A DNA stretch of 64,000 bases, from positions 1,760,001 through 1,824,000 of the forward strand of contig OZ242358.1 of the NCBI GenBank assembly GCA_965208835.1, read 5' to 3'. Made by a program: the position numbers and the translations under genes. The stretch's first letter is position 1. Each line of letters starts with the position of its first letter. The stretch comes from Candidatus Latescibacterota bacterium. Its GTDB lineage: Bacteria; Latescibacterota; UBA2968; GCA-2709665. Of the stretch, positions 1-64,000 are shown in pieces. The notes beneath the pieces were generated by a model that ran no database searches, was not told the origin of the DNA, and was given only the letters and a program-made list of their open reading frames with translations.

Positions 1-354
1 GGCAGCCACCTGCGGCCCTATCCCGAGGGGGACATGTCCATAACGGCGCAGACGCCGGGTGCGGTGCAACTTTGCGCGGAAGCCGGAGACGCGGCGGTCT
101 TTTCCCATGCCCTCTGGCACGGCGTTTCCCCCAACCTTTCCGGACGGTCCCGGAAGACCCTCATCTATTGCTACAGCCAGCAGTGTTTCCGTACCTTTGA
201 CTTTAACGGCCACACACGGGAAGTTCTGGCGAAATGTACGCCCAGACAACGCCGTCTGCTGGGGGACCTGGGCAGAGACTGGCGCCCGGGTGCGTACTTC
301 TACAGTCCGGAAGACCAGGTTGAGGTCATCGAACAGAGGTCCGAAGTCGCCTGA
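1..354 (+). CDS. Phytanoyl-CoA dioxygenase (PhyH) family Fe(II)/2OG oxygenase, 5'-truncated by window edge
   Basis: Frame is open from base 1 (GSHLRPYPEGDM...). GSH motif plus AGDAAVFSHALWHG..N.S.RSR, typical of the PhyH C-terminal half. Confidence 0.8.
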   Translation, partial: GSHLRPYPEGDMSITAQTPGAVQLCAEAGDAAVFSHALWHGVSPNLSGRSRKTLIYCYSQQCFRTFDFNGHTREVLAKCTPRQRRLLGDLGRDWRPGAYFYSPEDQVEVIEQRSEVA

Positions 355-547
355 ACGTCACTCCTCGCACGCGCGTTCCGACAACCGCGCCGTCTCCCGC
401 CCGCCTCGTTCCGTCGTCTCCACTACAGAGCCTGTCTTCAGCAGTGCCCGTGTCCGCAGGTTTCGCGGCGGGATTTCGGTACCTAGGGCCAGGCGAGGCA
501 GTGTCTTCACGCCATCCGTAAACGTCAGCCTGCGGGGAAGAACAGAA

Positions 548-2452
548 ATGCCGCTGGTTCAACTCGAAAACGTCCACAAGGCCTATGGGGCCAACACGGT
601 GCTGAGCGGTCTGACCTGGAAGATCGAAGCGGGTACCCGCGTCGGACTGGTCGGGCGAAACGGATGCGGAAAGACGACGCTCTTCCACCTCATGACAGGG
701 CGGCTGCACCCGGACCGAGGACGGATTCATAAGCGTCGGAATCTGAACGTGGGATATCTCGCGCAGGATCCCGAATTGGAGGAAGGGTCCGTTGTTCTTG
801 CCACCGTACTCGACGCGTTTTCCGACCTGCTGGACCTGCAGCGACGAATGGGCGTGTTGGAAGACCGCCTGGCCGAAAGCCAGGAACAACCCGGCCTCCT
901 GGAAGAATACGGACGCCTTCAGCACAGCTACGAAGCCCGCCACGGCTACGATGTCGAAGCCCGCGCGAAGGCCGTCCTTCACGGGCTGGGTTTCGCCCGG
1001 ACAGATTTCGAAACCCCGGTTTCGCTGCTCAGCGGCGGTCAGAAAAACCGCCTCGCGCTCGCGCGCCTGCTGGTACGGGAACCCCACCTGCTTCTTCTCG
1101 ACGAACCCACCAATCACCTGGACCTCGAGGCCATCCAATGGCTGGAAGGGTTTCTGCCTGCATTCGACGGCGCGTATGTGGTCGTTTCCCACGACCGGTA
1201 TTTTCTGGACAGCACCATCGACCGCATCGTCGAACTCGAGAACGGAGACCTTGCCGCGTACGCGGGCAATTACAGCTTCTATGCCGCCGAACGGCAGGAG
1301 CGCATGGCGAGGCGTTTCAAGGCCTATGAGCGCCAGCAGGAACACATCCACAGGACCGAAGAATTCATCCGGCGCAATATTGCAGGCCAGAAGACCAAAC
1401 AAGCCCAGAGCCGTAGACGAGCTCTCGAGAAACTCGAAAGACTCGACCGTCCAATGCGCGACGAGGAGTTCCGGCTGGAATTTACGGCCGGCGCGAGGGG
1501 CGGAAATCGGGTTGTGGAACTCGAACGGACATCGAAAGCCTATGGAGAGACGGTCCTCTTTCGGAATCTGGACGTGCTTGTTCGACGGGGCGATCGACTG
1601 GGCATCATCGGACCGAACGGTTCGGGCAAATCCACGCTGCTGAAGCTGCTCGGCGGCCGCGTCGCGGCCGATAGCGGGACCATCAGGACCGGTTCGAATA
1701 TACAGGTGGGTTATTACGATCAGCATAGGGACGAACTTGATCCCGGTCATACGTTGCAGGAGGAAATCTGGGCGGTCACCCCGGACGCGCCGGCGGGGGA
1801 AATCCGCGACGTTCTGGGTGCGTTTCTCTTTTCGGGTGACGATGTCGAGCGCAAAGTCGGCAGCCTCAGCGGAGGAGAAAAGAGCAGGGTGGCCCTGGCC
1901 AGGCTCATGAGGTCCGAAACCAACCTCCTGGTACTGGACGAACCCACCAATCACCTGGACATACCTTCCCGGGACGTTCTGGAGGATGCCCTGAAAGCCT
2001 ACGAGGGCACGCTCATCGCCGTCTCTCACGATCGCTACTTCCTGAACCTGCTGGTGGACCGACTGCTGGTCCTCGGGAATGGAGAGTGGGAGCTCGTGGA
2101 GGGCAACTACGACGCCTGGCAGCGCCAGCGTGGACAGCAAGAGGATACTTCCAGTGCGCGCTCACGCAGAAATCCCGCGCGGAAAGCCGAGTACGAACGG
2201 ACACGCGCCGACCGCAGGGCCCGGGACAGGCGTCAGCGGCGGCTGGAGGCCATCGAAGAAGAGATCCAGGACCTGGAGGCGAAACTCGAGCGGCTGGACG
2301 GGCAACTTGCGCTGGACGACCGTGCGTCGGATTGGGAGCACCTGCAGTCGGTCACCGAGGAACGACGGCGGATTCAGGCCCGGATCGAAGAACGCATCGC
2401 GGCGTGGGAAACGATCGAGACGGCGGTAGCGGAGGGCGGGGAAGGGACATGA
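548..2452 (+). CDS. ABC-F family ATPase (Uup/YheS/YdiF-like) with C-terminal coiled coil
   Basis: Two NBDs (GRNGCGKT/LSGGQ/LLLLDEPTNHLD; GPNGSGKS/LSGGE/DEPTNHLD), interdomain linker with KQAQSR, no TM segments. ATG 548 preferred over the ORF-track start at 59. Confidence 0.93.
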   Translation: MPLVQLENVHKAYGANTVLSGLTWKIEAGTRVGLVGRNGCGKTTLFHLMTGRLHPDRGRIHKRRNLNVGYLAQDPELEEGSVVLATVLDAFSDLLDLQRRMGVLEDRLAESQEQPGLLEEYGRLQHSYEARHGYDVEARAKAVLHGLGFARTDFETPVSLLSGGQKNRLALARLLVREPHLLLLDEPTNHLDLEAIQWLEGFLPAFDGAYVVVSHDRYFLDSTIDRIVELENGDLAAYAGNYSFYAAERQERMARRFKAYERQQEHIHRTEEFIRRNIAGQKTKQAQSRRRALEKLERLDRPMRDEEFRLEFTAGARGGNRVVELERTSKAYGETVLFRNLDVLVRRGDRLGIIGPNGSGKSTLLKLLGGRVAADSGTIRTGSNIQVGYYDQHRDELDPGHTLQEEIWAVTPDAPAGEIRDVLGAFLFSGDDVERKVGSLSGGEKSRVALARLMRSETNLLVLDEPTNHLDIPSRDVLEDALKAYEGTLIAVSHDRYFLNLLVDRLLVLGNGEWELVEGNYDAWQRQRGQQEDTSSARSRRNPARKAEYERTRADRRARDRRQRRLEAIEEEIQDLEAKLERLDGQLALDDRASDWEHLQSVTEERRRIQARIEERIAAWETIETAVAEGGEGT

Positions 2453-4491
2453 GCTTCGACAGATCGCTGATGGCGCCCGCGGAATTCGAGTTCGTGGTTC
2501 TGGGCGATACCCACTACATGCTCGATCCCGGCGGCCGGGCGCTGGAATTCGAGTCGCGTCGCAAGCAGACGGCCAGATCGGACGCGGCCCTCAGGCTGGC
2601 GGCCTCACTGAGCCCGGACTTCGTCGTGCACATGGGCGACCTGGTGCAGGAGTACCCCGAGTCCCGGCGCCACCGGGAGGCGATCGACGAGGCGAGGGCG
2701 CAGCTGGCGCGCCTGAACGTTGAAGTGTTCCACGTTGCCGGAAACCACGACGTGGGCGACAAACCCGATCCCACCATGCCCACCCGGCCCGTCACGGCCG
2801 AGTCCCTGAAGCGGTATCAGACCCGTTTCGGGCCGTCCTGGTACAGCTTCGACCGCCGGGGGTGTCACTTCATCGTGATCAACTCCCAGATTCTCAACAC
2901 CCGCCTTCCGGAATCCGGGTCTCAGCGGGACTGGCTTGAAAGGGACCTGGAAACCCATGGGCAGGACCGCGCTTTTCTCTTTCTCCACCTGCCGCCGTTT
3001 CTGGAACACCCGGACGAACCGCACCGCGGCAACTACGACAATGTCGGCCAGCCCGACCGGCGCTGGATACTTGACCTGATCCACCGAAACCGGGTCGAAG
3101 TCGTCTGCGCCGCGCACGTCCACTTCGGGTTTCTGAACCGGGTCGGGTCGACTCGAATACACAACATTCCATCGACCTCCTTCGTGCGCCCCGGCTTCAG
3201 CCACCTGTTTACCGGTCCGTCTCCGCCGGAGCAGGGCAGGGACGACGCGCCCAAACTCGGCTTCTATCTGTTCCGCGTCTTTCGAGACCGCACCGACGTA
3301 CACTTCATCCGTACCGGCGGCGCGGTTGTTCCGGAAAAAGAGGCGGACGACGACCCGATCCGCCTGCTCACCCGGACTTCTCCGGCTTTGTCCGCTTCTC
3401 CTGTGGCGTTGACCCTGCTGCATCCCCTTGCAACCCGAGCGGAAATTCCAATCGCGTTTCCAAGTGTCGTCAGGCAGCGCGTCCGAAACGACTATCCGCT
3501 GCTTGCCTGTGTGGAGCTGGGCGCGGCCGCTATTCGATTCCCCGTCGACGATCTCGACGACCCCCTTCAGCGGGAGCGACTCCGGATCCTTCGCGACGAC
3601 GGTTTGAGGCTCACCGCGATGGCGCCCGCGCCATCCCGGCCGGATCTTTCGGCGTACGCCCGACGGCACTCGGACATCGTCGACATCTGGGAGGTCCAGT
3701 TACCCGGTACACGACTGCCATCGCGGGATCTCATCGGCGCGCTCGCGGGTACCGGCAGCGAATCCTCCACGCGTTTCGCGCTTGCACCCATCCTGCCTGG
3801 AGAGATCCGTCCCGGCAAACAGCACCCACGCACCCGAATCGGATATGTCCCCGGGGAATTGCGGGAACTGGACCATTTCCTGGCGGAACGGGGCGTCTCC
3901 ATCGACCGGGTCCTGTGCCGTGTGGAGGAGAGCCCACCCTGGAATACGGTTCGGGAACTCCTGGATCTGGGCACACTCAGCCACGTCGGCGCCGTGGACC
4001 TCGCGGTGACGTTCACGTCTCGCGACGACGTGCGGAACGCCAATACCGCCGCGGAGACCCTGTTTGGCGCCGTCCTGTTACCCGGCGGCAGAATCTACTT
4101 CGAGCCGTTCGTCGATCTGGACCGGACGCTTGACGTGGCACACGGTCTCCTGGACACGTCCAGCAACCCTCGTCCGCCCTTTCACGTGTTGCGGACGCTG
4201 AATACGGTACTCTTTCACGAGCGGATTTCCCGTCCGAAACCGGGCGAACTCGAACTGCGCGGGGCCGAGATCCGGACCCTCACCGGCGCGGCCGGCTTTC
4301 ATGCGCTGATTACTTCGTGCGCCGTCGAGTTGCCGGACCTTCGCGGACTCACGTTTTCCGGGATCTCGCCCGGCGCTCCCTCCCGTCTCTACCGCCTCGC
4401 CGACGGCGCAGTTGAGAGGGGTCCGCTTGAGCGCCTCATCCGGTCCGCGTCAGGTCTGTCGCCTCCGGTTCTCCTGACATCGGGCTTCTGA
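2449..4491 (+). CDS. Calcineurin-like metallophosphoesterase with long uncharacterised C-terminal region
   Basis: Motifs GDTH, GDLV, GNHD, HLP, AHVH. ATG 2449 overlaps the ABC-F stop (ATGA). Confidence 0.82.
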   Translation: MSFDRSLMAPAEFEFVVLGDTHYMLDPGGRALEFESRRKQTARSDAALRLAASLSPDFVVHMGDLVQEYPESRRHREAIDEARAQLARLNVEVFHVAGNHDVGDKPDPTMPTRPVTAESLKRYQTRFGPSWYSFDRRGCHFIVINSQILNTRLPESGSQRDWLERDLETHGQDRAFLFLHLPPFLEHPDEPHRGNYDNVGQPDRRWILDLIHRNRVEVVCAAHVHFGFLNRVGSTRIHNIPSTSFVRPGFSHLFTGPSPPEQGRDDAPKLGFYLFRVFRDRTDVHFIRTGGAVVPEKEADDDPIRLLTRTSPALSASPVALTLLHPLATRAEIPIAFPSVVRQRVRNDYPLLACVELGAAAIRFPVDDLDDPLQRERLRILRDDGLRLTAMAPAPSRPDLSAYARRHSDIVDIWEVQLPGTRLPSRDLIGALAGTGSESSTRFALAPILPGEIRPGKQHPRTRIGYVPGELRELDHFLAERGVSIDRVLCRVEESPPWNTVRELLDLGTLSHVGAVDLAVTFTSRDDVRNANTAAETLFGAVLLPGGRIYFEPFVDLDRTLDVAHGLLDTSSNPRPPFHVLRTLNTVLFHERISRPKPGELELRGAEIRTLTGAAGFHALITSCAVELPDLRGLTFSGISPGAPSRLYRLADGAVERGPLERLIRSASGLSPPVLLTSGF

Positions 4492-4619
4492 GCTCCCGCC
4501 TGCAGGGTTGACATTTTCCGTCATTCTATGGATCTTTCTTGCGCAACGGCTCGGTACATTTCGGCTTTGCCTGAAACCCCGGTTTTCCAATCGATTCAAA
4601 AAAAACGAGGACTCGCCAG

Positions 4620-5417
4620 ATGGCGAAAACGCTCCGCGTCTGTCTGGCTGCCCTGAAGCAGCGGCCCTCCGTTCCCGAAGGCGTTGAAAAGCTGATTTCG
4701 GTTCTCCGCGAGTGCCAGGACCGGAAGGTGGATATCGTCTGCACGCCGGAGACTTACCTTCCGGGACTCAGAGGCGCGACGTTCGATCTGCCGGATCCGG
4801 ACCAGCCGGCAATGGAACGGGCCCTGAAGGACCTTCGTGCGGCCTGCCGGGAAACCGGCGTCGCCATCATCGCGGGCATGGAGTGGCAATCCGAACTCGG
4901 CCTTGAAAACAGGGCCTTCGTCATCTCTCCTGCGGGCCGGGTGCTGGGCTACCAGACCAAGAACCAGATCACCCCGGGAGGCGAGTCGGAGAATTACGTG
5001 CCGGACGGCCGGAGAAAGGTGTTCACCGTAAAGGGCGTCAGGTTCGGAATTACGATCTGCCACGAAGGATGGCGCTATCCGGAGACCGTACGGTGGCCCG
5101 CCGTCCGGGGCGCGCGGGTGGTCTTCCAGCCCCAGGTCACGGGGAGCGACGATCGGGGGCAGGAGCCCAGGAAGTGGGGCGAGTCCTTCTACGAGAAGGC
5201 GATGCAGTGCCGCGCCGGGGAGAATAACATCTACTTCGCCAGCGTCAATCAGGCCATGAAAGGTCAGAATTCAGCCACCAGCCTCATCGACCCGCAGGGA
5301 AATCTCATCGAACATATCCCGTGCGGAAAGGAAGACCTTCTCATTGCCGACCTCGACATCGAAGAAGCCACACGTTTCTACACCAGGCGGTACCGGTCCG
5401 AACTCTATCCTGCCTGA
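4620..5417 (+). CDS. Carbon-nitrogen hydrolase (nitrilase superfamily)
   Basis: Catalytic triad motifs TPE, YQTK, ICHEG. Confidence 0.9.
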   Translation: MAKTLRVCLAALKQRPSVPEGVEKLISVLRECQDRKVDIVCTPETYLPGLRGATFDLPDPDQPAMERALKDLRAACRETGVAIIAGMEWQSELGLENRAFVISPAGRVLGYQTKNQITPGGESENYVPDGRRKVFTVKGVRFGITICHEGWRYPETVRWPAVRGARVVFQPQVTGSDDRGQEPRKWGESFYEKAMQCRAGENNIYFASVNQAMKGQNSATSLIDPQGNLIEHIPCGKEDLLIADLDIEEATRFYTRRYRSELYPA

Positions 5418-5437
5418 CCCGTCCCGGGGGAATTTAT

Positions 5438-6766
5438 ATGGCCAGATTCGCGCTCGTTTTGCTCTGTGTCTGTTTCACGATAAACGGCAACGCCGCAGCG
5501 CAGGAGACCACGCCGGCCGACTTCGACGGAGACGGCGAAGTCGACTTCTCGGATTTCCTCATCTTCGCCCGTGGTTTCGGCAGGACGGACCAGGACGCGG
5601 ACTTCGATGCCAGGCTGGACCTGAACGACAGTGGAGCGGTCGACTTCCAGGACTTCCTCCTATTCGCGCGGCAGTTCGGCGGCTCGACGCCACCCGAAGA
5701 CGCGGACAGGGAGCCGTTCGATCCTGCGCGGATCTATATCGCGGATTTTCGGGCAGACAGAGTCTTTGTGGTGGATGCCCAGTCGAATTCTTACGATCCC
5801 GGCCTTTCCGTCTCCGTCAGTCAGCCACGTAGCATAATTTACTCGTATTTGAACAGACGCTTCTATGTAGTCGGACAGGACTCGTTCTATGCACTTACAG
5901 AGTCCAGCGAGATCGACTTCCGGCTGCCGCTTCTGGACCGGCCCGAATCGCCGGATTCCAGGCCGCGCACGCGTGGCGGATTCCGCATCGCACTTTCCCC
6001 CGACCACCGTCTTGCCTACGTCACGGAAGACATCGCCAGTCAAATCGAAGTGATCCATCTCAAAAACGTCGATTCTGTGGGTTTGATTCCCCTTACGCTG
6101 CCGCCCAGTGGAGTCGGCGTATCTCCGGACGGCGGCACGCTCTATGTGGCGCATAACAATATACCCTGGATTTCGGTAGTCGACGCTTCCGCACAAGCAC
6201 TCGCGGATAGTATCCGGCTTAACGGAAGGGGCAACGCGAGGATCGTGGTGTCTCCTGAGGGCGACAGGATCTATACCGCAACCACCCAGGGCGGCGACGA
6301 CCCGTCGGTACAGATTGTTTCGATCGATCCTGAGACTAAAGAAATCGTCAATTCGCTGGAAGTCGCGCCGGATTCGACAACAAAGGTTTGGGACCTTCAG
6401 GCATCCAGGGACGGCAGCAAGCTATACGCCACCGTAAGGCGGTTCTTTATTGCGCCGACGGAACAGTTCGGATTCGTGTTAGAGGGTTATTTCCGGACCG
6501 TAGATTCTGTAACTTTCAAATTGACGAGCGAAGTCCAGATCGAAGGGGAAGCGGTCAATTTCGGAGTTTCCCGCGACGACAGGACCGCATACGTCGCCGT
6601 CTCCGATCCGTTTACCGGCGTGCTTCGACTCGCGATCCTCGACCTGGAAGACAATGCGGTACTTGGGGCCATTCCCGTGACCTTCCTTTCGGCGTTCGAC
6701 GTCAAGGCCTTCGGCGGCAAGGCGGCGTTGGGTCGTATTATGTTCCCTGAGATAACCGTATTCTGA
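5438..6766 (+). CDS. Secreted protein: paired EF-hand/dockerin-like repeat plus YVTN/YncE-type beta-propeller
   Basis: Signal peptide; ADFDGDGEVDFSDFLIFA and DLNDSGAVDFQDFLLFA repeats; SPDG..LYV propeller blades. Confidence 0.8.
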   Translation: MARFALVLLCVCFTINGNAAAQETTPADFDGDGEVDFSDFLIFARGFGRTDQDADFDARLDLNDSGAVDFQDFLLFARQFGGSTPPEDADREPFDPARIYIADFRADRVFVVDAQSNSYDPGLSVSVSQPRSIIYSYLNRRFYVVGQDSFYALTESSEIDFRLPLLDRPESPDSRPRTRGGFRIALSPDHRLAYVTEDIASQIEVIHLKNVDSVGLIPLTLPPSGVGVSPDGGTLYVAHNNIPWISVVDASAQALADSIRLNGRGNARIVVSPEGDRIYTATTQGGDDPSVQIVSIDPETKEIVNSLEVAPDSTTKVWDLQASRDGSKLYATVRRFFIAPTEQFGFVLEGYFRTVDSVTFKLTSEVQIEGEAVNFGVSRDDRTAYVAVSDPFTGVLRLAILDLEDNAVLGAIPVTFLSAFDVKAFGGKAALGRIMFPEITVF

Positions 6767-7010
6767 TCGCCTGTCGCACGGATCGGCAATGGCGGTACGA
6801 GTACTATTGCCGCCCGCGTCAGGCCGATCTGCCCTAGACGTATCGCACGAGGATTTCGCCCGCCTACGGACCGGCGCGGGGATCCGGGCCATGTGTCCTA
6901 TCTGTGACTCTGGAGACGAAAGCCCTTGCAAACCGCCCCGATTTCCAGTAGATTTTCATATAGAGCAATTTTGTACATGATGCCTCACCTTTTGATGAGG
7001 AGCGAGGACA

Positions 7011-8066
7011 ATGCTTTCATCGCTTCTTCTTGAGCCCGGCCGACTGGAACTGCGGGATGTCGACATCCCCAGCGCCGGTCCCGGCGAAGTGGTTGTCAGG
7101 GTGCGGTCCGCGCTGACGTGCGGGACCGAATTGAAGACATTCCGCCGCGGCCATCCCAAAATACCCACGCCAACGCCGCTTGGGCATGAGTTCTCGGGCG
7201 ATATCTACGAGGTCGGCGAGGGCGTTACCCGATTCAAGCCGGGCGACCAGGTAATGACTGCGCCCACCGCGCCGTGCGGCGAGTGCGTGGACTGCCGGAA
7301 GTCGCGCGAAAACCTCTGCCGGTACGCGATCGATGAAATGGTTTTCGGCGCCTTCGCGGAGTACGTCCGGGTGCCGGCCCACGTCGTTCAGAACAACATG
7401 TTCAAGAAGCCCGCCGATCTTTCCTACGAAGAAGCGGCCATGCTGGAGCCGCTCTCGTGCGTGGTCTACGGCATGGACCAGGTACTGATGGGGCCGGACG
7501 CGACGGTGCTCATCATCGGCGCTGGCGCTATCGGATTGATGCACACGGCCGTCGTACACGCTTTCGGCGCCAGCCGCGTGATTGTGGCGGGCAGGCGCGA
7601 ATACCGTCTAAGACTCGCCACGACGCTCGGCGCCGACGAGATTATAGACGTGGAAAGGGAAAACGCGATCGACCGCGTAATGGAGCTTACAGGCGGCATC
7701 GGCGCCGACCTGGTGATCGAATGCACCGGCCAGCTCGCCGTCTGGGAGAGCACGCCCGACCTGGTTGCCAAGGGGGGAACGATCGTCCTGTTCGGCGGCC
7801 TCCCGAAGGGCACGGTCGCCACCTTCGACACCGCCCGCTTGCACTACGATCAGATTACGCTTAAGGGCGTGTTCCACTACAGCCGCAGCGCCGTGAAGAA
7901 GGCCTACCAGATGCTGGTCGACAGAAAGATCCACCTCAACGGCCTGATTTCCGGCACCTATTCACTGTCCGATCTGAAACACGTCTTCGAGCTTCTTCTT
8001 GAGAAGGGCAACGACGTGAAGTTTGCTGTCGTTCCCTCCGAAGCCAGCCCGGAAAAAGCCGGATGA
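7011..8066 (+). CDS. Zinc-dependent alcohol dehydrogenase (MDR; sorbitol/threonine dehydrogenase-like)
   Basis: CGT, GHE, structural Zn C-x2-C-x2-C-x7-C, GAGAIG. Confidence 0.92.
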   Translation: MLSSLLLEPGRLELRDVDIPSAGPGEVVVRVRSALTCGTELKTFRRGHPKIPTPTPLGHEFSGDIYEVGEGVTRFKPGDQVMTAPTAPCGECVDCRKSRENLCRYAIDEMVFGAFAEYVRVPAHVVQNNMFKKPADLSYEEAAMLEPLSCVVYGMDQVLMGPDATVLIIGAGAIGLMHTAVVHAFGASRVIVAGRREYRLRLATTLGADEIIDVERENAIDRVMELTGGIGADLVIECTGQLAVWESTPDLVAKGGTIVLFGGLPKGTVATFDTARLHYDQITLKGVFHYSRSAVKKAYQMLVDRKIHLNGLISGTYSLSDLKHVFELLLEKGNDVKFAVVPSEASPEKAG

Positions 8067-9106
8067 TGCGCGTAGCCCGTCTCTACGACTACGGCGACAT
8101 CCGCATCGAAAAAGAACCGATCCCCGAAATCGGGCCCGAAGACGCCCTCGTCAAGATGGCGGTCTGCGGTATCTGCACGAGCGATACCCTGCCCTGGTAC
8201 GTGCGACGCAAGGCGCCGATCGTTCTCGGGCACGAACCCGCCGGGACCATCGTCGACGTCGGCGTCAGAACCTCCGGTTTCTCACCGGGCGATCGGGTCT
8301 TTGTTCACCATCATGCCCCCTGCATGCGCTGCCGTTTGTGCCGCCGGGGGCATTTTTCAATGTGCCCCACCTGGAAGGCCTCCGCGCTGGACCCCGGCGG
8401 ACTCGCCGAATTCGTGCGCGTTCCGGGCCTCAACCTCGCAACGGATACCCTCAAGCTTCCTGCGTCGGTTTCCCTCGAAGACGGCGCGTTCGTGGAACCG
8501 ACGGCCTGTGCGGTACAGGCGCTGAAGCGCCGCGCCCGCATGCGTCGGGGAGACCGCGTTCTCATCATTGGTATGGGCATTATGGGTCAGATTCTTGCCC
8601 TGGTCGCCAGGCACTACGGCGCGTCTGCCGTGATTGCGGCCGACCTGGTGCCCTACCGGCTGGCGAAAGCCCGGGAACTCGGAGTCGACGCAGGCGTCGA
8701 CGTTACACGGGAGACCCTCGTCGAATCCGTTGCCGCCGCCACGGGAGGTGAACTGGCCGACGTGGTTGTGGTCGGCCCGGGCACGATAACGGCGATGGAG
8801 GCGGGACTATCGGCTGTGGGCGTGGGCGGGACGGTACTTCTGTTTACGCCTGCAGAACCCGGCCGGACCCTGACGGTCGATCCCTATGATCTGTATTCCA
8901 GGGACATCACGCTGACAGCCAGCTATTCGTGCGGTCCGCCGGACACCCTGGAAGCGCTCGACATCGTCGGCCTGGGAGTAGTGAGCGCGGAAAAACTCGT
9001 CACTCACCGCTTTTCCCTGGAAGAGACCGCCGCCGGTTTTCAGACCGTGGCTGATGCCGGTGAATCCATCAAGACCCTCGTCGTCATCGACGAGACACAG
9101 GCATAG
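8063..9106 (+). CDS. Second zinc-dependent alcohol dehydrogenase (MDR), coupled to the first
   Basis: CGICTSD, GHE, CMRCRLC..C, GMGIMG; ATGA overlap. Confidence 0.92.
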   Translation: MMRVARLYDYGDIRIEKEPIPEIGPEDALVKMAVCGICTSDTLPWYVRRKAPIVLGHEPAGTIVDVGVRTSGFSPGDRVFVHHHAPCMRCRLCRRGHFSMCPTWKASALDPGGLAEFVRVPGLNLATDTLKLPASVSLEDGAFVEPTACAVQALKRRARMRRGDRVLIIGMGIMGQILALVARHYGASAVIAADLVPYRLAKARELGVDAGVDVTRETLVESVAAATGGELADVVVVGPGTITAMEAGLSAVGVGGTVLLFTPAEPGRTLTVDPYDLYSRDITLTASYSCGPPDTLEALDIVGLGVVSAEKLVTHRFSLEETAAGFQTVADAGESIKTLVVIDETQA

Positions 9107-9138
9107 CGTTCCGTCCCGCAAGCAGGTCGCAGAATTGG

Positions 9139-9298
9139 CAGTCCGTTGATGAAGTCGCTCTGCAGGCGAGGCCGAGCCATTGTAGCCGAAGACAAGGCGC
9201 GCAACCGAGACCCATCCTGCGATTCGGCGAGGGCCCGCAACGCAGTATTTCGACTGCAAGGGCCGGACGCAGCCCGGATGGGCTTTTTCGACGTGCTG
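9139..9298. mobile_element. Degenerate MITE-like intergenic element
   Basis: Imperfect terminal inverted repeats: cagtccgttgatgaagtcg versus reverse complement of right end cagcacgtcgaaaaagccc (13/19). Non-coding GC-rich interior. Confidence 0.4.
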
Positions 9299-9425
9299 TC
9301 AGGGCTGCAGTCGTTGCAGATTCGATTCAAGCCTGTTTTTTCCAATCCCGTATCTGTCAGCTGATTCGTCCGCCAGGGCTCGACCCTGCATTTCATGGCT
9401 TTTCGCCAACAGAAAGGATACCGGC

Positions 9426-9617
9426 ATGCCCTACGTCAATGTCAAGATGCTCGACGGCCGCACGAACGACCAGAAACGCGAACTGGCCAGGGCCATCACA
9501 GACGCCCTTGAAGACATCTGCGGAGCAAAACCGGATGGCACCATGGTCGTCATCGAGGAAGTGGCACGCGACCACTGGGCCGTCGGCGGCGTACTGATTT
9601 CAGACCGGGACGGATAA
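9426..9617 (+). CDS. 4-oxalocrotonate tautomerase family protein
   Basis: Catalytic Pro1 (MPYVNV), GRT.DQK, W.VGG; 63 aa. Confidence 0.92.
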   Translation: MPYVNVKMLDGRTNDQKRELARAITDALEDICGAKPDGTMVVIEEVARDHWAVGGVLISDRDG

Positions 9618-9711
9618 TCCGCGAAAACGCCGTCATTGCGCAGACACGCCCGCGCGACGTTTGGCGTTGCGGTCCCGGTATGCACGAAGCCGGGTTTTCA
9701 CGCGTTTGACC

Positions 9712-9740
9712 TTGACAGGAATATACGGGCCGCCTATATT
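9712..9740 (+). promoter_or_regulatory. Sigma70-type promoter upstream of the TPR-mdh unit
   Basis: TTGACA-N17-TATATT. Confidence 0.6.
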
Positions 9741-9887
9741 GCACCGATCCGCAGTTTGATTCGCTAAAAGCGGTACGATTGCCGATCGGCGCCAGCATTG
9801 GCTTGTACCGTTCTCCGTGGCTTTTGCTCTTGTCGGCGGCGACCGCGAGACGTCGAAAAAAGAAAGGGGAAGGCTTTGAACCCTACA

Positions 9888-11114
9888 ATGCGATTCCTTC
9901 GCCGGGCGGGCATTCCGGTACTCGCACTGCTCGTGTTGGCATCACTCGGGACCGCGCCCCCGGAGGCGTTGGCAAAAAAGAAGAAGATCACGAAGGGGGA
10001 CGCCAAGATTGCCAAGCGGTCCGCCCACCTCTACGTCAGCCAGCGCCTGTTCGACAAGGCCCTGGCCCAGTTGCTGATCGTCATCGAAGGCGACCCCAAT
10101 GACGTACAGGCGCACTTCATGCTGGGCGAGATATATTCCGAGAAGAACATGCAGGACGAAATGAGGAAGGAATTCGAGTGGGTCCTGGGTACCAAGAAAG
10201 GCAAGAAAAAATACGCCAAGAAAATCCAGCCCTACCTGGACATGTGGTGGAGCCGGAACTACAATAACGCCGTACGGGCGATCGGCGCGGAAGACTTCGG
10301 CCCGGCTATCGAATCGCTTCAGAAAGCAATCGCACTCGCGCCGGAGAAGCCTATGTCCTATCAGGCGCTGGGGGTGGCCTACCTGAACATGGGCCAGGCG
10401 CAGGCCGGCATCGACGCCTACGAAAAGGCGGTCGAGCTCGACAGCACGGAAGCATCCTCGTTCGTCAACCTGGGCCGGGCGTACATGAATCTCAAGAGTT
10501 ACGAAGAAGCCACGCAGTGCTTCACCAGGGCCCATAAACTGGCTCCCGATAACGCCGGCTACCTCAACGACCTCGCCCGCGCCCACCAGTTCAACGGCGA
10601 CACCGCGGCCGCTCTCGAATCCGCGGAGAAGGCCCTGGCCATCGAACCCGACAACGTGGACGTTTCGCAGATGGCCGGACAGATGCACCTGTTGGGCGGC
10701 AACTACGAGAAGGCTGCCGAACTCCTGGAGACGGTGGCCGCTCAGAAGCCGGAAGACGTGGACAACCTGTTCAATCTCGCGGAGTGTTACAGGAATCTCG
10801 GAAGGGTCGACGAGGCCGTCAACCTGTTCCTGAAAAGCGTCCAGGCCAATCCGCAGGACGCCGACGCATGGTTCCGGCTGGGCCGGATTTACGAAAAACA
10901 GGAAAAGTACGAGGATTCCATCGAGGCATTGAAGATGGTCGTTAGCATCAGACCCACCAGCGTCCAGGGCTGGCAGGCGCTGTCCCGGTCGTGGGCCCTG
11001 CTCTCGCAGGTGCAGTCTGATGCGGGAATGGACGACGCGGCATCGGAAAGCGCAAAGAAGGCCGAAGAGGCCTACAACATGAGCACGAGCCTGCAGGGTC
11101 AGGCAGACGAGTGA
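9888..11114 (+). CDS. Exported tetratricopeptide-repeat protein
   Basis: Signal peptide (MRFLRRAGIPVLALLVLA) followed by multiple TPR units. Confidence 0.88.
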   Translation: MRFLRRAGIPVLALLVLASLGTAPPEALAKKKKITKGDAKIAKRSAHLYVSQRLFDKALAQLLIVIEGDPNDVQAHFMLGEIYSEKNMQDEMRKEFEWVLGTKKGKKKYAKKIQPYLDMWWSRNYNNAVRAIGAEDFGPAIESLQKAIALAPEKPMSYQALGVAYLNMGQAQAGIDAYEKAVELDSTEASSFVNLGRAYMNLKSYEEATQCFTRAHKLAPDNAGYLNDLARAHQFNGDTAAALESAEKALAIEPDNVDVSQMAGQMHLLGGNYEKAAELLETVAAQKPEDVDNLFNLAECYRNLGRVDEAVNLFLKSVQANPQDADAWFRLGRIYEKQEKYEDSIEALKMVVSIRPTSVQGWQALSRSWALLSQVQSDAGMDDAASESAKKAEEAYNMSTSLQGQADE

Positions 11115-11143
11115 ACAGGAAGCGCCGCCAGGAGAGAGAATCG

Positions 11144-12154
11144 ATGTATCTGACGGAGGAAAAAGTAGCCGTTCTGGGTGCGGCGGGAGCCATCGGCTCA
11201 AATCTCGCCCAGACCCTGCTGGCATCGGGAACAGCCGGCAGGGTATCCATGTACGACCCGTTCGAACCAGGGCTGGAAGGGGCCGCGGAAGAAATCTGGC
11301 ACTGCGGATTTCCGGGGGCGAACGTCACCTGGACCGCGGACGTCGCCGAAGCCCTTGCCGGCGCCAGCTATGTGATCAGTTCGGGCGGCGCCCCCAGAAA
11401 GGAAGGGATGACGCGCGAAGACCTCACGCGCGATAACGGACTGATCGCGAAGCAACTCGGTCTCGACATCAAACAGTATTGCCCCGATTGCAAATTCGTC
11501 ATTATCATCTTCAACCCCGCCGATATCACAGGGCTCACCACGCTGGTGCATTCCGGGCTTTCAGCCGGCCGGGTGTCCACGCTCGCGGCCCTGGACAGCA
11601 CGCGGCTGCAGACGGCGTTGGCCCAGCATTTCATGATTCAGCAGGACCGCGTGACCGGCTGCAAGACCTACGGAGGTCACGGCGAATCGATGGCCGTATT
11701 CAAGAGCGGCACCGCCGTGGACGGGATACCACTCACGGATATACTGGCGGGTAAATCCGTCAACGGTATTTGCATGACAACGGAAGCGTGGAGCGGCATC
11801 CAGGCCCACGTGACCGGCGGCGGCGCCCGGATCATCCAGTTGCGCGGGCGTTCGTCCTTCCAGTCACCCGCGCAGCAGAGCGTCTTCATGTTGAGGGGGC
11901 TCTTCGGCGAACCCTACGACTGGCCCTGCGGCGCTTACGTCAACAATGGCGAATTCAGCAACATAATGATGGCCATGCCTGCGACCCTTTCGGCAGACGG
12001 CGTAACCGGCAGCATGCCTGAGGGAACGGAGGAAGACCTGCAGGCATTGAGGAAATCCTACGCGCACCTGGTCGGATTGCGGGACGAAATCATCGCGGAG
12101 GGCATCCTGCCACCGCTGGCCGAATGGGGAAGCTGCAACCCGAATCTGGCATAG
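11144..12154 (+). CDS. mdh: Malate dehydrogenase (LDH/MDH family)
   Basis: GAAGAIG, GGAPRKEGMTREDL (Arg specificity residue of MDH), NPAD, LDSTR, GGHGE. Confidence 0.88.
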   Translation: MYLTEEKVAVLGAAGAIGSNLAQTLLASGTAGRVSMYDPFEPGLEGAAEEIWHCGFPGANVTWTADVAEALAGASYVISSGGAPRKEGMTREDLTRDNGLIAKQLGLDIKQYCPDCKFVIIIFNPADITGLTTLVHSGLSAGRVSTLAALDSTRLQTALAQHFMIQQDRVTGCKTYGGHGESMAVFKSGTAVDGIPLTDILAGKSVNGICMTTEAWSGIQAHVTGGGARIIQLRGRSSFQSPAQQSVFMLRGLFGEPYDWPCGAYVNNGEFSNIMMAMPATLSADGVTGSMPEGTEEDLQALRKSYAHLVGLRDEIIAEGILPPLAEWGSCNPNLA

Positions 12155-12178
12155 CACCGGTAAGGATACGGTACATTC

Positions 12179-12206
12179 AAGGGGCGCCCCTCGGGTTGCC
12201 CCTTTT
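12179..12206 (+). terminator. Intrinsic terminator after mdh
   Basis: aaggggcgcccc-tc-gggttgcccctt hairpin followed by a T tract. Confidence 0.7.
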
Positions 12207-12321
12207 CGTTTGCCGCGGTTTTGCTTTTTCGTTATTTTCCGGCCGCATCCGGCCGCATCCGGCCGACCGCGGATCTCTTGTTGTTTCCACCGCAGAGGAA
12301 CCTCTGTCCGCACCATACGAC

Positions 12322-13452
12322 ATGCTCGTCAAGGGCGGTACGGTAATCGACCCGGCGCAGGGTCTGCACGCCGTGCGGGACGTGGCTATAGCGGCGGGGC
12401 GCATCGCCGCGCTCGACAGTGAGATCTACGAAGAGACGGCGCAGACCGTGATCGACGCCGCCGGCTACCTGGTAACGCCCGGTCTGATCGATCTGCACGT
12501 CCACGTCTGGTGGGGGGTATCGCACTTCGGCGTGGAACCGGACCCTACCTGCCTGGCGAGGGGCGTGACGACCGTGTACGACACCGGTTCCTCGGGCGCC
12601 GACACGTTTCCGGGATTCAAGAAGTACGTGATCGACGCCAGCGCCACCCGAATCAAGGCCTTTCTGCACGTCTCGTCCCAGGGCCTGTTGACCGCCGACG
12701 TCGGCGAGCTCACCGATCTTCGTTATGCCGACGTGGACCGCGCCGTGCGGATGTGCGAGGCGTACAGTGACGACATTATCGGCGTTAAGATCAGAATGTC
12801 GAAGGGCCTGGTGGGTGAGAACGGCAGGGAAGGCCTGAAACGGGCTTGCGAGATACGCGACGCCACCGGTCTCCCGTTGATGGTCCATCCCAACGCGAGC
12901 CCGGTGTCTTTCGAGGACATGATGGACGCCCTGCAACCCGGAGATATCGTCACGCACTGTTTTCACCAGAGCGACACCGGTATTCTGGATGATTCCGGCG
13001 CGGTCCGTCCCGCCGCTCGCAAAGCAGCGGAAGACGGAATCCTGTTCGACGTGGGTCATGGCCAAAGTAGCTTCGTGTTCGACGTTGCCGAGGCCGCGAT
13101 GTCCCAGGACTTTCCGCCGGACACGATCTCCAGCGACCTCCACGTCTACAATCTGAATGGGCCCGTGTACGACCTTGTCACCACCGTCTCCAAGTTTCTC
13201 TTCTTGGGCCTTTCGCTGGAAGAGGCCGTCGAGAAGGTGACGGCGGCTCCCGCGCGCGCCATGGGTGTGCTCGGCGAAATCGGCACCCTGAGGCCAGGCG
13301 CGAAAGCAGACATGGCCATCCTCGAACTCAAGGCGGGCAGTTGCGTATTCACCGATACCCGCGAACGCACCCGTCAGGCCGAACAGAAACTCGAATGTGT
13401 TTCCACCATCCGCGCCGGCCGGCTATACGCGCCGTCGGCTTTCGACGATTGA
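12322..13452 (+). CDS. Amidohydrolase/deacetylase-family metallohydrolase (dihydroorotase-like, EF_0837/Atu3266 type); start may be CTG 12304
   Basis: PGLIDLHVH, GVTTV.DTGSSGA, GVKIR, THCF, FDVGHG, TISSDLH. Confidence 0.85.
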   Translation: MLVKGGTVIDPAQGLHAVRDVAIAAGRIAALDSEIYEETAQTVIDAAGYLVTPGLIDLHVHVWWGVSHFGVEPDPTCLARGVTTVYDTGSSGADTFPGFKKYVIDASATRIKAFLHVSSQGLLTADVGELTDLRYADVDRAVRMCEAYSDDIIGVKIRMSKGLVGENGREGLKRACEIRDATGLPLMVHPNASPVSFEDMMDALQPGDIVTHCFHQSDTGILDDSGAVRPAARKAAEDGILFDVGHGQSSFVFDVAEAAMSQDFPPDTISSDLHVYNLNGPVYDLVTTVSKFLFLGLSLEEAVEKVTAAPARAMGVLGEIGTLRPGAKADMAILELKAGSCVFTDTRERTRQAEQKLECVSTIRAGRLYAPSAFDD

Positions 13453-13468
13453 CATCGGAGAGACCCCC

Positions 13469-14251
13469 TTGAATATCATGGTACTGTGCGACCTCGAAGG
13501 CGCCGCCGGCGTTGTCGATTTTCAGACGCAGACCTATGACAACACGCGGTACAACGACCAGGCGAAGAACCTGTCCACCCTGGAAATCAATGCGCTTGTG
13601 GACGGTGCCCTGGAAGGCGGAGCCGAGCAGGTCATCGTCCTTGACGGACACGGCAGCGGGGGAATCAACATCGAGCTGATACACTACGAAGCACGGGTCA
13701 TGTTCGGCCGTCCGCTGGTTTCCGCGTGGGATCTCGGCATTGACTTCGACGCCATGTTCCTGTATGGCCACCACGCGATGGAGAACACGCCCGGGGGCGT
13801 GCTGTGCCACAGCTGGAGTTCTCGCGCGATTTCCAACTGCTGGCTGAATGGCGAGCTCATCGGCGAAATCGGGTTCAACATCGCAAACGCCGCGGAGGCC
13901 GGCGTTCCCACGGCGTTTATCAGCGGCGACCGGGCGGCCGTGGACGAAGCGAGGGAGTACGTGGGAAATATCGAAGGCGTTGTCGTCAAGAAGGGGCTCA
14001 GCCGTACAGCGGCCCTCACGCTTTCTCCAGCAAAAGCCCGGGACCTCATCCGCGAAGGCGCGAAGAGGACAATGGGCCGCATCGGGGAATTCGAGCCTTA
14101 CCGCGTTGCGGGTCCCTACACATTTGAGACGGAATACAGGGCCGAATCCAGCGCGGCATCCAAAGCGTCCAGCCCCGGCGTCGAGCGCGTTGATACCCAC
14201 ACCGTCAGGATAACCGGCGACACCCTCGCCGGGATCGCAGAAAGAAAATAA
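13469..14251 (+). CDS. dppA: M55 family D-aminopeptidase
   Basis: TTG start after GGAGAG; DLEG, DGHG, GHHAM, LCHS, GEIG, SGD, VVKKG motifs. Confidence 0.85.
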   Translation: MNIMVLCDLEGAAGVVDFQTQTYDNTRYNDQAKNLSTLEINALVDGALEGGAEQVIVLDGHGSGGINIELIHYEARVMFGRPLVSAWDLGIDFDAMFLYGHHAMENTPGGVLCHSWSSRAISNCWLNGELIGEIGFNIANAAEAGVPTAFISGDRAAVDEAREYVGNIEGVVVKKGLSRTAALTLSPAKARDLIREGAKRTMGRIGEFEPYRVAGPYTFETEYRAESSAASKASSPGVERVDTHTVRITGDTLAGIAERK

Positions 14252-14274
14252 CCGCGCGGTTAAAGGTGCTGATT

Positions 14275-15372
14275 ATGAGCTACTCTCCCGTCGGATTCGA
14301 AAAGTGGGACCTGGATACGCCGGCATTGATGCTGGACCTGGACCTTCTGGAAGACAACATCGCCCGGATTGCCGCCCGCTGCAAAGCCTGCGGCGTCCAC
14401 TGGCGCCCGCATACCAAGGGGAACAAGACCCCGGCCATTGCGCACAAACTGCTTGACGCCGGCGCGATTGGAGTCACCTGCGCGAAACTCGGTGAAGCGG
14501 AAGTCATGGCCGCGTCGGGCATCAAGGATATCCTGGTTGCAAACCAGGTCGTGGGCGAAAGAAAGATGGCCCGCCTGACGCACGTGCAGCGACACGCCGA
14601 CGTTATGGTTGCCATCGACCACCCGGTCCACGTCAACATGATTTCGGAAGCGGCGCAAGCAGTTGGCGTGAGCGTGCGTGTCCTCGTCGAACTGGATATA
14701 GGCATGGGACGCTGTGGCGTCGGGGCGGGGAAGCCCGCCCTGGAGCTGGCGCAGCAGGCCGACGCCGCTCCGGGCGTGACATTCTCGGGCCTGATGGGCT
14801 ACGAGGGCCAGGCAATGGACCTGCCCGATCCGGAGAAGGAAGCCGCCTGCGCCGAAGCCGTCGCCCTTCTCGCGGACTCGCAGGAGCACATCGAGGCGTC
14901 GGGCATCGAATGTCCGATCGTCAGCGCGGGCGGTACCGGAACGCTGGCGTTCACGCCGGACTGCCCGGGCCTCACCGAGATTCAGGCCGGTGGCGGGATC
15001 ATGATGGACACCCTCTACGCCACGTCGATGGGGGTACGGGGGCTGGAACACGCACTCTCCGTTCTTGCCACGGTGGTCAGCCGCCCCGCTCGCGACCGGG
15101 CGTATATCGACGCCGGCCGAAAAACCACTTCGTCACAGTTCGGTCTGCCCTGGGCGAAGGACAGGGAAGGTATTGACGTTGTCGGCCTGTCTGCGGAACA
15201 CGGTCATCTGGAGCTGAAGAATCCCGATCACCCGTTGAAGATCGGGGACAAAATCGAACTCATCTCCGGTTACAGCGACATGACGGTTTTTCTGCACAAT
15301 GAGATCCACGGCATTCGGAACGACCGGGTGGAAGTCGTATGGGACATCCTCGGCCGCGGCAAATTACAGTAG
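14275..15372 (+). CDS. DSD1-family PLP enzyme (D-threonine aldolase / D-serine dehydratase-like, fold type III)
   Basis: LDTPAL, RPHTK, GMGRCG, GYEG, SAGGTGT, EIQAG, DAGRK, LSAEHG. Confidence 0.9.
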   Translation: MSYSPVGFEKWDLDTPALMLDLDLLEDNIARIAARCKACGVHWRPHTKGNKTPAIAHKLLDAGAIGVTCAKLGEAEVMAASGIKDILVANQVVGERKMARLTHVQRHADVMVAIDHPVHVNMISEAAQAVGVSVRVLVELDIGMGRCGVGAGKPALELAQQADAAPGVTFSGLMGYEGQAMDLPDPEKEAACAEAVALLADSQEHIEASGIECPIVSAGGTGTLAFTPDCPGLTEIQAGGGIMMDTLYATSMGVRGLEHALSVLATVVSRPARDRAYIDAGRKTTSSQFGLPWAKDREGIDVVGLSAEHGHLELKNPDHPLKIGDKIELISGYSDMTVFLHNEIHGIRNDRVEVVWDILGRGKLQ

Positions 15373-15468
15373 CGGCAGGAACCGGCCCGCGTGCGTTTCC
15401 CGGATCGATAGTCGTTTCTGCAACCCCGATCTTTCCGTTTCCAATCCGCAATTCAATGGAAGAACGAG

Positions 15469-15675
15469 ATGACTGAGCCGCGGTTCGTGGTGGACCAGGC
15501 CGGTAACCGGGTCGGCGTCCTGCTGGACATCGACGAATACAACCGCCTCCTCGAGGCATCCGGATTGCCGGAATCCCGACGCGCAGGGGAAGAGGATGGG
15601 GCATCCGGCCCTGCCTATACCCGTGACGAGAAAAAGCTGATGGAAGACCGGCTTGAATCTCTGGGCTATCTATGA
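15469..15675 (+). CDS. 68-aa hypothetical protein: antitoxin-like N-terminus, acidic C-terminal RLESLGYL tail
   Basis: Protein-like composition; FVVDQAGNRVGVLLDIDEYNRLLE and YTRDEKKLMEDRLESLGYL; fills the gap before the sulfotransferase. Confidence 0.78.
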   Translation: MTEPRFVVDQAGNRVGVLLDIDEYNRLLEASGLPESRRAGEEDGASGPAYTRDEKKLMEDRLESLGYL

Positions 15676-15733
15676 GGTGCCTCTTCATCCCGCGTAGACG
15701 TCCCGTCTCGTACGGCGTGATCGAAGGCGTCCC

Positions 15734-16312
15734 ATGATCGATCCCGATACGATCGTCGTCGTCTCCGGACTGCCCAGATCGGGCACTTCGATGATGATGC
15801 AGATGCTTGAAGCTGGCGGTATGGAGGTCATGACGGATGGGCTGAGAGCCGCGGATGAAGACAATCTAAGGGGCTATTTCGAATATGAGACCGTCAAAGC
15901 GCTCGACACGGACCGGAGCTGGCTGCCCGAAGCCAGAGGCAAGGCCGTCAAGATCATCTCTGAACTGCTGAAATACCTTCCCGAAACACAGACATACAGA
16001 ATTATCTTCCTGCGCAGGGCACTGGAGGAAGTGCTCGCCTCACAGGACCGAATGCTGGTCCGTCGGGGCGTGCAGCCGGGCGGGCCGGCGGAAAACGCGG
16101 AGATCGCCCGGATCTTTCGCAAACATCTCCGGCAGACGGAAGCCTGGCTGTCCGGACGACCCGGCTTCCGGACCCTCTATGTCCACCACCGGAAGATTAT
16201 GGCGGACCCCGCCCGGGAGGCCGCCCGCGTCAATGCCTTTCTCGACGACCGCCTCGATGAAGCCGCCATGGCCGCCTCCGTAGATGCATCTCTCTATCGC
16301 CAACGTGGATAG
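15734..16312 (+). CDS. Stand-alone PAPS-dependent sulfotransferase
   Basis: 5'-PSB loop SGLPRSGTS; 3'-PB motif FLRRALEEVLASQ; C-terminal VDASLYR. Confidence 0.88.
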   Translation: MIDPDTIVVVSGLPRSGTSMMMQMLEAGGMEVMTDGLRAADEDNLRGYFEYETVKALDTDRSWLPEARGKAVKIISELLKYLPETQTYRIIFLRRALEEVLASQDRMLVRRGVQPGGPAENAEIARIFRKHLRQTEAWLSGRPGFRTLYVHHRKIMADPAREAARVNAFLDDRLDEAAMAASVDASLYRQRG

Positions 16313-16341
16313 ACTCGCGTTTCCCATGCGATAACCCAACC

Positions 16342-16372
16342 AGGCGGCCCATACGGGTCGCCTTCTTCATTT
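16342..16372 (+). terminator. Terminator-like hairpin after the sulfotransferase
   Basis: aggcggccc-atac-gggtcgcct then tcttcattt. Confidence 0.5.
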
Positions 16373-16405
16373 CCCTCCATCCTTTCCATGTCGGGCCTGA
16401 CCTAC

Positions 16406-16653
16406 CCCATTTCCTGCAGGAAGGGGGGAATTGTCACGCCATGAAGATACTTTGCTTTTCTCCCCCTTTCCTTTAGGAGAGGGGGCCGGGGGGAGAGGTC
16501 CCGCGCCTCATTGAGGCGCTGACGTACGTGATTGACGGCACCAAGCCCTATCTAAGGCCGGTGGCGCGCGGGATAACCTCCAACCTTCTTCCTTCTGCCT
16601 TCTGCCTTTTTCCTTCTTCCGCCTTTCTTTGTGTCTTCACGTCTTTGTGTGAG
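16406..16653. repeat. Compound cluster of REP-like palindromes and short tandem repeats
   Basis: Two CCCC-TTTCCT..AGGA-GGGGG palindromes (about 16406-16429 and 16460-16500); five CCTT(C/T)T(G/T) heptamers at 16584-16618; ctttgtgt repeat at 16627-16653. Confidence 0.65.
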
Positions 16654-16881
16654 CCGGTTTTTGGGTTTGTCGGGACTGCCGGATGTCGCTGATGTTCACA
16701 AGTGTGGACGATAGACGACAGATTCGTCGGCCGGTGTAAATACATATCCCATTGTTTTTAAGAGTTTTATAATATTGGCACGCTGATTGCATATACCCTC
16801 GGTAGCGATAACGGGCGGAAAAGAAAGTTGCCTCATTTCCATTTGCCGGACCTCGCTGCTTGCAGGGTCCGCGGAGTTTCC

Positions 16882-18246
16882 ATGAAGAACTTGCTCAAAT
16901 TGCAATCCGGCCTGCTTCTGTGTGTCTTCTTCAGCGGTTGCGCCACCTATACCCACAATGCCGTCACCTTCAGAAGCAGCCTCGCCGGTGGCCACTACGA
17001 AACCGCGCTGCAGACTCTGGGTAATGCCCGGAAAGGCCCCGCACGTCTGCTCTATCTTATGGAGAATGGCCTCATTTCGCACTATAGAGGCGAATATCAC
17101 GCGTCGAACCGGTTTTTCGAGTCCGCCGAACGGCTCTCGGATAGGCTCTTTACGAGGTCGTTGTCCCGCGAGGTGGCCTCGCTGATCACCAATGACCAGG
17201 TACGCGCCTATCGGGGCGAGGAATTCGAACTCGCGTTCATCAACTATTACAGGGCGCTCAACTACTGGTATCTGAATGAGCCGGAGGACGCCCTTGTGGA
17301 GTGCCGAAAGGCCAACCTGAAACTGGATCGTTACGCGGCCCAGGCCGATTACGACGCCACGTACAGGAACGATGCCTTCATTCATTACATAACGGGCCTG
17401 ATTTACGAAGCAACCGGCGAACTCAACGACGCATACGTGTCCTATCGGAACGCATTGGACGCATACGAGACGTATCACGAAGCGTTTGGCCTTGCAGCGC
17501 CGGAGACCCTCGCGAGAGACCTGAGGCGCGTCGAGACCGCCCTGGACTTTGTCGACAACCCCGGGGAAGCAGTCGCCACCCGTGACTCGCACTCAGCCGG
17601 GGACGGCGAACTGATCGTCTTCTCGGAAATCGGATTCGTACCGCACAAGGTAGAGGAGGAAATCAGCCTGCCGATCTACGAGGGCGATGACTTTGGCGGA
17701 AAGAAGGACCGCCTTGAAGGTGTCTCCCGAAAAATCGCGTACCGGCATTTCAAACCGCACTATGCGGGTAAATCAAAAGTCAAATACTGGTTGCGCGTGG
17801 CCCTGCCCGCGTACAAGGACGTCGTGCCGCACACCCACACGATACGGGTCAGCGCCGCGGGACGTCAGACCGCCACCACACTGGCCGAAGACCTCTCGTC
17901 GATCGCGTGGCAGACGTTTCAGGACAAACAGCCGGCGATCCTCGCGCGTACGGTCGCGCGAGGACTGGTCAAGTATTCGGCTTCAGTCAAGGCGAAAGAG
18001 AAGAGCAAGGTCCTTGGATTCATCGTCAATCTGTTCTCTGCCGCAATCGAAACGGCCGATACCCGGAGCTGGGTTTCGCTGCCGCACAACGTGCAGATTG
18101 GCAGGCTCGCGCTGCCCGCCGGGACGCACACCCTGACGCTGGAATCCCTCGACAACCGGGGGCGCGTCATCGAAACCGGAACCATTTCGGATATAGACAT
18201 CCGACCTGGAACCCGGACCTTCGTAAACTACCGGACGTACAAATAG
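16882..18246 (+). CDS. COG3014-like TPR-containing lipoprotein
   Basis: Lipobox FSGC; YRGEEFE, ALVECRK and ADTRSW.SLP motifs; upstream of an LpoB-like gene. Confidence 0.8.
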   Translation: MKNLLKLQSGLLLCVFFSGCATYTHNAVTFRSSLAGGHYETALQTLGNARKGPARLLYLMENGLISHYRGEYHASNRFFESAERLSDRLFTRSLSREVASLITNDQVRAYRGEEFELAFINYYRALNYWYLNEPEDALVECRKANLKLDRYAAQADYDATYRNDAFIHYITGLIYEATGELNDAYVSYRNALDAYETYHEAFGLAAPETLARDLRRVETALDFVDNPGEAVATRDSHSAGDGELIVFSEIGFVPHKVEEEISLPIYEGDDFGGKKDRLEGVSRKIAYRHFKPHYAGKSKVKYWLRVALPAYKDVVPHTHTIRVSAAGRQTATTLAEDLSSIAWQTFQDKQPAILARTVARGLVKYSASVKAKEKSKVLGFIVNLFSAAIETADTRSWVSLPHNVQIGRLALPAGTHTLTLESLDNRGRVIETGTISDIDIRPGTRTFVNYRTYK

Positions 18247-18272
18247 CCACTGCAACCGAGAGGAGGAACACC

Positions 18273-19073
18273 ATGAAGCAACAGATTCGGATCTGCCTGG
18301 CCCTTGTTCTCGCCGGATGGAGCCAGACGGTATGGGCGGCGGACATTCCAACGCGGGGCGCCGTCGTCAACATCGTGACGTGGGACGGCAGGAACCTGCC
18401 GCCCATCTACGAACGTTCCGATCAGCTGCCCCTCACCCTGGAAGACGTCGTCAATCTCAGCCGGAATGACTTTGACGACGAGGCGATCCGCCGGATGGTG
18501 CAGGAACGCCGGTTTGCGGGAGACGCTTCCGCCGGCGCGCTGATCGAACTCAAGAAGGCAGGCGTTTCGCAGAAGGTCATTCAGGCCATTTCACTGCATG
18601 CACTGCCTCCCAACCGGGCGTTGACCCTTTCCATTCAACTCGAGTTTTCAGGTCGGTCGCGAGAGGCGCGCAGACGATATCTGTACGTCATCATTCCTGA
18701 CGGACCGGCCGAACGCATCTTCACCGCGGATTTGGGGGCCGTACTGGCGGGGAACTGGAGACGGGACGAGCGTGTGGATCTTACGGATCCCCTCCTCCCC
18801 AGGCAGGTCAGGCGCATCACGTTTGCAGACCGCGTGCCGCTGAAGACGTACGGCGCCAAGACAATGCAGGTCTTCACGTCGACCAAACCGGATATCTTCC
18901 AGTCATCCGATATTCCCGAAGCGGACCGCGCCGGCATCCGGGAGTTCCCCTTCGACTATCCGGTGAGTTCGACGCTGCAGGACTGCCGGCTGCAGGTGCG
19001 CTATCGCGAGGATGTCCTGTTGCCCTACAAATGGCACATGGCGGGCGCACGCTTCCAGTGCGAATGGCACTGA
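18273..19073 (+). CDS. Secreted hypothetical protein
   Basis: SD GAGGAGGA; signal peptide ending VWA; LIELKKAGVS.KVI helical motif. Confidence 0.75.
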   Translation: MKQQIRICLALVLAGWSQTVWAADIPTRGAVVNIVTWDGRNLPPIYERSDQLPLTLEDVVNLSRNDFDDEAIRRMVQERRFAGDASAGALIELKKAGVSQKVIQAISLHALPPNRALTLSIQLEFSGRSREARRRYLYVIIPDGPAERIFTADLGAVLAGNWRRDERVDLTDPLLPRQVRRITFADRVPLKTYGAKTMQVFTSTKPDIFQSSDIPEADRAGIREFPFDYPVSSTLQDCRLQVRYREDVLLPYKWHMAGARFQCEWH

Positions 19074-19150
19074 ATCACACGCCACCTGCCCGGGAGAATC
19101 ACATTCAGCCGCATCGCCTTACAAACCATCTTGCCAGGAGGAGAATCGCC

Positions 19151-19747
19151 ATGAAACCAGGAAACTGCATCGCCGTCGCCATCGTCCTCGCGTTCGCGGT
19201 CAGCTGCGCGGGACCCAGAGCCTTCACGAAGGGCTCGTACGAAGATCCCAACACCATTGCGCTGCTGGATGACCGGTTCAGCGAAAATGACATGCAACTC
19301 ATCGCGAAGAAGATGATTCAGTCCATGGCCGACAGCGACATTTCCGGCAGCAGCGGCACGCCCGTTGTCATGATCGGAAAAATGCGCAACCGTACAGCGG
19401 AACACATCGACATGACGATGCTTTCCAACAAGGTCCGCACACAGCTCCTCCAGAGCGGCAGGTTTCGTTTCGCCGACGTGGTGAACCGCCGGGACATCGC
19501 CGAGGAGTACGAGTACCAGCAGTCCGGATACGTGGACCCGGACCAGGCCAGGGGTCCCGGCAGCCAGACGGGCGCGGAATACCTGCTGACGGGCACGCTC
19601 ACGGCAAACGTGCAGCAGGTCGGCAAGAACAAACTGGTCTACTACAAGGCGACCTTCCAGCTGACCAATCTGCTTACGTCGGAAATCGCCTGGGCCGACG
19701 AAAAGGAAATCCGGAAGGCTTACAAGAAACGGCATATCGGAATCTGA
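19151..19747 (+). CDS. lpoB: LpoB-family (penicillin-binding protein activator-like) lipoprotein
   Basis: Lipobox AVSC; NRTAEHID, SGRFRF, GAEYLLTG, EIAWADEKEIRK. Confidence 0.8.
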   Translation: MKPGNCIAVAIVLAFAVSCAGPRAFTKGSYEDPNTIALLDDRFSENDMQLIAKKMIQSMADSDISGSSGTPVVMIGKMRNRTAEHIDMTMLSNKVRTQLLQSGRFRFADVVNRRDIAEEYEYQQSGYVDPDQARGPGSQTGAEYLLTGTLTANVQQVGKNKLVYYKATFQLTNLLTSEIAWADEKEIRKAYKKRHIGI

Positions 19748-19797
19748 TCGGCAGGCATTCGGCCCTGTCCCCCGTCAAACCCAAAAGGAGAATCGCC

Positions 19798-20352
19798 ATG
19801 AAAATCGCAAATCTCACCCTGATCTTCACCATCTGCGGCGCACTGGTCTGCCTGCCGCTGGAAGCCGGGGAGTCCGGCAGGACCGACGGCCCGGAAGGCA
19901 GCGAACTGGGCCGGGGCGGCTATCCGTTCGGCGGCCCTGAAGGCCGGTTTTACGTCAGCCCCGCGTTCGGCTCCGGTATATTCGACGGGAACGCGGACGG
20001 CAACCGCACCGGACTGCTCTACAGCCTGAACCTGGGCTACGAGCGGGACGGGTGGCTGGCGATCGAAGGCGGTTATGCGTATCTTTCGGACAGAAAGCTG
20101 TCCATCTACAGCCTGGGTTCACGCCTGGACTACAACGCCGATCCGTTCGTCTATTATTTCTCCACGCAGGCCGGGCTATACAAGCCGGAGGACGGTGAAA
20201 GCAACTTCGGCCTTGCACCGGGCGCGGGCATCGACATCATTCTCAACGACAGGATTCGCCTGGGCCTGAACTACAAGCGGGACTTCATCTTCTCCGACGG
20301 CAGCACGACGGAAATCGACCGGCTGTACGCGGGACTCAAGTTTTATTTCTAA
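19798..20352 (+). CDS. Small outer-membrane beta-barrel protein
   Basis: Signal peptide, alternating beta strands, C-terminal GLKFYF BAM signal. Confidence 0.82.
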   Translation: MKIANLTLIFTICGALVCLPLEAGESGRTDGPEGSELGRGGYPFGGPEGRFYVSPAFGSGIFDGNADGNRTGLLYSLNLGYERDGWLAIEGGYAYLSDRKLSIYSLGSRLDYNADPFVYYFSTQAGLYKPEDGESNFGLAPGAGIDIILNDRIRLGLNYKRDFIFSDGSTTEIDRLYAGLKFYF

Positions 20353-20379
20353 GCAACGGCATTGAACGTCAATGCAAGC

Positions 20380-20416
20380 AAACGGGCTGCCGGGCTCTTT
20401 CACCGGCAGCCCGTTT
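20380..20416 (+). terminator. Terminator hairpin ending the lipoprotein operon
   Basis: 14-bp perfect stem aaacgggctgccgg/ccggcagcccgttt. Confidence 0.7.
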
Positions 20417-20514
20417 CGCTTGATGCGTTTGCATTGCCACGTGTCGACCGATTGGTTACCTTTGAACGGCTGGCGGGCAGGAGGGGCGGCGTTCGGCTAT
20501 CGAGGCTCCGGTTC

Positions 20515-21747
20515 ATGATCATTCGAGATCCAATCCACGGTGACATCCGGTTTGGCGAAGTGGAACGCCGGCTGATGGATACCCGTCAGTTTCAGCGGCT
20601 GCGGGGCATCCGGCAGACGGGTACGGCGCATCTCGTTTACCCGGGGTGTACGCATACCCGGTTCGAACACTCCCTGGGCACCGCCGCAATGGCGAGGCAT
20701 ATCACTGGCGTCCTCCGGGAATCCGGGACCGACGTGAGCCCCGAGCAGGAAACCACGGTTGTTCTGGCGGCTCTCGTACACGACGTGTCTCATTTCCCGT
20801 TCGGCCATACCTTCGAAGACGAACGCAAGCTGTTTCCGCGCCACGATTCGGCGGAACGGATGCGAAATGCGCTCTCACAGGACGAACTGGCGAGTGCACT
20901 CGACGCGTCGGGTCAGAGAGAACAGGTGGTCGCCCTGCTGACCGAGCGCGGTTTCGATCCGCCCTGGATGAGGCAGATCGTTAGCAGCACAGTCGACGCG
21001 GACCTGCTGGACTACCTCCGCCGCGACGCGTATTTCGCGGGCTTGAAGCATGATTACGACGACCGCATTCTGAGTACCTTCACCGTTGCCGACAACAAGC
21101 TCGCTATCAACCTAGAGAAACTCAGCACACGGACGGAATTGCTGCACCTTCTCCGCCTTCGTTATTTTCTCACCGAACGTGTCTATTTTCACCATGCGAA
21201 AGTCGCGTCCGGCACGATGATCGCCAAGGCCGTGGAACTGGCCGTGCAACTTGGCCTTCGGGAAGAGGACATTCAGACCCATACCGACGGCGCGCTTCTT
21301 CGTTCTCTCGTCGCTCGAAAGGACGAGCGCATCGAACGCCTGGTCCGCGGCGTGGTCTACCGCGATCTTCTGAAGCGGGCATACGTGTTGTCCACCGGAG
21401 AAATCGGTCGGCGCGCCAGGGATGAACTGATCGCCTCGTACACCAGGTCCGTCGAGTCCAGACAGCGGGTGGAACGCGAAATCGCGGACGCCATCGTCGT
21501 CGAGCCCGATCAGGTTATCCTGTACTGTCCGGACATTTCCTCCATCAAGGAGGCGAGGGTCTTTACGAAAACGAAGACCGGCGTTCGGCGCCTCAACGAA
21601 CCCCTCGACAGTCCGCCGTTTGACGTCAAGGCGGTCGAGGACCAGTACGAACGCCTCTGGAAGCTGTACGTCTTTGTCCCCGACGGCTACCAGGAACGCG
21701 CCGGCAAGGTCTGTGAACGCCTTTTCGGAGAGAAGAACGCCCTCTAG
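20515..21747 (+). CDS. HD-domain phosphohydrolase (COG1078, SAMHD1/dNTPase-like)
   Basis: IRDPIHG, QRLR.I.Q.G, HTRFEHSLG, LVHDVSH.PFGH, DADLLDYL.RD, VYFHH. Confidence 0.9.
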   Translation: MIIRDPIHGDIRFGEVERRLMDTRQFQRLRGIRQTGTAHLVYPGCTHTRFEHSLGTAAMARHITGVLRESGTDVSPEQETTVVLAALVHDVSHFPFGHTFEDERKLFPRHDSAERMRNALSQDELASALDASGQREQVVALLTERGFDPPWMRQIVSSTVDADLLDYLRRDAYFAGLKHDYDDRILSTFTVADNKLAINLEKLSTRTELLHLLRLRYFLTERVYFHHAKVASGTMIAKAVELAVQLGLREEDIQTHTDGALLRSLVARKDERIERLVRGVVYRDLLKRAYVLSTGEIGRRARDELIASYTRSVESRQRVEREIADAIVVEPDQVILYCPDISSIKEARVFTKTKTGVRRLNEPLDSPPFDVKAVEDQYERLWKLYVFVPDGYQERAGKVCERLFGEKNAL

Positions 21748-21770
21748 TGCCATTTATCCGATATTGCTCG

Positions 21771-22295
21771 TCATCCGCGATCCCGCCGCTGGCCGGGATG
21801 TCTCACGTCGCGGAAGAGTGGGAGTTCGTCCGCCGTCCTGTCTTCCATGCGCTTGTGGCACGGCCGGCAGACCGAGATCAGATTGTCCGGGCGGTTGGCC
21901 GCAGCGGCCGATGCGAACAACCGGACAGGTATCTTGTGATGGACGTCAAGTTGCCGTCCCAGCGTCTCCTCCGCAACGCCACAGTTCCGGCACCGGAAAC
22001 CGTCCCGTTCTCTCGCCAGCGCGGCCCGCACCTTCCAGTTCCCGCCCCTGAATTGCGGTCGGCCCGTCAAGACCAGGCGTTCCTCGACGTCCGGAAGCAG
22101 GGATGCCCACGCCTCAAGGCAGGATTTGCTGCAGAAGTGCAGCCGGATTCCTGTCGGGTCAGACCACTGCGGGAAGCCAAATCGGTTTCCGCACTGTTCG
22201 CACCGCGCCGGGACCGTCCGTACCCGGGGCCTCGGCAGACCATCCGGGAAACGCAGTTGCAACTGGTTCAGGCATACTGGAATGTTGCGTCCCAT
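21771..22295 (-). CDS. HNH endonuclease with N-terminal Zn finger; start uncertain (22295 or 22337)
   Basis: CEQCG..F...FCSKSC; ERDGFRCRNCG...LDVHH..P...N...NLISVCRPCH. Confidence 0.82.
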   Translation of the reverse strand: MGRNIPVCLNQLQLRFPDGLPRPRVRTVPARCEQCGNRFGFPQWSDPTGIRLHFCSKSCLEAWASLLPDVEERLVLTGRPQFRGGNWKVRAALARERDGFRCRNCGVAEETLGRQLDVHHKIPVRLFASAAAANRPDNLISVCRPCHKRMEDRTADELPLFRDVRHPGQRRDRG

Positions 22296-22461
22296 ACGTA
22301 CCCACCCGGGCTTAATCCAGGACCGCTCAATACCCATTCCGACAACCGCACCGATATCCAAAAACCGGAATAACACATTGACTATAAGCGTGTTATGGAA
22401 TAAAGTCAAATTGGGACTCCATGCCGGCCGGCTTAACTCTCGATCCAGATCACAGAGGTTA

Positions 22462-22654
22462 GCCTCAATCCAAAGAATACAGTAACGCGGCGACGCGATA
22501 AAACCCTCCGAAACGGGGCAATATCGACGTATAGAATGACGTTTTTTCCCTTCACGTCCAGTGACCCGGTGTATCCTGGTAATCCGCCGTTTAATCGCCT
22601 TTATTTACTAGCACATATTCGAATTGACGTCCCCGAAGACTTATGAATCAAGGT
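22462..22654. mobile_element. MITE family A, copy 1 (about 193 bp)
   Basis: Collinear high-identity match to 53385-53576; imperfect TIRs; flanked by TA on both sides. Confidence 0.85.
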
Positions 22655-22664
22655 TAGATCCGCC

Positions 22665-24275
22665 ATGGCGCAGGTAACGTCGACCGACCGGACGTTAGCT
22701 TCCGGCATCCGTAGGTGCGCTCCCAGGGGCCGCCGGCGTCTGATTCACACCAGCGACACGGGTTCGCATTTCGGAAAGGGTACCTTCCTCTTCGGCGATC
22801 CGGCCGAACCCGGCCATCTCCGGGAGTGGATACGGAACGTTGCTGCCGGAGGCGCCGACACCTATGTCCCGGAAGTGTATTTCGACGGCCTCATCGCGTA
22901 CTACCGAAGCAGTAGATGCCCGAACTGGCGCTCGCCGGCGTTCGGACGATTCGACGCGATGATGGACGGCGGCGTGATGCCCCTGGAAATATTCGTCGAC
23001 GAAGCCCGAAACCAGGGTATCGAGCTGCTCGCGGGCTTCCGGATGAACGATCGCCACGGCGTCAACAGACCCTTTTTCGAAGCGAATCCCGGGTGGATTC
23101 TGAAGGACCTCGGCCATGGCGTTGACTACTCGCTGCCCGACGTGCGGGACTGGGTCTTCTCAATCCTGGAGGAGGTGCCCGGCAGATTCGACGTTGACGG
23201 AATCGAACTCAATTTTGTCCGCCATGGGTACTGTTTTCCGCCGTCCGAGGCCCGCAGCCGGCATCCGGTGATGTCCGACTTCATGCGGCGACTGCGGGCG
23301 ATGCTGGACAGGAACGGCGAAAAGACGGGCCGCCGTCTCCTTCTGGGCGTAAGGGTGCCCACGACTCTGGATGAATGCCGGCACTTCGGGTTCGACGTAC
23401 CCGCGTGGGTCGGGGAAGGGCTCGTCGACTACGTTGCGCCCACCGACTATCACTACACCGATTTCAACATGAAGGTGGACGAATTTGCCCGTGTTGTCCG
23501 CGGCGCCGACAGCTGTTACCTGTATCCCGCCATTCAGGCCGACGTGCCGGGAAACTGCGCAATCATGTCGCTGGACAACTACCGCGCCGCCGTCCGCAAC
23601 TTCTATGAATCCGGCGCCGACGGGATTTCCACCCACAACTACGATGTCTATATGTGGGGCCAGCTACGCAGCAGGAGCTATCCCGGACCCGCGGACATGT
23701 ACCCCGGGGCGTTGGGGTACTTCAACACCCTCAAGGACCCTGATGCGGTTGCCGGTGGAGACAGGCACTATCTATTCCTGCCGCTCTGGGCGCACGAACT
23801 CCACCCGAAGGGCTACCGGAACATCGTCATCCCGCATCCCCGCGCAACCGTGAGCGAGTCGGGCGCGAGCGCGGAATTTCCTTTCCGGATCTGCGAGCAC
23901 CTGCCGGAAGAGGCCGACCTGCCCCTGGACGAGCGCGGCGTATACGCGGGCACATTCAACCGTGCCGGCAAACCTCCGGGCGCCTGGCTGGTTTTCAGAG
24001 CCATCGGAAAGAGACCCGAGGATGAGATTGCCGTAACGCTCAATGCCCGGGAGATTCCGGCCGGCGCGATCAGGTCGATCTGGCATCCGCAAGGCCGACC
24101 GGCGTGGGAGGGGCGTCCACTGGCGCCATACACTGAATTCCGCGTCAGTCTGACGTCGCCGCCCGCAATCCACGGAGACAATACCCTGGGCATCAGGCTG
24201 GTCGAGAAGAATCGCGCCGAAACCTGCGACATTACGGTAGACGAAGTCGAGGTCGTCGTCAACGTCGTGGACTGA
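22665..24275 (+). CDS. Glycoside hydrolase-like TIM-barrel protein (GHL10/DUF187-like)
   Basis: FRMNDRH, DYS.PDVRD, FDVDGIELNFVRH, W..EGLVDY. Confidence 0.75.
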   Translation: MAQVTSTDRTLASGIRRCAPRGRRRLIHTSDTGSHFGKGTFLFGDPAEPGHLREWIRNVAAGGADTYVPEVYFDGLIAYYRSSRCPNWRSPAFGRFDAMMDGGVMPLEIFVDEARNQGIELLAGFRMNDRHGVNRPFFEANPGWILKDLGHGVDYSLPDVRDWVFSILEEVPGRFDVDGIELNFVRHGYCFPPSEARSRHPVMSDFMRRLRAMLDRNGEKTGRRLLLGVRVPTTLDECRHFGFDVPAWVGEGLVDYVAPTDYHYTDFNMKVDEFARVVRGADSCYLYPAIQADVPGNCAIMSLDNYRAAVRNFYESGADGISTHNYDVYMWGQLRSRSYPGPADMYPGALGYFNTLKDPDAVAGGDRHYLFLPLWAHELHPKGYRNIVIPHPRATVSESGASAEFPFRICEHLPEEADLPLDERGVYAGTFNRAGKPPGAWLVFRAIGKRPEDEIAVTLNAREIPAGAIRSIWHPQGRPAWEGRPLAPYTEFRVSLTSPPAIHGDNTLGIRLVEKNRAETCDITVDEVEVVVNVVD

Positions 24276-24324
24276 CCGCCGTCATCCAAAGGTGAAGGCA
24301 CAAGCAGACAAGAGGAATCCGGTC

Positions 24325-25512
24325 ATGCCCGTACCGGACATCTACACGGAAACAAGAATCTCCATGCTCACGCCCGAACTCAGGCAGAGGGTGAGGGACA
24401 ACCTTGTAACCTCGCAGTTCACGAAGGCGGGATGCACCCGGCCCGACGGAAAGGATTGGCCGGCATGGTTCGACCAGGCACCGATCCGGCGAATTCGTGT
24501 GGCGACAGGTTCGCGGGCGTTCGGTACCTACAATCATCAGGCCGGAATCTGCAGGTGGCGTGGAAAATACTGGTACGTCTTCTCCAACGGACGCGTGGAC
24601 GAAGAGGCGCCCGGCCAGCGGACCCTGATTACACACAGCGAGGATCTGGCCGCATGGTCACGGCCGGGTTGCGTGGCGCCCGGCGACGTCCAGGGAAGGA
24701 TGTGGCGAAATACCGGTGGAATCATGGGTTACGACGACCGTCTCGTCGTATTCGTGCAGACGAAAACCGGGGGCGGCGTGGCTCGCAGGCCGGGGATGAG
24801 CGCGAGAGACGAAAGCAGGATAACCTGCGGCGTCGGACTCTGCGTGTCTGCTGACGGTGAGAGCTGGACGGAGCGCGACGTCGCCGAGGACTGCTACTGG
24901 TTCGAGGCGCCGCGGCTGACGCGGGAGGGCAGGCTTCTGTGCGCCGGGTCACGGCGAGGACACCCGATCGTGTTCCTCTGGCCCGGAGAGAATCCTCTGG
25001 ATCGTCCCGAGGTCGTGGAGATCCCCTTCGACGGTTCGCGGGGGATGGATTCGGGACGGTTTCCGTACGGAGAAGCATCGTGGTACGAAACGGACGAGGG
25101 CGCGATATTCATGTTCCACCGGAACGAGACGGACGAGATGAGGCTGCGCGTGGCGGTCAGCGAGGACGGCGGCCGAAGCTGGACACCGCCCATGCTGTCG
25201 AATATTCCCGACTCGAAATCCCGCGTCAGTGCGGGACGCCTGACCGACGGTCGTTTTTTTCTTATCAACAACGCCATTGCCGACCTGCTGAACCGGGTGC
25301 CCCTGATGATTTCCATTTCGTCGGACGGCGTGAAATTCGAGCGACAATACTTTCTGATCAACGAAACCACCGCCATTGCGTTTCCTGGCGCGCTCAAGGC
25401 GCACGGCCACCAGTATCCCTGCGCGCTGGTCGAGCAGGACCGGCTGATCGTGGCCTACTCTGTCAACAAGGAACACATGGAACTCCTCACCGTGGAACCG
25501 AGCGACCTGTAA
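24325..25512 (+). CDS. BNR/Asp-box (sialidase-like) beta-propeller protein
   Basis: Asp boxes SEDLAAWS, SADGESWT, SEDGGRSWT, SSDGVKF; C-terminal QYP and YSVNKE; SD GAGGA before ATG 24325. Confidence 0.8.
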   Translation: MPVPDIYTETRISMLTPELRQRVRDNLVTSQFTKAGCTRPDGKDWPAWFDQAPIRRIRVATGSRAFGTYNHQAGICRWRGKYWYVFSNGRVDEEAPGQRTLITHSEDLAAWSRPGCVAPGDVQGRMWRNTGGIMGYDDRLVVFVQTKTGGGVARRPGMSARDESRITCGVGLCVSADGESWTERDVAEDCYWFEAPRLTREGRLLCAGSRRGHPIVFLWPGENPLDRPEVVEIPFDGSRGMDSGRFPYGEASWYETDEGAIFMFHRNETDEMRLRVAVSEDGGRSWTPPMLSNIPDSKSRVSAGRLTDGRFFLINNAIADLLNRVPLMISISSDGVKFERQYFLINETTAIAFPGALKAHGHQYPCALVEQDRLIVAYSVNKEHMELLTVEPSDL

Positions 25513-25526
25513 AGCCGCCGAATCGC

Positions 25527-26168
25527 TCAATCGTTCAGCCGAAACCGGATGGGCATCGACATCTTCACCGCGACCAACCGGTCGTTCTGAACGGCAGGCT
25601 CGAACACGAACTGCGAAACCGCCTCGATCGCCGCTTTCCTGAAGATCTCCGGTCCTCGTACGGCACGGACCTGTCTGACGCTCCCGTCTGCGCCCACCGT
25701 GAACGCAACGAACACTACCCCCTCCAGCCCGGCTTTCCTCGCCAATTCAGGGTAGACCGGCATCGTGAAACGGGTCAGCGAGGGTTTCTGCTCAACTCTC
25801 CAGAATTCCAGGACCCCCTCATCGACGGGCGCAGTCTCGTGACGCGCCGGCGGCGACAGCTCCACGGGAACACGATCCAGGTCCAGTTCGGTCAATTCAA
25901 TGGTCACATCTTCGGGCACCTCGTCGGCATCCGCTTCAATCGGCATTGAGGGCCGCTTGGGGTCAGGACGTCTCGGATGCCGGATTTCGGGAATTGGCTC
26001 GACAATGATCACCTCGGTGCGGCGCACCCGCGCCGGTGTGTCCATCTCGAAAGTTGGAAACATCACTGCGAGGACCAGAAGAAACACGACGGAGATCCCG
26101 ACACTCCGTGCCATCACCTTCGGGTACGCCAGCTTCAGATCCGCTTCGGGATGCTTATAACGCAACAT
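25527..26168 (-). CDS. tonB: Energy transducer TonB
   Basis: N-terminal TM, Pro-rich linker, YPELARKAGLEGVV.V.FTV..DG, F.PA.Q....V...PIRF. Confidence 0.9.
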   Translation of the reverse strand: MLRYKHPEADLKLAYPKVMARSVGISVVFLLVLAVMFPTFEMDTPARVRRTEVIIVEPIPEIRHPRRPDPKRPSMPIEADADEVPEDVTIELTELDLDRVPVELSPPARHETAPVDEGVLEFWRVEQKPSLTRFTMPVYPELARKAGLEGVVFVAFTVGADGSVRQVRAVRGPEIFRKAAIEAVSQFVFEPAVQNDRLVAVKMSMPIRFRLND

Positions 26169-26229
26169 CGTCGGCCTCCTTTCAGGTTGTATGTTAACCG
26201 TGACAGGTTGATTTTCCGTTCACCGTCTC

Positions 26230-26802
26230 TCACCTGATATCCAGAATGCGCCTGAGTTTCTCGCCCCAGAGAGCCAGCTTGAGGGAAACGTAGGATCCTC
26301 CAACCATCCGGTCTCTCAACACTCCGAACCGATCCACAAGAAACGTCGTCGGAATGGCATCGACGCCGTACTGCCTTCTGGCCTTGTGTGCTTCATCAAT
26401 CAAGGTGATGAAGTCGTAGTCCCTCTCCATCACAAAATGACGAGCGATGTCCAGAGATTCAATGTTAACGGCCATTACTACAAGGTCGAGACCCGTCTCT
26501 GACACGTGCGCCTGGTTCAGGTGCGGCAGCGAATCAACACACGGTCCGCACCACGTCGCCCAGAAATCAATAAGAACGGTCTTGCCCACATAATCGCTGA
26601 GCCGTACGAAATTACCGTCGATGTCGTGGAGGACAAGATCGGGCGCTCTCTTCTTCAGTTCGGCTGCCGCCTCTCCGTCCGCACCCACGGACACAGGGAT
26701 CTTTCAAGGAAAGGCAGTATAGATGTAGAACATGTGGCCGAGAACCAGTATCGCGAGAACGGCATTGATGCGCTTCAGCGGAAACCCTTTCGCTGGTCTC
26801 AT
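26230..26802 (-). CDS. Membrane-anchored TlpA/ResA-like thiol-disulfide oxidoreductase with in-frame TGA at codon 33 (candidate selenoprotein, or nonsense allele)
   Basis: SD AAGGA + ATG 26802; MRPAKGFPLKRINAVLAILVLGHMFYIYTAFP*KIPVSV... continues in frame into FWATWCGPC...IPTTFLVDR.G. TGA at 26706-26704. Confidence 0.75.
26670..26698 (-). promoter_or_regulatory. SECIS-like mRNA hairpin downstream of the in-frame UGA
   Basis: UGA-AAGAU-CCCUG-UGUCCGU[GGGU]GCGGACG-GAGAGG. Upper stem 7 bp; apical loop starts with G, 18 nt after UGA. Confidence 0.5.
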
Positions 26803-26857
26803 CGCATTCCTTTGCGGCTTCTAGGCCCGTCCGCACGCGGGCAGACCCAGACAGTGA

Positions 26858-26871
26858 ATTAACGAATTAAT
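26858..26871. promoter_or_regulatory. ATTAA-N4-TTAAT palindrome upstream of the TlpA gene (putative BlaI operator)
   Basis: attaa-cgaa-ttaat; same box at 29701-29714 and 29745-29758. Confidence 0.55.
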
Positions 26872-26917
26872 ATTTGGATTTAAAAAAACGGACGAGTATC
26901 CTCTGCCCGGGCGGATG

Positions 26918-29062
26918 TCAGTCTTCGATGCCTGGCCCGGCCGTCGCGAGCCGGTCCTCGTAGAACGGCCCCGTTTCGAACGTCCTGGCCACGACGTCCA
27001 GTTGACGAAGATAGGTCTCTTTTCTTCTGTTAGGGCCGTAAACTCCAAGGTCCAGGAAATAGAGCCGGTCCTTTTTCTCGTCCACCAGCACGTAGCTCCT
27101 GAAGGGCCCGCCCTTCCACGAGCGATCGTTCTGCCACAGTCCTTCCAGATGCACTGCCAACCGGCTTCCGAGCTCCCGCTGACTCACGGTCAGGCCGGTT
27201 GGGTCCACGACGTCGTTTTCAAAGAACCTCTCGGCGATCTCGTTCCGCTTCCGGATACACCACGCCTCGGTCAACCGGTCCGGCGGCACGCCGTCCTCCC
27301 GGTAGACAAACATCCACTGGCGCACCCTTGCGTGGGTACGCGTCAGTACCACGAATCCGCTATCGGCGTGTGAGTCGATCATATTGAAGCCGAAGGGCAC
27401 CCGCACGCGCCACCCGAACCGCTCCGCCAACTCCGAAGCGAGCGTCTCTCGTTCGCCGAATCGATAGAGGATGTCGGCGACCCATTCGTCCCGCTTCCCT
27501 TCGACCGCGCCGTAAATCCGGTCCGCTTCCGTCAGGAAGTTGGCTTTCAACGCACCGCGGTCCTCGCCCGTAATCAGCGCGACGACCTGGTCATCCGCCC
27601 ACACGTCACGGCGGATGACAATTGGCGCAGCGCCGTTACGGATGGCTTCTCTCCTTCCGTCCGGAACCAGCGAGCGTACCAGCCTGGCTGCTTCGTGGTC
27701 TCCGTCAAGCGCCGCCGCGATCACGATATTCCTGCGACGCAACGCCCGGAAGTCTCCCGCTCGTACGAACGAGACATGGTATAGACGCTCCTTCCCTGGT
27801 GTCCTTATTATCCTCTCGAAAACGCCGCGGATGGGTATACCCAACATCCGGGCATCCAGGGAATCCGCAATTACCGTAACCAGGTCCGAGCGCCCGGAAC
27901 TGGAGGGCAGGCCGTCCAGCCGCAGGAATGACAGCAGCCGATCCTTGATGGTTGCCAGTTTCACGAAGGCTTCCGACCTGCCCGGCACCTCGACCGCCGG
28001 CCCGCCTCCGCAGTTTGTCAATACCGCGAGGACCAGACCGAAAGCCAGTACGAGGCCGGCCCGTGACAGCCGCCGATCGCGGCCGCCCGGGGCATTCAAC
28101 AGCCGTGAGACCCGCCGAACGACCTGCTTCCGGTTTCCGGGGGCGCCGATTCCCATCGTCAACCCGACCGGCGATGCCAACATCTCGGTCAGCCGGGTGA
28201 GGCAGACCGCGTAACCTCTGGCTCTTCCGGTTATGCCGACCACCGTATCGTCGCACGCGACTTCTCGCTCAAGGTCCATCTGTCGACCGATCCACCATGC
28301 GGCCGGATGGAAGAACAAAACGCACCCGACAATCGCCTGCAGGAGCCTGGACCAGTCATCCAGCCGGTGCAGGTGCGCCAGTTCGTGCAGGACCACCTGA
28401 TCGAATTCCGCCTCCGTCAGCCGCTCCAGCATGGACTCTGGGATCAGAATCACAGGTCTGAAGAGGCCCGTCGCCGCGGGAGCGACCACCTGTGTGGAGC
28501 TGCAAAGGCGCACCCAGCGACGCGTCTCGCAAGCCCGAAGCAGGCGACGCAACCTGTGCTGATAGCGGGCGGGAAGGGGACTTGCACTCCGCTTCAGGCG
28601 CCGAATATGACGAAAAGCCAGGAAGAGCTTCGCCGACAATGCCAGTACGACCAGCATCCATACCGCGAAGACAATCGGCGGCCACGGGCGGGGAAGCTCA
28701 GCCACGATATCCGGCTCCAGGCCCTCCGGCGCTTCGGAGGCGCGCGTCGATTCGTACCCTTTCTCCCGGCTGAGATTCCGGCTTTCGGAGGCCTGCTCCT
28801 CTCTCAATTCCGCTGCCCGGGACCATATTCGTGCGGCGCCCGCATGGTCCGGCGGACTCAAAACTCCGGACCAGGACAGTGCGAACACCGCCGCCAGCGC
28901 GACCGTCCAGATTACGTACCGGGTCCGCGCGTTGAGCCACTTCGCGAAGTTCAGGAGGCACGCGAGCGAAATCGTAACGAGCAGTCCCGGCCAGAGTCCT
29001 TCCAGCACAGCAGACACCGCCAACCGTGAAACAGCGTCGAAGATTTCGTAGGCCGCGAACAT
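26918..29062 (-). CDS. BlaR1/M56 metallopeptidase signal transducer fused to a DUF4837-like extracytoplasmic domain
   Basis: TM helices, HELAH, EREVACDD. C-terminal half (SSGRSDLVTVIAD...EGLWQ...GGPFRSY...YGP) resembles DUF4837 from memory. Confidence 0.82.
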   Translation of the reverse strand: MFAAYEIFDAVSRLAVSAVLEGLWPGLLVTISLACLLNFAKWLNARTRYVIWTVALAAVFALSWSGVLSPPDHAGAARIWSRAAELREEQASESRNLSREKGYESTRASEAPEGLEPDIVAELPRPWPPIVFAVWMLVVLALSAKLFLAFRHIRRLKRSASPLPARYQHRLRRLLRACETRRWVRLCSSTQVVAPAATGLFRPVILIPESMLERLTEAEFDQVVLHELAHLHRLDDWSRLLQAIVGCVLFFHPAAWWIGRQMDLEREVACDDTVVGITGRARGYAVCLTRLTEMLASPVGLTMGIGAPGNRKQVVRRVSRLLNAPGGRDRRLSRAGLVLAFGLVLAVLTNCGGGPAVEVPGRSEAFVKLATIKDRLLSFLRLDGLPSSSGRSDLVTVIADSLDARMLGIPIRGVFERIIRTPGKERLYHVSFVRAGDFRALRRRNIVIAAALDGDHEAARLVRSLVPDGRREAIRNGAAPIVIRRDVWADDQVVALITGEDRGALKANFLTEADRIYGAVEGKRDEWVADILYRFGERETLASELAERFGWRVRVPFGFNMIDSHADSGFVVLTRTHARVRQWMFVYREDGVPPDRLTEAWCIRKRNEIAERFFENDVVDPTGLTVSQRELGSRLAVHLEGLWQNDRSWKGGPFRSYVLVDEKKDRLYFLDLGVYGPNRRKETYLRQLDVVARTFETGPFYEDRLATAGPGIED

Positions 29063-29072
29063 ACAAAGTTCC

Positions 29073-29450
29073 CTAACTGCTTTCGTCCACCATTCGTTTC
29101 AGGCGATCGATAACGTCTCCGTCGACCGTTTCGTTCTCTAGAATGTTCAGCATCAGCGCTTCGGGCGAATTGTTGAAGAACCGGCTCATCATGTACCGTA
29201 CCACGCTTCTCCTGGCGTCCTCGCGGCCGACGACGGGCTGGTAGACGTAGGCCCTGCCCTCCTTTTCGTGGGATACGTAGCCCTTCCGCTCGAGAATTCT
29301 CAGCGTTGTCAACACCGTGCTATAGGCGAGCGGTTCGTTACCCGGCAGCGCCGCGACAACGTCGCGCACGGTGGCTGCCTCCTTTTTCCAGAGCACGTCC
29401 ATCAGCCTGAGTTCAGCTTCCGTAAGCGTGGGCGACTTCGGCCTTGCCAT
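29073..29450 (-). CDS. blaI: BlaI/MecI/CopY-family repressor
   Basis: LTEAELRLMDVLW, LAYSTVLTTLRILERKGYV, GRAYVY.P, FFNNS; directly upstream of the M56 gene. Confidence 0.93.
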   Translation of the reverse strand: MARPKSPTLTEAELRLMDVLWKKEAATVRDVVAALPGNEPLAYSTVLTTLRILERKGYVSHEKEGRAYVYQPVVGREDARRSVVRYMMSRFFNNSPEALMLNILENETVDGDVIDRLKRMVDESS

Positions 29451-29465
29451 ACATTGAACTCCTTA

Positions 29466-29651
29466 GAAGCCGTTTTAAAATTCCCAGCGGTCTTCGCACG
29501 GCTGCAAAAGCGCCGGTCAGCGTTGGTCAAACCCACCCGTCTTACGAGATCGAGGCTGCGCTTGCTCGCCTCTCATAGGCGGGTTTTCCCGCCTTGACCG
29601 CCACTTTTTCGCTCGCGCTCGGGAACTCACCGGTAATTTTAAAACGGGTTC
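29466..29651. mobile_element. MITE family B (186 bp) in the blaI 5' leader
   Basis: TIRs gaagccgttttaaaatt / aattttaaaacgggttc (16/17 match); palindromic interior; flanks TTA and ATA. Confidence 0.8.
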
Positions 29652-29670
29652 ATAAAAGGTTGTATTTGAG

Positions 29671-29758
29671 TCACGAAGTTTCGTGATATTGGGGTGCGCG
29701 ATTAATTCCTTAATATAAATATACGGAAGATCCGCATTTTGTCAATTAAAAAATTAAT
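29671..29758 (-). promoter_or_regulatory. blaI promoter with operator-like palindromes
   Basis: Minus-strand TTGACA (29745-29740)-N16-TATATT; ATTAA-N4-TTAAT at 29701-29714 and 29745-29758; tcacgaa-gt-ttcgtga at 29671-29686. Confidence 0.65.
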
Positions 29759-29796
29759 ATTTTTGCGATTTGCCATTTGGGGACGCCATATTCCTC

Positions 29797-29857
29797 TTGA
29801 CATACGTCAGGAGATTCGGTAATTTAAAACGTTCGTTTTAATCATACGTTTGTTTGA
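29797..29857 (+). promoter_or_regulatory. tetR-RND promoter with tandem TetR-type operators
   Basis: TTGACA-N17-TAATTT; perfect ttaaaacg-tt-cgttttaa (29824-29841) followed by imperfect copy tcatacgtttgtttga. Confidence 0.7.
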
Positions 29858-29882
29858 AACTGATCATCAGTTGTGTGATTCC

Positions 29883-30527
29883 ATGAATCAGTCCGATACT
29901 CACGACCGTTTGCTCGACGCCGCCGAACATCTGTTTGCCGAACACGGAATCGCAGCCACGTCCCTGCGCGCCATAACTTCCGAGGCGTCCGCAAACCTGG
30001 CCTCCGTCCACTACCACTTCGGCTCCAAAGAAGCGCTCATCGAAGCGGTTTTCGCCAGGAGGCTGGAACCTCTAAACCGGGAACGGTGCCGCCTTCTCGA
30101 TGCCGAAGAATCGGCCGCCGGAGACGCACCCTCCATTGAAGGCATCGTAAATGCCTTCGTAGCACCCGCGATGCGGCTGGCGTACGACCCCGCGGGCGGC
30201 GGCGAGAATTTCATGCTGCTCATCGGAAGGCTCTATTCCGAACCTGGAGACCTGGGGTACAGAATTACCGAACAGTTCGCCGAAGTCTTTCAGCGCTTTA
30301 CGTCCGCCCTTGCCCGCAGCCTTCCCCACCTGTCCCGGACCGACCTGCTCTGGCGGTTCTTCTTCATGGTCGGCTGCATCAGCATGCCGCTGATGGGGAG
30401 ACACATCATCCCGCGACGGACCGGCGGCCTGTGCGATCCTTCCGATATCGAAAACAACATCAGGCGCCTCGTCGCGTTTCTCGCAGCCGGCCTTCGCGCC
30501 GCCGCCCCCAACGGAGACCCAACTTGA
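29883..30527 (+). CDS. TetR/AcrR-family transcriptional regulator
   Basis: RLLDAAEHLFAEHG..TSLR.I...A.ANLASVHYHFGSKEAL. Confidence 0.93.
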   Translation: MNQSDTHDRLLDAAEHLFAEHGIAATSLRAITSEASANLASVHYHFGSKEALIEAVFARRLEPLNRERCRLLDAEESAAGDAPSIEGIVNAFVAPAMRLAYDPAGGGENFMLLIGRLYSEPGDLGYRITEQFAEVFQRFTSALARSLPHLSRTDLLWRFFFMVGCISMPLMGRHIIPRRTGGLCDPSDIENNIRRLVAFLAAGLRAAAPNGDPT

Positions 30528-31966
30528 GACCGGTTCTTTCCATTCTCTCCCTGCTACTTGCGGCCTGCGCCGCGGCCCCGCAGGTGAACCCACCGGACGT
30601 CGACGTCACCATTCCGGAACGCTGGGCGGCAGGTAAAGCCGGCGCCACGCCCGCGGACACGCTCTGGTGGCGTTCCTTCAATGACGAAACCCTGACCGGC
30701 ATCGTTGCCGAAGCGCTGGCGAGAAACCACAACCTGCAGGCTTCCGCCGCCCGGGTACGCGCGGCCGCGGCACGGGCGAAGATCGCCGGCGCCCCTCTGT
30801 ATCCCGATGTCGGAGGCCGAGTGAGCGGGTCCCGCCGCAAACAGAATTTCATAGGCCTGCCCATCCCCGGTTCCGGGAACGGCGTTCTGACCTCAACGTC
30901 AAGCAGCTTTGGACTGTCCCTCGACGTCTCCTGGGAACTCGATCTCTGGAACCGGCTGGGAGCCGGCGCCTCGGCCGCTCTGGCCGACGCGCAGGCCGCG
31001 CGCGCGGATCATGCAGGCGCACGGCTCTCGCTGGCGGGACAGACCGCCAAGCTCTGGTTCGCGGCCGTGGAGGCCCGCAGACAGGTCGATCTTTCGGAAG
31101 CCACGGTAGAGAACCTCGAGACGTCAAGCGAGGTCGTACGGGAACGTTACAGGCGCGGATTGAGACACGCACTGGACCTGCGGCGCGCGCTTTCGGACCT
31201 GGCGGGCGCCGAGGCCGTCCTCCAACAGCGTCGGCTCATTCTGGACGGTACCCGGCGGCAGCTCGAAGTCCTTCTGGGCCGGTATCCCGACGCCGCGCTC
31301 AACACCGGCTCTAACCTGCCGGAACTTCCGGAAGCCATTCCAGCCGGCCTTCCCGCCGACCTGGTGTCCCGCCGGCCGGACCTGATGGCGGCGGAACGGA
31401 GGCTGGCGGCGTCCCACGCCCGGTACAAACAGGCCAGGCGGGCGCTCTATCCCCGCATCAGCCTCACGGGTTCCGCCGGCACCAGCAGCAGGGAACTGGA
31501 GAGTCTTCTCGACGGCGACTTCAGCGTGTGGAACCTGGCGGGAAATGTCCTGCAGCCCCTCTTTCAGGGCGGACGGATTCGCGGCGGCATCCGGTTGGCC
31601 GCTTCACAATCCGAAGGGGCCGCATCCACATACGTACAAAGCGTCCTGTCCGCCTTTGCCGAAGTGGAGACCGCACTGGAGGCGGAAAGCCTTCTGGCCA
31701 AACGACAGGCGGCGCTTGAAACCGCAACCGAACAGGCTCTTGCCGCGCGCCGCCTTGCCGAGGACAGGTACGCGGGAGGCCTGGTGGACCTGAACACGAT
31801 GCTGGAAGCCCAGCGCGGGGCGTACGCGTCCGAAAGCCAGCTCATCGCCGTACGCAGGCAGCGCCTCGAGAACCGGGTCAACCTGCACCTCGCCCTTGGC
31901 GGGGGTTTCGCGGGTCCCCGCGGAACGGCTTCGACGACGTCGACAACGCAAACGGAAGGACTGTAG
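30524..31966 (+). CDS. RND efflux outer-membrane factor lipoprotein (NodT/OprM family)
   Basis: TTG start overlapping tetR stop; lipobox LAAC; WW..F.D..L, WELDLW, RRPDL.AAER, ALGGG. Confidence 0.9.
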   Translation: MRPVLSILSLLLAACAAAPQVNPPDVDVTIPERWAAGKAGATPADTLWWRSFNDETLTGIVAEALARNHNLQASAARVRAAAARAKIAGAPLYPDVGGRVSGSRRKQNFIGLPIPGSGNGVLTSTSSSFGLSLDVSWELDLWNRLGAGASAALADAQAARADHAGARLSLAGQTAKLWFAAVEARRQVDLSEATVENLETSSEVVRERYRRGLRHALDLRRALSDLAGAEAVLQQRRLILDGTRRQLEVLLGRYPDAALNTGSNLPELPEAIPAGLPADLVSRRPDLMAAERRLAASHARYKQARRALYPRISLTGSAGTSSRELESLLDGDFSVWNLAGNVLQPLFQGGRIRGGIRLAASQSEGAASTYVQSVLSAFAEVETALEAESLLAKRQAALETATEQALAARRLAEDRYAGGLVDLNTMLEAQRGAYASESQLIAVRRQRLENRVNLHLALGGGFAGPRGTASTTSTTQTEGL

Positions 31967-31969
31967 AAC

Positions 31970-33223
31970 ATGAGCATGAGACCGTTGAAAAGCACACGCC
32001 CGGATACGCCGCGTCGGTCCGGCTGGATCCGGCGGCATCCGAAGGCGCTTCTCCCCGTTGCGGTCGTCGCGTTTGGGGCGCTGAGCGCCTACGTACTCAT
32101 CAGCGCACGCTCCGAAGTCGTGGTGGCCCCGCCTGAAGTACCGCCTCCTCTGGTACGGGCGATGCCGGTTGAAATAAAAGACGTACAACTCAAGGTTCTT
32201 GCCCAGGGCACCGCCGCGCCGCGCACCAGGACCAGCCTCGTATCACAGGTCGCCGGACAGATCATCTCGGTCTCTCCTGCCTTCGCGAACGGCGGCTTCT
32301 TCAAGGCAGGGGACGTACTGGTCACAATCGACCCGCGCGACTACGAACTCGCGGTGGACCGCGCGAGGGCGGTGGTGGCCCAGGCCGAGGTGCGACTGGC
32401 GCGGGAGGAGGAAGAGGCAGAACTGGCCATGCAGGAATGGCAGCGCCTGGGCAACGGTGAAGCCACCGACCTGGCCCTCCGGAAGCCTCAGCTGGAAGAC
32501 GCCCGCGCCGCCCTGCAGGCAGCGCGCGCATCCCAGGAACAGGCCCGGCTCGCGCTCGAACGGACCCGCATCCGCGCGCCGTACGAGGGGCGGGTACTGT
32601 CCAAGATCGTGGACCTCGGACAATTCGTCAATCCCGGCGCTCCGGTCGCCCGCATCTACGCCGTGGACTACGCCGAAATCCGGTTGCCCGTACCGCACGA
32701 GCAACTCGCCTATCTGGACCTGGTCTACAACGCTCGAAGCGAACTCGAGCCTGCTTCCCGCCCGAAAGCCCTGGTGCATGCGGTTTTCGCGGGAGCGCCG
32801 CAGACCTGGGAGGGAGAAATCGTACGGATTGAAGGGGAAATCGACGCCCGCACGCGGATGGTCAATCTGGTCGCGCGCGCCGTCGCGCCGTACGACCAGG
32901 ACGACGACCCGGGCCGCGCGCCGCTCTTCGCGGGGCTGTTTGTCGAGGTTGAAATCCTCGGTCGCGTCGCCAGGGACGTCGCTGTCGTGCCACGAACGGC
33001 CCTCAGGGACACCGATCAGGTCCTTGTCATCGACGAGGACAGCAGACTGCGTTTTCGTCGCGTCGATCTGTTGAGGCTCGAAGCGGAGAACGCCCTCATC
33101 CGTTCCGGCCTCGACGGAGGCGAGCGGGTTTGTATTTCCACGCTGGACGCCGTTGTGGAGGGGATGCAGGTACGTATTCTCGCGCCGGAGAACACGGTCC
33201 CGTCTGAAGGAGGCGCCGGATGA
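31970..33223 (+). CDS. RND efflux periplasmic adaptor (MFP)
   Basis: N-terminal TM, lipoyl halves (SQVAG.I; IRAPYEG.V), coiled-coil hairpin. Confidence 0.92.
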   Translation: MSMRPLKSTRPDTPRRSGWIRRHPKALLPVAVVAFGALSAYVLISARSEVVVAPPEVPPPLVRAMPVEIKDVQLKVLAQGTAAPRTRTSLVSQVAGQIISVSPAFANGGFFKAGDVLVTIDPRDYELAVDRARAVVAQAEVRLAREEEEAELAMQEWQRLGNGEATDLALRKPQLEDARAALQAARASQEQARLALERTRIRAPYEGRVLSKIVDLGQFVNPGAPVARIYAVDYAEIRLPVPHEQLAYLDLVYNARSELEPASRPKALVHAVFAGAPQTWEGEIVRIEGEIDARTRMVNLVARAVAPYDQDDDPGRAPLFAGLFVEVEILGRVARDVAVVPRTALRDTDQVLVIDEDSRLRFRRVDLLRLEAENALIRSGLDGGERVCISTLDAVVEGMQVRILAPENTVPSEGGAG

Positions 33224-36200
33224 ATCGCGCTATCGCCTGGTTCGCCGAAAACAGCGTCGCCGCGAATCTGCTCATGGTCGTCATCCTGGCAAGCGGGCTG
33301 ATTACCATCGGCGGCATCGAACTTGAGATCTTTCCGGAGTTTTCCGCTGACGTCGTTCAGGTCTCCGTCGTTTACCGCGGCGCGGCGCCCGAGGAGGTGG
33401 AAGAGGGCGTTTGCGTGCGGGTCGAAGAGGCCGTTCAGAGCATCGAAGGCATCAAACGCATCCGCTCGACGGCATCGGAAAACCGGGGCAGCGTGAATAT
33501 CGAGCTTATACCCGGCACCGATGCGCGCAGAGTCCTGGAGGACGTCAAGTCAGCCGTCGATGCAATTGACACGTTCCCGGACGAAACCGAACAACCGGTC
33601 ATCCAGGAAGTGGTCCTGCGCCGCCAGGTGATCAATGTGGCCGTATCGGGCGACGCCGACGAGACCACCCTGAAGTACCTGGGCGAACAGGTCCGGGACG
33701 AGATCACCGCCATCCCGGGAATAACCCAGGCGGAATTGAGCGGCGCGCGTCCGTACGAGGTCTCCATTGAAGTCTCGGAAGCGGCGCTTCGTCGTTTCAA
33801 CCTCACTTTCGACGAAGTCGTGAGGGCGGTGCGCCGTTCCTCGCTCGATCTGCCCGGCGGCGCCATCAAGACGGAAGGCGGCGAAATCCTTCTGCGGACA
33901 AAAGGACAGGCCTACCGGGGCGCGGCCTTCGAGAGTATCATCTTACGTACCCGTCCCGACGGCGCCGCACTCACCGTAGGGGACGTGGCCACGGTTGTGG
34001 ACGGATTCGCCGACGCGGACATTTCGGGCAGGTTCGACCAGGAACCGGGCGTTCTGGTGCAGGTCTTCCGTGTGGGTGAACAGGACGCGCTGGACATCTC
34101 CCGCAAAGTCAAGGAGTACATCGAGTCGGCGGAATCCCGCATGCCCGAAGGCATTTCACTTACCGTCTACTCGGATTTCTCCAGGATCCTCGAGGGCCGG
34201 CTCAACCTGATGCTGAAGAACGGACGCGGGGGTTTCATCCTCGTCCTCGTCATCCTGGCGCTGTTCCTCAGGCTCCGCCTGGCCTTCTGGATCGCCCTGG
34301 GCATCCCCATCTCCTTTCTCGGCGCGATCGCGATGATGCCGACCATCGGCGCCTCCATCAACCTGATCTCGCTGTTTGCGTTCATCGTGGTGCTCGGTAT
34401 CGTTGTCGACGACGCCATTGTCGTCGGTGAAAATATTTACAGGAGGTTCCAGCAGGGTGAGCGCGGCCTGCGCGGCGCCATCGCGGGCGCCCAGGAAGTG
34501 GCCGTGCCGGTCACCTTTGCGATACTCACGTCAATCGCCGCGTTTTCGCCGCTGCTGATGGTCCCCGGCACCTCCGGCAAGATTATGAGGCTGATTCCGG
34601 AAATCGTCATTCTGACGCTGGTCTTTTCGCTGGTTGAATCCCTGTTCATCCTGCCCGCCCACCTGGCGCACGCCAGACTGAAAGCCAGAAAGAAAACAAC
34701 CAGCCGCATCGGCGGGTTGTTGAGACGGTTTCGAGACGGTTTCTCATCCCGCCTGGAGTGGATCATCCACCAGGCCTACCGTCCTCTACTCGATCGATGC
34801 CTGGCGTGGCGATACCTGAGCGCGTCCGTGGGGGTGGCAGCACTGACCCTTACGGCCGGGCTCATTCTCGGCGGCTGGATCGGCTTCGTGTTTCTGCCCC
34901 AGGTCCCGGCCGACAACGTAGCGGCGATCCTGACCATGCCTCAGGGCACGCCCGCCGAGGTAACCGCCGGGGTCGTGCGCCGGCTGGAGTCATCCGCGAT
35001 ACGGCTGCAGCAGGAACTGGAATCGGAAACAGACGAGAGAGTCTTCACGCATATGCTTGCGCTGGTCGGGGACCAGCCCCTTCGCGCGGCCCAACGCGAG
35101 AACCGCGGACGGAACGCATCCTATTCAGGCGCGCATCTCGGTGAAGTCAACATCGAGCTCACGCCGGCCGAGGAGCGGAGCATCAGCAGCATCGAAATCG
35201 CCAGACGCTGGCGCGAACTCGCCGGACCCATTCCCGATGCCACGGAACTGACGTTCGCCTCTTCGCTCTTTTCCGTGGGCGAACCGATCAATATCCAGCT
35301 TACCGGGCCGGACTACGCCGAACTTCGCATCGCCGCGGAGAAACTCAAGAGCAAGTTGTCCGAGTATCCGGGCGTCCTGGACATCGCCGACTCGTTTCGC
35401 CCCGGGAAGAAGGAAGTGAAACTTGCCCTGACCGAGGAGGCGCACCTGCTCGGCCTGACCGTGTCCGATCTGGCGCGACAGGTCAGACAGGCGTTCTACG
35501 GCGAGGAGGCGCAGCGTATCCAGCGGGGAAGGGACGACGTCAGGGTGATGGTCCGCTATCCCGAGAGCGAGCGACGGTCGATGAACAACCTGGAGACCAT
35601 GCGTTTGCGCACGCCGGAGGGCGTCGAGGTGCCCTTTTCCGTGGCCGCGCGGACAGAGCTGGGACGGGGATACGCCGCCATCCGCCGCACCGATCGGCAG
35701 CGGATCGTCAGCGTTACCGCGGACGTCGACGAGGGCCGTGCCAACGCCAACGAGGTCCTGGCGGACGTCACCGCAAACGTGCTGCCGGCAATCGTCTCGG
35801 ACCACCCCCGCGTCCGGTTCAGCCTCGAAGGCGAACAGAGAGAGCAGCAGGAGACCATGGAGGGCCTTTCGAGGAGCTTCGGCATGGCCCTCTTCGTGAT
35901 CTTCGGCCTGCTCGCGATTCCCTTCCGCTCCTATCTTCAGCCGCTCATCATCATGGCTGTAATCCCCTTTGGATTCGTCGGCGCCGTGATGGGGCACATC
36001 ATCATGGGCCTCAATCTCACCATTTTGTCGGTCTTCGGGCTGGTGGCGCTATCCGGTGTGGTGATCAACGACAGCCTGGTGATGGTGGACTTCATCAACC
36101 GCCGGCGCAAGGAGGGCAAGGGCCTGCAGGAGGCCATCCGGGAGTCCGGAATGGCGCGTTTCCGGCCCATCCTCCTCACGTCCCTGACGACGTTTGCGGG

Positions 36201-36420
36201 CCTCACCCCCCTGCTGTTCGAAAAAAGCCTGCAGGCGCAATTGCTCATCCCCATGGCGACCTCACTGGGATTCGGCGTCATCTTCGGCACCGCAGTCATT
36301 CTGATTCTCGTTCCCGTCACCTACGCCATCCTGGAAGACATCAGGCACGGCGTCAGCACGCTGTTCCGCCGTCAGCCGGCCGACCGGCGGGACGTCGCGC
36401 CCGAAACGGGGGATGACTGA
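33220..36420 (+). CDS. RND efflux permease (AcrB/AcrD/AcrF family)
   Basis: 1066 aa; GIVVDDAIVVGENI; RFRPILLTSLTT. Confidence 0.95.
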   Translation: MNRAIAWFAENSVAANLLMVVILASGLITIGGIELEIFPEFSADVVQVSVVYRGAAPEEVEEGVCVRVEEAVQSIEGIKRIRSTASENRGSVNIELIPGTDARRVLEDVKSAVDAIDTFPDETEQPVIQEVVLRRQVINVAVSGDADETTLKYLGEQVRDEITAIPGITQAELSGARPYEVSIEVSEAALRRFNLTFDEVVRAVRRSSLDLPGGAIKTEGGEILLRTKGQAYRGAAFESIILRTRPDGAALTVGDVATVVDGFADADISGRFDQEPGVLVQVFRVGEQDALDISRKVKEYIESAESRMPEGISLTVYSDFSRILEGRLNLMLKNGRGGFILVLVILALFLRLRLAFWIALGIPISFLGAIAMMPTIGASINLISLFAFIVVLGIVVDDAIVVGENIYRRFQQGERGLRGAIAGAQEVAVPVTFAILTSIAAFSPLLMVPGTSGKIMRLIPEIVILTLVFSLVESLFILPAHLAHARLKARKKTTSRIGGLLRRFRDGFSSRLEWIIHQAYRPLLDRCLAWRYLSASVGVAALTLTAGLILGGWIGFVFLPQVPADNVAAILTMPQGTPAEVTAGVVRRLESSAIRLQQELESETDERVFTHMLALVGDQPLRAAQRENRGRNASYSGAHLGEVNIELTPAEERSISSIEIARRWRELAGPIPDATELTFASSLFSVGEPINIQLTGPDYAELRIAAEKLKSKLSEYPGVLDIADSFRPGKKEVKLALTEEAHLLGLTVSDLARQVRQAFYGEEAQRIQRGRDDVRVMVRYPESERRSMNNLETMRLRTPEGVEVPFSVAARTELGRGYAAIRRTDRQRIVSVTADVDEGRANANEVLADVTANVLPAIVSDHPRVRFSLEGEQREQQETMEGLSRSFGMALFVIFGLLAIPFRSYLQPLIIMAVIPFGFVGAVMGHIIMGLNLTILSVFGLVALSGVVINDSLVMVDFINRRRKEGKGLQEAIRESGMARFRPILLTSLTTFAGLTPLLFEKSLQAQLLIPMATSLGFGVIFGTAVILILVPVTYAILEDIRHGVSTLFRRQPADRRDVAPETGDD

Positions 36421-36651
36421 AGCGCTACTCTTCTGACACGGTGACGCCGCTTTGAGGCAGTGGTTTCCGAGCCGCTCCCTGAGCCTGTCGATGGGTCGAA
36501 CATAGATCTCGGCGACGGCTGATCGTCGGTGGGGGGATTCAGCGCCCTTCCGTATGCAACCAACAACGTGAATTGACATGCATTCTGCGTTGGAGTCCTG
36601 CCGTATGGTCTGAACCGGCAATTCTACAGCGAAATCCAGTATCAGAGTGTT

Positions 36652-36714
36652 GACAATTTTGCAGTCAATTGCAAAATTGTCTTGACTTTTTTGCAGTTTA
36701 GTGCAAATTTGTCA
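36652..36714. promoter_or_regulatory. Two tandem AT-rich palindromes abutting the ATPase start (putative autoregulatory operators)
   Basis: gacaattttgca-N6-tgcaaaattgtc (36652-36681, perfect arms) and tgactttttttgca-N6-tgcaaatttgtca (36683-36714); ATG at 36716. Confidence 0.65.
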
Positions 36715-36715
36715 T

Positions 36716-37900
36716 ATGGCTGAACTGAGATCCAGATACCTCGAGACCGCTGCGGCCAGCGATCTGGTCGACAGGATGGTGTTCGTAGCCGGTCCACGCC
36801 AGGTGGGAAAGACAACGCTCGCTACGCTGCTGGCGAGGCGCTATTCAAACAGCGTCTATTTGAACTGGGACAATCGAAACCATCGGGAACGGATTCTGCG
36901 GCAGGAATGGGACCCCGAAAGTCAGATTCTCGTCTTCGACGAACTTCACAAATTCGATCGCTGGAAAGGACTGATCAAGGGCATCTGGGACACAAGACCG
37001 AACAATGAGCGGATCATCGTAACCGGGAGTTCGAGGCTGGACACGTACCGACGAGGCGGTGACTCACTTCTGGGTCGATACCACCTGTACCGGCTCCACC
37101 CATTCAGCGCGACCGAACTTGAAGGGGATCGGAAAAAGAGCAACGCGCCTGAACCCTTCGAATTGACAATCGGGAAAGGCCGTCCGGACAACGTCCGGCA
37201 TTTGATGGCATACGGAGGTTTCCCCGAGCCGTGCCTCTCGGGACGGTCGCGTACCCACCGCCGCTGGCTTCAGGAACGTTTCGAACGGGTCTTCAGGGAA
37301 GACATACGGGACACGACCGTCGTCAGGTCGCTCTCACAGATCGAACTTCTGGGTGCGATGATGCCTAAACGCGTCGGGTCTCCGCTCTCGTTGAACTCGG
37401 TTTCCGAAGATCTGGAAGTCAGCCCGCACACGGTTCGAAACTGGGTGGACCTGCTGTGCCGGAACTATTACACCTATCCCGTAGCTCCGTATCACCGCCG
37501 CATCGAACGGGCCGTGAAAAAATCGGCCAAATACTATCTGTGGGACTGGTCCGAGGTTGCCGACGAAGGCGCACGATTCGAAAATCTCGTCGCCTCCCAC
37601 CTCCTCAAATTCTGCCATTTCCTTCGAGATGCCGAAGGGATTAAGGCGGAACTGCGTTTACTGCGAGACCGTGAAAAGCGTGAAGTGGACTTTGTGGTTC
37701 TGCTGGATGAAAAACCGTGGTTCCTGGTTGAGTGCAAGCTGACTGCATCCCGAAACCACGGGCACCTCGTTCGTTTTGGCGATCTCCTGAACTTGAAACA
37801 GAGATATGTCGTAACGCTTTCCGAAAGAGACGACTACCAGGATCGTCATACGGGCGTCCGTGTTCTGCCTGCATCCAGGTTTCTGACGGCATTCCCGTAG
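36716..37900 (+). CDS. AAA_14 ATPase with DUF4143 / PD-(D/E)xK-like C-terminus (COG1373)
   Basis: GPRQVGKTT, FDELHK, TGSS, GDSL.GR, GGFPEP, K.YLWD, GARFEN, EVDFV...VECK. Confidence 0.9.
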   Translation: MAELRSRYLETAAASDLVDRMVFVAGPRQVGKTTLATLLARRYSNSVYLNWDNRNHRERILRQEWDPESQILVFDELHKFDRWKGLIKGIWDTRPNNERIIVTGSSRLDTYRRGGDSLLGRYHLYRLHPFSATELEGDRKKSNAPEPFELTIGKGRPDNVRHLMAYGGFPEPCLSGRSRTHRRWLQERFERVFREDIRDTTVVRSLSQIELLGAMMPKRVGSPLSLNSVSEDLEVSPHTVRNWVDLLCRNYYTYPVAPYHRRIERAVKKSAKYYLWDWSEVADEGARFENLVASHLLKFCHFLRDAEGIKAELRLLRDREKREVDFVVLLDEKPWFLVECKLTASRNHGHLVRFGDLLNLKQRYVVTLSERDDYQDRHTGVRVLPASRFLTAFP

Positions 37901-38013
37901 ACAAACCCGAGTCGCCCGCCTGTTTCGCGAGGCGTTCGGTTACAGAAGCGACCTGACAAAGCCCCCGTCCACCTACAGGGACGTGCCGGTGATGTAGCTC
38001 GAACGCACCGACG
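37859..38013. repeat. 155-bp direct repeat, copy 1 (ATPase 3' end + spacer + dead SDR 3' end)
   Basis: Ungapped match to 40022-40176 with about 17 mismatches counted by hand. Confidence 0.92.
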
Positions 38014-38504
38014 GTGAGTTTTATTTAAGAGTCGTGGATGGGGCAATAAGGATCGAATCCTTAAATATCACAAATTACCCGAGTGGGCCCTCAGACGAGG
38101 GAGAAAGGATTCGCTCGATGAGCCTAGGTCAACCTGCCCATGCCTCATGCTGCGAAGGGTTAAATTGAAAAGAGTATCCGAGCACTGGTTGTTTCCCGAT
38201 GTGCCTTAGCATACCTTGGCACGAAAAAAGAATCCCCTGTACTCCACAAGCTAGGGGTCCTATTTTTGCATTATTAACGGGAGCATATTATAGTTTACAT
38301 CATCCTACTCTGACGTAGCCGGGCATAGATGTCAACCATTCGCCGCTCTTGGTAATTAAACGTTACCCTCAGGTCCCATTCCTGCGCCACGCCGCCCTCT
38401 AATGCTGTCAACTATTTGACGCTCCCCGTAATAATTCTCAATTTCAAATCTCGGTATGTATTATCCGTTCTGCAAGCATCAGTCCATTTAACGGGAGAAT
38501 TCCA

Positions 38505-40016
38505 ATGGCTGAACCTGAACATATCGATTTACTCCGTAGTCTAAGTGTTGCAGAGTGGAATGCTCTACGACGAAAAGACAGAAAATTCACGCCAAATTTG
38601 AGAGATGTAGATATTTCAGAATTATTAGAAAACGAAAATAACCAATTCAATGACGATACATTGCGTGAAGCCTATCTTGGACGTTTGTGCGATAAAATCA
38701 ACCTTGAAAATGTCGATCTGAGTGGTGCCGACCTTTGCAACGCGGTACTTTCCGACATTAATCTTTCAAACGCCAATCTTCGTTGTGCCGACCTCAAAGG
38801 ATGTGATTTTAGTGGAGCTATTCTCAATGGCGCAGATTTGGATTTTGCAGATATTCGTGATGCCGATTTTAGCACTACACAATTGCAAGAAGCCCATATT
38901 TCGGGAGAGGCGTCATTTTCGGATGAATTCAATAGTTCATCGGCAGTAGGTACTAATTTCAGCGGGGCCGACCTCACCAATGCAATGCTTGTAAATCGAA
39001 ATTTCGAGGGTGCTTGTTTTTCTTCGGCAAAACTCGAAGGTGCGAATTTGTATCACACACAACCGTGGAAGAGCCCTAATTTTCCTGGATGTATACCCTA
39101 TATAGGATTAGGCGAATATCCCAAAGCAGGAGTGAAAATTGAAGGTGTTCAAGATTTCATAGGAAAGTGTATTGAATTTAGGAATAATCATCCCCAATTG
39201 ATCCTATACTTTCGTGGGGAATCTCGAATATTTCCAGAATTACGACCCTCGATAATGAGAATAAAAAGCGGAAAATACCCATACCTAGAATCAGAAGCGG
39301 AGATGATAATCGACCTAATGTCAAGACGGCCAGAGGAATTTAGTAGCTTGAACTCAGCAATAGCAGATTGGGTGTTGGCCAGACACCATGGATTGCCAAC
39401 GCGCTTGCTCGATATTACTCGAAACCCCCTAGTCGCCCTCTTTCACGCATGCGAGGATAATCTTACCGAGTCAGGACAGGTTCACGTCTTTGGGGTACCT
39501 AAACGGCTGATCAAATCCTTCAACAGTGATTCAATAAGCATCGTCGCAAATTTCGCCAAACTTTCATGCAAGGAGCAAAAACAACTGCTTGGGAAGAAAA
39601 AAGAAGATCCACCCGATCATGTCGACCCCGGAGACGTGGCGATGGGTGGCAACTATCCCACAGCACTGGTCCGACTTTATCATCTAATTCGTCAAGAAAA
39701 ATCCCATTTTCAAAAAAAGATCGATCCGAGGGACTTTTTTCGAGTATTCGTTGTTGAACCACAACAATCATTTGAACGAATTCGAGTACAATCAGGAGCC
39801 TTTTTTATATCGGCGTTTCACGAGCAATTTGACCCAGATAGAATACGAGAAATGGATAATGGTGTCTCAACTTATGAACATAACGGATTCCACGTACGTT
39901 GTGGCCACAAAAGCCGCATTATTAAAGATCTGCAACTTTTAAGAATCACACCTGAGACGCTATATCCCGGCTTAGATGCTGCCTCCACAGCGATTAAAGC
40001 CCAATATACAAGGTAA
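38505..40016 (+). CDS. Pentapeptide-repeat + FRG-domain protein on an AT-rich insert
   Basis: A(D/N)Lxx repeats in the N-terminal half; YFRGE, ARHHGLPTRLLDIT.NPLVALFHAC, RIRVQSGAF, ETLYPGL. Clearly lower GC than the flanks. Confidence 0.9.
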   Translation: MAEPEHIDLLRSLSVAEWNALRRKDRKFTPNLRDVDISELLENENNQFNDDTLREAYLGRLCDKINLENVDLSGADLCNAVLSDINLSNANLRCADLKGCDFSGAILNGADLDFADIRDADFSTTQLQEAHISGEASFSDEFNSSSAVGTNFSGADLTNAMLVNRNFEGACFSSAKLEGANLYHTQPWKSPNFPGCIPYIGLGEYPKAGVKIEGVQDFIGKCIEFRNNHPQLILYFRGESRIFPELRPSIMRIKSGKYPYLESEAEMIIDLMSRRPEEFSSLNSAIADWVLARHHGLPTRLLDITRNPLVALFHACEDNLTESGQVHVFGVPKRLIKSFNSDSISIVANFAKLSCKEQKQLLGKKKEDPPDHVDPGDVAMGGNYPTALVRLYHLIRQEKSHFQKKIDPRDFFRVFVVEPQQSFERIRVQSGAFFISAFHEQFDPDRIREMDNGVSTYEHNGFHVRCGHKSRIIKDLQLLRITPETLYPGLDAASTAIKAQYTR

Positions 40017-40021
40017 ATTCG

Positions 40022-40176
40022 CGTGTCCCCCCAGCGTCAAGATTTCTGACCGCATTCCCTTTGACAAACCCGAGTTGCCCGCATGTTTCGCGAGGCGTCC
40101 GGTTACAGAAGCGACCTGACAAAGCCCCCGTCCACCTGCAGCGACGTGCCGGTGATGTAGCTCGAACGTTCCGACG
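40022..40176. repeat. 155-bp direct repeat, copy 2 (orphan ATPase 3' end + spacer + live SDR 3' end)
   Basis: Encodes RVPPASRFLTAFPL versus RVLPASRFLTAFP* in copy 1. Confidence 0.92.
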
Positions 40177-40891
40177 CCAGGAACACGACGTAATCCGACA
40201 GCTCCTCCACGGTCCCCAGCCGGCCCAGCGGAATGTCCTCAACGAGCGGCCGCATGGCTTCCTGAACGGAAATACCCCCGGTCCTGGCGGTTTCCTCGAA
40301 CTCCTCCCGCAGAAGTTCGGTATCGATAAACCCGGTGCACACATTGTTCACAAGTATCCGGTCCCGCGCGTATTCGTTCGCGAGGGTCCTGGCCGCGCCC
40401 GCAACTGCCGTCCTCAACACGTTCGATACCGTATTTCCGGCCGGCTGCTTGACCGCGAACGCGCACAGGTTGATGATCCTGCCGCCGCCCCTCGCCTGCA
40501 TCAGCGGAACGGCGCGCCTGCACATCCGGAGCACGTAGTTCAGGATCAGGTCCGTATACTCCCGCCACATCGCTTCCGTTACTTCTGCGAAAGGCATCGC
40601 GTCCGGACCTCCGGAGTTGTTCACGAGGATATCGATACCGCCAAACGCCTCCACGGTTTCCCTGGTCAGTCGATCAACGGTCTCCTCAACGGAGAGGTCT
40701 CCGACCACGGTTAGCACTTCCGATCCAGTAAGGTCCCGGATCTCCGCGGCGGCAGCCTCCAAACGACCCTCGTTCCTCGCGCACACGGCAACGCGCGCGC
40801 CTTCCCGGGCAAGCGCCATCGCGCACCCCTTCCCCAGGCCGCGGCTCGCGCCCCCGACAATCGCCACCCTGTCTTTCAGTCCCATATCCAT
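40103..40891 (-). CDS. SDR-family oxidoreductase (FabG-like, atypical active site)
   Basis: GASRGLG, DILVNNSGGP, SNVLR in place of YxxxK, YITG..LQVDGG. Confidence 0.9.
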   Translation of the reverse strand: MDMGLKDRVAIVGGASRGLGKGCAMALAREGARVAVCARNEGRLEAAAAEIRDLTGSEVLTVVGDLSVEETVDRLTRETVEAFGGIDILVNNSGGPDAMPFAEVTEAMWREYTDLILNYVLRMCRRAVPLMQARGGGRIINLCAFAVKQPAGNTVSNVLRTAVAGAARTLANEYARDRILVNNVCTGFIDTELLREEFEETARTGGISVQEAMRPLVEDIPLGRLGTVEELSDYVVFLASERSSYITGTSLQVDGGFVRSLL

Positions 40892-41095
40892 GCGAAAACC
40901 TCCCATTCGACAGAATTGATTTGGAACGTCCGTTTGTCCGGGCGTACGCCGCGGGCAACAGACTTGCTCATTTTGATTGACATTCGTTCGCGCCGCGCGC
41001 ATGATTGCGCTTGCGGCCGTCCGGCAGATACAGGCCCGCGGCCGGCATTTCCCCGGAGCCCGGAATCAACCCGCTAACGAACAAGAGGCAAAGGC

Positions 41096-42967
41096 ATGAG
41101 ATCGACACGGATTCTCGCGGACAATTTCCGCCATCACGGCCCCGCCACCCGCAGCAGCCATCCGAGAGGCACGGTTGCGGCCGCCGCCGGAGACGGCCGG
41201 AACGTCGTCCTCGTCTGGCTGTTCGACCATCGCGGCGGGTACGCGCTGCTGGTCATCGATGCCGCGACCGGCAAGAGCAGTGAATTTCCGGTACCCTTTC
41301 CACCCGGAGGCGATTGCCCCTACGCGTCGCTCCTGTCCAGCCGAAACTGCTTCTACACGCACTTCAATGGCTATTTCGTGGAGTTCGACGTTAATGCGAT
41401 GGACTATACGTTCTGCCACCAGACGGCGCCGCGAATGGCGATGGGACTGACCGAAGACGACACGGGCGTGATCTGGTCTTCGACATATCCACAGAGCGGG
41501 CTTGCGTCTTACGATCCACAAAACGGTGTGTTCAGGGACTACGGACACCTGTACAGGCAGAACTGGCGCCAGTATCCCACCACACTTGCCACCGACGACA
41601 CCGGCTGGGTCTACTTCGGCATCGGGACGACGCTGTGCCAGGTCATCGCGTTCGACCGTAAGGCCGAATCGGCAACACCGATCCTCGCGGAAGACGAACG
41701 GTCGCGCGGCAGCGCATCCGTCTACAGGGACCTCAATGGCAAGGTCTATGCCCTGCCGCCAACGGGAACCCCCTGGCCCGGAGACAACCCGGATGCGGAG
41801 ACATGGTACGAACTCCATGGGGGAGAGCGCAAGACAGTACCCCGGCGGGAACGGCACGATAAGCACTATATCGAGGGAGATGCCGGGCACGTCCATCCCC
41901 ATTTCCCGGACGGGAGCGAACTTCTGAAATGCTGCCTCGTCGACCGCGTGTTATCCGTGCAGGATCCCAACGGCGATCGATCGCCGGACGTGTCGTTCGA
42001 CTACACCAGCGAAGGCGCGCACATCATGGGCGTCGCTGCCGCGCCGGACGGCACGATCTGCGGCGGCACGTTCTTCCCAAGACGCACGTTCAGCTATCGC
42101 CCCGAGACCGACGCCTGGATCGAGCGGGAGAGTTTCGGCCAGTGGAATACCGTGGGCCGCCAGGGCGACCGGTTCTTCGTTGGCGGTTACGGCAGCGGCG
42201 CACTCCTGGAATGGGACCCGTACAAACCGTGGGTGACAACTGAAAAGGAGAACCCGGCTTCGAACCCCTTCTTCCACCGGACCTGTACGCCCACGATGCA
42301 TCGACCGCACAAGCTGCTCGTTCATCCCGACGGCAAGACGCTGGTGGTGGCGGGGACCCCCGGCTATGGCTATACGGGCGGCGGGCTGCTTTTCTGGAAC
42401 TGCGAGCGGCGAAACGGGACCCTGCTCGAACATACGGACCTGTTGCCGGACCACTCCACGGCGAGCCTCGCGGCGCTTCCCGGGAGCAAGCTCCTGGGAG
42501 GCACGACAACCAACCCCGGGACGGGGGGTGAGCAGAAGGCAGCCGAAGCCGAACTCTACATTCTGGATATGGAAACAAGAAAGCTGGAATGGCGACAGGT
42601 CCTCTTCCCGGGGGCGCAGGAATACACGGACCTGTGTATGGGGCGGGACGGTCTCGCTTACGGTTTTGTCGACCGGGCGTGTTTTTTCGTCTTCTGCCCC
42701 GACAGACGGGAAGTCATTCACCAGGAAGAAACGGAGCGGACTTTCGGTCCAACGGCGCACCAGCAGGGGCCGCGCGTCTTCGTGACCGCTCCCGACGGTG
42801 CGGTCTACGTCCTGTTCGAAAAGGGCATCGCCCGCATCGAGAGCGGTACGTTCGCGTTCGAAAACTTCGTCTCCTCACCGGTGCCCGTCAGCAATGGCGG
42901 AGACTGTCTCAACGGGCGCATCTATTTCACCAGCGACTCCCACCTCTACAGCTGGGAAATCCCGTAA
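41096..42967 (+). CDS. Hypothetical double beta-propeller protein
   Basis: 623 aa with repeated blade-like motifs (DDTG.IW..TYP, PDGT.CGG, GTPGYG..GGGL); TTGACA-N17-CATGAT upstream. Confidence 0.72.
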   Translation: MRSTRILADNFRHHGPATRSSHPRGTVAAAAGDGRNVVLVWLFDHRGGYALLVIDAATGKSSEFPVPFPPGGDCPYASLLSSRNCFYTHFNGYFVEFDVNAMDYTFCHQTAPRMAMGLTEDDTGVIWSSTYPQSGLASYDPQNGVFRDYGHLYRQNWRQYPTTLATDDTGWVYFGIGTTLCQVIAFDRKAESATPILAEDERSRGSASVYRDLNGKVYALPPTGTPWPGDNPDAETWYELHGGERKTVPRRERHDKHYIEGDAGHVHPHFPDGSELLKCCLVDRVLSVQDPNGDRSPDVSFDYTSEGAHIMGVAAAPDGTICGGTFFPRRTFSYRPETDAWIERESFGQWNTVGRQGDRFFVGGYGSGALLEWDPYKPWVTTEKENPASNPFFHRTCTPTMHRPHKLLVHPDGKTLVVAGTPGYGYTGGGLLFWNCERRNGTLLEHTDLLPDHSTASLAALPGSKLLGGTTTNPGTGGEQKAAEAELYILDMETRKLEWRQVLFPGAQEYTDLCMGRDGLAYGFVDRACFFVFCPDRREVIHQEETERTFGPTAHQQGPRVFVTAPDGAVYVLFEKGIARIESGTFAFENFVSSPVPVSNGGDCLNGRIYFTSDSHLYSWEIP

Positions 42968-43184
42968 CCGGAGCCCGGCTGCGCAGGTGACAGCGGGGAA
43001 CGCAGGTTGGCAGCGTTCGGCGCGATCGTGTCAGCCTTCAAGGATTCCCCGAAGCCGGTCGCCCAGATCCGCCCTGACTTCCGGTTGCGGTTCCATCATG
43101 CGCCGGTCTCGCAGCGAACCTCCCGGTTCGCGCGCCGGAGCGCCCGTTTGGACGTCGGACCCCATTGTGGACTCCCGATAATGC

Positions 43185-43919
43185 CTATGAATTGGGACCA
43201 AATGCTTCTCTCTTCCAATTCTCGTAAAACGCCCTCGCATAGCCTCTGAAAACGTCCAGACGTTCGGTCACCGCCCGCTCGAAATCGTGCATGGCATCCG
43301 CTCCCAGTGTCTCGAGCAGGGCTTCGTGATAGGCGGGAACGGCGTCCCATTCCGCTATTGTCTCCGCCGTAATCTCGATGTGAAACTGGGCGGTGATCGC
43401 ATGATTCCCCATACTCATCGCCTGGACCGCGCACAGCTCGGACGACGCAAGGACTTCCAGATCTCCGGGAACGGTCTTCACCGCCGAACTGTGCCACTGA
43501 AGGCAGGGCAGCGTCTCCGGAAAACCACTGAAGAATCCACTGGCCATACCCGGTGGCGTCAGGCGAACATCCATCACCCCCACCTCCGGACTCTCGTTCG
43601 GGCCGACGTGACCGCCCAGTGCCGCGGCAAGCAGCTGATGGCCCAGGCAGATGCCCACGAAGGGCATCCTTTTCTCAACGACAGCGTACCGGATGGCGGC
43701 TTTCTCCTCCACGAGCCACGGGTGCGCGTCCTCCTCCCATACGTCCATCGGACCGCCCATCGCCCACAGCGCGTCGTAGGGGTCCAGATCCGGGATGCGT
43801 TCCCCGGCATCCAGCTCAACGACGTCCCACCGGATCCCGTCCTCTGCGAAGAATTCCCTAAAGAGGCCTGGATGTTCAACGTCAAGATGCTGGAAGACCA
43901 GCAGTCGCTCGAGGGCCAT
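43185..43919 (-). CDS. Type 1 glutamine amidotransferase-like protein
   Basis: MGGPM, GICLGHQLLA, QWH, QFHIE. Confidence 0.9.
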   Translation of the reverse strand: MALERLLVFQHLDVEHPGLFREFFAEDGIRWDVVELDAGERIPDLDPYDALWAMGGPMDVWEEDAHPWLVEEKAAIRYAVVEKRMPFVGICLGHQLLAAALGGHVGPNESPEVGVMDVRLTPPGMASGFFSGFPETLPCLQWHSSAVKTVPGDLEVLASSELCAVQAMSMGNHAITAQFHIEITAETIAEWDAVPAYHEALLETLGADAMHDFERAVTERLDVFRGYARAFYENWKREAFGPNS

Positions 43920-44167
43920 CATTGCCTCCGGGGTTTTCCTTCTGGATTCCTGGCTGCGGATTCGATATCTTGAGCCTGCGGCCCCTGAGCACTCGCCCTG
44001 CCTGTGTTGCTTGCACTGAGCTTGACGAAGTGGCTTATCGAAGCAAGTCTGTCGATGAAAGCTTGTCGAAATGTCGAATGGCCGACGGGTGTAGAGGGGC
44101 GGAAAGACGCCGGGGGGCCGACTCAGATCTGAGCCACAACGTCCAACGAATCCGTGAGACGGATGCG

Positions 44168-44881
44168 ATGAATCTCCTGCGAAAATGCGGCGCGGAATTC
44201 ATCGGCGCCTTTGCCATCGTGCTGGGGGGGTGCGGCGCCGTTGCCGTGAACCAGATCAGCGGCGGCGCCGTATCCCACGTGGGCGTCGCCACGTCGTTCG
44301 GCCTGATCGTGATGACGATGGTTTACGCCACCGGCCACATCTCGGGCGCGCACTTCAATCCCGCAGTCACAATCGCCTTTTCCTTCACACGTCATTTTCC
44401 CAGGCGGGAAATCCTCCCATACATTGCTGCCCAGTGCCTCGGCGCGGTCCTCGCCAGCGGCATCCACCTCGCCACCCTGTCACCCGTCCTGGAAGCCAGG
44501 CTTCCCGGTCAGGAGCTCGATCTGGGCGTCACCCAGCCGCTGGACGGCGTGTGGACCACGGCCTTCGTATGGGAGTTCCTGCTCGCGTTTCTGCTGATGG
44601 TCGTGATCATGGCGGTTGCCACTGACTACCGCGCCACCGGTCAGGCCGCCGGTCTGGCCATTGGGGGCACGATTGGGTTCGAGGCCATGTTCGCAGGCCC
44701 CATCTGCGGCGCATCCATGAATCCCGCCCGCAGCCTGGGCCCGGCCCTGGCCTCCGGCAACTGGCTGCATTTTTCGGCGTATGCCGCCGGACCCATACTG
44801 GGCGCGCTTGCCGGGGCCCTCTTTTACGAGTTCATCCGGTGCCACCGCGACGGAGGGACGGAAGTCAAGGGCTGCTGCTGA
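44168..44881 (+). CDS. MIP-family channel (NIP/AqpS-like aquaporin) with C-terminal Cys-Cys
   Basis: AEFIG, ISGAHFNPAVT, GASMNPARSLGPA; ends RCHRDGGTEVKGCC. Confidence 0.9.
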   Translation: MNLLRKCGAEFIGAFAIVLGGCGAVAVNQISGGAVSHVGVATSFGLIVMTMVYATGHISGAHFNPAVTIAFSFTRHFPRREILPYIAAQCLGAVLASGIHLATLSPVLEARLPGQELDLGVTQPLDGVWTTAFVWEFLLAFLLMVVIMAVATDYRATGQAAGLAIGGTIGFEAMFAGPICGASMNPARSLGPALASGNWLHFSAYAAGPILGALAGALFYEFIRCHRDGGTEVKGCC

Positions 44882-44945
44882 AGTGCGGCCTTTCGACAGG
44901 CTGACGCCGCCTTCGAGAAAATTCAGCAATTCACCGCGAGCCGGT

Positions 44946-45782
44946 TCATAACACCAGCGCAACCGCCAGAACGGCCAGCGCCACCCCGGCCGCGGCGGCC
45001 CGACTTAGCCGTTCCTTCCAGAGGAAATGGGCAGACAGGTTGTCAAGCAGGATTACGCTGCAACCCGTGGCCGGAAAAAACAGCGTTCCCGGAATTCGAC
45101 TGAGGGTAAGCATGATGACGGACAGGGCCAGGGCGTTGTACGCGCCAAGGCCGATCCCCGTCACGAGTTCCAACCGCTCGGGACGACGCAACCTTCCTGC
45201 AATGAAGATGTAGCCGATTGTACCGGCGGTGGCGCCCATCACCGTCAGTATCTGGACAAATTCCCCGTCGAGTCCGGCATAGTGAACCGAACGCAGGCAG
45301 GAGTGACTCAATCCCTGGGCGAGGAAAACCGCGATCAACAGGCCGAAGGTTCGGCGGCCCGTCGCGCGGACGTTTGCCCCTGCGCCCGACGTCATCAACA
45401 CCAGTGCGGGGAACGCGAGCAGGATTCCACCGAATTGTGAGGGTACAACCGGTTCCTGCCAGAGCCAGATTCCAAGGGCGACGGGCACCGCAATGGACAT
45501 GCGAAACGCCGTCAGCACGGCTCCAACGGATGCGATTTCCAGGACGCGCATCATCAACGACATTGAACCGATGAATACGGCGCCGGTGATCAGGCCGGTC
45601 TGCAATGCCGCGGCCGAAAACGTAAACCGGTCCGTGGCCAGGAGGTAGGTGGCCAGGACCGCGGAGAGTACCAGGTAATTGGTGGATACGACGGCGGGAG
45701 CGTAATAGCCGCGGCGCTGGGAGAATTTGCAGATCTGGACGAATCCGAAATCGAGCAGAATCGCGAATATCAGCCAGGACAA
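44946..45782 (-). CDS. DMT/EamA-like membrane transporter
   Basis: About 10 hydrophobic helices in two repeats; LWQE and LWKERL loop motifs. Confidence 0.75.
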   Translation of the reverse strand: MSWLIFAILLDFGFVQICKFSQRRGYYAPAVVSTNYLVLSAVLATYLLATDRFTFSAAALQTGLITGAVFIGSMSLMMRVLEIASVGAVLTAFRMSIAVPVALGIWLWQEPVVPSQFGGILLAFPALVLMTSGAGANVRATGRRTFGLLIAVFLAQGLSHSCLRSVHYAGLDGEFVQILTVMGATAGTIGYIFIAGRLRRPERLELVTGIGLGAYNALALSVIMLTLSRIPGTLFFPATGCSVILLDNLSAHFLWKERLSRAAAAGVALAVLAVALVL

Positions 45783-45876
45783 TTCAGGCGCCTCTTCCGT
45801 CTGGTGTTCTGTCCCAGAAACAGGATGTCGAATGGTTCGATATTTCTAGGACGGGACACCGGGTCGGGAAAGAAAG

Positions 45877-46647
45877 CTACTCTCCCCATGCCTTCCGGAT
45901 CCACGGCAGGGCCGCGCGCAAGGGCTCGACAAACAGTTCGACCTGGTAGTGGGTCACGTCCTGGACGACGATCATCTCAATCTGCACGTCCACTTCTTTC
46001 AGCGCCCGCACTGTCGTTTCCACGGGTTCGAACGCGACCACTTCATCGGCGACGCTGTGGATGACGAGCAGAGGAACCTGCCAGTCGACTTCGGTTGCAT
46101 CTTCCTCCGGACTCGCCGATATGGGAATCGCGGCCCGGAACACGTCCGGATGCCGCGCCGCAAGATACCAGGCGCCCCGGCCGCCCAAGCTGAAACCCGT
46201 CACAAGTGTTTTGGATTCGTCGATCGCGTAATTTGCCTTGATCTCCCGGATCAGATCCAGCACCTGCTTCTCGCTTTCCGCGTTGTCCCAACCCTGCGCC
46301 ACCGCTTCGGGCGCCACGATAATCGCTCCGAGATCCTCCAGCGCGGGCGATACGAGGACTTCCAGCAGCCGACTTCCGTAATAGGGCACGACGATACCGC
46401 CGTAATGCAGCGACAGAATGAGAGGCGCGGGTTGTCCGGCGTTGTATCCCGTCGGGATGAGAAGGGTGTATCGCTGGTCGGGGGACAGGACTCTGTTATA
46501 GATACCCGGTGCCTGCGGCATGGCGTCCTCTTCGGGCCCGGACGGATCGTCTGAACCGCAGGCTGCCGCCATGGATGCAAGCATTCCCGCCAGTAACCAG
46601 TGAGCCACTAGCGATTTTTTTCTTAACCCCTCGCGTGAGTTTGTCAT
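45877..46647 (-). CDS. Alpha/beta-hydrolase lipoprotein (predicted peptidase/esterase)
   Basis: Lipobox AAAC; PLILSLHYGG, GFSLGG nucleophile elbow, HS..DEVV. Confidence 0.85.
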   Translation of the reverse strand: MTNSREGLRKKSLVAHWLLAGMLASMAAACGSDDPSGPEEDAMPQAPGIYNRVLSPDQRYTLLIPTGYNAGQPAPLILSLHYGGIVVPYYGSRLLEVLVSPALEDLGAIIVAPEAVAQGWDNAESEKQVLDLIREIKANYAIDESKTLVTGFSLGGRGAWYLAARHPDVFRAAIPISASPEEDATEVDWQVPLLVIHSVADEVVAFEPVETTVRALKEVDVQIEMIVVQDVTHYQVELFVEPLRAALPWIRKAWGE

Positions 46648-46740
46648 ATCTTCCCCGTTGTTGTCCTCCAGAACGACTCGCCCCGCCTAAATATACGGTA
46701 TCGGCGACTTACAACAAAACATGATATCGAAGGAAATTCC

Positions 46741-48357
46741 ATGACAGGGGCCGACATCCTGATCCGGAGCCTCAAGGCACAGAACGTCCGCTGTATCGTC
46801 GGCATGCCGGGCAATCAGAACATCGACATCTACGACGCCCTGTTGCGCACCGGCGGAATCGAGCATTACCTCATCCGAAACGAGCAGGGCGCGACGCTGA
46901 TCGCCAATGGATTTGCCCGCGCATCGGGCGAAGTGGGGGTTGCGCTCACGGTCCCCGGCCCCGGCGCGACGAACGCGTCCACCGGAATCGTCGACGCCCA
47001 CACGGACTGCGTTCCCGTGCTGCTGATCACCGGAGGCACCGAAGTGGCCTATAACGGGCGAGACCGGAGCAAGTGCTTCCATGGCCTGGACCAGGCCGCG
47101 TTCTTCGCGCCGATCACACGGTTCTTCGCCCGCCCCGAACGCATCGAAGATATCCCCGATGCCGTCAGAGGCGCCTTCGCCGCCCTGCGCGCGCCCAGAC
47201 CCGGTCCGGCGGTGATCGAACTGCCCATGGACGTGGCCGCCGCGGAGGGCGATGCCGACGTCCCCGCGTACGTGGAGGGGAACCGTCCGACGCCCGATTC
47301 CCCGGACCTGCGCCGCGTCGCCGAAGTGATCGCACGAATGGAGCGGCCGGCCATCCTCGCCGGCGGAAATATCGCAGATGCGAACGCATCCCCTGAACTC
47401 AGGACATTTTCGGAAACGCTGAACGCGCCCGTACTGTTCAGCCGGCTCGGCAAGGGTGTTTTTCCCGACTCCCATCCACTTTCGGCGGGCCACTGCCGCG
47501 GCCGGCTGGCAAAGAACGTCCTCCGACATTCGGACGGGCTCATCGCGGTGGGTTGCCGATTCACCCAGATCGACACCTCCGGCTGGACCATGGAAATGCC
47601 GTCTCTGCGCGTACAGGTGGATCCCGACCCCGCCGAAATCGGGCGCGAAATCACCATAGACGCGGGCGCGGCGGGCGACCTGAAGCAGTCTCTGTCCGCA
47701 CTGCTGGAAGCGCTGCTTGAAATGGAAAAACCGGATTTCGCATGGAGGGACACTCTGGATCGAGCCAGGGGGGAAATCGCACAGTCACGCCGGCCGCTGC
47801 CTATTATGTCCGCGATGAGAGAGCACCTCGATGCGGACGCCGTCGTATCCGTGGACGTGACTTCCATCGGATACCGGTCCTTCGACGAATTCCCCGTGGA
47901 ACATCCGCGGTGTTTCATGTACCCCTGCCATTCGGTCACGCTCGGATTCGCGGCGCCGGCAGCGATTGGCGCGAAGCTCGCCCAACCTCACCGTCAGGTG
48001 GCCGCCTTCTGCGGCGACGGCGGGTTTCAGATGACCGCGTTCGAACTGGCAACCGCCGCCGAACATGGGATCGAGATTATCTGCGTGGTCATCAACGACG
48101 GCAGCCTGAGCGCGATCCGGGGCGCCCAGGCAAAGGCATTCAACGGACGGGTCATCGACACGGACATGCAGACACCGCGCGTCGCCGACCTCGCGCGCTC
48201 CATGGGCGCCCGGGGCGTTCGGGTGGACGACCCGGACCGTTTCCCCGCCGCTTTTGCCGACGTCATCGGCCTCGAGGGACCGACCGTCATCGAGGTTGTG
48301 ATGCAGAAACAGCGCGACGCCCTTATCAGGCAGGTGCCCTGGCTGTATCCCGACTGA
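46741..48357 (+). CDS. Thiamine-diphosphate-binding protein (acetolactate synthase-like family)
   Basis: GMPG, RNEQGA, GPGATN, GDGGF...N ThDP motif. Confidence 0.9.
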   Translation: MTGADILIRSLKAQNVRCIVGMPGNQNIDIYDALLRTGGIEHYLIRNEQGATLIANGFARASGEVGVALTVPGPGATNASTGIVDAHTDCVPVLLITGGTEVAYNGRDRSKCFHGLDQAAFFAPITRFFARPERIEDIPDAVRGAFAALRAPRPGPAVIELPMDVAAAEGDADVPAYVEGNRPTPDSPDLRRVAEVIARMERPAILAGGNIADANASPELRTFSETLNAPVLFSRLGKGVFPDSHPLSAGHCRGRLAKNVLRHSDGLIAVGCRFTQIDTSGWTMEMPSLRVQVDPDPAEIGREITIDAGAAGDLKQSLSALLEALLEMEKPDFAWRDTLDRARGEIAQSRRPLPIMSAMREHLDADAVVSVDVTSIGYRSFDEFPVEHPRCFMYPCHSVTLGFAAPAAIGAKLAQPHRQVAAFCGDGGFQMTAFELATAAEHGIEIICVVINDGSLSAIRGAQAKAFNGRVIDTDMQTPRVADLARSMGARGVRVDDPDRFPAAFADVIGLEGPTVIEVVMQKQRDALIRQVPWLYPD

Positions 48358-48382
48358 TGATTTTGCGAGAAAGCGAGGCGAT

Positions 48383-49516
48383 ATGAAGATAACAGAGGTC
48401 AAGACTTTTCCCATATTCTACGGTTCCAGGAACTACCTCTTTGTCAAAATAGAAACCGACGAGGGCATCTACGGAGTCGGTGAGTTCGGCATCACGTGGA
48501 AGGAGCAGGCCGGGGTCGGCGCCATTCGCCACATGGCCTCAGATCTCGTCGGCCAGGACCCGCTAAACACTGAATACATCTGGCAGGTCCTCTTCAGGGG
48601 CGACTTTTTCCCTGGCGGGCGCATTCACATGGCGGCGCAGAGCGCGATCGATATCGCCCTGTGGGACATCAAGGGCAAGGCCCTGGGCCAGCCGGTCTAT
48701 ATGCTGCTGGGCGGCAGGCTGCGGGACCGAGTGGTCTGCTATACCGGGATCGGCGGCGGGACGCCCGAAGAAACGGCCCGTTCGGCGAAGGACCGTGCCT
48801 CTGAAGGGTGGAAATATCTCCGCATGTCCGTTCTCGACCGGGACGGCATCCTGGAGCCGTCGACAGCCGTTCGGGACTCCGTTGCGCATTTCGCCGCCGC
48901 CCGGGAAGCAGTCGGCCCGGAAGTCGAAATCTGCATCGACGTTCACACGCGGCTGGACCCGCCCGATACCATCCGGCTGGGCCGCAAACTGGAACCGTAC
49001 GATCCGTTCTTTATCGAAGACCCGCTCAGATGTGAAAACCCGCAGACCTACCGACTGGTCCGCAGCCACGTCAACTGTCCGCTGGCGGTTGGCGAACACT
49101 ATGCCACCAAGTGGGAATTCCGACAGCTCATCGAAGAAGAACTTGCCGACTACGCGCGCATCGACCTCTGTATTGTCGGCGGTCTTACTGAGGCTCGCAA
49201 GGTGGCGAACTGGGCCGAGACCCACTACATCAAGATTGTGCCGCACAACCCCCTCGGACCCGTTTCGGCCGCCGCCTGCCTCCACCTGGACGTTGCCACG
49301 GACAACTTTGCCGTTCAGGAGGGCGGCATGGTTGGTCGCACCGTCCTGGAGGACCTGTTTCCCGTACAGGTGCCCTACGAGTCGGGTTACCTCATCGCCA
49401 CGGACCGCCCCGGACTGGGGGTTGAATTCGACGAGTCCGCGGCGGCGAAGTATCCGTTCCGGTGGGGCCACGGCCCGCGCCTGCACCGGGAAGACGGATC
49501 GTTCACCAACTGGTAG
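48383..49516 (+). CDS. Mandelate racemase/MLE family acid-sugar dehydratase (DgoD-like)
   Basis: SAIDIALWDIKGK, IDVH, FIEDP, AVGE, PHNP.GP, PGLGVEFDE. Confidence 0.9.
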   Translation: MKITEVKTFPIFYGSRNYLFVKIETDEGIYGVGEFGITWKEQAGVGAIRHMASDLVGQDPLNTEYIWQVLFRGDFFPGGRIHMAAQSAIDIALWDIKGKALGQPVYMLLGGRLRDRVVCYTGIGGGTPEETARSAKDRASEGWKYLRMSVLDRDGILEPSTAVRDSVAHFAAAREAVGPEVEICIDVHTRLDPPDTIRLGRKLEPYDPFFIEDPLRCENPQTYRLVRSHVNCPLAVGEHYATKWEFRQLIEEELADYARIDLCIVGGLTEARKVANWAETHYIKIVPHNPLGPVSAAACLHLDVATDNFAVQEGGMVGRTVLEDLFPVQVPYESGYLIATDRPGLGVEFDESAAAKYPFRWGHGPRLHREDGSFTNW

Positions 49517-49537
49517 GCATACAACGGCGCATCAACG

Positions 49538-49570
49538 AAAAAGGGTTACGCCAACAAGGCGTAACCCTTT
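49538..49570. terminator. Bidirectional intrinsic terminator
   Basis: aaagggttacgcc-aacaa-ggcgtaacccttt between convergent genes. Confidence 0.85.
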
Positions 49571-49577
49571 GATATAT

Positions 49578-49664
49578 TGGTGCCGAAGCCGAGACTCGAA
49601 CTCGGACGGGCATGCGCCCACTGCGCCCTCAACACAGCGTGTCTACCATTTCCACCACTTCGGC
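49578..49664 (-). tRNA. tRNA-Leu (anticodon GAG)
   Basis: GCCGAAG acceptor stem, anticodon loop TTGAGGG, long variable arm, GTTCGAG T-loop, encoded CCA; follows secG. Confidence 0.95.
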
Positions 49665-49760
49665 ATCAACGAACCGTCCGTCTGCCCGGCCGATCACGGG
49701 CGAAACGGCCGAGATATGCACTCGTTCGAACGTTGACGTTCCGGGTGTCGGAAGGAGTCG

Positions 49761-50156
49761 TTACCGTACCGTATCGGCCGGCGACGTTGCCGGCGCGGTA
49801 CGTTCGGTAGCCGCGCCCTGTCCGGCCCGGTCCAGCGGCTGGGGCAGGCCCGACGGCGTGCTCTGGAGCGGCACGGGCTGTTCCCGGAGGGCCCGTTCCG
49901 CCGCGGTTTCGGGAGCCGTACCCGTATCCCTGGAAGCGTACCATAGGCTGATGCAGGTGAGAAAAAACACAACCGCCAGAACGGTCGTCGTCTTGCTCAG
50001 AAACGTCGCTGCACCGGCCCCGCCGAACATCGCACTGCCACCGCCGCCGCCGCCAAAGGCGGTGGAGAGGCCGCCACCTTTGCTGGCCTGCAACAGGATG
50101 GTTACGATCAGAACCAGGCAAACCAGAACATGTACGATCAGAAGAAGGGTTGTCAT
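49761..50156 (-). CDS. secG: Preprotein translocase subunit SecG
   Basis: ILLQ.SKGGGL..AFGGG...FG..GA.TFLSKTT; sits between tpiA and tRNA-Leu. Confidence 0.95.
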   Translation of the reverse strand: MTTLLLIVHVLVCLVLIVTILLQASKGGGLSTAFGGGGGGSAMFGGAGAATFLSKTTTVLAVVFFLTCISLWYASRDTGTAPETAAERALREQPVPLQSTPSGLPQPLDRAGQGAATERTAPATSPADTVR

Positions 50157-50168
50157 GTTGATTCCCGC

Positions 50169-50936
50169 TCAAATTTCAGGCTGAAGTGCCGCTTTCACGA
50201 TGGCCGCGAATGAATCGGGCTTGAGTGAGGCCCCGCCGATCAATCCGCCGTCTATATCCGGCCTGTTGAACAGTTCGGCGGCGTTTTCGGGCTTTACGGA
50301 TCCCCCGTATTGGATTCGCACGTCCCGCGCGACGTTGTCGTTGTAGAGTTCCCGCAAGACCCGGCGGATGGACGTATGAACGGACTCGGCCTGTGAGGGC
50401 GTGGCCGTCATACCGGTGCCAATGGCCCACACGGGTTCATACGCGACAACACAGCCGACCGCCTCGGTTGCCGACACATTGGCGAACCCCGCCGTGACCT
50501 GCCGCCGCACCACCCGTTCGGTTGCCCCGGATTGACGCTCGTCAAGAGTCTCACCCACACAGACAATGGGCTTCAGCGCGGCGCTCAATGCAGCCCTAAG
50601 CCGCTGATTTACAGTTGTATCCGTTTCACCGAACCAGATGCGTCGTTCAGAGTGTCCTAATATAACGTACTCACATCCGCATGTCAACAGCATCCCAGCG
50701 GAAACCTCCCCTGTAAACGCCCCTTTATCCGCCCAGTGCAGATTCTGCGCGCCTAGCTTTACTGAACTGTCCCCCAGCACGTTACGTACCCGATCCAGAA
50801 CCGTGAAAGCGGGGCACACCACAACCTCAACCCTTGCCATGCCGTCCAACGAGTCCACAATGCCCCGCGCGAGTTGCTCCGCCTCCCCCGACGCCATGTT
50901 CATCTTCCAGTTTCCTGCCACAATGGGTACGCGCAT
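50169..50936 (-). CDS. tpiA: Triosephosphate isomerase
   Basis: AGNWKMN, GHSERR, AYEPVWAIGTG, YGGSV, GGASL. Confidence 0.98.
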   Translation of the reverse strand: MRVPIVAGNWKMNMASGEAEQLARGIVDSLDGMARVEVVVCPAFTVLDRVRNVLGDSSVKLGAQNLHWADKGAFTGEVSAGMLLTCGCEYVILGHSERRIWFGETDTTVNQRLRAALSAALKPIVCVGETLDERQSGATERVVRRQVTAGFANVSATEAVGCVVAYEPVWAIGTGMTATPSQAESVHTSIRRVLRELYNDNVARDVRIQYGGSVKPENAAELFNRPDIDGGLIGGASLKPDSFAAIVKAALQPEI

Positions 50937-50976
50937 TCCCACCTCTCCACCAGGTTTTCGAATCAGACCGTGTGGT

Positions 50977-52170
50977 TCACGTCTGGCGATCGGCCAACGC
51001 GGCCACCCCCGGAAGCAGTTTGCCTTCGAGGAATTCCAGGAAAGCCCCGCCGCCGGTGGAAACATGCCCCAGCCTGTCCGCCAGACCGGACGCCGTCAGC
51101 GCCGCGACCGTCTCCCCGCCGCCCGCGAGGGTATTCGCGCCCCGCGACGAAGCCCTTGCCACCGCGTGCGCCACCGCCTTCGTGCCCCCGGCAAAGGCCG
51201 GGATCTCCGACACCCCCATCGGTCCGTTCCACACCACGGATCCGGCGTTGAGGATCTCGTCCGAGAATGTGGACCGCGTATCGGGCCCGATATCGAACCC
51301 TTCCAGCTCCCGCGGCATCCTGTCACGGGGTACGACCTGTATCGCCGTCTCGTCGCGGGACTCGGGCGCAACCACGCAGTCGGTGGGCAGAAGTAACCGG
51401 ACGTCTGCGTCTGCGGCCCGCTGCAGCAGGACTTCCGCCATCCCCACGCGGTCTGCCTCGAGCAGGGACCGTCCGATCTCCAATCCCATCGCCTTGTAGA
51501 AGGTGTACGCCATACCGCCGCCGATCAGGAGCGTATCCACGAGGGTCAGCAGGTGCTGGATGACGTCGATTTTGCCCGATATCTTGGCGCCGCCCAGTAC
51601 CGCGACAAACGGCCGGGCGGGCGCGGACAATGCATTCTCCAGACAATCCAGTTCCCGCTGCATCAGGAACCCGGCCGCACAGTCCACGAAGTGGTGGGTG
51701 ACGCCTTCCGTGGACGCGTGCGCCCGGTGAGCCGTTCCGAATGCGTCGTTCACGTAGGCCGAACCCAATTCACAGAGTCGCCGGGCGAATTTGGGATCGT
51801 TTGCCTCTTCCTCCGCGTGAAATCTCAAATTTTCCAGCATCACAACGCCGTCCGCGCGCTTTACAATCGCCTCCGCATCAGCGCCCACGCAATCCGGTGC
51901 CATTGCGACCTCCCGGCCCATCAGCTCGCCGAGGCGTGCCGCAGCGGGCTTCAGCGACAGTTCGGGAACGACGCTTCCCTTCGGCCTTCCGAGGTGCGAC
52001 ATCAGGATCGGCACGCCTCCCCGCTCCAGGATATACCGGAGTGTCGGAACGGCGGCCCGAATCCGCGTGTCGTCTCCAATCTCGCCGTTCTGGAGCGGCA
52101 CGTTGAAATCGACCCGCACCAGCACCCGCCGTCCCGCGAGCTCCAGATCCGTAATTGAAAGTTTCGCCAT
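50977..52170 (-). CDS. pgk: Phosphoglycerate kinase
   Basis: RVDFNVP, SHLGRP, ENLRF, NDAFG.AHRAHAS, WNGPMG, STGGGA. Confidence 0.98.
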   Translation of the reverse strand: MAKLSITDLELAGRRVLVRVDFNVPLQNGEIGDDTRIRAAVPTLRYILERGGVPILMSHLGRPKGSVVPELSLKPAAARLGELMGREVAMAPDCVGADAEAIVKRADGVVMLENLRFHAEEEANDPKFARRLCELGSAYVNDAFGTAHRAHASTEGVTHHFVDCAAGFLMQRELDCLENALSAPARPFVAVLGGAKISGKIDVIQHLLTLVDTLLIGGGMAYTFYKAMGLEIGRSLLEADRVGMAEVLLQRAADADVRLLLPTDCVVAPESRDETAIQVVPRDRMPRELEGFDIGPDTRSTFSDEILNAGSVVWNGPMGVSEIPAFAGGTKAVAHAVARASSRGANTLAGGGETVAALTASGLADRLGHVSTGGGAFLEFLEGKLLPGVAALADRQT

Positions 52171-52347
52171 GTTACCTGTCCTGGCGGTTATAAGAGAGGG
52201 AGCCGTCCCGCGCGTGCATCCCGCGTGGTCTGGCTCCCGCATGCCCGCTTTCGGTACGGTTGCCCAAAAGCGGTCTTCCTGAATTCGTATCTGTTCAACT
52301 CCCGGGTGCGACGGACCGCACGCCGGTCGGCTGGGTCGCTTCCGAGC

Positions 52348-53361
52348 CTATTCGTCCGCCTGACGGGACGTCCCCAGCGTCTCTACGAGGTCCACACACC
52401 GGCAGGAATACCCCCATTCGTTATCGTACCAGCCGCACACCTTCACCAAATTCCCGCCCATGACCGTTGTCATTTCCGAATCGAGCACACAGGAATGGGG
52501 GTTGCCGATGATGTCCGCGGAGACAAGGGGCTCGTCCGAGTACTCCAGAATGCCTTTCAGTCGGCCATCCGAAGCCGTCCTGAACGCCTCGTTGACGGAC
52601 TCCACGGTCGCCGGATTCCGCAGTGTCGCCACAAAATCCGTATAGGAGCCATCGGGCGTGGGGACCCGCACAGCCATCCCGTCCAGATTACCGTTCAACT
52701 CTGGGATCACCTTGCCCACGGCGCTGGCGGCCCCGGTTGTCGTCGGGATCATGGACAGGGCCGCGGACCTGGCTCTGCGCAGGTCCGAGTGCGGCGCATC
52801 GATCATGCGCTGGTCGCCGGTATAGGCGTGAATGGTCGTCATCAGTCCCTTCTCGACGCCGAACGACTCCTGCAGGACGCTCACCATCGGGGCCAGGCAG
52901 TTCGTGGTGCAGGATGCATTGGAGATCACCCTGTCCTGTTCGGTCAACGTTTCATGATTGATGCCCATCACCACCGTCGGCACGTCGCCCCTGGCCGGGG
53001 CCGATATGATCACCCGTCCTGCGCCCGCGCCGAGGTGCTTGCCGGCGCTGTCTTTGTCCGTGAACAATCCCGTTGACTCGATCACCACGTCCACCCCGAG
53101 CGTGCGCCACGGCAACATGACCGGATCGCGCTCGGCCAGTACGATGACCTCGTTTCCGTCCACGTCCAGAGATTTTTCCCGGATTACCACATTGCCCGGA
53201 TATCTTCCGTGCGTCGAGTCGTACTTCAGCAGATGTCCCAGCGTCCCGGCGTCGGTCAGATCGTTTACCGCCACGACGTCGATGCTGGGTCTGCGCATCG
53301 CCGCGCGGAATACGAGCCTGCCGATTCGCCCGAATCCGTTAATGGCCACCTTGATCGCCAT
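52348..53361 (-). CDS. gap: Type I glyceraldehyde-3-phosphate dehydrogenase
   Basis: INGFGRIGR, SNASCTTNCLAP, WYDNEWGY; SD GGAGG. Confidence 0.98.
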   Translation of the reverse strand: MAIKVAINGFGRIGRLVFRAAMRRPSIDVVAVNDLTDAGTLGHLLKYDSTHGRYPGNVVIREKSLDVDGNEVIVLAERDPVMLPWRTLGVDVVIESTGLFTDKDSAGKHLGAGAGRVIISAPARGDVPTVVMGINHETLTEQDRVISNASCTTNCLAPMVSVLQESFGVEKGLMTTIHAYTGDQRMIDAPHSDLRRARSAALSMIPTTTGAASAVGKVIPELNGNLDGMAVRVPTPDGSYTDFVATLRNPATVESVNEAFRTASDGRLKGILEYSDEPLVSADIIGNPHSCVLDSEMTTVMGGNLVKVCGWYDNEWGYSCRCVDLVETLGTSRQADE

Positions 53362-53384
53362 CTTGTCTACCTCCAGAGCAATTA

Positions 53385-53576
53385 ACCTCAATCCGAAAAA
53401 ACAGCAACGCGGCGACGCGAAAAAACCTTCCGAATCGGGGCGTTATCGACGTATAGAAGGGCGTTTTTTCCCTTCACGTCCAGTGTCCTGGTGTATCCTG
53501 GTAATCCGCCGTCTAATCGCCTTTATTTACAAGCGCATTTTAGAATTAACGTCCCCGAAGACCTTCGAATCAAGGT
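53385..53576. mobile_element. MITE family A, copy 2 (about 192 bp), between pfk and gap
   Basis: Ends ttaacctcaatccgaa / ttcgaatcaaggttaa (13/16 inverted match); TA flanks; collinear with 22462-22654. Confidence 0.85.
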
Positions 53577-53730
53577 TAAAAACCGGTCGGCCGATTGCCA
53601 CCGGGGCTATGCGGGCGTAAACCATTATGCGTCGTGCAATTGACGGATCGGCGCGCACCTTGCAAGGTTACTGTTTTGCGCACCAGGCCAGGACATCGGC
53701 ATCGAATTCCGTCGACACGGAAGTTCGTGG

Positions 53731-54768
53731 TTATCCGAAAAAGACCCTGGCGATATCGTAAAGATTCATATCCACGGTACGCAGCTTGGATACGGCGTCT
53801 TTCAACGGCACAGACACGATATCGGTGCCCCGCAGCGCCACCATATTGCCGAAATTTCCGGCGTGGACGAGGTCGATTGCGGCAATGCCGAAGCGGGTGC
53901 CGAGGACCCGGTCGAACGCTGTGGGGTTGCCTCCGCGCTGGATGTGGCCCAGAACGGTCACCCGGGTTTCGAAACCCGTTCGTCTTTCTATTTCTTCCCC
54001 AAGTACGATGCCAATCCCGCCAAGACGGACGTGCCCGAAGGCGTCGCGTTCCTCGGACTGAAGCACAAGAGATTCGTCGGACAGGCGGGCGCCCTCGGCC
54101 ACGACCACGATGCTGAAGGTCTTGCCGCGGTCGTGTCGTTTCTGGATGGAAGAACAGACCATTTCCAGTTCGACCGGCTGTTCGGGAATCAGGACCATAT
54201 CGGCGCCGCCCGCAATGCCCGCCTCCACGGCGATCCACCCCGCATGACGCCCCATCACCTCCACCACCATCACCCGGTTGTGTGACTCGGCGGTGGTGTG
54301 CAACCTGTCGATGGCGTCGGTGACCGTATTGATGGCCGTATCGAAACCGAAGGTCTGGTCCGTGCCGTCAAGGTCGTTGTCGATGGTCTTTGGCACGCCG
54401 ATTACGTTCACGCCGTCTTCGTACAGCCTGCTGGCGACACCGACCGTGTCGTCTCCGCCAACGGCAATCAGCGCATCCAGCTCCATTGTGACCATATTCC
54501 GTTTCACGGTGTCGGCGCCGTCAGGCTCGTTATAAGGGTTGGTCCTGGACGTGCCCAGGATCGTTCCTCCCCTGGGCAGAATACCGGAGACCGCATTCAG
54601 GTCCAGCGGCATCGAAACCGACTCGAGCATGCCCCGCCAGCCCAGCATCACCCCTACGATATCATATCCGTATGCGTCTGTCCCTTTCCGCGTGACCGCG
54701 CGGATGACCGCATTCAGACCGGGACAATCGCCGCCGCCGGTTAATATCCCGACACGCCTTCGCGCCAT
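53731..54768 (-). CDS. pfkA: 6-phosphofructokinase, group III, with PPi-type signature
   Basis: TGGGDCPGLN, GGDDT, PKTIDND, EVMGRHAGW, LGHIQRGG. Confidence 0.92.
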   Translation of the reverse strand: MARRRVGILTGGGDCPGLNAVIRAVTRKGTDAYGYDIVGVMLGWRGMLESVSMPLDLNAVSGILPRGGTILGTSRTNPYNEPDGADTVKRNMVTMELDALIAVGGDDTVGVASRLYEDGVNVIGVPKTIDNDLDGTDQTFGFDTAINTVTDAIDRLHTTAESHNRVMVVEVMGRHAGWIAVEAGIAGGADMVLIPEQPVELEMVCSSIQKRHDRGKTFSIVVVAEGARLSDESLVLQSEERDAFGHVRLGGIGIVLGEEIERRTGFETRVTVLGHIQRGGNPTAFDRVLGTRFGIAAIDLVHAGNFGNMVALRGTDIVSVPLKDAVSKLRTVDMNLYDIARVFFG

Positions 54769-54937
54769 GGGTGCGCTCCGTACATCGTTCGGTTGAACGC
54801 CATAACCTGTCGCGCGGACAGGGTCCGTTTGCACGGCATCCTATCCGCAATAATACTCGTTCGGAACCAGTAAATTTAAGGCATGCCTCGCTGGGTGTCA
54901 AGTTGTTTTTTTTGTCAAAGTGTTTGGAATCAATGCG

Positions 54938-55729
54938 TTAGATGAATAGATCGGTGCCAGTGTCGACCGCCAGGGCATGTGGTTTTTCCTCGTCGAGATA
55001 GGGACAGGCAACAGCCGCCACGTTGACTTCGGACGCCCCTGCGTCCAGCAGTGCCGCGGCGCAGGCGTTCGCCGTGGCCCCGGTGGTGACCACGTCGTCC
55101 ACCAGCAGGACAGGGTGTCCTCCGACCAGATCCGTTCTGCGTCCGAGAAAGGCCCCCTCCACGTTAGCGCCGCGTTCAGCCGAGTCCAGGTTCGTCTGTG
55201 TTTCCGTAGCGCGCACACGCTTCAGCACCCGTTCCTCAACGGAAAGCTCCAGCACCCGCGCCAGGGCTCGTGCAATCAATACGCTCTGGTTGTAACCGCG
55301 TTCCCTTAACCTGCTTCCGTGAAGGGGCACCGGCACCACAATCGGCCGGGCGGCCGCCAGCGATTCGCCGTCCAACATTCGACCCAATGCGCGGCCAAGG
55401 GTCTGGCCGGCAGCGGTCTGACCCTGGTATTTCAACATGTGGACCATGCGCTGCACCGAACGGCTGAACGGCGTGAGCGCGCACATCCGGGCGAAGACGA
55501 ATTCCTTGTCCGTGCAATTTCTGCAGGGTTTGGCGTGCCCCGGACAGCCGCATCGGCGGCACCGCGGCTCTTTGATGACACCCAGGCTCTCCCAGCACAC
55601 GGGGCAAAGCCCGTCGGTCTCGTCCAGCGGTGTCCCGCAGAGCAGACAATGCGGAGGGTATACGAATGCCTGAACGGATTCTACCGCGGTTTGAAGAAGG
55701 CGTATGAAAGCGTCCCGCTTCACATCCAT
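54938..55729 (-). CDS. comF: ComF-family phosphoribosyltransferase-like protein with double zinc ribbon; start approximate
   Basis: Four CxxC motifs, PVPLH..R..ERGYNQ, LLVDDVVTTGAT. Confidence 0.9.
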   Translation of the reverse strand: MDVKRDAFIRLLQTAVESVQAFVYPPHCLLCGTPLDETDGLCPVCWESLGVIKEPRCRRCGCPGHAKPCRNCTDKEFVFARMCALTPFSRSVQRMVHMLKYQGQTAAGQTLGRALGRMLDGESLAAARPIVVPVPLHGSRLRERGYNQSVLIARALARVLELSVEERVLKRVRATETQTNLDSAERGANVEGAFLGRRTDLVGGHPVLLVDDVVTTGATANACAAALLDAGASEVNVAAVACPYLDEEKPHALAVDTGTDLFI

Positions 55730-55882
55730 ACCTTCGGAATAATGAGAAATGGCTTGCAAAAGCCGCCTCATAGCGATACATTCTCCCACTCAACGCGATC
55801 GGTCGCGAGCGTCTGCGAAGCCGGCTTTGGTCGCGTAGCATCAGCCCTCCGGCACGGTCACACACGTTCCCAAACGTCATCT

Positions 55883-57859
55883 ATGAAAAATACCCGCGCG
55901 ATCATTTTCGATCTGGATGGTACGCTCTTCGACCTGGATCCGCTGGTTCAGGCCGCCCGTAAACGGGTCGCGCGGCATCTGTACGTCAATGGATTCTTCG
56001 CCTCCGAATCCTATGCTCTCAGCCGGATCAACGACCTGGAGCTTCGGCACGGTCCGTATTATTCTTCCTCTCCGTACTATTTCGCATTCTACGATATCGC
56101 AAAGGCCCTCCAGCGCGACAAGCCCGACCGACTCGCCGACTATATCAACAGACAGCGCCCCAATCATCGAAGCCTGGAAGACGCCGATTCAATCGAAGCC
56201 TTTGTGGCCGAGCTCGAATACGTCTACAACAGCGAAGCCGTTGAAGACGTCAGGCTATTTCCAGGCGCGGTGCAGACCCTGCAGGAACTTCGCGACGCGG
56301 GATGCCTGCTCTTTCTCGTGACATTCGGAAGAACGCTTCGGCAGAAAAACAAGATCGACCTTCTGAATATCGCGCCGTTTTTCCACACAATTGTCAACGA
56401 AGGCCCGCCTTCTCACGACTACTGGTTCGCCGAACTCATCAAGGCCCACAAACTCTCTCCCGAGGAGGTTGTCTGTGTAGGCGACCGGGCCCAGGATGAG
56501 ATTCGGGCGGGCAACCGCCTCGGATGCACGACGGTCTGGATGCGCCGCGGGAGATACGCGGAGGAGGAACCCGGAGAGGGCGACCGTCCAACCCATCAGA
56601 TCCGCCTCCTCCCTCAGTTGTCGACCCTGGTCCACCTGGCCCGCATGGATAAGGACCGGCGACGGCTGAAAGTGGCCGCGCTGGGCGGCGGCACCGGGCT
56701 TCCCATCGTATTGCGGGGAATTCAGACCTATACCGACAGCCCTACGGCTGTGGTGGCGGTGACGGACACCGGGGCTTCCTCGGGACGCATCCGCTGGAAT
56801 CTGGGCGTGCAGCCGCCCGGCGATATCCGCAACGCGCTGACCGCGCTGGCCGATCGACGTCGGGTCTCTTCCGGTCTGATCCGGGTATTCCAGCACCGGT
56901 TTCCGAACAGCGAACAGGAGGCGGGTATCTTCCGAAACGACAATATCGGAAACTTCCTGATCGCCGCGCTGACCCAGCAACTCGGCGACTTTCAAAAAGC
57001 CATCCAGACAGCCGGTGATATGCTGCGCATACGCGGAGAGGTCTATCCGGCTACCAACCAGAACGTGGACATCTGCGCCGAACTCGAGAACGGCGAACAG
57101 CGGTATACCGAGTGGATGGTGCGTAAAACCGGCAAGTCGCCCTTAAAGCAGGCGTACCTCGTCGCCAACAGCGACATCCTTCGTGAGCTGGAACAACCGG
57201 AGGGCGCGCTGTACCGTGAGGACGATTCACGAACGGGCCAGGTCGAGGTTCACGCCATGCCCGGAAGCGAGTTTCGCCCGGCCAGGAACGAAGCCCGCGC
57301 GCCGCGCGGGGCCCTTCGGGCCATCGCCGACGCGGACATCGTGGTTCTCGGTCCGGGCAGCCTCTTCACCAGCGTGATAACGAATCTGCTCGTGCCCGAC
57401 GTCCGGCGCGCGCTGTCAGGCCGCAACCACGGCAAGGTATTCTACATCTGCAATATTGTGACCCAGCCGGGGCAGACAGACGGGTTTCCGGCATCCGGTC
57501 ACCTGGGCGCTATCCTTCGGCACTTCCCTGAAAGAGACCGTGGATTCCTGGATCACATGCTTGTTCAGGATCCGGAAGCATTCCACAGGCCCGGTGGACG
57601 AAATTGGCGGCAGGTGCTGAATGCCTACCTGCGGGATGGCAAGGAACCGGTAACGTGCGATGCGGAAGCGATCCGCCCTCATGTGGCCTGTACGGTTACG
57701 GATCTTCTGGAGGACTACACGTCGGAGGTGAAGAGCCGCAGCGCGGGAGACTTTATCAGCCACAACCCCGACAGGGTGGCCGACGCTGTCTGCCGGATCT
57801 ACTGCGGTCTGGAAGTTCCTGACTACGGGGAGCAGGACAATGGATCGGCGCCGGATTGA
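55883..57859 (+). CDS. HAD hydrolase fused to a YvcK/GlmR (UPF0052, CofD-like) domain
   Basis: N-terminal FDLDGTL...VGD...EI.AG..LG; C-terminal GGGTGL, PPGDIRN.L, GNF, GPGSLFTS, NIVTQPGQTDG, HNPD. Confidence 0.88.
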   Translation: MKNTRAIIFDLDGTLFDLDPLVQAARKRVARHLYVNGFFASESYALSRINDLELRHGPYYSSSPYYFAFYDIAKALQRDKPDRLADYINRQRPNHRSLEDADSIEAFVAELEYVYNSEAVEDVRLFPGAVQTLQELRDAGCLLFLVTFGRTLRQKNKIDLLNIAPFFHTIVNEGPPSHDYWFAELIKAHKLSPEEVVCVGDRAQDEIRAGNRLGCTTVWMRRGRYAEEEPGEGDRPTHQIRLLPQLSTLVHLARMDKDRRRLKVAALGGGTGLPIVLRGIQTYTDSPTAVVAVTDTGASSGRIRWNLGVQPPGDIRNALTALADRRRVSSGLIRVFQHRFPNSEQEAGIFRNDNIGNFLIAALTQQLGDFQKAIQTAGDMLRIRGEVYPATNQNVDICAELENGEQRYTEWMVRKTGKSPLKQAYLVANSDILRELEQPEGALYREDDSRTGQVEVHAMPGSEFRPARNEARAPRGALRAIADADIVVLGPGSLFTSVITNLLVPDVRRALSGRNHGKVFYICNIVTQPGQTDGFPASGHLGAILRHFPERDRGFLDHMLVQDPEAFHRPGGRNWRQVLNAYLRDGKEPVTCDAEAIRPHVACTVTDLLEDYTSEVKSRSAGDFISHNPDRVADAVCRIYCGLEVPDYGEQDNGSAPD

Positions 57860-58532
57860 GGCCGTCATCTTCGACCTGGACGATACCCTGTTCGATTGCA
57901 CCGGGCAGTTGACCGAGCCTGCGCGCCGCCGGGCGGCTGAAACGCTCGCCACGGCCATTCCGGATTCTGACGCGTCGGCCCTGCACAGCATCCAGGCGAG
58001 ACTCGCCGGCCAATTGAGTTCCACGGACGCCATCCGCGAAATCGCCCGCCGTCACGATTTGTCGTCGGATGACGTGGAAAGCGCGCTTACGGCCTACAAT
58101 CGGGACCATGTCGAAGACATCACGCCCTTTCCGGACACGCTTTCTACGCTGAACGAGCTTGCGGCCAGGAAATACGGGCTTTGCCTCGTGACCACCGGTC
58201 GCCCGGAGAGGCAGCGACGGAAGGTAGACCGCCTGGGTCTCTGCAGCCATTTCAGCGAGGCGTCGGGCACGCTTGTCTTCCACGACGACAGGGAATACCC
58301 TGAAAAAGACGAGGCGCTTCAACGGGCGGCCCTGCGCTTCAACCTTGCACCCTGCCGGATCCTGTCGGTGGGGGACAAGCTGAACTCGGAAATTGCCGCG
58401 TCGAAACGCCTGGGCATGCGCACGGCGCGCCTGTGTTTCGGCAGACAAAAAAACCAGCACCCTCGAACCCCCGAGGAACGCCCGGACCACGAACTGAATC
58501 GCCTGAAGGACCTGCTGGAACTGCTGCCCTGA
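57840..58532 (+). CDS. HAD-superfamily hydrolase
   Basis: FDLDDTL, VTTG, SVGDK..SEI.A...LG; overlaps the upstream stop by 20 nt. Confidence 0.88.
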   Translation: MDRRRIEAVIFDLDDTLFDCTGQLTEPARRRAAETLATAIPDSDASALHSIQARLAGQLSSTDAIREIARRHDLSSDDVESALTAYNRDHVEDITPFPDTLSTLNELAARKYGLCLVTTGRPERQRRKVDRLGLCSHFSEASGTLVFHDDREYPEKDEALQRAALRFNLAPCRILSVGDKLNSEIAASKRLGMRTARLCFGRQKNQHPRTPEERPDHELNRLKDLLELLP

Positions 58533-58545
58533 GATGCCCGCGCGA

Positions 58546-59331
58546 TTACGCGTACTCCGGTCCGAAATCCACGGTTATCCGATCACCCCGTTTCAATCCC
58601 AGGTTCCGCGCGGCATTCCCTCCGTTGATCGCAATCTCAAGCGCATTATCGCTTCCGTACAGGGCCAATGCCCTGCCTTCCGGAACGTCGGCGTAAGTGC
58701 GGCAGATCCTGTCGAACTTGAACTCTCCTGCCTGTACGCGGACATCTTCGTACCCCAGGCGCCGTTTTCCAAGATTGCTGATCGCATTCCCGAAACGATC
58801 CACGTGTACGATCCTCCCGACAACCGAGTTATCGCATTCCTGAACCGTCCAGAGGTTGAGGCGGACCGGATCGGCGACCGGCGGCCCCAGTTCGGCCGGC
58901 GGGACGCCGTTGCAGAGATGAGCCGCGACGGGACCGAAGACATCCCGGCCGTGAAAGGTGGGGCTCACCTCAGACCTGAAATACCCCGCATTGCGTATTT
59001 CAACGGCGGTCCAGGTCGATTCCCGCTGGAACACCGCACTGAACAGGCCGTTGTCCGGACCGACAAACCGATGGTCCGCCGTTTCAACCTCAATTGCGCG
59101 GCGGGCGCTTCCCACGCCCGGATCCACGACCGCGAGATGGACCGTACCCGCAGGAAAATAGCGGTACGCGCGGGAGAGGATATAAGCCCCGGAGGCCACG
59201 TCCTGCGGCGGGACCTGATGGGAAACGTCCACGAGCGAGACATCGGGTGCAATCGCGAGAATCGCGCCCTTCATCGCGGCCACGTACCCGTCGCGAAGCC
59301 CGAAATCCGTTGTCAACGTGATCACACCCAA
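58546..59331 (-). CDS. SAM hydroxide adenosyltransferase (DUF62 family)
   Basis: ITLTTDFG, VVDPGVGSARR, GPDNG, TFHGRD, DRFGN, LEIA.N.G; TTG start after GGAGG. Confidence 0.9.
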   Translation of the reverse strand: MGVITLTTDFGLRDGYVAAMKGAILAIAPDVSLVDVSHQVPPQDVASGAYILSRAYRYFPAGTVHLAVVDPGVGSARRAIEVETADHRFVGPDNGLFSAVFQRESTWTAVEIRNAGYFRSEVSPTFHGRDVFGPVAAHLCNGVPPAELGPPVADPVRLNLWTVQECDNSVVGRIVHVDRFGNAISNLGKRRLGYEDVRVQAGEFKFDRICRTYADVPEGRALALYGSDNALEIAINGGNAARNLGLKRGDRITVDFGPEYA

Positions 59332-59372
59332 AACACACCTCCACACCTCACCCCCGGCCGCCCGACCACCGG

Positions 59373-59571
59373 GTGAGACGTAAGACGGAAGAGGGCAGAG
59401 AACCACACCTAGCCCCACCACCTGGTGAGAGGGGAGCCGGGAGACGGGAGAGATTACCTGCCTTGTGAGGATTCTTCTCGTGCCGAAGGCAATGAGGAAA
59501 GACATACCGGGCAAGGATTTCTTCTCCCGTCTCACCTCTACCGTCTCCCCGCTTTTGGTCTACCCTCTACC
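59373..59571. repeat. Inverted arrays of degenerate heptamers (GNNAGAS ... STCTNNC)
   Basis: gtgagac-gtaagac-ggaagag-ggcagag and gtgagag-gggagcc-gggagac-gggagag, facing ttctccc-gtctcac-ctctacc-gtctccc and gtctacc-ctctacc. Confidence 0.65.
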
Positions 59572-59763
59572 CGCATTCAGGCTTTTTTGATTGAGGCTAA
59601 GTGCCGATATCCACAATATAACGCATGTCCGGCTGTCACGTGAAACAGGATTCAAGCCCGTCCCGCGAGACGGAACGGACGTCCACCTGCCCGCGTGGCT
59701 TGAGAGCGCGTGCGGGCAAGGCATGACGCCGGGCTCCCGACTGGCAGTTCCTTATCCCTGTTC

Positions 59764-60453
59764 TCAGAACAGGTCCGCTTCCTTCATGCTCAGGAACCGC
59801 TCGGCGCCAAGAATGATGTGGTCCAGTACTTCGATCCCCATGATTTCACCGGCCTGCACCATCCGGCGCGTCAGTTCAATGTCCTCCCGGCTTGGTGTCA
59901 CGTCCCCGGAAGGGTGATTGTGCGCGAGGATGACGCTGGCCGCGGATGTGCCTACGGCGGGGAAGAATACCTCTCGAGGATGGACCAGCGACGCGTTCAG
60001 CGACCCCACCGACACCTCCTCCCTGCAGATGACCTGATTCCGCGCATTCAGAAAGACCGCCACGAAATGTTCTCTTCGCCGATCCTTGAATTCCGCCAGC
60101 AGCCCGACCGCGTCGGCAGGTTTCGTTATGGACGGCTCAATGCCCATGCCCTGGTTCAGCGCCCGTCTGGACAGCTCGAACCCGGAGACGAGGCCCGCGG
60201 CCTTCGCCCGCCCGATACCCTTGATTGCCGTCAGTTCCGCCAGTCCCATCGTCAGGAGCACCTGCGGCGAATACTGTTTCAGGATCTCCCCGGCGACCTC
60301 CAGCACATTCTTGCCTTCATAACCGGTCCGCAGCAGCACCGCCAGCAATTCCTCGTTTCTCAGCGCTTCGGCGCCGAGTCGTTCCAGTTTCTCCCGCGGC
60401 AGATCCACGTCGGCGACGCCGTCGATTCCGCGGCCTCGTGCCTGTACATCCAT
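59764..60453 (-). CDS. radC: RadC (JAB/MPN domain) protein, full-length type
   Basis: PREKL...GAEAL...ELLA, KGIG.AKA, VHPREVF, HNHPSGD..PS.ED, LDHII. Confidence 0.95.
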   Translation of the reverse strand: MDVQARGRGIDGVADVDLPREKLERLGAEALRNEELLAVLLRTGYEGKNVLEVAGEILKQYSPQVLLTMGLAELTAIKGIGRAKAAGLVSGFELSRRALNQGMGIEPSITKPADAVGLLAEFKDRRREHFVAVFLNARNQVICREEVSVGSLNASLVHPREVFFPAVGTSAASVILAHNHPSGDVTPSREDIELTRRMVQAGEIMGIEVLDHIILGAERFLSMKEADLF

Positions 60454-60827
60454 ATTGTCGCTATCCTTCCGCCTGTGCGCGTGGAGACGCCCGCTTACTG
60501 AAACGTTCGCCCCGGATGCAGACGTCAACCGTAACACGAACTGTTGGTCCGCGTGCTGTGACAACAAAGCAAACTGCGTTCCGGTAGAGCGACAAACGTC
60601 GATTCCCGTACAAACCGGGGCGCCAGGCGGCAACGCCGCTCCGATTTGCCGGCGCGTGTCATACATTCTGTTCAATGCTTCCGATTCGAAACGAAAGATT
60701 CGTCCATACGAGCGATGAATGCGAGAAACAGGTATTCGCGGAACAATACCTGAGAACGCGACCGTTTTACGTTATATTAAGGACCGCGCACTCTTCGATT
60801 GAAATCGAACAACCCGGGAGTGAAACA

Positions 60828-61931
60828 ATGGATACAGCACAGGCGGTGAGCCTGTTCGAGAAGAACTGGTTCCTGCGCCACGAAGAGAAACTGGAACTCA
60901 CGACCGTGGAGCAGCAGTTCATCGCGGCATCGATGGGGCCGGCGCCAAAGCGATGGGAAGGAAAGCCCGAGATCGAGCGGATGTCGGAGATCCTTGCCGC
61001 GGAGCCTCGCGTTCTGGAGCGCATTGGCGCCCGGTTGCTTCAGGTGCTGATCGGAATGAGGGGTTGCGGCCCCGCGGTTGCGTACCTCCTCGAACGCGAA
61101 GCGCCCCTCGAGATCGACACTTCGTCCTACAATGTGCTGCACGAGGCGGCGTGGGGAGGGATGGTCGATACGCTGCGGGCGGTCTTCGAGTCGGGCGCGG
61201 CAGACGCGACGTGCGTATCGATTAAAAAACCGCACGTGGGGTGGCCCGACAACCTCTCGCTGATGTACTGGGCGGCCGCCGGGTGGTATCCGGACTGCGC
61301 CCGCCTCTTCATTCAGTACGGCGCCGGCGTTCACCATGAACTTCCAATAAAGGGAAACGGCGAACGGGGAACGACGTCACTTCAGGAGGCGGTCGCGTCG
61401 AGTCCCGGGGGGAAGGACGGATCGTGGCAGGAACGCGGGTTGGCGGTCGCGCGGATCCTCATCGAGGACGGAGCATACTACGACGTGTACTCGGCGTGCG
61501 CCCTCGACGACACCTCGCGACTGAATGAACTCATTGAACGGGACCCGGACGTCGCAAACACCTCCGATGGCTATGGCATGACGCCGCTGCATTGGGCCGC
61601 GCGTGCCGGGTCGAAGGCGTGTACGGAGATATTGCTGGCCTGCAGCGTCCGGGTCGACGCGTTGAACAAGGCGAGACGAACGCCGCTGCAGCTGGCAGCC
61701 GAGCGCGACCGGGCGGGGATGATACGGCTGCTCGCGGAGCGCGGGGCCGACCTGAACACGCAGGACCGGAAGGGGCGCACGCCGCTCCATCGCGCGATGT
61801 ACGAGGGCCGCGTCGCCGCTGCCGAAGCCTTGCTCGACGCCGGCGCCGATCCGACGGTTCTCAACAAGAGCGGAAAGAATCCGTTTCAGATTGCCAGGAA
61901 GGAAGCGAAGAGATACAAAGAGCGGGCATGA
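60828..61931 (+). CDS. Ankyrin-repeat protein
   Basis: GMTPLHWAA, RTPLQLAA, GRTPLHRA..GAD repeats. Confidence 0.9.
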   Translation: MDTAQAVSLFEKNWFLRHEEKLELTTVEQQFIAASMGPAPKRWEGKPEIERMSEILAAEPRVLERIGARLLQVLIGMRGCGPAVAYLLEREAPLEIDTSSYNVLHEAAWGGMVDTLRAVFESGAADATCVSIKKPHVGWPDNLSLMYWAAAGWYPDCARLFIQYGAGVHHELPIKGNGERGTTSLQEAVASSPGGKDGSWQERGLAVARILIEDGAYYDVYSACALDDTSRLNELIERDPDVANTSDGYGMTPLHWAARAGSKACTEILLACSVRVDALNKARRTPLQLAAERDRAGMIRLLAERGADLNTQDRKGRTPLHRAMYEGRVAAAEALLDAGADPTVLNKSGKNPFQIARKEAKRYKERA

Positions 61932-61986
61932 TCCGGGCCCGCCGTTGTCAACGTTTGAGTGAATTACGGGATGCATGGTTCAATGG

Positions 61987-63234
61987 TCATCCCGCCTGAT
62001 CCCTGAAGACCGCGCTCGCCCCGGACAGCAGGTTTTCAACCCGTTCGCCGGCCTTTATCACGCCTCGAACCCGTCTCAGACGGGACACGTCCTCAAGGGG
62101 GTTTCCGTCCACGGCGATCACGTCGGCCAGATAGCCCGGCGCGAGGCGTCCCAGTCGATCCGCCACACCCAACATGCCCGCGGTATTCGTCGTCACCGCC
62201 CTGATCGCGTCGGCGTTTGAGACGCCCAGGTCCGCGAGCGCTCTGGCCTCCCGCCATAGCGTCGCATGCGTGCTGTCCGTTCCGAGGCAGACCTTCACCC
62301 CAGCGCGAACGGCGTCGGGCAGGTGGCGCGCCGTGCGTTCCCTGGCTCGCTCCACGCGCCTCCGCCACCAGTCCATGCGCCAGGTTTCGAAGGACTCGAA
62401 TCCAACCTCCCGGTCAAAGAACAGCTGAAGGTTGGGGTCGCTCAGGTACGCGCCGGACCTGACGAACAGGTCCACGTCTTCGGGCTTCAGCAGATTGGCG
62501 TGCTCGATGCTGTCGATCCCTGCCTCCATTGCCCACCGCATCGCCGGACCGCCGATCGCGTGCGCGGCGACCGGAACGCCCAGGTCGTGCGAGACGCCGA
62601 TGGCCGCCTCGATCTCCTCCCTCGAATAGGCCGCAACATCCGTCAAATCTCCGCGGAGGTAGTCCTCGAAGGTATCGCCGTCTCTCACGTTGGTAATGAA
62701 CAGCTTCGTCCAGTCCGCGCCGTGCGAGACATTCTCCCGTATCCGGGCTTCCAGTTCCGCTGCGCCGTCGGCCGGAAATGACAGAAAAGGCGCTGTCCCA
62801 TGACCAGGGCGCAGCGCCCGAACACACACCTTGAGGCGGGGACCCGCCGCCTCTTTTCGATCGATCGCCTCCTGGAACGGCTTTTCGATGCCCTCGCGGT
62901 CTCCAAGCGTCCGCATTGTGGTGACACCGGTTGCGAGATCGCTCCGCAGGTTCATCGCCCCCCGAAGGACCGCGGTTGCGGTATCCAGTTCGAAATGGAC
63001 GTTGAGCGGTACCCGGAAACGGTTGTTGGCCGTAATGTGGGCGTGGCCGTCGATCAGGGCGGGCATCACCGTCCAGGAAGACCAGTCCAGCGTCTCCCAG
63101 GCCGGATCCACGTTCAGGGCCGCCGGCGGGCCCGCCCCCAGCACCCGCTCGCCATCGATGATGACAATCCCGCCGGAAATCGGTGGCTCGCCGGGATCGG
63201 CGATAAGCAGCTTCGATTTGATCAGGGTCGGCAT
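61987..63234 (-). CDS. Amidohydrolase-family metallohydrolase (prolidase-like subgroup)
   Basis: PALIDGHAH, GVTTMR, VAAHA, SIEHA, GTDS, G.LAPG..AD.IAVDGNP. Confidence 0.9.
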   Translation of the reverse strand: MPTLIKSKLLIADPGEPPISGGIVIIDGERVLGAGPPAALNVDPAWETLDWSSWTVMPALIDGHAHITANNRFRVPLNVHFELDTATAVLRGAMNLRSDLATGVTTMRTLGDREGIEKPFQEAIDRKEAAGPRLKVCVRALRPGHGTAPFLSFPADGAAELEARIRENVSHGADWTKLFITNVRDGDTFEDYLRGDLTDVAAYSREEIEAAIGVSHDLGVPVAAHAIGGPAMRWAMEAGIDSIEHANLLKPEDVDLFVRSGAYLSDPNLQLFFDREVGFESFETWRMDWWRRRVERARERTARHLPDAVRAGVKVCLGTDSTHATLWREARALADLGVSNADAIRAVTTNTAGMLGVADRLGRLAPGYLADVIAVDGNPLEDVSRLRRVRGVIKAGERVENLLSGASAVFRDQAG

Positions 63235-63273
63235 GGGCGTGCGGTGAGTTCTTCCCGACGGCGACGTCCGGCG

Positions 63274-63999
63274 TCAGACACGGACCAGTTTGCGGAAGCT
63301 GCGCATTTCCCTGGGGGGATCCATCTGCGAGCCGAATGCGCTCCAGGACACTTCTCCGACATAGATGTCCCCGCGTGAATCCACCGCCATTCCATGCGGC
63401 GCCGTGAACTGCCCCGGGCCCTCGCCGGCCCGGGGGTCTCCCAGCCGGGCGAGGCGTTCGCCATTCAGGTCGTGAATGCTCACGCACGAGCCCACGTTGG
63501 GATAGGTCTCGTTGACCTCGAGTTGCGTGGGAAGCTGTCCGATGTAGACGAGGTCGCCGTCGATGTGAAGGCCGCAGGGGCGGTGGAGATTGTTCCACTG
63601 CGTAAGATAGTTGCCTTCCTGGTCGAATACCTGCACACGGTGGTTCTCCCGGTCGGCGATGTAGACCGAGCCACGTCTGTCCGTACAGACGCTGTGTACC
63701 AGGTTGAACTGTCCCGGGTCCGTACCGTAGTCTCCCCAGGAGAAAAGGTGTTCGCCGTTCGATGAGAACCTGTGAACCCGTGCGTTGCCGTAACCGTCCG
63801 AGATGAAGAGATCTCCCGTCGCCGGATCGAATGCCACTTTCGTGGGCTGGTTGAACGGCTGCCCGCTCTGTGCCGGGGCGCCCTCGCCGGGGGCGCCGAT
63901 GACCATCAACACCTCGCCGTCGAGCGTGCACTTGCGGACACAGTGTCCCTGGTCGTCCACGCAATACAGCATTCCGTCGGGGCCCATGGTCAACCCGTG
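63274..63999 (-). CDS. NHL-repeat protein (PAL-like), 5'-truncated by window edge
   Basis: FNQPT, SDGYGNARVH, GQFNLVH, YIADRENHRVQVF, F.APHG.AVDSRGDIYVGEV; frame open to the window end. Confidence 0.9.
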   Translation of the reverse strand, partial: HGLTMGPDGMLYCVDDQGHCVRKCTLDGEVLMVIGAPGEGAPAQSGQPFNQPTKVAFDPATGDLFISDGYGNARVHRFSSNGEHLFSWGDYGTDPGQFNLVHSVCTDRRGSVYIADRENHRVQVFDQEGNYLTQWNNLHRPCGLHIDGDLVYIGQLPTQLEVNETYPNVGSCVSIHDLNGERLARLGDPRAGEGPGQFTAPHGMAVDSRGDIYVGEVSWSAFGSQMDPPREMRSFRKLVRV

Positions 64000-64000
64000 G

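Follow-up and report, generated by a model that had tools for sequence, protein, structure and literature searches.

A candidate TlpA/ResA-type selenoprotein of Latescibacterota with selenocysteine proposed outside the CxxC motif

A gene for a thioredoxin-fold protein on contig OZ242358.1 of Candidatus Latescibacterota bacterium contains an in-frame TGA, conserved in seven species, that we read as a codon for selenocysteine (Sec). The interpretation we prefer, with a probability of roughly 0.7, is a real selenoprotein anchored in the membrane in an N-in/C-out orientation, with Sec33 at the membrane-periplasm boundary outside the CxxC motif and a tethered domain that carries CGPC. A first-pass annotation of this DNA had proposed a selenoprotein with Sec outside CxxC, and the conserved UGA, the Sec machinery of the genome, a hairpin of SECIS form and the confirmed base all support that proposal. 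Coordinates below are positions in the window, the stretch of 64,000 nt of the contig that was analysed.

The read-through frame and its conserved UGA

Mechanical calling reports an ORF at 26230..26694 on the minus strand, 154 amino acids long and starting with GTG. Upstream of it lies an ATG (26802-26800, minus strand), preceded after a gap of 5 nt by AAGGA at 26812-26808. Translation from 26802 yields MRPAKGFPLKRINAVLAILVLGHMFYIYTAFP, meets a TGA (26706-26704) and proceeds in a single frame through KIPVSVGADGE...FWATWCGPC... to the TGA at 26232-26230 that ends it. The elements named by the first-pass annotation (Shine-Dalgarno sequence and ATG, basic and hydrophobic N-region, TGA, in-frame domain and WCGPC) are each found, at the same coordinates. 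The features of the gene are these:

26808..26812, minus strand: Shine-Dalgarno-like AAGGA, 5 nt ahead of the ATG
26230..26802, minus strand: read-through coding sequence of 190 codons, the 33rd being UGA, followed by the TGA stop at 26232-26230
26707..26802, minus strand: N-terminal 32 codons, a basic n-region (MRPAKGFPLKR) and a hydrophobic helix of about 20 residues, interpreted as a signal anchor
26704..26706, minus strand: codon 33, an in-frame UGA proposed to encode Sec (FP-U-KIP) and kept in all seven orthologues
26670..26698, minus strand: SECIS-like hairpin, with lower stem CCCU/AGG..GG, upper stem 26693-26687 with 26682-26676, and loop GGGU at 26686-26683
26692..26694, minus strand: GTG within the 5' arm of the hairpin; the mechanical ORF begins at this alternative start, which gene callers also use
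26293..26652, minus strand: thioredoxin-fold domain of TlpA/ResA/redoxin type, residues 51-170 (Pfam AhpC-TSA, Redoxin)
26539..26550, minus strand: active-site CGPC (Cys85, Cys88), the sole cysteines of the protein

With the read-through protein as query, a search of 61 related genomes found seven full-length orthologues (residues 1-190), in seven species of one genus and with one TGA each. Besides the window's own they are those of G006, G008, G009, G010, G011 and G014, which share 71-89% amino acid identity with the window protein; class-wide and phylum-wide genome searches found an orthologue nowhere beyond these seven genomes of the genus. The TGA is codon 33 in every one of them, in the context [ST][AT]FP-TGA-[KT]IPVSVGADG, and the 190 codons show neither indel nor second stop in any. 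Reading the aligned codon in homologues, a check suggested by the first-pass annotation, gives TGA in seven of seven and never Trp or another sense codon. The terminal stop, unlike the TGA at codon 33, drifts, and G009 and G011 read on. At the Shine-Dalgarno site six of the seven orthologues have AAGGA, GAGGA or GGGAA; G010 has GTGAAATATG.

The base itself has been seen independently. The site is also spanned by contigs from two further studies (runs X5 and X6), which show zero differences at 26704-26706 and synonymous differences nearby, so that the TGA is unchanged in both. Window DNA also occurs in contigs from a sponge metagenome and a marine metagenome (runs X9 and X6).

Across 21 pairwise comparisons, dN/dS is 0.15-0.53 for the N-terminal 32 codons; for the domain downstream of the TGA it is 0.08-0.26. 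In the deepest pairs synonymous change significantly exceeds non-synonymous change in the N-terminus, with p = 0.0015 for G008 against G010 and p = 0.03 for G000 against G010. Purifying selection acts both upstream and downstream of the TGA, and the UGA is conserved in frame with coding sequence on either side. A nonsense change or an assembly error, which the first-pass annotation had offered as its alternative, is rejected by this conservation and by the selection that flanks the TGA. More broadly, a gene that is dead or dying through a nonsense mutation, or a fault of sequencing or assembly, would agree with the absence of the gene from 8 of the 15 genomes of the genus, with CGLC instead of CGPC in G010 and with a weakened hairpin stem in G014. 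The same TGA in seven species and in the contigs of two other studies excludes a faulty assembly and a nonsense mutation private to this genome, and 190 codons free of frameshift and second stop in all seven orthologues, together with the low dN/dS on both sides, make any form of this explanation extremely improbable.

Selenocysteine machinery and the hairpin

The genome consists of one contig of 5.18 Mb. A single cluster holds selA (483 bits), tRNA-Sec (73.4 bits) and the selB wing domain (75.1 bits), and selD carries an in-frame TGA of its own. One TGA each is also found in an fdhA-like gene and in a Prx-like gene (TW-U-RRS). The selA, selB, selC and selD genes, whose presence the first-pass annotation had left to be checked, are thus all there. 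Since selA and a TGA-containing selD were found in every one of the 15 genus genomes, each genome with the TGA in tlpA is able to make Sec.

TGA is otherwise the commonest stop, terminating 1100 of 2079 long ORFs, and there is no genome-wide recoding. This bears on the idea that the UGA is read as an ordinary amino acid without selenium, by a code change (tables 4 or 25) or by near-cognate read-through. The frame that stays open through the TGA would suit it. Termination at TGA of so many long ORFs, tlpA included, speaks against it, as does a complete Sec machinery accompanied by a hairpin of the selD/fdhA type, which constitutes a specific mechanism, and we regard such a reading as highly improbable.

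Downstream of the UGA, tlpA RNA folds into UGUCCGU[GGGU]GCGGACG, with a 7-bp stem, an extendable lower stem and a first loop G that lies 18 nt past the A of UGA, as had been claimed from first inspection of the sequence. Its minimum free energy (MFE) is -15.0 kcal/mol (42 nt, G000) and ranges from -9.3 to -15.0 kcal/mol over the seven orthologues. The constraints on bSECIS elements given in PMC13188914 are 3-9 nt for the loop, with a G at its first or second position, 4-16 bp for the stem, a spacing of 16-37 nt and an MFE of -7.5 kcal/mol or lower. Judged by hand against these published criteria the tlpA hairpin qualifies (GGGU, 7 bp, 17 nt from UGA to loop, MFE within the range above), with a stability no better than that of shuffles. 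A 73-nt stretch has -20 kcal/mol (z = 0.41), and 130 of 200 shuffles are at least as stable, so it has no excess stability. Shape and location carry more information than stability, and the three hairpins compared within the genome are:

selD: 7-bp stem, loop GGUC, loop begins at +18
fdhA: 7-bp stem, loop GGUCU, loop begins at +19
tlpA: 7-bp stem, loop GGGU, loop begins at +18

The tlpA hairpin resembles those of selD and fdhA in its 7-bp stem and in a loop of 4-5 nt that starts with GG, 17-18 nt past the UGA, and it shares the stem core GUCC...GGAC with selD. It differs in its loop, GGGU with a U.G closing pair as against GGUC(U) in the other two. The Sec of selD and of fdhA is the catalytic residue, and both proteins have Cys forms elsewhere.

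How common such structures are was gauged with a filter for six or more uninterrupted pairs, a loop of 4-5 nt that opens with GG, and a loop start 17-20 nt past the UGA. This filter, set post hoc once the selD, fdhA and tlpA hairpins had been seen, is passed by 208 of the 141,477 TGA triplets of the genome (0.15%). When 12 further TGA-plus-hairpin sites flanked by long frames were scanned against Pfam, no domain interrupted by the TGA emerged at any of them, and the filter alone is therefore a poor predictor. Among those 12 sites, most with a domain match resemble ordinary gene ends or off-frame ORFs.

The tlpA hairpin varies little among the seven orthologues and is nearly invariant. Within codons 34-45, six of the nine codons capable of synonymous change are invariant, compared with 27 of 82 in the remainder of the coding sequence (p = 0.067). 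In G014 the stem contains a C.A mismatch, G010 shows the loop GGGC and an alternative fold, and no compensatory change was seen in the hairpin in any orthologue. The selD hairpin, which served as a positive control, is equally invariant in 15 genomes, also without covariation, and has lost one outer pair in G008 and G014. A hairpin without covariation and no more stable than shuffles counts against the selenoprotein reading of tlpA. Its 3' half encodes G-A-D-G, which is invariant down to 46% identity. These residues fall within residues 41-50 (mean pLDDT 71), beside residues 31-41 (pLDDT < 50), and AF2 predicts no secondary structure ahead of residue 52 in the linker. The invariance of G-A-D-G has no structural reason in this model; a constraint at the RNA level would explain it. 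Rfam gave no match in 25400-29600 at E values up to 1, and a promoter and terminator scan of 26100-27000 found neither.

Domain, anchor, relatives and neighbours

The protein scores above cut-off for PF00578 AhpC-TSA (77.7 bits, cut-off 26) and PF08534 Redoxin (70.9 bits, cut-off 26.6) and has a CxxC motif, as expected of a TlpA/ResA-type oxidoreductase. The NCBIfam equivalogs stay under their cut-offs (ResA, 94.9 against 170; TlpA, 66.3 against 230; DsbE, 52.6 against 123). By these scores the protein belongs to the superfamily and to none of the named ResA, TlpA and DsbE equivalogs. Its closest match among solved structures is ResA 4nmu_A (E = 1.1e-22), followed by ResA 1st9 (8.7e-18) and TlpA 1jfu (1.1e-14). 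AF2 predicts a helix over residues 10-30, a disordered linker over residues 31-50 and a confident thioredoxin fold, with pLDDT of 88-97 in 10-residue blocks over residues 51-180 and 83 over residues 181-190. In the model residue 33 makes no contact with CGPC; the linker being disordered, the structure is neutral on an electron relay. The low-confidence linker is where Sec would fall, outside any recognisable redox motif, and this too weighs against the selenoprotein reading.

ResA and TlpA are extracytoplasmic thiol:disulfide reductases with an N-terminal membrane anchor. In alignment A3, where C85 and C88 are invariant, an N-terminal hydrophobic segment or lipobox is present in 15 of 16 unrelated TlpA homologues; the remaining one, P0165, starts at the domain. 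The upstream ORF adds the anchor seen in these relatives, and so would supply the export signal that the gene call lacks.

A further candidate was a bacterial lipoprotein in which Sec takes the place of the lipobox Cys. The lipobox pattern at the end of a signal peptide is [LVI][ASTVI][GAS]C, and related TlpA lipoproteins show ...GCS, ...SCT or ...SCS. All seven orthologues have the context [ST][AT]-F-P-U, which puts Pro at -1 and Phe at -2, and we reject this candidate; the bolder case of Sec in place of the acylated Cys of a lipoprotein is opposed by the same FP-U context.

Among 5.8 billion proteins searched, the 17 closest have 46-97% identity and at most 81% query coverage. Ten close homologues were retrieved, nine of which begin M(S)(A/V)GADG, a few residues past the TGA site, and one 12 residues later. 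An exhaustive HMMER search of 1.84 billion representatives found no full-length relative with any residue at the Sec site; as no such relative covers the site in the databases searched, no Cys form is known, and no homologue was found with Cys aligned to Sec. Cys forms exist for most selenoprotein families, and the missing Cys homologue counts against the selenoprotein reading. In the nearest anchored or lipoprotein relatives (43-47% identity) the linker is not alignable. A search with residues 1-40 returned only two records, both of 32 residues, which are the upstream ORF called alone. P0018 as query found itself and one relative at 35% only, and generic TlpA patterns run over metagenome and genome contigs gave, among the matches listed, relatives at no more than 44% identity. 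For the distant relatives P0013 and P0015-P0018 we infer a TGA. The family is small, comprising one genus and some metagenome contigs.

These records lend themselves to an account in terms of two cistrons, in which a conserved 32-residue membrane peptide is followed by a soluble, cytoplasmic thioredoxin-like protein reinitiated at GTG 26694 or 26688, the hairpin tuning the coupling. The GTG lies 9 nt past the TGA, and gene callers place the start there or at the following GTG (nine of ten homologues retrieved); the upstream ORF is recorded twice as a separate 32-residue protein; the TGA is of the genome's commonest stop type; a sense codon at this position is seen in no relative; and the genome holds AhpC/TSA paralogues that lack signals and are cytoplasmic. 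Reinitiation at a GTG so close to the UGA, with its weak AAAGA, and the signal-less paralogues are accordingly points to set against the selenoprotein reading. On the other side, the GTG is buried in the stem and has no conserved Shine-Dalgarno sequence before it (AAAGA in most, AACAA in G010), and a WCGPC domain of ResA/TlpA type without an export signal would be atypical, given the 15 of 16 homologues in A3 that carry one. The account also leaves unexplained why this stop is always TGA while the terminal stop drifts, and why the hairpin equals those of selD and fdhA in position and form. We consider it unlikely, though it is the main rival.

The selenoprotein gene as we read it sits in a conserved neighbourhood:

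26918..29062, minus strand: BlaR1-type M56 peptidase with a DUF4837 domain, the upstream neighbour, syntenic in all seven orthologue loci
29073..29450, minus strand: ORF that heads the cluster, identified from ORF and translation, which we take from recognition of its sequence to be a BlaI/MecI-like repressor
25527..26168, minus strand: TonB C-terminal domain protein, the downstream neighbour, starting 61 nt past the tlpA stop

The order blaI-like, blaR1, tlpA, tonB is held in all seven orthologue loci. A full-length TonB copy (68-92% identity) is present in 13 of the 14 other genomes of the genus; G013 has TonB only as a 54% paralogue and a 70% fragment. In seven of the eight genomes that lack tlpA, blaR1 and tonB lie 175-394 nt apart with no tlpA remnant between them. 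The gene is dispensable, and its absence from these eight genomes is a further point against the selenoprotein reading. Genomes with and without tlpA intermingle when compared by TonB identity, and on these identities repeated loss of the gene appears likelier than repeated gain.

Proposed function and comparison with known systems

On the selenoprotein reading the product would be a 190-residue, N-terminally membrane-anchored thiol:disulfide oxidoreductase of TlpA/ResA type. Translation probably starts at ATG 26802, which is favoured by a Shine-Dalgarno sequence and ATG conserved in six of seven orthologues, as against an internal GTG inside the hairpin with no conserved Shine-Dalgarno sequence. 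SelB and tRNA-Sec would decode codon 33 as selenocysteine, directed by the hairpin that begins 8 nt downstream. The positive n-region and the helix of about 20 residues are predicted to insert N-in/C-out, which would put Sec33 (FP-U-KIP) at the outer boundary between membrane and water, with the CGPC domain in the periplasm on a flexible tether of about 20 residues. We also propose that some ribosomes terminate at the UGA, in which case the locus would yield a 32-residue anchor peptide as well.

What Sec33 might do there is more speculative. There is no Cys near it, and Cys85 and Cys88 are the only cysteines of the protein; the likeliest chemistry is therefore that Sec33 reversibly forms a selenenylsulfide with CGPC, within its own chain or with an adjacent one. 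Such a bond could carry electrons between the domain and a donor in the membrane, or could regenerate an oxidant-reactive selenol at the membrane surface. Because the Sec codon lies between anchor and domain, the product would depend on the supply of selenium. An anchored periplasmic enzyme would be made when selenium is present; when it is absent, a free 32-residue peptide would result, perhaps together with a reinitiated soluble domain, amounting to a selenium-dependent switch of protein location within one gene. The full scheme, with Sec33 as a third redox centre at the membrane surface, joined to CGPC by a selenenylsulfide, serving electron transfer or oxidant detoxification and acting as a selenium-dependent location switch, is in our judgement a long shot.

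The reading has a consequence for annotation. All retrieved database records are shortened gene calls without the membrane anchor, so the proteins would be mis-assigned as cytoplasmic; loss of the anchor from gene calls is an annotation blind spot for the tlpA family. A lone Sec without Cys-bearing relatives would also point to a role for selenium in which cysteine is no substitute, one unforeseen by current thinking based on motifs. In the literature searched we found no description of a TlpA protein with Sec outside CxxC.

Bacillus ResA and Bradyrhizobium TlpA have the CxxC thioredoxin fold in common with the window protein, for which an anchor is predicted, and contain no Sec; the subfamily of the window protein has a longer C-terminal helix (residues 171-189) than ResA and TlpA. 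Among the NCBIfam selenoprotein models none reaches its cut-off on the window protein. The nearest in kind is the ResA-like WAxxUGC motif selenoprotein (NF041054), which Zhang and Gladyshev 2008 (PMC2398784) have as 'Prx-like (UGC-containing)'. The two share a TlpA/ResA thioredoxin fold, a single Sec and a bacterial family predicted by comparative genomics. In NF041054, to judge from the name of the model, Sec is part of the active-site motif, whereas here WATWCGPC is intact and Sec lies 52 residues upstream, by the anchor. Membership of NF041054 was considered and rejected, at 67.9 bits against a cut-off of 300 and with Cys kept in the motif.

The available part of the 2026 catalogue (PMC13188914) includes thioredoxin-fold selenoproteins with UxxC or CxxU (Trx-like, DsbA-like, Prx-like and thiol:disulfide interchange protein), and in its table the thioredoxin-fold entries that give a motif place Sec inside the redox motif. 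The protein described here shares with them the fold class and a presumed redox use of selenium. It differs in an anchor-proximal Sec with CxxC retained, for which no entry appears in that part of the catalogue (PMC13188914). If the reading is right, it would represent an uncatalogued kind of bacterial selenoprotein, in which the CxxC is kept and a lone Sec stands at the junction of anchor and domain.

Variation among tlpA orthologues

The terminal stop codon of tlpA, the TlpA/ResA-type candidate selenoprotein gene, drifts among its orthologues, whereas the internal TGA is constant. The terminal TGA found in the window's copy is lacking from the orthologues of two other genomes of the genus, G009 (L020) and G011 (L022; protein records P0003 and P0007 for these orthologues), which run on for about 14 extra codons and so reach the start region of the neighboring TonB_C gene. 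Two further orthologues depart from the window's copy in other ways. In the G010 orthologue (L025), CGLC replaces CGPC and the hairpin loop reads GGGC, and this loop, together with a CCU-to-CCC change, makes an alternative hairpin possible 4 nt upstream; in the G014 orthologue (L024), the stem contains a C.A mismatch. The tlpA copies of these two genomes may be weakening.

Rearranged loci and the region downstream of blaR1

Record P0019, a 230-residue gene call from a metagenome, joins the first ~68 residues of the TlpA domain to the TonB_C neighbor, and appears to come from a tlpA locus that has undergone a deletion. The locus of G004 (L226) belongs to a close relative, with BlaR1 93% and TonB 88% identical, but about 280 nt of unrelated DNA fills the blaR1-tonB gap where tlpA would stand. 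This stretch contains a G/C-rich inverted repeat (CCCCCTCTCCCC...GGGAGAGGGGG), and the absence of tlpA appears to reflect replacement rather than clean deletion.

Two features follow the blaR1-like gene in the window:

~26882-26888, minus strand: T-run between the blaR1-like stop codon and the AT-rich motif
26856-26874, minus strand: AT-rich motif AATATTAATTC(G/A)TTAATTC, 3' of that stop codon and the T-run

A near-identical copy of the motif is clear 3' of blaR1 in 11 of the 14 genus loci inspected, irrespective of whether tlpA follows; in G008 and G010 it is missing or indistinct. The motif may serve the genes downstream as an operator or promoter; a simple promoter and terminator scan of window positions 26100-27000 gave no match.

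Selenocysteine genes and other TGA-plus-hairpin sites

The source genome encodes the following on its contig C1, outside the window:

3536434-3539724, minus strand: tRNA-Sec, selB and selA in a single cluster
4401327, plus strand: selD, itself Sec-encoding
2633285, plus strand: fdhA-like gene, itself Sec-encoding
1647742-1648335, plus strand: ThiS-family ORF, ending ...AIAGGRC at TGA
433241-433627, plus strand: AhpC/TSA-type gene with one in-frame TGA, context FFRGTW-U-RRS

Across 15 genus genomes compared, the selD hairpin CAGUCC[GGUC]GGACUG is unchanged in 13, and its outer pair is lost in G008 and G014. The TGA of the ThiS-family ORF, followed by a hairpin with a 6-bp stem and a GG loop, is most likely an ordinary stop. 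The hairpin 3' of the TGA in the AhpC/TSA-type gene is weak when folded; the gene is similar to the entry that a review catalogue names 'Peroxiredoxin-like family protein, UxxS' (PMC13188914).
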